A stretch of DNA of 48,515 bases from an uncultured Bacilli bacterium (GTDB lineage Bacteria > Bacillota_I > Bacilli_A > RF39 > UBA660): contig CALVIU010000002.1 in assembly GCA_944331835.1 (NCBI GenBank), forward strand, positions 1-48,515, in the 5' to 3' direction. The notes under the pieces are model-generated. The model saw only the letters and a program-made list of their open reading frames with translations, ran no database searches and was not told where the DNA came from. Of the stretch, positions 1 to 48,515 are shown piece after piece. The number at the start of each line of letters is the position of its first letter. Position 1 is the stretch's first letter. A program made the position numbers and the translations under genes.

Positions 1-15
1 TATAAAATTTGTGAT

Positions 16-44
16 TTGTCATTTTCTTAAATTTGTGATAGAAT
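16..44 (+). promoter_or_regulatory. sigma-A-type promoter
   Basis: TTGTCA (16-21), 17-bp spacer, TG-n-TAGAAT (extended -10, 39-44), upstream of the ORF at 66. Confidence 0.6.
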
Positions 45-65
45 ATAGCCTAAGGTGCAGGGGTT

Positions 66-1769
66 ATGAAAAAAAGTATTTTATTAGATATAGTTAGTAG
101 TTTAATTGTTGTAGTCTTAGTAGTTCTAGGCTTTAAGTTATATGATAATAAAGTTAATGCCGAAGAAAATACTAAAACATATGCTTTATCGACATATAAC
201 ATAGATATACCAAACTTTTCTTATATAAATAGTGTAATTGCTAACAACAAAGTATATATATTATATAATAATGATGACTATTATTTATTAAAAGAAATAG
301 ATAATATAACTAACAAAGAAAATACCTATTCTTACAATATTTCTAGTGTATGTAAATTACAAAACGAAAATAATTATCCTTATATATATTGTTCAAACAA
401 TGATTTTATCAGTATTTATAATACTAGATTTAAAAAAATATTAAATCAAAATATAAATAGCAATTATAATTATGCTATCAACACTAATAGTGAAAATTTA
501 AACTTTAAAATAATTGATAATACCAACAGTTATGAATATATCAATGGATATTATAAACAAACTAACAACGAATATATATCTTTAGATACTCCATATGTTA
601 AAGATGCTTATTGTACTGATAAGTGTTTACTTGTAAGATACAATGATATAACTGAAATGATTTCTTTATATGAAGAATCAGAGTTATTAGAAACCAATAT
701 TGCCGCATATCAAAAATATGAAAATGGTATATATACTTACAATAATAGCAAAATAAAAATATATAATTTTCAAACTGATGAATATAAAGAATTCAATAGC
801 CCAATAAATGACTTATTATCAACAGAATTTACTCTTGGGGCCAATGATTATTACTTATATGTTTTAAATGATAATAAAATTAATGTTTATAATTTGTATA
901 ATTCTGAAAACTTTACAAATATAAATGCTTACAAAGTAGAAGAAGAAATTAAAGACCTAGTGGTAGATAATAATTACATTTATTTATATGGTACTAATAC
1001 TTTATATATTTATGATATTAGTGATATTGAATCAAATTTAGATTCATCTGCAAATTATGAAAATGATTTAATTAAAAGTAAAATAGATTATTATCAAGAA
1101 AATTATAATGTTACTATTAATTTAACTGATAATCCAACATATTTGAGTAGTAACTATAACATAACAACATTAAACAATTATAATGAAATTATTGATGCCC
1201 TAGAAGATTTAGAAAGATATTTTTTGGTATTTAATAAAGAATTTTTCTCGAGATTTTCTAATTATGGCATGGACGGCTTAGAAATCTACTTAGTAGATAG
1301 TATAACCAATAATACTAGAAGTAACATGGGTAATTCTAGTGTAGTTGGTTTATATATTAATAAGAATAATAAATATAATATTGTTATCAGTGTTGATAGT
1401 GAGGAAAATATAACAACAATTGCGTATCATGAAACCATGCATGCTATCGAAGATTATTTACAAGGTCAAGGAGTTACATTTAGTAATTGGAATAATTTAA
1501 ATCCTGATGATTTTACATATTCTAATGTATACTATACTAATCAAACATTTACAGATACTTTAAATAATAATAAATATTCTAATGCCATTTATTTTGTAGA
1601 TAATTATGCTCGTAGTAATGCTTTAGAAGATCGCGCAAGAATGTTTGAGTATTTATGTCAGGGAGAAGATTTTAGTGAATATCGCCATTTAAATAACAAA
1701 ATAAATTATATAAAAAGAACACTTCTAAATAATTTCCCAGAATTATATAGTTCTAGTTATTTTGTTTAA
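66..1769 (+). CDS. membrane-anchored protein with C-terminal putative zinc metallopeptidase domain
   Basis: N-terminal hydrophobic anchor; HETMH (HExxH) followed by YARSNALEDRA, a zincin-like third-ligand motif; Asn/Tyr-rich beta-type N-terminal region. Confidence 0.65.
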   Translation: MKKSILLDIVSSLIVVVLVVLGFKLYDNKVNAEENTKTYALSTYNIDIPNFSYINSVIANNKVYILYNNDDYYLLKEIDNITNKENTYSYNISSVCKLQNENNYPYIYCSNNDFISIYNTRFKKILNQNINSNYNYAINTNSENLNFKIIDNTNSYEYINGYYKQTNNEYISLDTPYVKDAYCTDKCLLVRYNDITEMISLYEESELLETNIAAYQKYENGIYTYNNSKIKIYNFQTDEYKEFNSPINDLLSTEFTLGANDYYLYVLNDNKINVYNLYNSENFTNINAYKVEEEIKDLVVDNNYIYLYGTNTLYIYDISDIESNLDSSANYENDLIKSKIDYYQENYNVTINLTDNPTYLSSNYNITTLNNYNEIIDALEDLERYFLVFNKEFFSRFSNYGMDGLEIYLVDSITNNTRSNMGNSSVVGLYINKNNKYNIVISVDSEENITTIAYHETMHAIEDYLQGQGVTFSNWNNLNPDDFTYSNVYYTNQTFTDTLNNNKYSNAIYFVDNYARSNALEDRARMFEYLCQGEDFSEYRHLNNKINYIKRTLLNNFPELYSSSYFV

Positions 1770-1785
1770 ACATAAATAATTATTA

Positions 1786-2037
1786 GTGATATTTATGTTT
1801 AAAAGAAAGCTTTATGAAAAAGAAAATATTAAGTATTACCGAAGAGGATTTTTAGATGGCATAACATTTACAACAGAATTTTTGAAACACACTAATTATG
1901 ATGAAACATTACTATTTTTAAATAATACTTTAAATAATTTAGATTACTATGCTAAAAAATATCAAATGAATAAACGGGATTTAAAGAAAAATACTGAAGT
2001 ACTAATACGTAATCTTCAGTATTTTTATAATGAATAA
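1786..2037 (+). CDS. hypothetical protein
   Basis: 83-aa ORF (possible ATG start at 1795), no recognised motif. Confidence 0.4.
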   Translation: MIFMFKRKLYEKENIKYYRRGFLDGITFTTEFLKHTNYDETLLFLNNTLNNLDYYAKKYQMNKRDLKKNTEVLIRNLQYFYNE

Positions 2038-2330
2038 CATATATCACTTAAAGTCACATTGAAAAATTTAGCCAACTCATATAAATTAGGTAATGATATT
2101 TTAGTTATTCCTTTTTCCCATCTTACGATACAGGCTTGTGTTACTTTCATTTTATTCGCTAAATAACTTTGTGAATAATTATTTTTTATTCGCAATTTTC
2201 TTATGTTCTCTCCCAATATTTTATAACTAAATTCTTTATTTATATTACATTTCCTATTATTACTTAATCCTAGTACATAATCTATACTATATCCAAAGTA
2301 ATTAGCAAAATTACATAATTGTTCAACACA
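2025..2330 (-). pseudogene. 5'-truncated tandem XRE/Cro-C1 HTH regulator
   Basis: Complete C-terminal HTH (LGENIRKLR...SQSYLA...TQACIVRWEKG...LYELAKFFNV) preceded by only the tail of a first HTH (EQLCNFANYFGYSIDYVLGL); the upstream ORF sequence is merely the antisense of the + strand fragment. Confidence 0.7.
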
Positions 2331-2686
2331 GTGGGAGACCAACGAGTTGGGAAGGGTATGTAGGATTAATGTATCCAAGTGACTTTGGATATGGAGTTTT
2401 GAAAAGTAATTGTAGAAGAAGCACATTTTTAAGTTCATATGATAATCAAAATTGCGTTGGAGAAAATTGGCTTTATGACGAAGGTAATGAATGGACAATT
2501 ACTCCCTCTTCAATAAATAATAATTACGTATTTGCTAGTTTTTTTTATGGCAACTATGGATCTAAGTATTCAACAACAAAATCATATATGAGTAGTGTTG
2601 CCCGTCCTGTCTTGTATCTAGATCCTAATGTCTATGTTCTCGATGGCGATGGCTCAATCTCAGATCCATACATCATAGGGATGTGA
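2330..2686 (+). pseudogene. C-terminal fragment of a surface/exported protein (SGRPTSWEGYVGLMYPSD...EWTITP...RPVLYL...GDGSISDPY)
   Basis: Protein-like frame extends upstream of the called ATG 2369 to about 2330; no N-terminal signal; followed by a terminator. Confidence 0.6.
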
Positions 2687-2702
2687 AAAACATTCCTTTT
2701 TT
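2677..2702 (+). terminator. intrinsic terminator
   Basis: AGGGATGT-GAAAA-ACATTCCT followed by T-run. Confidence 0.65.
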
Positions 2703-2740
2703 ATTGTTTCTATGGTAAAATAAGGGTGGAGTTGAGAATT

Positions 2741-4159
2741 ATGAAAGTTAGAACGCGTTATGCACCTAGTCCAACTGGGTATATGCACATTGGAAATTTA
2801 AGAACAGCAATATTTGAATATTTGCTAGCTAGAAAATATGATGGATCATTTATTCTTCGTATTGAAGATACTGATCAAGAACGTCAAGTCGAGGGTGCAA
2901 TTGATTTTATCTATAAAACTTTGGAACTATGTAACATTACTATTGATGAAGGACCAAATAATGATAAAGGATATGGACCATATATTCAAAGTGAACGTAA
3001 AGACATTTACAAAAAATATGCCGAAGAATTAGTAGAAAAGGGTAAAGCCTATTATTGTTTTTGTAGCGAAGAAGAACTAACAGCGATGCGTGAAAGAGCA
3101 AATGCTCGCAAAAAACCATTTTTATATGATGGCAGATGTTCTCGTTTAAGCAAAGAAAAAATCGCTGAAAATTTAGCTAATGGTGTTCCATACGTTATTA
3201 GACAAAAGATGCCTAAGACAGGAGTTACCATAGTTGATGATATTCTTTATGGTAAAATAAAAATTGATAATAGCATTTTAGATGACCAAATTCTTCTAAA
3301 AAGTGATGGCTTTCCAACTTATAATTTTGCTAATGTAATTGATGACCATCTTATGGAAATTACCCATGTAATTCGTGGTAAAGAATACTTAGATCAAACT
3401 GCAAAATATAATTTATTATATGAAGCATTCGGCTGGGAAAAACCAATTTATGCTCATGTTGCCATGGTTTTAGGTGAAGATGGTAATAAATTATCTAAAC
3501 GTAATGGTGATGCCTCATTTATGGATCTTTATAATACTGGATATTTGCCAGAAGCAATTGTTAACTATTTGAGTTTACTTGGCTGGAGTCCAACTAATAA
3601 TCAAGAAATATTTAGCATAGATGAATTAATTCAAAACTTTGATGAAACAAGAATTAGTAAATCATCAAGTCAATATGATGTAAAGAAACTTAGATGGTTT
3701 AATGCACAATATATTAAAAAAATGCCAGATGAAGAATATTTAACTTGGGTACGTAAATATTTTACCAGAGATGTATCAAATAAAACTGAAGAATGGATAG
3801 ATAAATTATTGCTTATATATAAAGATCATTTAAATTATGGAGAAGAAATAAATGAACTTACAGCTAACTTCTTTGTTGATAATATTTCACTTGATGATGA
3901 AGCAAAAGAATTTATGAAAAGTGATTCAATTACTAAAGATGTAACTGATTGTTTCTGTAAAGAAATAGAAAATATTACTGATTGGAATGTTGATGCTATC
4001 AATAATGCCATTAATAATGTCAAAAATACTTTAGGGGTGAAAGGAAAATTACTATATATGCCAATTCGTATTAAAGCAAGTGGGTTTATGCATGGACCAG
4101 AACTTGCCGATACAATTTATTTAATTGGTAAAGATACGGTAATAGCAAGATTAAAATGA
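2741..4159 (+). CDS. gltX: glutamate--tRNA ligase
   Basis: RTRYAPSPTGYMHIGN (HIGH), KLSKR (KMSKS-like), C-terminal anticodon-binding region; ATG 2741 preferred over GTG 2726. Confidence 0.97.
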   Translation: MKVRTRYAPSPTGYMHIGNLRTAIFEYLLARKYDGSFILRIEDTDQERQVEGAIDFIYKTLELCNITIDEGPNNDKGYGPYIQSERKDIYKKYAEELVEKGKAYYCFCSEEELTAMRERANARKKPFLYDGRCSRLSKEKIAENLANGVPYVIRQKMPKTGVTIVDDILYGKIKIDNSILDDQILLKSDGFPTYNFANVIDDHLMEITHVIRGKEYLDQTAKYNLLYEAFGWEKPIYAHVAMVLGEDGNKLSKRNGDASFMDLYNTGYLPEAIVNYLSLLGWSPTNNQEIFSIDELIQNFDETRISKSSSQYDVKKLRWFNAQYIKKMPDEEYLTWVRKYFTRDVSNKTEEWIDKLLLIYKDHLNYGEEINELTANFFVDNISLDDEAKEFMKSDSITKDVTDCFCKEIENITDWNVDAINNAINNVKNTLGVKGKLLYMPIRIKASGFMHGPELADTIYLIGKDTVIARLK

Positions 4160-4557
4160 AAAAAGCGATAAGAATAATAACGGGGTTAATAATTGTTGGT
4201 TTATTAGTATTTGGAGTTTATAAAATATTTATTGATTGTGAAAGAACGAATACTTTTTACGATAAATATTTTACATTAGATGAAATGGATTATGCGGTTA
4301 TTGAAGATGAACTAATAGTTAAGTTATTAGATATTAAAGATGATCGTTGCTTAGAAGAGAGTTGTGAACGTGAAGGTCAATTCTTAGTTAGATTAGTTGT
4401 GTTAAATGATGCTAAATTTGCATATGTTGAATTAGGAACATTGGAACCAGTATCTGTTAAATTAGATGAGATAAGTTTAGAATACACTCTTAATTTAATA
4501 AGAGTAGATGATAGCGGTGCTACTTTAACTGTTACTCCAAATGAAGAAGAGGAATAG
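4156..4557 (+). CDS. hypothetical membrane-anchored protein
   Basis: N-terminal TM helix; DDRCLEESCEREG cysteine pair; ATGA overlap with gltX. Confidence 0.7.
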   Translation: MKKAIRIITGLIIVGLLVFGVYKIFIDCERTNTFYDKYFTLDEMDYAVIEDELIVKLLDIKDDRCLEESCEREGQFLVRLVVLNDAKFAYVELGTLEPVSVKLDEISLEYTLNLIRVDDSGATLTVTPNEEEE

Positions 4558-4564
4558 GTGGATT

Positions 4565-5953
4565 ATGAAAATATATAATACGTTATCAAGGCAAGTGGAA
4601 GAATTCGTGCCTTGGAATAAAGATGAAGTAACATTTTATACTTGTGGTCCAACTGTTTATCACTATGCTCACATTGGGAACATGCGCAATTATATCGGCC
4701 ACGATATTTTAGATAAAACACTAAGATATTTAGGTTACAATGTCAAAAGAGTTATGAACATCACAGATGTTGGACACTTAACTAGTGATTCCGATTCCGG
4801 TGATGATAAAATGGTTAGTAGTGCCAAGAAAGAAAATAAAACAGTTATGGACATTGCTAAGTTTTATACTGATGCTTTTTTCCGTGATTTTGAACTTCTT
4901 AATAATAGAATGCCTGATATAGTTAGTCCTGCAACTGCTAATATTGATGAATATATCAAAATAATTACCAAATTATTAGAAACTGGATATGCTTATAAAT
5001 CCGGAGGAAATATTTATTTTGATACTACTAAGTTAGATGATTATTATCAACTAACTAACCATAAAGCTGACGAAATGGTCGTGGGGGTACGTGAAGGTGT
5101 CGAAGAAGATCAATCGAAGAAAAACCAAAATGACTTTGTTTTATGGTTTACTAAATCTAAATTTGATTCTCAAGAGTTAAAATGGGATAGTCCATGGGGA
5201 CTAGGTTATCCCGGTTGGCATATTGAATGTACGGGAATAAGCATTAAATACTTAGGAGAATACTTAGATATTCATGGTGGTGGAGTAGATAACATTTTTC
5301 CACATCACACTAATGAAATTGCTCAAAGTGAATCATATTTAGGTCATAAATGGTGCAACTATTGGTTCCATAATGAACATTTAAATGATGAATCTGGCAA
5401 AATGAGTAAAAGCCATGGTGCTATTCTTACAGTTAGTGTCCTAAAAGAAAAGGGATATAATCCACTATCTTTCAGATATATGTGCTTACTTAGTCACTAT
5501 CGTCGTCAATTAGTATTTTCTTACCCCTCACTAGATGGGGCTGAAAATGCTTACAAGAAACTTTTAGGTCGTACTAGTGCTTTAAAGTTCGGTGAAAATG
5601 TTGATGAAAAAGCCTATAGCGAATGGGATAATAAATTCAAAAGTTGCCTTGAAGATGATTTAAATACTGCTAATGCTCTAACAACACTTTATGATTTATT
5701 GAAAAGTGATTTAAATGACGATACAAAATATCATTTAGTAAGTAGTTGGGATGAAGTATTAAGTTTAGACTTATTAAAAAAAGAAACAGTAAAACACGAA
5801 AAAGAAGATTATATTTTACAAAAGATTCAAGAAAGAAATGAAGCCAAGAAAAACAAAGATTATGCTACTGCTGATGCTATTCGAGAAGAATTATTGAACA
5901 TGGGAGTTATTTTAAAAGATACTCGGGAAGGAACAACCTACGAATTAAAATAA
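4565..5953 (+). CDS. cysS: cysteine--tRNA ligase
   Basis: YTCGPTVY, HIGN, PGWHIEC, DIHGGG, KMSKS; ATG 4565 with AGGTGG RBS. Confidence 0.97.
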   Translation: MKIYNTLSRQVEEFVPWNKDEVTFYTCGPTVYHYAHIGNMRNYIGHDILDKTLRYLGYNVKRVMNITDVGHLTSDSDSGDDKMVSSAKKENKTVMDIAKFYTDAFFRDFELLNNRMPDIVSPATANIDEYIKIITKLLETGYAYKSGGNIYFDTTKLDDYYQLTNHKADEMVVGVREGVEEDQSKKNQNDFVLWFTKSKFDSQELKWDSPWGLGYPGWHIECTGISIKYLGEYLDIHGGGVDNIFPHHTNEIAQSESYLGHKWCNYWFHNEHLNDESGKMSKSHGAILTVSVLKEKGYNPLSFRYMCLLSHYRRQLVFSYPSLDGAENAYKKLLGRTSALKFGENVDEKAYSEWDNKFKSCLEDDLNTANALTTLYDLLKSDLNDDTKYHLVSSWDEVLSLDLLKKETVKHEKEDYILQKIQERNEAKKNKDYATADAIREELLNMGVILKDTREGTTYELK

Positions 5954-7134
5954 TGAAGAAATTAGCATATTTAATAATTCTTCTTCTTTTTGTTCCTACC
6001 ATTGTTTTTGCATCTAGTTTTGATATTACCGCCGATAAAGTAATCCTTTACAATTTAAATGATGATACTATCCTTTATGAACAAAATAGTAATGAACAAA
6101 CAAACATTGCTAGTCTAACTAAGATTATGACTGCTCTTGTTGCTATTGAAAATATTGATGATTATGATGAGTATGTGACCATAACTGCTAAGGATTTTGA
6201 AGGGACTAATGGATACTCGAAAGCGGGATTTAGCATCGGAGACCAAGTTACTTATCGTGATTTACTTTATGGCATATTACTTCCTAGTGGGGCAGATGCC
6301 GTTAATGCTATTGTCAATAATACTTTAGGTTATGATGCTTTTATTGATGCCATGAATAATAAAGCCCAAGAAATTGGCCTTGAAAATACATCTTTTTCTA
6401 ATCCTGTTGGTAAAGATGCTACTGATAATTATTCAACTGCTAGTGATATAGCCAAGTTACTGAAGTATGCTCTGCAAAATGAATTGTTTAAAGAGATATT
6501 TACTACTAAAGAATACATTACATCTAATGGTATAAATTTAGAATGTACTTTATATCCTTATAAAGATATTTTAGATATCGATATGATTGATGGCTCAAAA
6601 AGTGGCTTTACTCGGGGGGCAGGTCGTTGTCTTGCCTCAATTACCACATTAAATGGTGTAGATTACTTATTAGTTGTAATTCATTCAACAACTGATCAAA
6701 ATTATAGTGCAGTATTAGATTCAATAACTATTTATGATTATTATAATGATAATTATAGTTATCAAACAATTTTAACAACTAATGATGTTATCAAAACTAT
6801 TCCTGTTAAATGGAGTAAAGTGAGTACATATAATATAACTAGTCCGGAAAATGTCGAACTATATTTAGAAAATAATACATCTGATGACTTAGTAATAAAC
6901 TATGAAGGGGTTACTGAAATAAAAGAATTTACTAAAAAAGGAACTAAACTTGGAACAATTACCATATCTGATGGCAATGAAATATTATATACCGCTGATG
7001 TAACATTAGATTATGATATTTCTTATTATAACCCTTTTGTTTTTGGTGCAGGTATATTAATTGGCTTATTTATTTTATTTATAATATTTAAAAGTATTAA
7101 GAGAAAAAGAAGACGTCGTAGAAAGAGAAGATAG
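5953..7134 (+). CDS. D-alanyl-D-alanine carboxypeptidase (peptidase S11)
   Basis: Signal peptide, ASLTK (SxxK), PSGAD, KSG motif, C-terminal TM helix and basic tail. Confidence 0.9.
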   Translation: MKKLAYLIILLLFVPTIVFASSFDITADKVILYNLNDDTILYEQNSNEQTNIASLTKIMTALVAIENIDDYDEYVTITAKDFEGTNGYSKAGFSIGDQVTYRDLLYGILLPSGADAVNAIVNNTLGYDAFIDAMNNKAQEIGLENTSFSNPVGKDATDNYSTASDIAKLLKYALQNELFKEIFTTKEYITSNGINLECTLYPYKDILDIDMIDGSKSGFTRGAGRCLASITTLNGVDYLLVVIHSTTDQNYSAVLDSITIYDYYNDNYSYQTILTTNDVIKTIPVKWSKVSTYNITSPENVELYLENNTSDDLVINYEGVTEIKEFTKKGTKLGTITISDGNEILYTADVTLDYDISYYNPFVFGAGILIGLFILFIIFKSIKRKRRRRRKRR

Positions 7135-7203
7135 TGTAAAGTAATTTACAAATAATATCTTTTCTTTTTTTCTTATTGTATAATATTAAAAAGGAGAAAT
7201 TTT

Positions 7204-7905
7204 ATGGTAAAAATAAATCATTTAGGAATTATTGTCGACGGTAATGGTCGCTGGGCAAAAGAAAAGGGATTGTCTAGAAGTGAAGGCCATAAAGCAGGAG
7301 CTGAAGCATTAAGAAAGCTTATTTTATACTTATCTCATGAAAAACTAGTTAATTATTTAAGTCTTTATGTTTTCTCCACTGAAAATTTTGCTAGACCTGA
7401 AGAAGAAGTTAATTATCTAATGGACCTTTTCTTAAAATGGTTTACAACTGTTAAGAAAGAATATCGTAAAGAAAATATCAAGATATATTTTTCCGGACGT
7501 AAAGAATATTTAAAGCCGAATATAATCGAAGCCATGGATACTTTAGAACGTGAAACAGAAAATAATGATGGGCTAGTTGTTAACTTTTGTTTAAGTTATG
7601 GAGGACGAGCTGAAATAATTGATGCCACTAAAACAATAGTAAAAAAAGTCCAAAATAATGAAATATCATTTGATGATATCAATGAAAATTTATTTAACAA
7701 AAATTTATATCATAATCTTCCTGATGTTGATTTTCTAATTCGCACCAGTGGTGAACAAAGGATTAGTAATTTTATGCTTTGGCAAATTTCTTATGCTGAA
7801 CTATATTTTCCTAAAGTTTACTTCCCAGACTTTGATCCAGATGAGTTAGAAAAAGCATTCCAAGAATATGAAAGTAGAGATCGTCGTTTTGGTAAGGTTA
7901 AATAA
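7204..7905 (+). CDS. uppS: undecaprenyl diphosphate synthase
   Basis: HLGIIVDGNGRWA, FSTEN, YGGRAEI, IRTSGEQRISNF, RRFG. Confidence 0.96.
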   Translation: MVKINHLGIIVDGNGRWAKEKGLSRSEGHKAGAEALRKLILYLSHEKLVNYLSLYVFSTENFARPEEEVNYLMDLFLKWFTTVKKEYRKENIKIYFSGRKEYLKPNIIEAMDTLERETENNDGLVVNFCLSYGGRAEIIDATKTIVKKVQNNEISFDDINENLFNKNLYHNLPDVDFLIRTSGEQRISNFMLWQISYAELYFPKVYFPDFDPDELEKAFQEYESRDRRFGKVK

Positions 7906-7907
7906 TT

Positions 7908-8333
7908 ATGAATTTATATAGTAAAATGTTAAATATTCAAAACATAGATACTGAAGATTTAATAAAATCTGCAATTAGTGAAGTAAAAAATGAATTACAG
8001 GGTTTATCTCCGGAAAGAATGTGTTTTGTTTTCAGTAGTTATTTATATAATGCCCTTTTAAAAAGACATTTATTAGTCCATATAGTTGATACTCATGATT
8101 TAGGTACTAGTTATCAACATCGTTTTGTTATTATTTATAACGGAATTAATTACTATCTTTGTGATTTAACTTATTCAATGTTTCAAAACTCTTTGTTTCC
8201 TGAATTATTAAGCAATGGATATATGAAATGTGATAGTAATTCGTTAAAAAGTTATTTAGAAATTATCACTAGAGAAGATGTCGATTTAAGTATAGACGAA
8301 GTATTTAATACAAATAATAACTTAGGAAGGTGA
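7908..8333 (+). CDS. hypothetical protein, possible papain/transglutaminase-like fold
   Basis: Cys (RMCFVFS), His (QHRFV) and Asp (LCDLTY) in catalytic-triad order. Confidence 0.55.
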   Translation: MNLYSKMLNIQNIDTEDLIKSAISEVKNELQGLSPERMCFVFSSYLYNALLKRHLLVHIVDTHDLGTSYQHRFVIIYNGINYYLCDLTYSMFQNSLFPELLSNGYMKCDSNSLKSYLEIITREDVDLSIDEVFNTNNNLGR

Positions 8334-8337
8334 ATAG

Positions 8338-9231
8338 ATGAATAAAGTTGTAATAATTGGTTGTGGCAATGTTGGTATGAGTTATGCTTATGCTCTAGTT
8401 AATCAAAAGTGCAATGTTGATGAATTGGTTTTAATAGATATTAATAAAGAAAAAGCTAGTGGAGAAGCCGATGATTTAAATCATAGTATCCCGTATTCTC
8501 TCAATAATATGACGATTAAAGCTGGAGATTACCTAGATTGTAAAGATGCATCTATCGTTATGATTGCTGCGGGAGCTAATCAAAATGTCGGAGAATCTCG
8601 CCTTGATTTAATTCACAAAAATACAAATATTTTTAAAAGTATTATTGATAATGTTATGGCTTCTGGATTTAATAATATATTTTTGATAGCTACTAACCCA
8701 GTTGATGCTATGAGTTATATAACTTATAAACATTCTCATTTATCTGCCTCTAAAATAATTGGTACAGGAACAAGTTTAGATACAGCAAGACTACGCTATC
8801 TTTTATCACGTAAATTTGAAATATCACCAAAAAATGTCCACGCCTATGTTTTAGGAGAACATGGCGATTCTGAGTTTGTCGCTTGGAGTAGCGCTATGAT
8901 TGGTTCTGTTAAAATTGATACTATGTTAAACCAAAAAGAAAAAGATGCCATCAGTGAAGAAGTTAGAAACTCTGCTTATGAGATAATTAAGAAAAAAGGT
9001 AATACTTCCTATGGTATTGGTATGTGCCTAGTTCGTATTACTAATGCCATCTTAAATGATGAAAATGCTATCATTACAGTCTCAGCTTTAGACAAGGATG
9101 CATACATTAGTAGCCCTTGTATTATCAATAAACAAGGTATTAAAAGGAGATTAAAAATCGACTTAACTGAAGAAGAACAAGAACTTTACGATAAATCCAA
9201 AGATATAATTAAAAATTCTTTAAAACGTTAA
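8338..9231 (+). CDS. ldh: L-lactate dehydrogenase
   Basis: GCGNVG, AGANQNVGESRLDL, ATNPVD, LDTARLR, GEHGDSE. Confidence 0.95.
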   Translation: MNKVVIIGCGNVGMSYAYALVNQKCNVDELVLIDINKEKASGEADDLNHSIPYSLNNMTIKAGDYLDCKDASIVMIAAGANQNVGESRLDLIHKNTNIFKSIIDNVMASGFNNIFLIATNPVDAMSYITYKHSHLSASKIIGTGTSLDTARLRYLLSRKFEISPKNVHAYVLGEHGDSEFVAWSSAMIGSVKIDTMLNQKEKDAISEEVRNSAYEIIKKKGNTSYGIGMCLVRITNAILNDENAIITVSALDKDAYISSPCIINKQGIKRRLKIDLTEEEQELYDKSKDIIKNSLKR

Positions 9232-9238
9232 TTAAATG

Positions 9239-9272
9239 ACTATTGATGTAAATAATTATGTCAATAGTTTTT
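9239..9272 (+). terminator. intrinsic terminator after ldh
   Basis: ACTATTGATGTAA / TTATGTCAATAGT stem followed by T-run. Confidence 0.65.
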
Positions 9273-9302
9273 ATTTTGTAGTAAAATGTAAATGGAGGAT
9301 AT

Positions 9303-10343
9303 ATGAAAGTAAGTGTAATTGTACCTGTATATAATAGTGAATTATATTTAAAGGATTGCCTTGATTCTTTAGTTAATCAAACATTAAAAGATTTAGAAAT
9401 AATTATTGTCGATGATGCTTCAACTGATAAAAGTTTAAAAATCATTATGGAATATAAAAACAAATATCCTAATATAATAAAAGTATTTCAAAATGAACAA
9501 AATAAAGGACAAGGAGCTAGTAGAAATGTTGGTCTTTCTTTAGCAACTGGTGAATATATAGGGTTTTTAGATAGTGATGATTATGTTATTCCAACAATGT
9601 ATGAAGAACTTTATGCCGCTACTAAAAAATATGATAATCCGGATGTTGTATCAACTAGACTTACTTTTGTTAAAGATAACGGTTTTTTAGGAAAAACATT
9701 TGAACCATACTCTAATGAGTCTTGCTATAGTCCTTTGAAAAATCCGGAACTAGTACTAGATGAATCACCTTCGGTTTGTAATAAAATATTTAAGAAAGAT
9801 TCTATTAGCAATAATTTCTTAGAAAATTGTATGTGGGAAGATGTTGCTTTTACTTATGCCAGTTTATTTAATGCTAATAGAATTGTTCATCTTAATAATA
9901 TGGGGTATTATTATCGTAAAAGTGCTACCTCCGGAGTATCGGCGAAAGGTTTCAAATATAATCCAAATTTATTAGATACATTTAAAGTTGCTGATAGATT
10001 AGAAAATGATACATTAAAAACTGGACGTTTTGAAAAGTTAAAAGAAAGTATTAGATATATGCAGATAGTAACAACTCTCCAAAGAGTAGCAGAAGTACTT
10101 AATTGGGACGAACCAGAGGATAGGAAAGAAGCATTAATATATGCTATGCATAGGTTAATAATTTGTAATTATGGTGACTGGCGAAACATGGATTTAGCTT
10201 CCCTTTCTATGCGGGTAGGAATCCTTGAATTAGATAAAATAAGAAGTATTGTAGAAAAATATGAAGCAAAATTGGTAGAACCTAACTTAGAGATGCCGTT
10301 CTTACTTTCTGATGAACCAAATAATTTTCCACCCAAAAGATAA
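9303..10343 (+). CDS. glycosyltransferase family 2
   Basis: VSVIVPVYN, VDDASTD, SRNVG, FLDSDD, WED. Confidence 0.9.
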   Translation: MKVSVIVPVYNSELYLKDCLDSLVNQTLKDLEIIIVDDASTDKSLKIIMEYKNKYPNIIKVFQNEQNKGQGASRNVGLSLATGEYIGFLDSDDYVIPTMYEELYAATKKYDNPDVVSTRLTFVKDNGFLGKTFEPYSNESCYSPLKNPELVLDESPSVCNKIFKKDSISNNFLENCMWEDVAFTYASLFNANRIVHLNNMGYYYRKSATSGVSAKGFKYNPNLLDTFKVADRLENDTLKTGRFEKLKESIRYMQIVTTLQRVAEVLNWDEPEDRKEALIYAMHRLIICNYGDWRNMDLASLSMRVGILELDKIRSIVEKYEAKLVEPNLEMPFLLSDEPNNFPPKR

Positions 10344-10348
10344 AACAC

Positions 10349-10379
10349 TTGACTTAGAGTAAGGTCTATCTGCTATTAT
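10349..10379 (+). promoter_or_regulatory. MerR-type promoter/operator
   Basis: TTGACT-19 bp-TATTAT with dyad TAGA-GTAAGG-TCTA in the spacer, directly upstream of a MerR-family gene. Confidence 0.75.
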
Positions 10380-10396
10380 TAACTTATGGTGATGAA

Positions 10397-10744
10397 ATGA
10401 AGATAAGTGAAGTAAGTGAAAAATATAATATCCCTGCTGATACATTAAGATATTATGAAAAATTTGGTTTAATTGATAATGTTAGTAAAATATCTGGTGT
10501 TAGAAATTATAGTGAAGAAGATTGTTCCAGAATTGAATTTATTATCTGTATGAAACATGCTGGACTAAGTCTAGAAGATATTAAAACTTTTATTAATTTA
10601 AACAAAGAGGGAGATAAAACAATACCAGCAAGATTAAAGATATTAGAACATCAAAAGAAGATACTTGAGGATGAAATCAAAAACAAAGAAAAAACTCTGG
10701 ACTATTTAAATTATAAAATTAATTTATATAAAGGAATGATAATT
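10397..10744 (+). CDS. MerR-family regulator domain (AdhR/NmlR-like), running in frame into the DUF362 gene
   Basis: MKISEVSEKYNIPADTLRYYEKFGLI, GVRNY, FIICMKHAGLSL; no stop codon before ATG 10745. Confidence 0.85.
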
Positions 10745-11626
10745 ATGAAATCAAAAGTATATTTTATTAAGGAAATAACTCCTGAAAATATTATTAAAGC
10801 CTATGAAGCATTAGGTAAAAAACTAGAAGGTAAAGTTGCTGTTAAAATGCATTCTGGAGAACATGGCAACCAAAACTATTTAAGACCAGAATTTGTTCAA
10901 GATGTCATAAGACATGTCGGTGGTACAGTTGTAGAATGTAATACTGCTTATGAAGGTGCTAGAAATACAACTGAAAAGCATCGTGAATTAATTAAAGAAC
11001 ATGAATGGGAAAAATATTTTCCATTTGACTTAATGGATGCAGACGGACCAGACTTAGAATTAGATATTCCAAATGGTAAAATTTTGAAGAAAAACTATGT
11101 TGGTAAGAATTTAGCCAATTATGATTCAATGATGGTTCTATCTCACTTTAAAGGCCATGCTATGGGTGGTTATGGTGGAGCTTTAAAACAACTTTCTATT
11201 GGTTGTGCATCATCTGCTGGTAAAACACTAATTCATACTGCTGGAGTAACTGATAATCAATACGAATTATTTAATAACCTGCCAGAATAAGACCATTTCT
11301 TGGAAGCAATGGCTGATGCGGCATCAAGTGTAGTAAATCACTTTAATGGCAATATTGTATACATTAATGTTATGAAAAACATTTCTGTTGATTGCGACTG
11401 TGATGGTAATGCTTCTGCTCCATGTATGGCTGATGTGGGTATTCTTGCAAGTCTTGATCCAGTAGCAATAGATCAAGCATGCCTAGATTTAGTTTATAAT
11501 AGTACTGACCCAGGTAAAGATAAGCTTATCGAAAGAATTGAATCTCTTCACGGTGTTCACACTGTTGAAGCTGCTGCTGAACTTGGTGTAGGTTCTCGTG
11601 AATATGAACTTATAACAATCGAATAA
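10745..11626 (+). pseudogene. DUF362 family Fe-S protein interrupted by an in-frame TAA (11288-11290)
   Basis: VAVKMHSGE, VECNTAY, SHFKGH..GGYGGALK, then PE*DHFLEAMADAA continuing in frame to DCDC and DPVAIDQAC. Confidence 0.8.
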
Positions 11627-11634
11627 GTAATGTT

Positions 11635-11661
11635 AACTGTTACATTTTGTAGCAGTTTTTT
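11635..11661 (+). terminator. intrinsic terminator
   Basis: AACTGTTACA-TTT-TGTAGCAGTT followed by T-run. Confidence 0.7.
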
Positions 11662-11716
11662 ATTTTGAAGTCGCAGAACAAAAAAGTAGAAAAAACAAAA
11701 ATTTACATATCGAAAA

Positions 11717-11738
11717 CGAACAAATGTTATGGTATACT
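11717..11738 (+). promoter_or_regulatory. putative LexA (Cheo) box next to an extended -10
   Basis: CGAAC-AAAT-GTTAT versus consensus CGAAC-RNRY-GTTCG; TG-G-TATACT at 11730-11738. Confidence 0.45.
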
Positions 11739-11762
11739 GTATTTAGTTATAGGGGGTACAAT

Positions 11763-12623
11763 ATGAATAACTTAGTAAAAGATGAAATTAATATTGAAGA
11801 TTTGATTTATGAAATTCGGGGAGTATAAGTAATGCTAGACAGTGATCTAGCTAATCTTTATCAAGTGGAAACCAAAAGAATTAATGAAGCAGTTAGAAAT
11901 AATCCTGATAAATTTCCAGAACGTTTTAGTTTTATTTTGACAGATATGGAGACATCAAACTTGAGGTCGAAAATTTCGACTTCAAAAATGCATGGTGGAA
12001 GAAGATATGCTATAAGAGTTTTCACAGAACAAGGAGTAGCTATGCTTGCTACAATATTAAAATCAAAAGTAGCAACAAAAATAAGCATCAACATAATGGA
12101 TGCATTTGTTGCAATGCGAAAATTTATTTCTAATAATTTACTTGAACAAAGATATATAAATAATTTAGTGATAGAACATGATTCGCAAATTAAATTATTA
12201 CAAGATTCGTTTCAGAAATTTGAAGAGAAGAAAGAGGTTAATGAAATATATTTTGATGGTCAAATATATGATGCTTATTCCAAGATACAAGAGATATTTA
12301 AGGAAGCAAAAAGTAAGTTAGTAATAATAGATTCTTATGCTGATAATACAATATTAGATATTATTAAAAGATTAAATATAAAAGTAATTATCATAACAAA
12401 ACCAAATAACTTATTAACAAAGCAAGATATAGAAAAATATAATAAGCAGTACAATAACTTAACAGTACAATATGATAATACATTTCATGATAGATATTTT
12501 ATATTGGATGATTCCATAGTTTATCATTGTGGTGCTAGTATTAATAGAATTGGTTATAAAACATTTTCTATAACCAGAATAAATGATGATGCAGTATGCA
12601 AGTCATTAATAAATAAAATATAA
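11763..12623 (+). pseudogene. ORF6N (KilA-N-like) DNA-binding + PLD-like domain protein, copy 1; nonsense codon at codon 22, possible restart at 11832
   Basis: MNNLVKDEINIEDLIYEIRGV*VMLDSDLA; TAA 11826-11828 aligns with CAA in copy 2; FTEQGVAML; C-terminal FHDRYFILD...HCGAS. Confidence 0.8.
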
Positions 12624-13355
12624 GGGGTAAACAGTATGAATAACTTATTAAAAGATGAAGTAAATATTGAAGGGTTAATTTATGAAATTCGTGGCGTACA
12701 AGTGATGCTCGATAGCGATTTAGCCAAACTTTATGAGTGTGCTAACGGTGCGAAGACAATTAATCAAGCAGTTAAAAGACATATAAACAGATTCCCAGAA
12801 AGATTTATGTTTAGATTAACAAGAATTGAATATCATGAAATTCTAAGGTCCCAGGTTGGGACCTTAGAATTGGAACAAGGTAAATACTCAAAATATACTC
12901 CTTATGCCTTTACAGAACAAGGAGTAGCTATGCTAGCAACAGTACTTAGAACTCCAGTGGCTGAAGAAATAAGTATCAAAATTATGGATGCTTTTGTTGC
13001 TATGAGAAAATATATATCGAATAATTTGCTTGAACAAAGATATATAAATAATTTGGTACTCGAAGATCACGAAAAAATAAAACTGTTAGAAACATCATTT
13101 CAAAAAATTGAAGAAAAGAAAAAAGTAAATGAGATATATTTTGAAGGACAAATATATGATGCTTATTCCAAGATACAAGATATTTTTAAGGAAGCAAAAA
13201 GTAAGTTAGTAATAATAGATTCTTATGCTGATAATACAATATTAGATATTATTAAAAGATTAAATATAAAAGTAATTATCATAACAAAACCAAATAACTT
13301 ATTAACAAAGCAAGATATAGAAAAATATAATAAGCAGTACAATAACTTAACAGTA
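12297..13355 (+). repeat. 171-bp identical direct repeat (12297-12467 / 13185-13355) within a ~330-bp near-identical block
   Basis: Base-by-base comparison of the 3' halves of the two ORF6N genes, offset 888. Confidence 0.9.
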
Positions 13356-13526
13356 AAATATGATAATACATTTCATGATAGATATTTTATACTAGATGAT
13401 AGAGTAGTTTATCATTGTGGAGCTAGTATTAATAGAATTGGTTATAAAACATTTTCCATAACTAGAATAAATGATGATGAAATAAATCAATTGTTAATAA
13501 AAAGAACAAATTCGGTTATTAAATAA
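12636..13526 (+). CDS. ORF6N (KilA-N-like) DNA-binding + PLD-like domain protein, copy 2 (intact)
   Basis: IYEIRGVQVMLDSDLAKLY, RFPERFMFRL, PYAFTEQGVAMLATVL; C-terminal IIDSY...FHDRYFILD...HCGAS. Confidence 0.88.
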   Translation: MNNLLKDEVNIEGLIYEIRGVQVMLDSDLAKLYECANGAKTINQAVKRHINRFPERFMFRLTRIEYHEILRSQVGTLELEQGKYSKYTPYAFTEQGVAMLATVLRTPVAEEISIKIMDAFVAMRKYISNNLLEQRYINNLVLEDHEKIKLLETSFQKIEEKKKVNEIYFEGQIYDAYSKIQDIFKEAKSKLVIIDSYADNTILDIIKRLNIKVIIITKPNNLLTKQDIEKYNKQYNNLTVKYDNTFHDRYFILDDRVVYHCGASINRIGYKTFSITRINDDEINQLLIKRTNSVIK

Positions 13527-13583
13527 AAAATTGTCAATTAAAAAGAAAAATGTTAAAATATACTTAAATTAAGGAGAAATTCT

Positions 13584-14375
13584 ATGACAAAGACAAATTT
13601 TTTATCAATTTCTAAGGAACAATTACTCCAAACATTTATAAAGTTTTATGGAGCCAATGAATCTGAATATATCAAAAGTCAATTAGAAGATCCAAAAATT
13701 ATATGGTATGAAGTAGTTGATGACCCCGAAAAAATTACTGATATATGGCCTTACATTACAACAGATATACCCAAAGAAGAAGTAGAAGGTTACTTAAAAC
13801 AAAAAAATAAATATATTTTCTTGCAAAGCGCATATATAGATGATTTAGGTTTACTGGTATTGCCTAATTCTGGCAATATAAATCATATTATTCATGAAAT
13901 GAATCATAAATTAAGTTCTCATATTATACGCGAAAAGCCATATGCCGCCATAAACGGATTATCTATCGCTGTAGAAACAGTGCATGGAGGAGTAGTTACA
14001 TATAATAACAATTTAAATGAAGTAATTAATGAACTTATGACTTTGGATATTATTTCGTGGCTAAATATTATGGGTGAAAATGTATCGCCATGTTATTCGT
14101 GGCAAAGTGGAGCATTCAAATTAATACAACCTTTTTATGAACACTTTAAAGAACCATTAAAGCAATTATATATTACGGGTAATATGTTCGATTTCTTAAG
14201 AGAAGTAGGAGAACAAGAATTTCAAGATTTTACGAATTTTATAGAAAGAAAATTATTTATAATAAAAATTCATCTAAGAAATAATAAGCCAGTTACAATT
14301 AAAGAAGAAGATGTTGCAGAATCACAAAGACTTACTCAAGCAATGATTGATTATAATTTAAGAAGTCGAAAATAA
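13584..14375 (+). CDS. hypothetical protein, putative zinc metallopeptidase
   Basis: IHEMNH (HExxH) with downstream LNEVINE; own promoter TTGTCA-17-TAAAAT (13531-13559) and AAGGAG RBS. Confidence 0.6.
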   Translation: MTKTNFLSISKEQLLQTFIKFYGANESEYIKSQLEDPKIIWYEVVDDPEKITDIWPYITTDIPKEEVEGYLKQKNKYIFLQSAYIDDLGLLVLPNSGNINHIIHEMNHKLSSHIIREKPYAAINGLSIAVETVHGGVVTYNNNLNEVINELMTLDIISWLNIMGENVSPCYSWQSGAFKLIQPFYEHFKEPLKQLYITGNMFDFLREVGEQEFQDFTNFIERKLFIIKIHLRNNKPVTIKEEDVAESQRLTQAMIDYNLRSRK

Positions 14376-14424
14376 TTTAATTGTTATTTACTTATATTAA
14401 TGATAAAATTATATTGTGGTAAGT

Positions 14425-14799
14425 ATGAAAAACAAAAAATTAATTAATAGCTTTAAATATGCTTTCAAAGGAATTGGTTCAGCATTTTTAACTGAACGTA
14501 ATATGAAAATCCATGTAACAATGATGGTGCTAGTAATAATCTGTGGTATTATATTTAAAATTAGCATTTTTGAATGGTTCGTTTGTATAGCTTGCTTTGC
14601 TATAGTGATTGGTGGTGAAATGTTTAATACGGCGATTGAACAAGTTGTCGATATTGCTATGCCAGAAAAAGATCCTAGAGCTAAACTGTCCAAGGATGTT
14701 GCTGCTGGGGGAGTTTTAGTTTTTGCTATTGCTTCTGCAATAATAGGTCTAATAATATTTGTTCCTAAGTTTATCGATTTAGTTGGAGGCATACTATGA
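14425..14799 (+). CDS. dgkA: diacylglycerol/undecaprenol kinase
   Basis: SFKYAFKGI, ERNMKIH, EMFNTAIE, KDVAAGGV; three TM segments. Confidence 0.92.
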   Translation: MKNKKLINSFKYAFKGIGSAFLTERNMKIHVTMMVLVIICGIIFKISIFEWFVCIACFAIVIGGEMFNTAIEQVVDIAMPEKDPRAKLSKDVAAGGVLVFAIASAIIGLIIFVPKFIDLVGGIL

Positions 14800-15122
14800 T
14801 TACCTTAACGGATTTTGAAAATGTTGAAATGCGTGTTGGTACTATCATTGCAGCTAGTCCCAATAAAGGAGCCAGAAAACCAGCATATAAATTAAAAATA
14901 GATTTTGGTGAGTATGGAATTAAAAACTCATCTGCTCAAATAACTGAATTTTACACTCCTGATAATTTGGTTGGCAAACAAGTTATTGCTGTTATGAATT
15001 TTGAACCAATTAAAATATCTGAAGTAAAAAGTGAAGTTAGAGTATTAGGAGTAGAAACCAAAGAAGGGGTAGTGTTAATATCATTAGATAAAAAAACACC
15101 TAATGGTTTATTGGTATCTTAA
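14796..15122 (+). CDS. csaA: tRNA-binding / secretion chaperone CsaA
   Basis: DFENVEMRVGTI, KPAYKLKIDFG, SSAQIT, SEVRVLG. Confidence 0.88.
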   Translation: MITLTDFENVEMRVGTIIAASPNKGARKPAYKLKIDFGEYGIKNSSAQITEFYTPDNLVGKQVIAVMNFEPIKISEVKSEVRVLGVETKEGVVLISLDKKTPNGLLVS

Positions 15123-15148
15123 ATATCCGGGGGGATTTGGTATGACAC

Positions 15149-15634
15149 ATGAAAACATTTATAAAAAAGCTTAATGCCATTGATTATAGAATATTGTTCA
15201 GTTTATCGTTTGATATAACGATTCTTGAGGTTATCCATTTTTATTTATTTGCTGGTTATTCTCATGGAGGAGTAGTGAGATATGATAAAGAAGATGTTGA
15301 ATATCATCAAATTCAAAAAGTAATGAAACAAGTATTTGAACTATTAACAAACTATGTTTCAACTGAAGAATATATTTTAGAATGCATAAGATTAATCACT
15401 ATAATTTATTTATATCAGCCATTCTTCGATGGTAATTCTAGAACTTGCTTATGCTTTTTGAAAATATTATTAGAACAGCGCTGTATGATATTACATCTTG
15501 ATGAAAATAAAGAAAAAATTAATCGAGAAATTTTGTCCGTCTTTTATACTCCGGAAGATACTTTAGAATTTGATTCATTACATGAAGTAAATCACAATTT
15601 ATTAAAGCGTTTACCACCCAAAAAGGAAGATTGA
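15149..15634 (+). CDS. Fic/Doc domain protein with non-canonical motif
   Basis: YQPFFDGNSRT versus canonical HPFxDGNGR. Confidence 0.7.
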   Translation: MKTFIKKLNAIDYRILFSLSFDITILEVIHFYLFAGYSHGGVVRYDKEDVEYHQIQKVMKQVFELLTNYVSTEEYILECIRLITIIYLYQPFFDGNSRTCLCFLKILLEQRCMILHLDENKEKINREILSVFYTPEDTLEFDSLHEVNHNLLKRLPPKKED

Positions 15635-15635
15635 T

Positions 15636-16253
15636 ATGAAAGAGTACATGAAAAAAACATTGAACTATTATGAAAATAATGCTCAGGAATACGCCAATAA
15701 TTGGACCGATGATTTCCTAAGTAATTATGATTTTACTGTTCCTGATATATTTTTGAGTTATTTAGATGCCAATGCTAATATTTTGGATTTAGGCTATGGC
15801 ACTGGTAGAGATAGTAAATATTTTTTAGACAAAGGATATAATGTAACAGCTATTGATGGTTCCCAAGAGTTTTGTAAAATGGCTTCAAAATATTTGAATT
15901 TACCAGTTGCCAATATCAATTTTTTAGATATGGATTATACAGATGAATTTGATGGTGTATTTGCCTGTGCCTCACTTCTTCACTTAAATGATACTGATTT
16001 GCCAATTGTTTTAGAAAAAATATATAAATCTTTAAAAGAAAATGGAATTTTGTATTGTTCATTTAAGAAAGGTGAAGCCTCTAGAATAGATGATAACTCT
16101 AGATTTTACAATGATATGACTGAAGAAAAATTTACTAAGATTATAAATAATTTGAACGGAAAATTCCATTTGCTCAAGACTTGGGAAAGCAATCAATACA
16201 AGTCATCAACTAAATTTATTAACTTTATTTTAAGGAGGGAGAAATATGACTAA
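15636..16253 (+). CDS. class I SAM-dependent methyltransferase
   Basis: ILDLGYGTGRD, VTAIDGS, FDGVFACASLLH. Confidence 0.9.
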   Translation: MKEYMKKTLNYYENNAQEYANNWTDDFLSNYDFTVPDIFLSYLDANANILDLGYGTGRDSKYFLDKGYNVTAIDGSQEFCKMASKYLNLPVANINFLDMDYTDEFDGVFACASLLHLNDTDLPIVLEKIYKSLKENGILYCSFKKGEASRIDDNSRFYNDMTEEKFTKIINNLNGKFHLLKTWESNQYKSSTKFINFILRREKYD

Positions 16254-16971
16254 AATAATTGGAATATTTCCAACTGTTAGAATAGAAGAAGAAAGTCACC
16301 CTTACCATAAACGCTACGAATTTATAATTCATTATCCGCATAAGATTTATGAATGTGGTGCCATACCAATGGGACTATTATTAGATCATGGTCATGTATC
16401 TAAAGAACAATTAGATCTATGCGATGCTTTTTTATTACCAGGAGGACATCGTATCGATAAAAGTGTCTATGAACTATTGATATATGCTTATAAAAATAAA
16501 AAGCCAGTTTTAGGTATATGTATGGGAATGCAGACTATGAGTATATTTTCAGTAATACTAGATAACTTAAAAGAAAACTTAACCATAGATAATTTTTTAA
16601 ATAAATATACTGAAATAATTAAGGATAATCCAATAATAAATAAAATAGATAATGGGGAAATACACGATGTCCTTCTAGCAGATCATCCAATAAGAGATGC
16701 TTTTCATAAACTTTCTATTACTAAAGATAATATTTTATATAGAATATATCAAGAAGATATTATTGATATTGTTTGTTTGCATACTTATGAAGTAAATAGA
16801 GTAGGAAGTCTATTTAAAATATCCGCCAAATCTCCAAAAGGAGTAATTGAAGCAATTGAATCAACCAATAAAAATTTATTTTGGATTGGTACTCAATTTC
16901 ATCCAGAAGCAAATCCTAATGATAAAATATTTGAATACTTTATAAATAATATCAATGAAAAAAAGTATTAG
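16246..16971 (+). CDS. peptidase C26 / gamma-glutamyl hydrolase-type glutamine amidotransferase
   Basis: LLPGG, PVLGICMGMQ, GVIEAIE, QFHPE. Confidence 0.85.
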   Translation: MTKIIGIFPTVRIEEESHPYHKRYEFIIHYPHKIYECGAIPMGLLLDHGHVSKEQLDLCDAFLLPGGHRIDKSVYELLIYAYKNKKPVLGICMGMQTMSIFSVILDNLKENLTIDNFLNKYTEIIKDNPIINKIDNGEIHDVLLADHPIRDAFHKLSITKDNILYRIYQEDIIDIVCLHTYEVNRVGSLFKISAKSPKGVIEAIESTNKNLFWIGTQFHPEANPNDKIFEYFINNINEKKY

Positions 16972-17021
16972 CCTAGATTTAATGAACCTATATTATTTAT
17001 TAACAGATGGAGAATGTTTTA

Positions 17022-17435
17022 ATGAAAATAATAACGAAATTACTTAAAAATATATTATTTGATACTGTGGTTTATACAGTGATTGTTCTTTTAATATCTA
17101 ATTTGCTAAAAAATAATGGATATGTATTTTTGGTGTGGTTTAAAAATTTCAATTTTATATTAATATCCCTTGGAATCATAATAGGAACTATTCAGACATA
17201 CTATCAAATTGTTAAAGATAAATCAAATCGCACTATAATAATTATCGTAACAGTATTTTTTGAATTACTTATAATATTGTCAATTGCGTTTTTCTTTTTT
17301 ATCTTCCAAAATAAAGAAGAAATTGTTTATAAAAACAATAAAAAGATGATTGTAGAAACAAAACCATCTAGTAGTTGTTTTTATGATTATGAAAATGTTT
17401 TTATTCGAAATGTTGAGTATAAATTTTGTAGTTAA
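17022..17435 (+). CDS. hypothetical membrane protein
   Basis: Three hydrophobic segments; ATG 17022 with GGAG RBS (alternative start 17007). Confidence 0.6.
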   Translation: MKIITKLLKNILFDTVVYTVIVLLISNLLKNNGYVFLVWFKNFNFILISLGIIIGTIQTYYQIVKDKSNRTIIIIVTVFFELLIILSIAFFFFIFQNKEEIVYKNNKKMIVETKPSSSCFYDYENVFIRNVEYKFCS

Positions 17436-17524
17436 AGTGAAAATATTAATATATATTGTTAAAACTCTAAAAAAATGCTAGAATATTTTCGTTAATTTTC
17501 TTGCTTTAAAAAGGAGGTATCTTT

Positions 17525-19471
17525 ATGTTTGAATTAGTATCTAAATTTCAACCTAGTGGTGATCAACCAGAAGCAATTAAAAAATTAGTTGATGGTATCA
17601 ATTCAGGAAAAAAAGAACAAGTATTGCTTGGAGCAACAGGAACAGGTAAAACATTTACTGTAGCTAATGTGATAAAAGAGGTCAATAAACCGACGCTTGT
17701 TCTGGCCCACAATAAAACGCTTGCTGGGCAACTTTATGCCGAATTAAAAGAGTTTTTCCCTAATAATCATGTCGAATATTTTGTTTCGTATTACGATTAT
17801 TATCAACCAGAAGCCTATGTTCCAAGTAGTGATACTTATATTGAAAAAGATGCATCTATTAACGATGAAATTGATGAACTAAGACATGCTGCAACAAGTG
17901 CTTTAATTAATCATCGCGATGTTATAGTGGTTGCTTCTGTTTCATGTATTTATGGTATCGGCGAAAAAGAAGAATATGAAAAAAATATGCTTATCTTAAC
18001 TGTTGGAGATTCTATCTCTCGTAACAAAATTTTAAATCGTTTGATAGATATGACTTATGAACGTAGTGACTTAGACTTTCACCGGGGAACATTCCGTGTC
18101 CGTGGTAATAACATTGATGTAGTTCCAATAAATGAACATGCCAGTGGAATTCGCATTTCTTTAGATGAAGATACTGTCGAATCGATTGCTTTATTTGACC
18201 CTTTGACAGGTGTAGTAACTTCTAATAAAAAAAGCATTACTATTTCTCCGGCATCTCACTTTGTAACTAGTAAAGATAAATTAGATGTTGCTATTACTCG
18301 TATTGAAGATGAATTAAAGGAAAGACTAGAGGAACTTAAGAGTCAAAATAAATTAATCGAAGAACAACGTTTACGTGAAAGGACAAATTACGATATTGAG
18401 ATGCTTCGAGAAACGGGTTTTTGTAATGGTGTAGAAAATTACTCACGTCATTTAGCTCTTAGAGAAGCCGGGGAAACTCCTAGCTGTTTAATTGATTTCT
18501 TTCCTAAAGATTTTTTATTGGTTGTTGATGAATCTCATGTAACTCTTCCTCAAGTACGCGGAATGTATAATGGCGATAGACAACGGAAACAAACTTTAGT
18601 TGATTATGGCTTCCGTCTTCCAAGTGCTCTTGATAATAGACCATTAACATTTGATGAATTTAATTCTAAAATTAACCAAGCCATCTATGTTTCAGCTACA
18701 CCCGGAGATTATGAACTTGAAAAAACAGATGGTTTATTTGTAGAGCAAATTATCAGACCGACAGGATTGCTTGATCCAATTATTGAAGTTCGGAAAACTG
18801 AAGGACAAATTGATGACATCATTAGTGAAATTAGAGATAGAATAGAAAAAAATGAAAGAGTATTAATTACAACTCTTACAATTAGAATGAGCGAAGAATT
18901 AACCAACTACTTAAAAGAAATGAATATTAAGGTTGCTTATTTACACAGCGAAATTAAAACTCTTGAACGACTTAAAATTATTCAAGACTTACGTCTTGGT
19001 ACTTATGATTGTGTTGTAGGTATTAATCTTTTACGTGAAGGATTAGATATACCTGAAGTAAGTTTGATATGCATATTAGATGCTGATAAGCAAGGTTTCT
19101 TACGTAGTAGTAGAAGTCTAATTCAAACCATCGGTAGGTGTGCTCGTAATGCTTCTGGAAAAGTTATCATGTATGCCGATACAGTAAGTGAAGCGATGGA
19201 TGAAGCCATCAAAGAAACCAAAAGAAGAAGAGAAATTCAAGAAAAATATAATGCAGAACATGGAATTGTTCCTAAAACAATTATTAAAGAAATTAAAGAA
19301 GTAGTAACTAACGAAATGGTTACAGAAAATAAAAAGAAAAAAGTAAGTAAGAAAGAAAAAGAAAAGATGATTTTACAAATTGAAGATGAAATGAAAGAAG
19401 CAGCTCGTAATTTAGATTTTGAAAGAGCTATGGAACTTAGAGACATTTTATTTGAAATGAAAGGTATTTAA
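17525..19471 (+). CDS. uvrB: excinuclease ABC subunit B
   Basis: [30 protein letters not shown]-terminal UVR domain. Confidence 0.98.
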
Positions 19472-19519
19472 AAATACCCAATATTATGGTAAAATCATGG
19501 AAGTAAAGAGGTGGAAAAA

Positions 19520-21142
19520 ATGACAACATTTATTTTTGGACATAAAAGTCCCGATACTGATACAGTATGTTCAAGTATTGCTTTGTCATATTTAAAAAAT
19601 GAACTTGGGGGCAAAACCGTTCCTAAAGTTTTAGGTAATATCAATAATGAAACAAAATTTGTATTAAATTATTTTAAGGTACCTGTTCCAAGTTACTTAA
19701 ATGATGTTAGGGTTAGAATAAAAAATATTAAGTATGATAAAAAAGCATATATAAATGAGGAGTCATCTATTGATGCAGCATTTAAATTAATGCAAAAACA
19801 AAATATAACAGCTATTCCTTTAATAGATGAAAAGAAAAAATTAACAGGTTATGTAACTTTAAAAGAAATTGCCCGTTATTTAATCAATGGTAATAAGGAA
19901 ATAGTTAACACTAAATTGGATAATATTATTGAAACTCTTAATGCCAAAGTTATAACAAAGTTTGATGATTATATTTCTGGTGATATATTAATCGCCGGAT
20001 TAGAAGATAAAACAATAAAAAAAGAAATAGAAATATCAGAAAGAGATATTTTAATCGTTGGAGATCGGTATAAAGTATTAGATTATGCCATCGAACAACA
20101 TGTTAAGTTAATTATCTTGCCATTGAATATTAATATTGACAGTAAAATTATTAAAAAAGCGGAAAAAAATCATGTTAATATTATAGCATCAGAATTAGAT
20201 AGCTTTCAAATTGCCAACAAAATACTTTTAAGCAATTATATTAAGAGCATTAACACTAATAAAAATCCTGTTACTGTTTATAACGATGATTATTTTACAG
20301 ATTTCAAAACGATGACTCACAAAGTAAATCATACTAATTATCCAGTTATCAACAATAAAAATGAGTGCTTAGGATTAATTAGATTAACTGGACCAAATGA
20401 TTATGAAAAACAAAAAGTAATATTAGTTGATCATAATAATTTAGCTCAATCAGTCGACGGTATTGAAGAAGCTAATATTCTAGAAATTATTGACCACCAT
20501 AACCTTGGTGCAATTGGTACTAGTGTACCTATTAATTTCAGATCTAAACCAGTTGGTTGCACTTCAACGATGATTTATGATATGTTTACTGAAAATAAAG
20601 TAAGTATTCCTAAAAATATCGCCGGATTAATGCTTTCAGCAATTCTTTCAGATACGTTATTATTAACTAGCCCAACAACAACGGAAGATGACAGATTTGC
20701 TGCTGTAAAATTAGCTAATATTGCTAAAGTTGATATTGATACTTATGGTTTGGAAATGTTAAAAGCTGCTAGTTCCATTGAAGGTAAAACTGTTGAAGAA
20801 CTGATTAAAACTGACTTTAAAACATATAATGTTGGAACTAAAACATTGGGTATAGGTCAAATAATGACCATGGATTTTGATACTATTGAGAAAAATGTTG
20901 ATGAATTTATAAATAAATTAAATGAAATGGTCGATACTAATTATAGTATCGTAGTAATATTTATTACCGATATTATCAAAAATGGTTCATATGTTTTATA
21001 TAACGAAAAAGCTGCTGATATTATCGCCGATAGTTTTGGTATTAAAAATATTCATCAAGGAGTATTTTTACCAAAGATGGTATCTCGTAAAAAACAAATA
21101 TTACCAGCTATTTTAAATACGATAGATAATTCTGATAATTAG
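19520..21142 (+). CDS. ppaC: Mn-dependent inorganic pyrophosphatase with CBS-DRTGG insert
   Basis: GHKSPDTD, LVDHN, IIDHH, SDTL, SRKKQ; CBS/DRTGG region between. Confidence 0.93.
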   Translation: MTTFIFGHKSPDTDTVCSSIALSYLKNELGGKTVPKVLGNINNETKFVLNYFKVPVPSYLNDVRVRIKNIKYDKKAYINEESSIDAAFKLMQKQNITAIPLIDEKKKLTGYVTLKEIARYLINGNKEIVNTKLDNIIETLNAKVITKFDDYISGDILIAGLEDKTIKKEIEISERDILIVGDRYKVLDYAIEQHVKLIILPLNINIDSKIIKKAEKNHVNIIASELDSFQIANKILLSNYIKSINTNKNPVTVYNDDYFTDFKTMTHKVNHTNYPVINNKNECLGLIRLTGPNDYEKQKVILVDHNNLAQSVDGIEEANILEIIDHHNLGAIGTSVPINFRSKPVGCTSTMIYDMFTENKVSIPKNIAGLMLSAILSDTLLLTSPTTTEDDRFAAVKLANIAKVDIDTYGLEMLKAASSIEGKTVEELIKTDFKTYNVGTKTLGIGQIMTMDFDTIEKNVDEFINKLNEMVDTNYSIVVIFITDIIKNGSYVLYNEKAADIIADSFGIKNIHQGVFLPKMVSRKKQILPAILNTIDNSDN

Positions 21143-21152
21143 GATGTGATTT

Positions 21153-21908
21153 ATGAAAGCATTAGTAACTGGAGCATCCTCCGGAATAGGAAAACACATG
21201 GCTTATTATCTAGCTGATAAAAATATTGATTTAATTTTAGTAGCTAGAAATAAAAAAGCAATGGAAAAGATAAAAAAAGAAGTTAATGTTTCTGTTAAAA
21301 TAATTTCTCTTGATTTAACAAAAATTGAAAATGTCTATAAGCTTTATGAACAAACTAAAAGTGAAAAAATTGATATTTTAATTAACAATGCCGGATTTGG
21401 TTTATTTGGAACTTTTGCGGAAACTAACCTCGATAGAGAATTAGAAATGATTGATTTAAATATCAAAGCATATCATATACTAACAAAGTTATATCTTAAA
21501 GATTTTATTAAAAAAGATTCTGGGTATATTTTAAATGTTTGTTCCAGTGCAGGATTTATGGCGGGTCCAAGACTTAGTACTTACTATGCGACCAAAAATT
21601 ACATTACTAAACTTACAATGGCTATCAATGAAGAATTACGTCAAGCGGGAAGTAATGTATCTATTTCAGCTCTTTGTCCGGGACCAGTAAATACTAACTT
21701 TAACAAAGTAGCCCATGGCGAGTTTTCTATTAGAGAAGCTGACCCTGCATATGTTACTAAATATGCAATTGATAAGATGTTTGCTCGTAAGATGCTAATA
21801 GTTCCAACATTTAAAATGAAATTAACACTTTTTGCAAGCAGATTTGCTCCATATAGGTTACAATTACTTATTGCTTATCATATTCAAGGAAAAAAATTAG
21901 GCAAATAA
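21153..21908 (+). CDS. short-chain dehydrogenase/reductase
   Basis: TGASSGIG, NNAG, YYATK. Confidence 0.92.
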   Translation: MKALVTGASSGIGKHMAYYLADKNIDLILVARNKKAMEKIKKEVNVSVKIISLDLTKIENVYKLYEQTKSEKIDILINNAGFGLFGTFAETNLDRELEMIDLNIKAYHILTKLYLKDFIKKDSGYILNVCSSAGFMAGPRLSTYYATKNYITKLTMAINEELRQAGSNVSISALCPGPVNTNFNKVAHGEFSIREADPAYVTKYAIDKMFARKMLIVPTFKMKLTLFASRFAPYRLQLLIAYHIQGKKLGK

Positions 21909-21941
21909 TAAATAAACTCAAAAGTGACAAAAAGAAACTTA

Positions 21942-21972
21942 AAATTGGTAGTAATCAACTATCAATTTTTTT
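21942..21972 (+). terminator. intrinsic terminator
   Basis: AAATTGGTAGT-AATCA-ACTATCAATTT followed by T-run. Confidence 0.65.
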
Positions 21973-21983
21973 ATGCTTGATAT

Positions 21984-22097
21984 ATGAAAAGAATTATTGA
22001 AGAAATTAAAGATTTAATTAAGGTAATAATATATGTTGGTATAGTAATAATGCTAATTATCTCAGTATTTTTCTTTATGCATTTCATCTCTTTATGA
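21984..22097 (+). CDS. possible 37-aa single-TM peptide MKRIIEEIKDLIKVIIYVGIVIMLIISVFFFMHFISL
   Basis: Manual translation; not in the ORF track; no clear RBS. Confidence 0.35.
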   Translation: MKRIIEEIKDLIKVIIYVGIVIMLIISVFFFMHFISL

Positions 22098-22120
22098 TAT
22101 ACTAGTAATAGGTGATGTAA

Positions 22121-23323
22121 ATGAAAAAATATATTATAATTGGTAGTATTATTGTAATAGTTTTAATCGGCGGGTTTTTAACATGGCATTATCTGCGGGT
22201 CAAATATGCTAATGTTGAGCTTGTTTTAAAAGAAGATTTAGATATTGAGTTTTTAAGTGATGCTAAAGTATCAGATTTCATTGAGAGTTTAAATGGTGAA
22301 ATTATTGATGATAAAAAAATTGATACAACAAAAGTTGGGAACCAAGAAGTAGTGTTTAAATATATTAATGAAGATAATATAGAATTAGAATGTTCTTATA
22401 ATATAAATGTAGTTGATGTAACACCACCTCTTGTATGGCTAAATGGTACTTATAATGTTAACGTTGGAAGCGAAGACACATTAGCTGATGATATTTTATG
22501 CGGAGATGATTTTGATTCTAATCCTACTTGTGAAATAATCGGAGACTATAACATGGACGAGGCAGGTTCTTATGATTTAGTTTTTAAAGCAACTGATTCT
22601 AGTGGTAATGTAACTGAAAAAGAATTTACATTAAATGTTCGCGTTCCATCAGGTAGTAGTGGACCTTCATCAAGTGGTACTAGAAGCAGGACTGAATTTG
22701 CTGATGTTATCGCTGAATACAAAACTGAAAATACCGAAATAGGCATTGATGTTTCTAAATGGCAAGGTGACATTGACTTTGATGCCTTAAAGTCTGCCGG
22801 TGTAGAATTTGTCATTATTCGAGTTGGAACTGCTGATGGTATTGATGGCGAATATCTTTTAGATAGTAAATTTAAACAAAATATCGAAGGTGCCAATAAA
22901 GCGGGAATTCCTGTAGGTATATATTTTTATTCTTATGCTAATTCAAAAGATAGAGCCATAGCGGATGCTAAGTGGATTTTAAAACAAATTGAAGGTTACC
23001 AAGTTGATTTGCCAATTGCTTTTGACTGGGAAAATTGGAGTTTCTATAATGAATTTAATCTAAGCTTCTTTGGGCTTACTGACATGGCCAATAGTTTTTT
23101 GAATGTTGTTGAAGATGCTGGATATGAAGGAATGCTTTATAGTAGTAAAACCTATTTAGAAAATATATGGCTTAATACAGATTATCCAGTATGGCTTGCT
23201 CATTATACTAGTAAAACCAACTATGCTGGAGCATTTTCTTATTGGCAACTATGTAATAATGGACGTGTTTCAGGCATCAATGGTGATGTTGACATAAATA
23301 TTCGTTATTTAGCAACCGAGTAG
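22121..23323 (+). CDS. membrane-anchored GH25 muramidase with Ig-like domains
   Basis: GIDVSKWQG, VIIRVG, GIYFYSYA, FDWE, WLAHY, VDIN; N-terminal TM and VVDVTPP/ATDSSGN Ig-like modules. Confidence 0.9.
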   Translation: MKKYIIIGSIIVIVLIGGFLTWHYLRVKYANVELVLKEDLDIEFLSDAKVSDFIESLNGEIIDDKKIDTTKVGNQEVVFKYINEDNIELECSYNINVVDVTPPLVWLNGTYNVNVGSEDTLADDILCGDDFDSNPTCEIIGDYNMDEAGSYDLVFKATDSSGNVTEKEFTLNVRVPSGSSGPSSSGTRSRTEFADVIAEYKTENTEIGIDVSKWQGDIDFDALKSAGVEFVIIRVGTADGIDGEYLLDSKFKQNIEGANKAGIPVGIYFYSYANSKDRAIADAKWILKQIEGYQVDLPIAFDWENWSFYNEFNLSFFGLTDMANSFLNVVEDAGYEGMLYSSKTYLENIWLNTDYPVWLAHYTSKTNYAGAFSYWQLCNNGRVSGINGDVDINIRYLATE

Positions 23324-23445
23324 CACTAAATTTAAGTTAAAACGCAACCAAGTTACAATTTGCAACCGTAATTTGACAAAAAACAACCTAAAGTTGGTAG
23401 TTAAAAAACTAATAATTTAATAAAATTTATGGCGAGGTGAGGAAA

Positions 23446-24969
23446 ATGAAGTTTTGTGAAAAACTCCAAAAATTAAGAAAAGAGAAAGGATATTCTCAAG
23501 AGCAATTAGCGGATTTGCTAGATGTATCTCGTCAATCTGTATCTAAATGGGAATCTGGAACAACTTATCCAGAAATGGATAAATTATTAAGTTTATGTAA
23601 AATATTCGATGTTACATTAGATGACTTAACTAATGACGAAATAACAGATAAAACTATAAAAGAAAAAAGTAAAAATAATTTTAGTAGTTTTGTATATGCT
23701 ATTTTAGATATGATTAATAAAAGCATTGAAATGTTTAAAAATATGAACAAAAAAGAAGTAATAAAATGTATTTCTGAGTTATTTATATTGGTAATCATTT
23801 TATTAATATTTAAATTTCCTTTTAATTATATTGATTCATTAGCAAAAGATATTTTTATTAATTTTTCAGATAATACATTTAATGCTTTAAATAGTATCTG
23901 GTTATTTCTATCTAATACAATTTATTTAATATTATTTATAACAATATTTATCTATGTTTATAAAATTAGATTCTTAGATAAATACAATTATGAAACTACT
24001 TTAAAAAATAAAGAAAAAGAAACAAGTGAAATGGCAGTAGACCCAGAAGAAAAAAATATAGAGTTGCCTTCTAAAACGAGAGAAAAACATTCATTTATAT
24101 TATTTGATGTTTTAGGGTCAATATTTAATATATTTATAAAAATATGTTTATTGTTTATTATAGTTCCTTTAATTATTTGTTTTATATTTTTAGTAATATG
24201 CACAACTATTGCTTTGATAATTCAATTTTTAGGAATACACTATATTGGAGTATTCATTGCCTTAATCGGAGCAACATTGGCAGTTGGTATTATTATGGAA
24301 TTATTTATTAGATTCCTTTTGAGTAGCACAGTTCCTTTTAAACGAATGTTTTCATTATTTCTAATTGGAATAATTACTTTTGGTGTTGGATCTGGCTTAA
24401 CAACTTACGAAGTTTCAAAAATTAAATTCTATGACGAAATACCAGAAAATATCCAAAAGAGCAAAATAGAAAATACTTATGATATGAGTGAAAATTTATT
24501 CTTTAGAGCAGATTTATATACTGATGGCATTAACTATAAAATAGATGATACGCTTAGCAACAAAGTAAAAGTTGAAATTGCTTACTATGAAGATTTTCTC
24601 AAAGTAGATACACATATGGAAGATGAATTTTACGTAATAAATTCTTATTCATTGTGGAATAATACAATAAATTATCTTGATATACTTAAAAATGATTTGA
24701 AAAATAAAACAATATATAACTATGAACTTTTAGGAAAAGTTGATATAACTATTACTTCCAGTTCAGCAAATATTGATATTATTAAGAAAAATAGTCAAAG
24801 TTATTATGAAAAACTTCATGAAAATACAGAAAATTATTATATTTATCAAGAAGAAATATATAATCTTCAAGAAGAATTGCAAAATAAAAACAATGAAAAT
24901 GCTCAATTGCGTGAAAAAATCGATGAATTACAAGCTAAGTTAGATAATATTAATAGTGTTATAGGATAG
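23446..24969 (+). CDS. XRE-family HTH protein with transmembrane and extracellular domains
   Basis: LQKLRKEKGYSQEQLADLLDVSRQSVSKWESG; about 5 TM segments; C-terminal coiled coil. Confidence 0.85.
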   Translation: MKFCEKLQKLRKEKGYSQEQLADLLDVSRQSVSKWESGTTYPEMDKLLSLCKIFDVTLDDLTNDEITDKTIKEKSKNNFSSFVYAILDMINKSIEMFKNMNKKEVIKCISELFILVIILLIFKFPFNYIDSLAKDIFINFSDNTFNALNSIWLFLSNTIYLILFITIFIYVYKIRFLDKYNYETTLKNKEKETSEMAVDPEEKNIELPSKTREKHSFILFDVLGSIFNIFIKICLLFIIVPLIICFIFLVICTTIALIIQFLGIHYIGVFIALIGATLAVGIIMELFIRFLLSSTVPFKRMFSLFLIGIITFGVGSGLTTYEVSKIKFYDEIPENIQKSKIENTYDMSENLFFRADLYTDGINYKIDDTLSNKVKVEIAYYEDFLKVDTHMEDEFYVINSYSLWNNTINYLDILKNDLKNKTIYNYELLGKVDITITSSSANIDIIKKNSQSYYEKLHENTENYYIYQEEIYNLQEELQNKNNENAQLREKIDELQAKLDNINSVIG

Positions 24970-25049
24970 GGTAAAAACCTATTCTTTTGTTATTCTCCAC
25001 TTTTAAAATTCCCCAAAAAATATTATAATAAATACAACGGGTGGTTTAA

Positions 25050-25553
25050 ATGTGGATAAATATAGATATAGATTTAAACATTGAGGAAATAGCAAATTAT
25101 TTGCAAGAACTATCAACATCATTACATGACCCAATATATTTATCTTTTAATACAACAGTATCATATGCTGAAGTTTCAAGTTATCTAAATTCACTATTAG
25201 CTATTATTGTTAGTTTAGGATTAGATATCCGTATTGGACCGCATTTTATTGATGAGGGGTTTGTTTCTAAAGGTCAAATAAAAAATGAAGATGAATTATA
25301 TTTTTTAACACCTGGAGAAAAAGTTATTTGGTATACAAAGCATTACTCAGTACCAGATATTCATACGATTATATTTCTAGGGACCCATTTTGGCATTGAC
25401 CCATTAATCGTTAAAACAAAAGATAAAAGTAAAAGATATCAATATCACTTTATTCAACGCGAACCAATCGATTTAGAAATATCTAAACTAATAGGTAATG
25501 AAAGATTAAATTTAACAAGAATGAAAAGGAATGGTTATGAAAACAACAATTAA
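25050..25553 (+). CDS. hypothetical protein
   Basis: 167-aa ORF with GGGTGG RBS and upstream TATAAT. Confidence 0.55.
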   Translation: MWINIDIDLNIEEIANYLQELSTSLHDPIYLSFNTTVSYAEVSSYLNSLLAIIVSLGLDIRIGPHFIDEGFVSKGQIKNEDELYFLTPGEKVIWYTKHYSVPDIHTIIFLGTHFGIDPLIVKTKDKSKRYQYHFIQREPIDLEISKLIGNERLNLTRMKRNGYENNN

Positions 25554-26025
25554 TATTAATTTAAAAAAGAAAGATGATTTTTATAGTAGATATTCAAGTA
25601 AAAAACTTTCCTCAGAATTGACTGATTATATTTATAATGAATGTTATGGTGAAAACTACAAAAATAACATAGTTATCAACATCTATACTAAATTAAAAAT
25701 AAGTGATGCAGAGAAAAATGCTATGATGGATACAGTAAGAAGAACATTTGGTTTGAAAGTCCAAGATGAATTATATTATTATGAAAAAGCCAAATTTAAA
25801 AAAACTATCCTATTTTTAATAGGAATAGTTTTGATTGTAATCTACTACTTATCTTTTATTGAAGTATTAAGTGAGATTATTTTAATATTAGGATGGCTAG
25901 CAATCTGGGAATCAGTTTATAGTTTCCTTGCTGATTCTAGTAAAGATTATATTCGTATATATCGTTTACGTAAACTAGCCTCATCCCGAATTTATTTTGT
26001 TTCACAACAAGATTCTAATTCTTGA
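25537..26025 (+). CDS. hypothetical membrane protein
   Basis: Two C-terminal TM helices with ILGWLAIWE motif; AAAGGA RBS. Confidence 0.7.
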   Translation: MKTTININLKKKDDFYSRYSSKKLSSELTDYIYNECYGENYKNNIVINIYTKLKISDAEKNAMMDTVRRTFGLKVQDELYYYEKAKFKKTILFLIGIVLIVIYYLSFIEVLSEIILILGWLAIWESVYSFLADSSKDYIRIYRLRKLASSRIYFVSQQDSNS

Positions 26026-26261
26026 GATAAAGTCTTTAATGCCGACTTTATCTTTTTTTCATCTTCAGCTTCTAAAGTATAATATCCGAGTTTATATGCT
26101 AAATCGAATACTTCTTTAGTTTCTTTATTTATTTCTTTAAACATACTTAGATATTCTTTATATAGTTTATTACAACTTGCTTCATTCATCACATAAGTCA
26201 TATTAACTGATAGACATTTTAGAGTATCTAAAGTATCCATTATATATTCTTTATCACTCAT
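25992..26261 (-). CDS. Coat F-like spore coat protein
   Basis: MSDKEYIMDTL...NEASC..LY...FDLAYKLGYY pattern; GGAGGG RBS. Confidence 0.7.
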   Translation of the reverse strand: MSDKEYIMDTLDTLKCLSVNMTYVMNEASCNKLYKEYLSMFKEINKETKEVFDLAYKLGYYTLEAEDEKKIKSALKTLSQELESCCETK

Positions 26262-26466
26262 TTGTCTCACCCTCCAACAACTTAATTAATGTATTACAAT
26301 TTTTAAAATGCATATCTGCTAAAGAACTTAATTTTTTAGCAATTTCTTCATTTTCAATATTTTCAATATAATCATCAAATTTTTTCATTGCCACAAAATT
26401 CCAATTAAACATATCTTTTATATATGCGCTGTCTTTTGTGGAAATCATTTCAGGAACATTTTTCAT
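26254..26466 (-). CDS. small ferritin-like spore-coat-associated protein
   Basis: PEMISTKDSAYIKDMFNWN...MHFKN pattern typical of the partner gene upstream of Coat F genes; GGGAGG RBS. Confidence 0.65.
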   Translation of the reverse strand: MKNVPEMISTKDSAYIKDMFNWNFVAMKKFDDYIENIENEEIAKKLSSLADMHFKNCNTLIKLLEGETNE

Positions 26467-26552
26467 AACTTTACCTCCCAGTAATATTATTGGCGAATAT
26501 TTATTTTATAATCTGTAATTTTTTGGTATAATCTAATCATAGGTGATATTTA

Positions 26553-27305
26553 ATGAAAAGAACAAACAAAGCATTTATGGGAATTTTAATGACTGGTTAT
26601 GCATTACTAATGATTTTTATAGTATTTGTTGGAGTAAATGTCTATCAAGGAATAGTTACCGAAAAGAAATTAGATAATGAATTTGCTCAAATAGAATATT
26701 TAATTGATACAAACGGAATAACTGATAATACAATTGACATTAAATTAAATAGTTATGTATCTGATGGCGATTATTTAGATGTCGAAATGGCTATTAAAGA
26801 ATATCTTCGTGATTTATTATTTGAATGTCGTAGATTAGAAGACGTTTATAATAATTCCCAACTTAATATGGTTATAAATTTATATAATTTCGATGAAGAT
26901 GCTCCATATTTTGAAAATTCTAAAAAAATAATTGCTGAAGCCCGTATTAATTTAGAAGATATTGGAAATAATTTAAATGCTTTATTTGATGAAGATAAAA
27001 TAATGTCATATGCTCAAAATTATGATTTAGAATATTACTATTTAGATTATTATAAAAATTCTATGATTGATCATGATATAATTGATGAAAATAGAAAAGA
27101 TATTGATAGTAGTATTGATTATGGCATTTCTATGCTTAATGCTTATACTGAATATTTTACTTTTTTAAGTGATAATTCTGCATACTGGACAATGGATGAA
27201 GAATATATATACTTCGATACTGATGAACTTGTCGAAGAATATAACCGTTTATTAGATATAATAAATAATATGGAATTTACAACAGATATTGAAAATTATA
27301 TTTAA
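26553..27305 (+). CDS. hypothetical membrane-anchored acidic protein
   Basis: N-terminal TM helix; AGGTGA RBS. Confidence 0.7.
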   Translation: MKRTNKAFMGILMTGYALLMIFIVFVGVNVYQGIVTEKKLDNEFAQIEYLIDTNGITDNTIDIKLNSYVSDGDYLDVEMAIKEYLRDLLFECRRLEDVYNNSQLNMVINLYNFDEDAPYFENSKKIIAEARINLEDIGNNLNALFDEDKIMSYAQNYDLEYYYLDYYKNSMIDHDIIDENRKDIDSSIDYGISMLNAYTEYFTFLSDNSAYWTMDEEYIYFDTDELVEEYNRLLDIINNMEFTTDIENYI

Positions 27306-27314
27306 AATATTGTA

Positions 27315-27349
27315 AATGTCATTTAATAGTCACTTTTAAAAAATATACT
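27315..27349 (+). promoter_or_regulatory. putative OmpR/PhoB-type direct repeat and -10 box
   Basis: GTCAtTT / GTCAcTT at 11-bp period (27318, 27329) over the -35 position; TATACT 27344-27349. Confidence 0.5.
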
Positions 27350-27370
27350 GGTATTGAAAGGACTGATTAG

Positions 27371-28048
27371 ATGGAAATTTTAAAAGTTGAAAATTTATCG
27401 AAAGTCTATGGTAAAGGTGAAACTAAAATTAAAGCCGTAGATGATATTTCGTTTAGTGTTGAAAAAGGAGATTTTGTTGCTATTGTTGGAGCATCAGGTA
27501 GTGGTAAATCGACACTTTTGCATTTACTTGGTGGGGTAGATAGACCTACTAAAGGGAAAGTGTTTATTGATGGAGTAGATATTTATGCTATGGACAATGA
27601 TGCTCTAGCCATTTTTAGAAGAAGACAAGTAGGATTAATTTATCAATTTTATAATTTGATACCTATATTAGATGTTGAAGAAAATATTACCCTTCCTGCT
27701 AAATTAGATGGAGCAGAAGTTGATAAAAAACATTTGAATGATTTACTCGAAACTTTAGGTTTAGAAAATCGCAAAAAACATTTACCAAATGAACTTTCTG
27801 GTGGACAACAACAAAGAGTTTCAATTGGTAGAGCCATAATTAACAATCCTGCCTTAGTTATGGCGGATGAACCAACAGGTAATTTGGACTCTAAAGCCAG
27901 TGATGAAATAATTGCTTTACTAAAAAAATCTAACCAAAAATATAATCAAACAATTATTGTTATAACTCATGATTTAGAGATAGCCTCAAGTGCTAATCGT
28001 ATCATTACTATCGAAGATGGTAAGATAATTAGTGATGTAAGGAACTAA
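27371..28048 (+). CDS. ABC transporter ATP-binding protein (LolD/MacB type)
   Basis: GASGSGKST, LSGGQQQR, ADEPTGNLD, ITHD. Confidence 0.95.
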   Translation: MEILKVENLSKVYGKGETKIKAVDDISFSVEKGDFVAIVGASGSGKSTLLHLLGGVDRPTKGKVFIDGVDIYAMDNDALAIFRRRQVGLIYQFYNLIPILDVEENITLPAKLDGAEVDKKHLNDLLETLGLENRKKHLPNELSGGQQQRVSIGRAIINNPALVMADEPTGNLDSKASDEIIALLKKSNQKYNQTIIVITHDLEIASSANRIITIEDGKIISDVRN

Positions 28049-28050
28049 CC

Positions 28051-38218: not shown

Positions 38219-39132
38219 ATAAAGTAGATGAAGCATTATTAACTGAAGTACTCGGTGAAAATTTAGAAAAAGCCGATGCCATCAATATTCGTAAAAATGG
38301 CGAAAGTATTAAAAGAAGTGTATCACCATACATTGATATAGTTTCTAAAAAAGATAAAAGTGGAATCGACATTTTTGTTAAAGATAACGTTAAATTTGGT
38401 ATAGTTCATATTCCTGTAATTATTACTGAAAGTGGATTAACTGATGTTGTTTATAATGATTTTTATATCGGTAAAAATTCTAATGTCATTATCATGGCTG
38501 GCTGTGGAATTCACAATGATTTACATAAGGATAGTGAGCATGATGGTATCCACCGTTTCTTCTTAAGTGAAAACTCCAAAGTAAAATATGTTGAAAAACA
38601 TTATGGCGAAGGTAAAGGTGATGGTAAAAGAGTTTTAAATCCTACCACTGAAATATATATGAAATCAGGTTCTTCAATGACTATGGATAGTGTCCAAATT
38701 AAAGGTGTCGATGATACTATTCGTATTACGAAAGCCGAACTTGCTGAAAATACTACTTTAGTTATAAATGAGAAAATATTGACTAACAATGCCCAAACTG
38801 CTAAAACAGAATTTAATGTTGAACTAAATGGTGAAAATGCTAGTACCCATGTAACTAGTAGAAGTGTAGCAACTGATGATTCTTATCAAGAATTTAAATC
38901 AAACATTAATGGCAACACAAAATGTTATGCTCATGTTGAGTGTGATGCAATCATTAAAGATAATGGACGTGTTAAAGCCATCCCGGAAATTTATGCCGGA
39001 TCTGTTGATGCCAATTTAATTCACGAAGCGGCAATTGGTAAAATCGCCGGAGAACAACTATTAAAGTTGATGTCTTTAGGTTTAAGTGAAAAAGATGCCG
39101 AAGCAGCAATAATCGAAGGATTTTTGAAGTAG
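38215..39132 (+). CDS. SufB/SufD-family (SmsB-like) Fe-S assembly protein
   Basis: [40 protein letters not shown]. Confidence 0.88.
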
Positions 39133-39137
39133 GTGTA

Positions 39138-39842
39138 ATGATGCCAAAATTAGTATTAGTAAGACACGGACAAAGTATTTGGAATTTAGAAAATAAATTT
39201 ACTGGTTGGACTGATGTTGGATTATCTGATAAAGGTGTTAAAGAAGCGATAGATGCTGGTAAGACTTTAAAAAAACTAGGTTACACGTTTGATGTTGCTT
39301 ATACATCTTTATTAAAAAGGGCCCAAGATACATTAAATATAATTTTAAAAGAGCTTGACTTAAATATTGAAATTAATAAAACTTACAAATTAAACGAACG
39401 ACACTATGGGGCACTGCAAGGATTAAATAAAGATGAAACTAGGCAAAAATATGGCGAAGAACAAGTAAGACTATGGCGAAGAAGTGCTGAAGTTAGACCT
39501 CCAGCCCTAACCAAAGATGACCCAAGATATCCAGGAAATGATCCAATTTATAAAGATATTCCAGAAAGTGAACTTCCTCTAACTGAAAATCTAGTTGATA
39601 CCATCAAAAGAGTAGTGAGCTACTATGAATCAACTATTATTCCAGACTTAATATTGGGTAAGAAAATAATTATCGTTGCTCATGGCAATAGTTTAAGAGG
39701 ACTTGTAAAATACTTAGATAATCTATCAGATGAAGAAGTAATGGATCTAGAAATTCCTACCGGAGTACCTTTAGTTTATGAATTAGATGATAACCTAAAA
39801 CCAATTAAACATTACTATTTAAAGGATGAAGATTATGCCTAA
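39138..39842 (+). CDS. gpmA: 2,3-bisphosphoglycerate-dependent phosphoglycerate mutase
   Basis: LVRHGQS.WN..N.FTGW.DV, LNERHYG.LQG, AHGNSLR. Confidence 0.97.
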
Positions 39843-40437
39843 TGTTCGTGAACCGATTAAAGAATCATCCAAAGAAAAGAAACAAAAAATAATAGACATC
39901 GGATTTAAACTAATGTGTGAAAAAGGTTATCATAATGTCTCTTGTGTAGACATTGCTGCTTCTGCTAATGTATCAACTGGTATAATTTATCAATATTTTA
40001 AAGATAAACTAGATATCTTTATTGCAGGAACAAAACTTTATTCAGAAAAGTTAATGTTTCCAATGCTAAATGCTTTAGAAAATAAAAATATTACTAAGGA
40101 AAACTTTGATAAAATCTTGCGTAATATGGTTGATGATGCTATTAAAGCGCATACGTTAACTAAAAATGCTCATAAAGAACTCATGTCGATGAGTTGCCTA
40201 GATAATGAAGTATTTGCTATATTTAATTGCAATGAAGAAGATGCAACGGAAAAGTTAGTCCGTAATTTTCCTAAAGTGAAAAATATCAAAGAAAAAGTTC
40301 ATTTGTTAATTAATATGGTTGATAACTTGTGTCATGAAATAGTCTATCACAAGCATGAAAATTATGATTATGCTTTTATGAAGGAACAAACAATTAAATT
40401 GATAGAATATATGATGGAGGATGTTTATGAAAACTGA
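39835..40437 (+). CDS. TetR/AcrR-family regulator
   Basis: [26 protein letters not shown]. Confidence 0.9.
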
Positions 40438-41308
40438 TAAAAATATTTTAATTGCCTTTATACTAAATTTAGGCTTTTCGATATTTGAAATTATCGGTGG
40501 CTTATTTACTAGTAGTATTGCTATTATTTCTGATGCTTTTCATGATTTTGTTGATGCTTTTAGTATTGGATTATCCTATATTTTAGAAAGAAAAAGTAAA
40601 AAGAAACCAGATTATAAATATACCTATGGTTATATGCGTTTCTCAGTCCTTGGAGCTTTTCTAACAACCACTTTTCTTGCTGCTGGTTCCATAGTAGTTA
40701 TGATAAGTGCAATCAATCGTTTATTTAATCCTGTGGAAGTTCATTATAATGGCATGATTATAATTTCTATTATTGGTATCATTGTAAATTTTCTAGCTGC
40801 TTATCAAACTAAAGATGGAGATTCATTGAATCAAAAGTCAGTAAACTTACATATGCTTGAAGATGTCTTAGGTTGGATTGTAGTTTTCATCGGATCAATT
40901 TTAATGAAGTTTACCGATATTTCCTATATCGATTCTATTATGAGTATTGGTATTGCTTGTTACATTTTAATTCATGCCCTAAAGAATTTAAAATCTGTTT
41001 TAGATTTATTCTTAGTGAAAACTCCTGCTTCAATCGATATTGACCATTTAAAAAAAGAGTTATTAGAAATTCCTAATGTAACTGATATTCATCATATCCA
41101 TGTTTGGAGTATCGATGGCGTAAATAACTATGCAACACTTCATGCTGTAAGTGATGTTAAAGATTTAACTGCTGCCAAAAAAGCTATAAAAGAATGCTTA
41201 AAGGAACATGGAATTGCTCATAGTACTATTGAACTAGAAAATTCTAAGGAAAAATGTCCTGAACACGATTGTGTAGTAAAAGTATCAAATAGTACTCATC
41301 ATCATTAA
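40427..41308 (+). CDS. cation diffusion facilitator (CzcD-like) transporter
   Basis: SDAFHD, YTYGY.R, LHMLED, HHIHVWS, HSTIE; GGAGG RBS. Confidence 0.92.
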   Translation: MKTDKNILIAFILNLGFSIFEIIGGLFTSSIAIISDAFHDFVDAFSIGLSYILERKSKKKPDYKYTYGYMRFSVLGAFLTTTFLAAGSIVVMISAINRLFNPVEVHYNGMIIISIIGIIVNFLAAYQTKDGDSLNQKSVNLHMLEDVLGWIVVFIGSILMKFTDISYIDSIMSIGIACYILIHALKNLKSVLDLFLVKTPASIDIDHLKKELLEIPNVTDIHHIHVWSIDGVNNYATLHAVSDVKDLTAAKKAIKECLKEHGIAHSTIELENSKEKCPEHDCVVKVSNSTHHH

Positions 41309-41312
41309 TGTC

Positions 41313-41332
41313 AAACTCGCAAGAGTTTTTTT
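41313..41332 (+). terminator. intrinsic terminator
   Basis: AAACTC-GCAA-GAGTTT followed by T-run. Confidence 0.6.
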
Positions 41333-41341
41333 CTTTTTCTC

Positions 41342-41372
41342 TTGACTTGGAGTTATCTCCAGACGTTATGAT
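41342..41372 (+). promoter_or_regulatory. MerR-type promoter/operator
   Basis: TTGACT-19 bp-TATGAT with dyad TGGAG-TTAT-CTCCA. Confidence 0.75.
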
Positions 41373-41396
41373 ATAATTAGTTAATAAAGGAGGATT

Positions 41397-41897
41397 ATGA
41401 AAAAATTAGTAATTTATTTTTCTCATACTGGGGAAAACTATATGAGCGATGGCATTAGAAACATCGATAAGGGCAATACCGAAATAGTTGCTGAAAAAAT
41501 TGCTGCTAAAACGGGAGCAGACTTATTTGAAGTTGAAACTATTAAGGATTATCCATATGACTATTATGAATGTTGTGCTGAAGCTAAGAAAGAATTGCAA
41601 AGTCAAGCAAGACCGGAGTTAAAAAGATATTTAAATGATTTATCAGAATATGATACGATTTATATCGGTTATCCTATTTGGTATGGCACATTTCCAATGG
41701 CTTTAGCAAGTGCTTTAGAAAGATTGAATTTTACGGACAAAACTGTAAAGCCATTTGCAACTAATGAAGGTAGTGGTTTAGGTAATTCAGTTAGTGATAT
41801 AAAACGCATTTGTAACAATGCTATAGTTTCTGATGGTTTATCTATCCGGGGTAGTGATGCTAGTATTTCCGATAATTTACTAGATAATTGGCTTTAA
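41397..41897 (+). CDS. flavodoxin-like protein
   Basis: YFSHTGEN...GNTEIVA, GYPIWYG, PFATNEGSG. Confidence 0.9.
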   Translation: MKKLVIYFSHTGENYMSDGIRNIDKGNTEIVAEKIAAKTGADLFEVETIKDYPYDYYECCAEAKKELQSQARPELKRYLNDLSEYDTIYIGYPIWYGTFPMALASALERLNFTDKTVKPFATNEGSGLGNSVSDIKRICNNAIVSDGLSIRGSDASISDNLLDNWL

Positions 41898-41910
41898 TAA
41901 TTTTTAAAAT

Positions 41911-42387
41911 ATGAAAAATAAACACTTAATCTTTATTTTATTGGTTGTCTGCATCATCACTACATTTTTAATAATTCTTATATTAGATGAAAATCATAAT
42001 CAAACAACTTCTAATAAAGATAATATTATAGAAAGTGGAGAAAATGCTATGAATTTAACAATAAATGGTACAAATCTAAATGTAAATTTGGAAAATAATG
42101 CTACAACAACAGCTTTACTAGAACTACTGCCATTAGAAATATCAATGTCTGAGTTAAACGGGAATGAAAAATATTATTATTTATCTGAATCTTTACCAAC
42201 AAATGCTGAAGAAGTTGGAACAATTCATGCTGGTGATATTATGCTTTATGGTGATGATTGTCTTGTAATATTCTATGAAACATTTGAAACCAATTACCGT
42301 TACACTAAAATAGGTCATATTGCTAACTATGAAGATTTAAAAGAACTTTTAGGAAGTGGAAATATAACTGTAAGGTGGGATAAATAA
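41911..42387 (+). CDS. cyclophilin-like fold protein
   Basis: LPLEISMSELNGNEK, GDIMLYG..CLVIFY, YTKIG; N-terminal TM/signal. Confidence 0.8.
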   Translation: MKNKHLIFILLVVCIITTFLIILILDENHNQTTSNKDNIIESGENAMNLTINGTNLNVNLENNATTTALLELLPLEISMSELNGNEKYYYLSESLPTNAEEVGTIHAGDIMLYGDDCLVIFYETFETNYRYTKIGHIANYEDLKELLGSGNITVRWDK

Positions 42388-42388
42388 T

Positions 42389-43021
42389 ATGAAAGTTGTT
42401 CGCATGTTTTTAGATATTTTAATGTTTATTTTGATGCTTATTTTAATGGGACCTCATATTTACCACATTTATTCTTTTTATAATTCATCATACATTAAAT
42501 GTTAGATATTATAAAAATATTTTTAAAGGAAAATACAATTTTATGAGAATATTCATGCTAGTAATTGATATTGCCTTATTTATAGCCATGCTTGGTATGA
42601 TGATTAGTAGTGTAATTATTTCTAGTGATGTTTTTGCCTTTTTAAATATTCCAACTTCATCATTCGGCAGAAATTTACATATGGTATCAACTGCCTGGAG
42701 CTTTGTTTTAATGGCTATGCATGTTGGTCTTCATTTAAATGCAATAGTTTACAAAATAAAAAATAAATTAAAGTCTAGTAATTTTAATATGTTTCATATC
42801 TACTGCTAATTGTTATTCTTATTTATGGTATATATAGTTTTATAAAACATAAGCTATGGGAAGATACGTTTTTGTTAACTCATTTTAAATTCTTTGATTA
42901 CGATCAAAACCCAATTATATTTTATTTAGAGATGCTATCGATTGTCATACTTATAGCCACAGTAACTTATTTATTAATTAAATTTAGTAATAAAAGAAAA
43001 AGCAAAAATAGTGCAGAGTAA
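42389..43021 (+). pseudogene. DUF4405-like heme-binding membrane protein with two frame breaks
   Basis: MKVVRMFLDILMFILMLILMGPHI // FILFIIHHTLN...LHM...HVGLH...SSNF // LLIVILIYGIYSF...FFDYDQNP...SAE*; breaks near 42460 and 42790. Confidence 0.7.
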
Positions 43022-43081
43022 TCTGCATTTTTTCGTTGTCTAGTTTTATTTAATTATTATATAATATAATTAGTGATTGAT

Positions 43082-45256
43082 ATGAAGAAAATAGTTTTAA
43101 AAATCTCAGGGATGACTTGTAGTGCTTGTTCTTCAGGATTGGAAAAATACCTTTCTAAACAAAAAGGAATAATTAGCGCATCCGTAAATTTAGTATTATC
43201 CTTAGCAACAGTAGAATATGATAGTATTTCAGTTAAGACAATTGAAAAATATATTTCGGAAGCAGGTTTTAAAAGTCTCGGCGAATTTAAAAGAATAGAT
43301 GAATTAGAATCTAATTCTAGTGATAAACATAAATTAATTATTTTAGGTGTAGTTATAATATTTTTAATGTATGTTTCTATGTATCATATGATTAATGCTC
43401 CAGCATTCCCATTGCTTAATCATAATCATCCCGTAATATTAGCAACATTTATGCTATTAGTATCAATTATATTTTTAATCTATGGTTTCGATATTATCCA
43501 AAGTGGTATTAAAAATTTAATTCACAGAATGCCCAACATGGATACTCTCGTAATGTTTAGTGTCATTTGCAGTTTTTTATATAGTCTTTATGGATACATC
43601 CAAATAGTTTTTGGTAACTATGACTTTATTCACAATCTATATTTTGAATCTACTTGTATGGTTATTTATTTTATTAAGTTAGGACGTTTCATTGAAACCC
43701 TTGGTAAAGATAAAACTAAGAGTGCTCTAAAAGAGTTAGTGCAAATTACTCCCGAATATGCAGTATTAAAAAAAGATAATGAAGAAATTAAAGTAACCAT
43801 CGATGAAGTTAAAGAAGATGACTTGCTCATGAGTAAAGCCGGAGAAAAAATTGCCGTCGACGGTGTAGTTGCCAGTGGTAAGAGTTATGTTGATGAATCT
43901 TTTATCACTGGAGAAGCAAATCCCATTTTAAAAAAGGCTGGAGATAATGTTATCGCCGGATCCATCCTTTATGATGGTTATTTGGAATACAATGCTAAAA
44001 GAATTGGTAAGTCTTCGACGATATCACAAATTATTGAAATAGTTATTAATGCAACTTCTAATAAGAGCAAGATTGAGCGTCTTGCTGATAAAATAAGTGG
44101 TTATTTTGTCCCAATAGTTATAGGTATAGCTATATTATCATTCATAATACATTTACTTGTTGGAACAGCTTTTGCAGATTCCCTAACACATTTTGTAACT
44201 ATTTTAGTTGTTGCTTGTCCTTGTGCTTTAGGACTAGCAGTACCTCTAGTAAATGTTGTTGCTAATGGCTTATGTGCTAAAAAAGGAATATTTTTGCGTA
44301 ATGGTGAAGTCTTAGAAAAAGCTAAAGATATCGATACAATAGTATTTGATAAAACAGGAACAATAACCTATGGTAAATTAAATGTTTATAAAATGTTTAA
44401 TTATTCTAAACTTCCAGATAAAGAATTATTAAACATAGTTGCCAGCATTGAATCACTATCTAATCATCCAATGTCTAAAGCCTTCAAAGTAAAAGAAAAA
44501 CTAAATGTTACTAACTATCAAGTTATCCCAGGTAAAGGGATAAAGGGTAGTATTAATCATAAAACCTATTATCTTGGTAATGCTAGTATCTTAAAAGATT
44601 TAAATATTGAAGATGAGTATACAAAAAACTATCAAGAATTAACTACTACTGGTTGTAGCATAATCTATGTTATTCAAGATAATAAAGTTATTGCTTTAAT
44701 TGGTCTTCGAGATACAATTAGAAAAAATGTTAAGAGCGTTATTAAGAAATTTCAAAAATCCGGAATTGAAGTCATAATGCTTACCGGAGATAATAAAGAA
44801 ACTTCTAGTATTATTGCTCGTGAAATAGGTATTACCAACATCTTTGCTGATGTTTTACCCCAAGATAAAGCAAATACTATTGATAATTTTATTAATGATG
44901 GTAAAAAAGTTGCCATGGTAGGTGATGGTATCAATGATGCTCCGGCCTTAGTAAAATCTACTGTTGGTATAAGCATATCCGATGGCACCGATATAGCAGC
45001 ATCTTCATCAGATGTAATATTGATGAATAATGATATAAGTAATATTCTAGATTTAATTAATATTAGTAAAAAATCTTATCGTGTTATTAAACAAAATTTA
45101 TTCTGGGCATTTATCTACAATTTATGTATGATACCTATTGCTGCTGGAGTATTTACAAATATAGAAATGACTCCGATGTTTGGCAGTATTGCTATGACTA
45201 TAAGTAGTTTAACCGTTGTTTTAAATTCGTATATATTTGGAAGGAGGAAAATATAA
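43082..45256 (+). CDS. copA: copper-translocating P1B-type ATPase
   Basis: GMTCSAC, TGE, ACPCALG, DKTGT, HP, GDGINDAP, YN...M. Confidence 0.93.
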   Translation: MKKIVLKISGMTCSACSSGLEKYLSKQKGIISASVNLVLSLATVEYDSISVKTIEKYISEAGFKSLGEFKRIDELESNSSDKHKLIILGVVIIFLMYVSMYHMINAPAFPLLNHNHPVILATFMLLVSIIFLIYGFDIIQSGIKNLIHRMPNMDTLVMFSVICSFLYSLYGYIQIVFGNYDFIHNLYFESTCMVIYFIKLGRFIETLGKDKTKSALKELVQITPEYAVLKKDNEEIKVTIDEVKEDDLLMSKAGEKIAVDGVVASGKSYVDESFITGEANPILKKAGDNVIAGSILYDGYLEYNAKRIGKSSTISQIIEIVINATSNKSKIERLADKISGYFVPIVIGIAILSFIIHLLVGTAFADSLTHFVTILVVACPCALGLAVPLVNVVANGLCAKKGIFLRNGEVLEKAKDIDTIVFDKTGTITYGKLNVYKMFNYSKLPDKELLNIVASIESLSNHPMSKAFKVKEKLNVTNYQVIPGKGIKGSINHKTYYLGNASILKDLNIEDEYTKNYQELTTTGCSIIYVIQDNKVIALIGLRDTIRKNVKSVIKKFQKSGIEVIMLTGDNKETSSIIAREIGITNIFADVLPQDKANTIDNFINDGKKVAMVGDGINDAPALVKSTVGISISDGTDIAASSSDVILMNNDISNILDLINISKKSYRVIKQNLFWAFIYNLCMIPIAAGVFTNIEMTPMFGSIAMTISSLTVVLNSYIFGRRKI

Positions 45257-45459
45257 TGGAATATAAATTGACAATCAATGGTATGAAATGTGAAGGATGC
45301 GTAAATAGAATCAATAATGTTTTAAGTACCATTAAAGGGGTAGAATCATTTAATGTATCTTTAGAGACTAAAGCATTAACTATTAAAGTAAAAAAAGAAA
45401 AGACATTAAATGAAGTAATTACTAAGATTGAAAATATGGGATTTAAAGTGGAAAGATAA
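45256..45459 (+). CDS. copZ: heavy-metal chaperone (CopZ-like)
   Basis: GMKCEGC HMA motif, 67 aa, coupled to copA. Confidence 0.85.
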   Translation: MEYKLTINGMKCEGCVNRINNVLSTIKGVESFNVSLETKALTIKVKKEKTLNEVITKIENMGFKVER

Positions 45460-45560
45460 AAAAAGTCCGGTTTTCGAGAAAAAAGTCCGGTTTTTGATTC
45501 AAAAATAACGCAAAAACCGAACTTTTGTGATAAAATTAACTAAAAAAGTCCGGTTTTCGA
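45459..45560. repeat. array of a 19-bp motif AAAAAAGTCCGGTTTT(C/T)GA: three direct copies and one inverted variant
   Basis: Direct copies 45459-45477, 45479-45497, 45542-45560; inverted CAAAAACCGAACTTTT at 45511-45526. Confidence 0.9.
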
Positions 45561-45578
45561 AAATAAAGGAGTTAAAAT

Positions 45579-46118
45579 ATGGAAAAATACGTTAAAGTAA
45601 TGTTTGGAATTAATAGTGGAGCAGGTGATTTTCAATATGAAATTGGCAGATTAAATGTAGCAACCATTTGGAACCCAAAAGCAAAGTCCGGAAAAGAATT
45701 CGGTGGATTTAATTTTTCAACTGAAGAAAAAATATTAAGATGGTTACATCGGGGAGATACAATTTATGATGTAGAAATTCCTGATGGTGCTGAAGTAATA
45801 GATGTAGTAGAATCGGCAACACCTCACGGAGTATTTAGAACAAATAAAATAATATTAAAAAATCCTCGTAAAGTTACTGATGAAATGGCTCTAGAATTTT
45901 ATAAAAAATCTACTATTCCTGAATTTGCTTATTATAAAGCAATGGCGGCAGTTGCAGTAATGAATTATAAAAATACAGCAATGCAAATATTTAAAGATAA
46001 AGTTAATAAAGATAATATAAAAGTAGTGTTAGAAGAATGGAATGATTTTATAGATAAAAAAGATGATAGAACAAATGAAACTGTAGAACTAATAGAAAGT
46101 ATGTTAAATAATTTTTAA
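45579..46118 (+). CDS. hypothetical protein, possible ADP-ribosyltransferase-like fold
   Basis: AAAGGAG RBS; FQY..G.LN...GGFNFST...YDVEIP...FRTNKIIL pattern. Confidence 0.6.
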   Translation: MEKYVKVMFGINSGAGDFQYEIGRLNVATIWNPKAKSGKEFGGFNFSTEEKILRWLHRGDTIYDVEIPDGAEVIDVVESATPHGVFRTNKIILKNPRKVTDEMALEFYKKSTIPEFAYYKAMAAVAVMNYKNTAMQIFKDKVNKDNIKVVLEEWNDFIDKKDDRTNETVELIESMLNNF

Positions 46119-46136
46119 TATAATGAGGTTGATAAA

Positions 46137-46577
46137 ATGAATATTTATGAAAGTAAAAATTGGGAAGTAGTATTTGTTAAATGGGGGCAAGAATTTGTAG
46201 GAGATTGCATTATATCTTCTAAAAAAGAATCTCTTAGTGATTTAACCAACGAAGAATGGGTAGAACTAGGAAAAATTGAAAAAGAATTAGAAAGAGTTTG
46301 TAAAAAACTTTTTAATGCAACAATGTTTAATTTTGCTTGCCTGATGAATAATGCTTATCGTGATAACGAAAAACCACATGTCCATTTTCATTTTATTCCT
46401 AGATACAAAAAAGAACTTGAATTATTTGGTAAGAAATATAAAGATATTCATTTTGGATATAATTTTTGGAAATGGGAAAATGATGAGCAAAGTAAACAAC
46501 CTGACATTTTTACTAAAGAAGAAAAGTATGCTATATTTGAAATGATAAAAAAGGAGTTTAATTTAGAAAATGACTAA
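46137..46577 (+). CDS. HIT family nucleotide hydrolase
   Basis: PHVHFHFIPRY histidine triad; SLSDLT.EEW. Confidence 0.85.
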   Translation: MNIYESKNWEVVFVKWGQEFVGDCIISSKKESLSDLTNEEWVELGKIEKELERVCKKLFNATMFNFACLMNNAYRDNEKPHVHFHFIPRYKKELELFGKKYKDIHFGYNFWKWENDEQSKQPDIFTKEEKYAIFEMIKKEFNLEND

Positions 46578-47403
46578 AGATGAAATAAGAAATAAAATAA
46601 TAAGTTTAAAAAGTGATGAAGAAATAAAGACTTTTGTAGAGTCTAGAATTGCTGAATTAGAAAATAATAGTGGGGAGGCAACTGTTGGGCAAGGTTATAC
46701 AGATTCTTTTTCTGAATATATTTCTGATAAGGTACATTATAAGGCTGCCGCAAAGATTAAAGATAAAGAATGTCCTGATTTAGTTTATGATGATTTAACA
46801 CCATATTATAATTTAGTTAACGAACTTAACAAAAATGGTAATTACGCAGTATTAACATTATTTACAACCATATTTTATATAGTTAATGATTATTTGCCAT
46901 CAGATGACATTGGCTGGGGAAGAGCGCTTACATATTTTTCGCACCATGAAAAACGTTTGTCTATCAAAACTGTAAGGGAAAATGGCTGTGCTTTTTGTTC
47001 TGAAAAATCCGGAATGGCACACAATTTATTTAAGTTTTTAGGAATTGATTCGGAAGTTATTTGTGGAGCAAGGGGGAAAGACTTACATGCCTTTAATATG
47101 ATTTATCCAAATGGCTATGGTAATGAACCGATGATTTTATATGATCCATCATTTTTTGTTGACTTTATTAAGAATGATAAAAAAATATCATTAGGATACT
47201 TTAAGGCATTTAAAAAAGAGGCTTACGAATCCTTTAAACAAGGTATTCCAACCGAACTTGATTTAAGTAAAACTGAAGTTAATTATCGAAGACTATATGG
47301 TAATGCATTAGATGGCTATGAATTTAAAGATGAACATCCTGTTTATGTTTATGGACTTGATGCTAGCAGAAATTATATTGATAGTCTTGGTGGTGGAAGA
47401 TAA
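46570..47403 (+). CDS. hypothetical protein with transglutaminase/papain-like triad
   Basis: FCSEKSGMAHNL..FLG, HAFN, LYDP. Confidence 0.6.
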   Translation: MTKDEIRNKIISLKSDEEIKTFVESRIAELENNSGEATVGQGYTDSFSEYISDKVHYKAAAKIKDKECPDLVYDDLTPYYNLVNELNKNGNYAVLTLFTTIFYIVNDYLPSDDIGWGRALTYFSHHEKRLSIKTVRENGCAFCSEKSGMAHNLFKFLGIDSEVICGARGKDLHAFNMIYPNGYGNEPMILYDPSFFVDFIKNDKKISLGYFKAFKKEAYESFKQGIPTELDLSKTEVNYRRLYGNALDGYEFKDEHPVYVYGLDASRNYIDSLGGGR

Positions 47404-47409
47404 TAACCT

Positions 47410-47802
47410 ATGAAAGTATTAAGTTTAACTGAACCTTATGCAACTTTAATAAAAGAAAATAAAAAGAAAGTAGAAACACGTAGTTGGAAAACAAATTATC
47501 GTGGTGAACTTTACATCCATGCCAGCCTTACTAAAGGAAAAATAAAACCAGAATTATTATCACTTATTGATAAAGATAATTTGAATTATGGTTGCATAAT
47601 TTGCAAATGTAGACTTGTAGATTGTATTTATATGACCGATGAGTATGTCGATAAAATGAAAAAAGAAAACTATCAAGAGTATATTTGTGGTGAATACCAA
47701 GAAGGAAGATATGCTTGGATTTTAGATAACATTGAACCTTTAGAAACTCCAATTAAGGCAAAAGGGCAACTTAGTATATGGAATTATGAAATTGATACTT
47801 AG
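47410..47802 (+). CDS. ASCH domain protein
   Basis: LSLTEPYA.LI...K.VETRSW.T.YRG.LYIHAS; KGQLSIW. Confidence 0.9.
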   Translation: MKVLSLTEPYATLIKENKKKVETRSWKTNYRGELYIHASLTKGKIKPELLSLIDKDNLNYGCIICKCRLVDCIYMTDEYVDKMKKENYQEYICGEYQEGRYAWILDNIEPLETPIKAKGQLSIWNYEIDT

Positions 47803-47878
47803 TTTTACACTAAGTGTTTTTTCTTGCCTTTTAAATTGTATATGATATACTTAAAGTAGCAAAGGAGGATATAAGGCT

Positions 47879-48515: not shown

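Follow-up and report, generated by a model that had tools for sequence, protein, structure and literature searches.

Operators bound by dimers of helix-turn-helix proteins, such as lambda Cro and cI and the MerR-type regulators, are dyad symmetric, and the classical pairs between residue and base are Gln-A, Arg-G, and Asn-A. Some sites lie inside the gene of their own binder, for example, the lambda ori iterons in gene O and parS in parB/spo0J. Proteins with the ORF6N domain, which we take to be akin to KilA-N, are, together with RhuM, YhcG, and Bro-N, among the commonest unexplained passengers of defense islands, restriction-modification operons, and prophages. The available part of one report describes BstA, an abortive-infection phage defense protein with a KilA-N-like N-terminal DNA-binding domain, and aba, a 63-bp DNA element that overlaps the bstA start and has terminal direct CCCGCC repeats (Owen et al. 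2021, PMC8585504). A RhuM-type member of PDC-S05 cut the plating of T7 and T5 about 1000-fold, according to the available part of a preprint (10.1101/2024.09.26.614923), and that part makes no mention of a palindrome. A literature search on ORF6N, KilA-N, RhuM, and PDC-S05, with subscription journals and bioRxiv supplements lying outside it, returned no description of a palindrome. Here, we describe a palindrome that nearly all ORF6N genes carry in frame and that is probably the cognate site of the domain it helps to encode.

The window, that is, the whole stretch of 48,515 nucleotides of DNA analyzed here, contains two ORF6N genes on the + strand. Copy 1 spans 11763 to 12623, and its full-length frame is interrupted because of an in-frame TAA at 11826-11828, leaving an open frame of 263 amino acids (11832-12623) that begins at the ATG at 11832. 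The same TAA is present in assembled contigs from two runs belonging to different studies; the first-pass annotation of this DNA made no mention of it. Copy 2 spans 12636 to 13526 and encodes 296 amino acids. Both proteins belong to the Pfam family ORF6N (PF10543), with scores of 93.4 bits (E 1.1e-26) for copy 1 and 101.1 bits (E 4.3e-29) for copy 2 against a curated cutoff of 27.8. Copy 2 is likewise a member of the PADLOC candidate defense system PDC-S05, matching the model PDLC04869 along its whole length (E 1.8e-88; residues 6 to 292 of 296). The locus lies in a small chromosomal island flanked by housekeeping genes.

The structure of copy 2 was taken from an AlphaFold2 model (pLDDT 89.1), which predicts an N-terminal ORF6N DNA-binding domain, a long helix (residues 107 to 161), and a PLD-like C-terminal domain. 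The modeled N-terminal domain resembles winged-helix, MerR-type, Par, and Mbp1 DNA-binding domains, with middling Z scores of 7.3 or less, and a Foldseek search with the whole modeled chain gave matches to TrmBL2 (E about 3e-5). With the C-terminal domain of the model, Foldseek found NucT (6ehi), Zucchini (4ggj), and Nuc (1byr) at target-normalized TM scores of about 0.55, and the matches to NucT, Zucchini, Nuc, and PLD3/4 (E 4e-5 to 1e-3) point to a PLD fold. Invariant C-terminal residues are H247, D248, D254, G262, and S264. However, the motif HxK(x)4D(x)6GSxN is broken by R249, which stands where Lys is expected (H247-D248-R249), and residues 119 to 296 match no Pfam family, hence no PLD profile. 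We therefore call the domain PLD-like by fold, and not a member of the PLD (HKD) superfamily. A sequence search of the PDB with copy 2 as the query returned no chain at E values up to 1. A two-copy complex prediction for copy 2 scored 0.01 against a mark of 0.42, which speaks neither for nor against a dimer.

Each gene contains one palindrome, to which no strand is assigned. Palindrome 1 (11961 to 11985) reads TTGAGGTCGAAA-A-TTTCGACTTCAA, with the core GGTCGAAA-A-TTTCGACT and 12-nt arms that are 92% complementary, the lone mismatch being a G opposite a T. Palindrome 2 (12839 to 12871) reads AATTCTAAGGTCCCA-GGT-TGGGACCTTAGAATT, with the core GGTCCCAG-G-TTGGGACC and perfect, 100% complementary 15-nt arms. 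Both are centered on the first base of the same aligned codon, which is ATT (Ile) in copy 1 and GTT (Val) in copy 2; palindrome 1 encodes LRSKISTSK and palindrome 2 ILRSQVGTLE. Counted outward from the center, four pairs have different bases in both arms when copy 1 is set against copy 2, namely, pair 3 (A-T/C-G), pair 4 (G-C/C-G), pair 10 (G-C/A-T), and pair 12 (T-A/C-G); pair 8, a G-T in copy 1, is a G-C in copy 2. In all these features, the DNA is as the first-pass annotation had described it. Its further claim, that the needs of the peptide do not account for the symmetry, also held when the same 21 codons were shuffled synonymously using each gene's own codon usage. With a null mean of 4.3 to 4.8 pairs, the observed stem was reached in 7 of 20000 shuffles for copy 1 (11 pairs) and in 0 of 20000 for copy 2 (15 pairs). 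A genome-wide hairpin scan found only 5 hairpins of at least 11 pairs on the contig of the window (C2), and that of copy 2 is the longest. The annotation had also pointed to an 11-nt copy of one arm upstream, and this possible half-site, TTTTGAAGTCG (11663 to 11673, + strand), is indeed there, between a terminator-like hairpin (11635-11657) and a promoter-like site (11710-11738). Taken alone, it lacks significance, with 3 matches of at most one mismatch in the window versus 1.26 expected, and 13 of 100 shuffles also giving 3 matches; it was dropped as a regulatory half-site.

The two genes are typical of their family, and nearly all ORF6N genes in bacteria, archaea, and phages carry an in-frame palindrome. 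We compared 225 distinct ORF6N domains, drawn from 242 sources (80 genome loci, 80 viral and 80 metagenome sources, the window, and contig C21), and 200 of them have a palindrome of at least 10 pairs at the homologous place; 5 more have 8 to 9 pairs, and 20 have fewer than 8. An HMM-defined sample of ORF6N genes from 300 genomes of the phylum showed the palindrome in 25 of 32. The symmetry of homologs again exceeds that of synonymous shuffles, with a mean of 12.5 pairs observed in 83 genome-derived genes versus 4.9 after shuffling, and p below 0.01 in 74 of the 83 genes individually (p above 0.05 in 7). At positions 2 to 12, pairs are Watson-Crick in 1876 of 1980 cells despite 88 distinct left arms, and the covariation proposed from two copies extends to the homologs, where, over 150 of 179 cores, 469 cells changed on both sides versus 120.8 in shuffles. 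The paired fraction in these cores was 92.2% versus 67.0% when shuffled; none of 500 shuffles reached 92.2%, and slid controls of core pairing gave 24 to 46%. The inner positions are also conserved in identity, with A·T at position 2 in 177 of 180 and C·G at position 3 in 165 of 180, and the palindrome has an AT-rich center, CAA-W-TTG.

This conservation does not depend on the reading frame. Of the domains with at least 8 pairs, 170 have the center on the first base of a codon, 34 on the second, and 1 on the third, and the peptides RSQIAT and LVANCDR are both encoded by GGTCGCAAATTGCGACC, read in different frames. One nucleotide core in two reading frames indicates that the constraint acts on the nucleic acid and not on the peptide. 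In copy 2, the palindrome encodes residues 68 to 78, which the model places at the end of a helix (63 to 73) and in a loop with a pLDDT under 50.

A nucleic acid constraint within a coding region could act on the mRNA, and an mRNA structure was among the functions first suggested. Such a stem-loop would tune translation, folding, or RNA stability, and it would fit both the placement within the transcribed coding region of nearly all members and the strong covariation under a helix model; an RNA-library contig spans 12696-12961, which does not show transcription. However, the mismatches are of a DNA type and not an RNA type. Across the family, there are 41 G·T or T·G mismatches, 23 A·C or C·A, and 40 of other kinds, so that the others are as common as G·U, and the main frame class has 21 G·T and 21 A·C. 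This lack of a wobble preference argues against an mRNA stem. Further, 67 family-type palindromes lie outside the ORF6N-domain matches in 55 of 240 loci, and these include noncoding copies upstream of promoters or ribosome-binding sites and past stop codons, with four upstream at locus L012, two upstream at L004, and two after the stop at L027. No Rfam 15 family matched at E values up to 1 on either strand of 11000-14000, and RNA-processing machinery differs among the archaea, bacteria, and phages that have the element. We consider an mRNA stem-loop extremely unlikely, and all the more so as core bases of the palindrome follow residues of a protein helix.

These residues lie in a predicted helix of copy 2, residues 39 to 48 (A39 K40 T41 I42 N43 Q44 A45 V46 K47 R48; codons at 12750 to 12779, + strand), for which the secondary structure comes from the model and the link to bases from mutual information. 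On this predicted helix, residues 40, 41, 44, and 48 are at i, i+1, i+4, and i+8. In the numbering of copy 2, the residue at Q44 goes with the bases at positions 5 and 4, with Q accompanied by CA in 82 of 89, E by CG in 41 of 42, R by GC in 12 of 19, K by TC in 11 of 13, and L by TT in 14 of 17. Residue 48 goes with position 3 (R48 with C·G in 165 of 167, N with A·T in 12 of 12), and residue 40 goes with position 7 (K40 with G in 131 of 134, R with A in 30 of 35). The association is present in both frame classes and was seen again in the independent HMM-defined sample, for example, E with CG in 10 of 13. Copy 1 has its counterpart helix codons at 11871 to 11900 (+ strand), where T14 K15 R16 .. 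E19 .. N23 align with K40, T41, Q44, and R48 of copy 2, and it fits the code, with E at the Q44 position and CG, and N at the R48 position and A·T at position 3. Copy 2 departs from the simple code in having Q with CC, as do loci L003 and L009, and all three have T at position 41. The three paralogues of the genome present three distinct pairings of protein and site, E/N with TCGAAA in copy 1, T/Q/R with TCCCAG in copy 2, and L with TTTCAA in the copy on contig C21.

Several simpler sources of such an association were considered. Physical linkage does not explain it, since the columns between helix and palindrome have a normalized mutual information of at most 0.2, and linkage by block recombination was ruled out on the same grounds. 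Long-range pairing between helix codons and palindrome was likewise rejected, as the codons for Q, E, R, K, and L are not complementary to CA, CG, GC, TC, and TT. Among nearest-neighbor pairs of sequences, which were disjoint and at least 70% identical over 76 other columns, though not strictly independent, a change of helix residue came with a change of dinucleotide in 55 of 58, and an unchanged residue did so in 8 of 60. Tree-based pairs (FastTree, 77 columns) numbered 1 to 4 on supported branches, with p values of 0.25 to 1 (4 pairs, sign-test p of 0.25); this test is underpowered, and the control for relatedness therefore rests on the nearest-neighbor pairs.

On this evidence, the palindrome is probably where the ORF6N domain binds double-stranded DNA, a cognate site placed within the gene for that very domain. 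Two copies of the protein would dock on the two half-sites, each with its predicted helix in the major groove, so that residue 40 would read position 7 of the half-site, residues 41 and 44 positions 5 and 4, and residue 48 position 3. A change of a reading residue in a lineage would be accompanied by a change in both arms, and this coupled change would leave the compensatory pattern, with the altered peptide as a by-product. The first-pass annotation had offered a self-encoded operator that coevolves with the residues it encodes. A DNA site coevolving with its own protein is what the family data support, but the coevolving residues are not in the palindrome-encoded peptide. K40, T41, Q44, and R48 of copy 2 are in a predicted helix 25 to 30 residues upstream of that peptide, which itself is encoded in two frames across the family and is modeled as a helix end and a low-confidence loop.

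A plain dimer on duplex DNA leaves the self-complementary outer arms of each copy without explanation. The symmetry of the outer arms equals that of the core (163 to 175 of 180 Watson-Crick at positions 8 to 12), and no residue outside the palindrome predicts the bases at positions 8 to 13 (best normalized mutual information, 0.33). In a viral clade, an upstream copy shares the inner core while the outer arms differ. This near-perfect, freely covarying complementarity, with same-locus copies that each have their own self-complementary outer arms around a shared core, would fit selection for a DNA hairpin or cruciform. The arms would pair on extrusion, driven by supercoiling or occurring in single-stranded intermediates of replication or transfer, and the ORF6N protein or a host factor would recognize the stem instead of the linear duplex. 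An AT-rich palindrome center, which CAA-W-TTG provides, favors extrusion; the matching numbers of G·T and A·C mismatches agree with a structure that both strands can form; and a stem would offer the reading helix the same base pairs as a half-site, so the residue-to-base code is compatible with it. However, the innermost positions 1 to 3, which would be looped or frayed in a hairpin, are paired and conserved in identity, and position 3 follows residue 48. The arms, moreover, are only 12 to 15 bp, which is short for stable extrusion. We judge that selection for a hairpin or cruciform is quite unlikely.

Outer-arm symmetry with no protein determinant could also arise if the palindrome perpetuated itself, with template switching during replication copying one arm onto the other, whether without function or as a diversifier. 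Arm-to-arm correction is reportedly, from Ripley and from Dutra and Lovett, a mutational route at short inverted repeats, and it would account as well for the tandem duplicated palindromes in some genes (loci L019, L020, and L040). It leaves unexplained, however, why bacteria, archaea, and phages conserve base identity at synonymous positions in both frames, and why there is a position-specific tie to four helix residues. A built-in diversifier was another of the functions first suggested, yet the palindrome is conserved throughout the family and is not a spot of local hypervariability. Arm variants were absent from the contigs, which come from runs of two studies; this is weak evidence against template switching because contigs lose rare variants, and palindrome 2 is unchanged in contigs of runs X1 and X8. 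The read evidence here consists of assembled contigs, in which read starts and ends, strand, and rare variants are lost. A contig of run X1 breaks at palindrome 1 (11956-11985), which we take as an effect of the palindrome on the assembly graph and not as biology, and a contig joint from 11888 to 12245, with a short side of 21 letters, was set aside as likely cross-paralogue. Overall, we regard a self-perpetuating quasi-palindrome as very improbable.

If the palindrome is the docking site of its own protein, its purpose would most likely be either to repress or limit its own gene or, in PLD-nuclease-type candidate defense proteins such as these and by analogy with aba and BstA, to mark or restrain the protein on its carrier DNA. 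Flanking noncoding copies match the helix code of the neighboring gene in 11 of 31 hand-listed cases, about the expectation from base frequencies. Without a preferential match, these copies lend no support to simple promoter autoregulation.

A wider reading, which we put forward tentatively and consider unlikely as a whole, is that ORF6N genes are self-addressed defense modules. The site in the gene's own frame would restrain or license a nuclease-type protein, and the residue code (40/41, 44, and 48) would allow gene duplicates to diverge into orthogonal pairs of protein and site, with the three paralogues of this genome as an example. In the same joint reading, the site would work only as an extruded cruciform, with the protein sensing the supercoiling or replication state of the carrier DNA; noncognate palindromes beside such genes would be decoys against sister systems; and coding palindromes of RhuM, YhcG/DUF1016, and Bro-N genes in the same genome would be independent cases of the same design. 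Were this true, transfer could never part the protein from its site. An in-gene site and a simple residue-to-base code would make the DNA target of any family member predictable from its sequence. For annotation, two cautions follow, namely, that a variable protein segment may reflect a constraint at the level of DNA and that a hairpin that covaries within a coding region need not be an RNA structure.

Among known systems, BstA and aba, as far as the available part of that report describes them, share with ORF6N a short DNA element, neither RNA nor peptide, in the protein's own gene locus, and a cognate element for each protein variant. However, the 63-bp layout of aba is not seen here, the ORF6N element being a palindrome of 25 to 33 bp in the middle of the gene. 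As for a KilA-N-like N-terminal domain, the proteins of the window match the ORF6N profile, and the fold match to Mbp1/APSES reaches a Z score of 4.5 only. The ORF6N palindrome would extend the idea of a defense gene with a built-in cognate DNA element and would offer a computational route to such elements. The phage-tested member of PDC-S05, as given in the available part of the preprint, has a RhuM domain, whereas copy 2, a candidate defense protein, joins an ORF6N domain to a PLD-like domain.

The likeness to dyad operators lies in two half-sites about a dyad, with the read positions 3 to 7 on each side about one helical turn apart, and in a specificity that would come from residues on one face of a helix. 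As in such operators, the bases of a symmetric site covary with residues of a predicted recognition helix. The putative ORF6N site differs in lying within the reading frame of its presumed binder in about nine of ten members, in having a longer palindrome (12 to 16 pairs per arm), more perfect than the read core needs, and in its position, as the promoter-like site of the window has no full copy nearby, just the nonsignificant 11-mer. The gene O iterons and parS come closest in placement, since there, too, transfer cannot part site from binder, and the segment of protein that the site encodes is a tolerant one. Those sites serve the replication or segregation of a replicon, whereas the ORF6N site is a single one with no replicon function in view, conserved throughout a superfamily and in two frames.

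The two ORF6N genes lie in tandem on the plus strand, copy 1 at positions 11763-12623 (Pfam PF10543, E 1.1e-26) and copy 2 at 12636-13526 (PF10543, E 4.3e-29), and each contains one in-frame DNA palindrome. The copy 1 palindrome (11961-11985) has 12-nt arms with a single G opposite T, and that of copy 2 (12839-12871) has perfect 15-nt arms flanking GGT. The sequence and a repeat search confirmed the palindromes as first described, with coordinates, arm lengths, and the one G-T of copy 1 all exact. The shared centering on the first base of an aligned codon was likewise found, as were the compensatory differences between the copies, with four positions altered on both sides. The first-pass annotation had also held that protein constraint alone is insufficient to explain the symmetry. 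Indeed, when 21 codons per palindrome were resampled synonymously with the codon usage of each gene itself (20000 trials), the observed stem was reached in only 7/20000 trials for copy 1 and 0/20000 for copy 2. The arm-like 11-mer reported upstream is present at 11663-11673 but is not significant by itself.

The same feature was sought in 80 loci of species-representative genomes (the top 80 among 598 confirmed relatives), 80 loci from viral contigs, 80 from metagenomes, the window, and contig C21, where its genome has a third paralogue. Judged by record title, the 80 genome loci come from several archaeal lineages and a wide range of bacterial phyla. A total of 268 tblastn matches was obtained, 263 of them across the palindrome site, and these represent 225 distinct domain proteins. 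A stem of at least 10 pairs, with one mismatch allowed, occurs at the homologous place in 200 of the 225 domains; 5 have 8 to 9 pairs, and 20 have fewer, many of which belong to a single viral clade whose stem has two mismatches side by side. Homologs show symmetry in excess of codon-shuffled controls: across the first 83 genome-derived genes, with two stop-containing rows of locus L006 left out, the mean stem was 12.5 pairs versus 4.9 in synonymous shuffles, and the per-gene test gave p<0.01 in 74/83 and p>0.05 in 7/83. The palindrome is the longest single hairpin of its 2- to 4-kb locus in 56 of 85 cases. In a sample of the window's phylum defined by the Pfam HMM alone, 16 of the 300 genomes scored had ORF6N, and at least 10 pairs were present in 25 of the 32 distinct domains. 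In three loci (L019, L020, and L040), the ORF6N genes have two tandem palindrome-encoding segments each (e.g., LRSQIVTLDNKNLKSQIVTSSS), which suggests, from sequence, a duplicated palindrome unit.

The constraint falls on the nucleic acid and not on the peptide. The consensus of 180 centered distinct cores is approximately TTGAGGTC-NN-CAA-W-TTG-NN-GACCTCAA, and at positions 2 to 12, counted outward from the center, 1876 of 1980 cells are Watson-Crick pairs, with 88 different left arms. In a formal count on 150 of 179 cores (every sixth left out), pairing was 92.2% versus 67.0% in shuffles, a level reached by 0/500 shuffles; cells changed on both sides numbered 469 versus 120.8, and slid controls paired only 24 to 46%. 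Synonymous codons follow the pairing, Ser TCA standing opposite Val GTG and Ser TCG opposite Ala GCG. One nucleotide core serves two reading frames: 170 domains have the center on codon position 1 (e.g., LRSQIATS) and 34 have it on position 2 (ELVANCDRF), while a single broken gene has it on position 3. The flanking protein segments align in both frame classes, indicating a change of frame across the palindrome with the DNA itself retained. The palindrome of copy 2 encodes residues 68 to 78; in an AlphaFold2 model built on a 68-row alignment (mean pLDDT 89.1), these form the end of helix 63-73 and a loop with pLDDT below 50, and are thus predicted to be a tolerant place for such a sequence.

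An mRNA structure, one of the functions first suggested, should tolerate G·U but not A·C. Mismatches at positions 2 to 12 comprised 41 G·T/T·G, 23 A·C/C·A, and 40 others. The second frame class has 19 G·T versus 2 A·C, an excess due mostly to one inherited T·G at position 9; the main class has 21 of each. Given this equality, the lack of an Rfam match to the palindrome region, and the existence of copies outside reading frames, the mRNA reading was not upheld.

Each arm position was compared by mutual information with all alignment columns lying outside the stretch that the palindrome encodes, and four columns stood out, residues 40, 41, 44, and 48 in copy 2 numbering. Residue 48 is associated with half-site position 3 (normalized mutual information 0.79), residue 44 with positions 4 and 5 (0.80 and 0.72), residue 41 with the same two positions (0.67 and 0.53), and residue 40 with position 7 (0.69). 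They are i, i+1, i+4, and i+8 of a predicted helix, 39-48, which is preceded by helix 26-32. The resulting code is sharp: residue 44 goes with CA when Q (82/89), CG when E (41/42), GC when R (12/19), TC when K (11/13), and TT when L (14/17); residue 48 goes with C·G when R (165/167) and A·T when N (12/12); and residue 40 goes with G when K (131/134) and A when R (30/35). Several of these residue-base pairs are classical ones, namely, Gln with A, Arg or Lys with G, Asn with A, and Glu with C. The association is present in both frame classes although the encoded residues differ, and so the link is to the bases and not to the encoded peptide. Co-inheritance in a recombination block was ruled out as its cause, since columns between helix and palindrome have normalized mutual information of at most 0.2. 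A strict tree test yielded only 4 pairs (p 0.25), there being too few supported branches. Relatedness was controlled with disjoint nearest-neighbor pairs of at least 70% identity over 76 other columns: the dinucleotide differs in 55/58 pairs in which the helix residue differs and in 8/60 in which it is the same. The code recurs in the HMM-defined sample (e.g., E with CG in 10/13).

The window's genome offers three protein-site pairs, and the two copies in the window form a tandem, orthogonal set. Copy 1 (E and N, core TCGAAA) obeys both rules, and the C21 paralogue (L, TTTCAA) obeys the code. Copy 2 (T41/Q44/R48, TCCCAG) obeys the R48 rule but has CC instead of the usual CA of Q, an exception common to loci L003 and L009, both of which also have T41. 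The frame of copy 1 is interrupted by an in-frame TAA at 11826-11828 (CAA in copy 2), also present in contigs assembled from the runs of two separate studies; it truncates the N terminus, so that the open frame restarts at ATG 11832. In copy 1, both the helix and the palindrome are preserved and agree with the code of the family. The C-terminal halves of the copies are, by eye, nearly identical DNA (12250-12600 and 13140-13490), whereas the N-terminal halves with helix and palindrome have diverged, a pattern that resembles gene conversion in the effector half, with the DNA-reading half kept divergent.

The N-domain modeled alone (pLDDT 87.7) gave only middling fold matches, to the baculovirus Orf22 N-domain (Z 7.3), Dachshund (7.2), the pSK1 Par DNA-binding domain on centromere DNA (5.4), Mbp1 (4.5), and MerR-type domains (~3.4 to 4.2), consistent with, but no proof of, a winged-helix-like DNA binder. 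A fold search matched the whole chain of copy 2 to TrmBL2 and its C-terminal domain to three PLD nucleases (NucT, Zucchini, and Nuc). The invariant C-terminal motif is H247-D248-R249..D254..G262-x-S264. PLD enzymes have Lys where copy 2 has R249, and the Pfam PLD profile did not match copy 2; we therefore term the domain PLD-like rather than a PLD member. The PADLOC model for the candidate defense system PDC-S05 matches copy 2 over its full length (E 1.8e-88). Around the pair lie housekeeping genes (undecaprenyl diphosphate synthase, lactate dehydrogenase, glycosyltransferase, a split MerR-DUF362 gene, diacylglycerol kinase, and UvrB), and in these surroundings the ORF6N pair and one unassigned 263-amino-acid gene look like a small inserted island. 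The MerR-DUF362 gene immediately 5' of it is apparently split into frames 10397-11290 and 11300-11626, both matching DUF362.

Beyond the ORF6N-domain matches, 67 family-type palindromes occur in 55 of the 240 loci. L012 has an array of four noncoding ones 5' of its ORF6N gene (990-1380; 15- to 17-bp arms, ~110- to 120-bp spacing), with inner dinucleotides TT, CA, CA, and TT; the gene's coding copy has TC and its helix Q. Two lie 5' of the gene in L004, two directly 3' of the stop in L027, and one in L045 overlaps a ribosome-binding motif, GGAGG. Others sit in RhuM-type frames adjoining ORF6N genes (L001:~2593, L003:~3080, and L074:~708). A hybrid at L049:~503 (left half CA core, right half CG core; GGTCACAATTTGCGACC) would fit two sister proteins acting as a mixed pair. 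Flank copies agree with the helix code of the neighboring gene in only 11/31 cases. The close match is that of a protein to the palindrome within the gene encoding it, not to those in the flanks.

Taken together, the palindrome is probably the cognate DNA site of the ORF6N protein, embedded in its own gene; the purpose of the binding we infer. The first-pass annotation had proposed, among other readings, a self-encoded operator that coevolves with the residues it encodes. That proposal is partly supported: it holds in kind, but the coevolving residues are on the upstream helix and not in the encoded peptide. The outer arm positions 8 to 13 show the same symmetry as the core, with free covariation, and no residue outside the palindrome-encoded stretch was found by mutual information to predict them. 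In one viral clade, an upstream copy has an identical inner core and different, self-complementary outer arms. These two features and the flank mismatches argue against simple promoter autoregulation, and they leave some room for a requirement that one arm pair with the other, as a cruciform or hairpin, perhaps with the help of template-switch correction.

Other palindromes were observed in the same genome. Five paralogues have coding palindromes at a shared position in the protein, FPIVDTLCPQLNWSHY / VIWQQLVAKLPWGHN (C13:32517-32549, C13:33453-33479, C15:12524-12550, C20:6156-6184, and C43:8797-8827), with arms that vary between paralogues and a center that is mostly CAGTG; the C13:32517 paralogue, the only one scanned, matches DUF1016_N and YhcG_C. 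RhuM-family genes have coding palindromes of their own at C24:14291-14317, C24:12938-12968, and C53:1047-1075 (RKFGISEFS, STVAKFATVQ, and ATIRKFRTVA), the Pfam Virulence_RhuM match (E 4.4e-98) coming from the C24:14291 frame alone. A Bro-N protein (Pfam E 1.2e-8) has ETVTNCNALK encoded over CGTTACAAATTGTAACG (pair of sites C25:7601-7625 and C19:6422-6446), and a near-identical core, GGTTACAAATTGTAACC, is apparently noncoding, ~40 nt 5' of a frame that we take from its peptide to be exonuclease VII small-subunit-like. A perfect palindrome with core TGTTTCACGTGAAACA occurs in five copies within ~800 bp (C8:9764-10574), which looks like an operator array for some regulator. A 26-nt hairpin, GATTATTTTGAC-NN-GTCAAAATAATC, is repeated, often at contig ends (C11:36149, C13:34193, C22:22595, C47:2, C55:2, C5:30216, and C7:4), and probably marks the terminus of a repeated mobile element at which the assembly breaks.

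No description of the ORF6N palindrome was found in the literature searched. Sites inside the gene of their own binder are known from lambda O/ori and parB/parS. In a preprint, a RhuM-type PDC-S05 member was reported to be protective against T7 and T5 (10.1101/2024.09.26.614923). The closest described case is BstA, a KilA-N-like phage defense protein with a cognate DNA-based element, aba, within its own gene locus (PMC8585504). Unlike the ORF6N palindrome, aba is 63 bp long with direct terminal repeats and is located at the gene start (PMC8585504).
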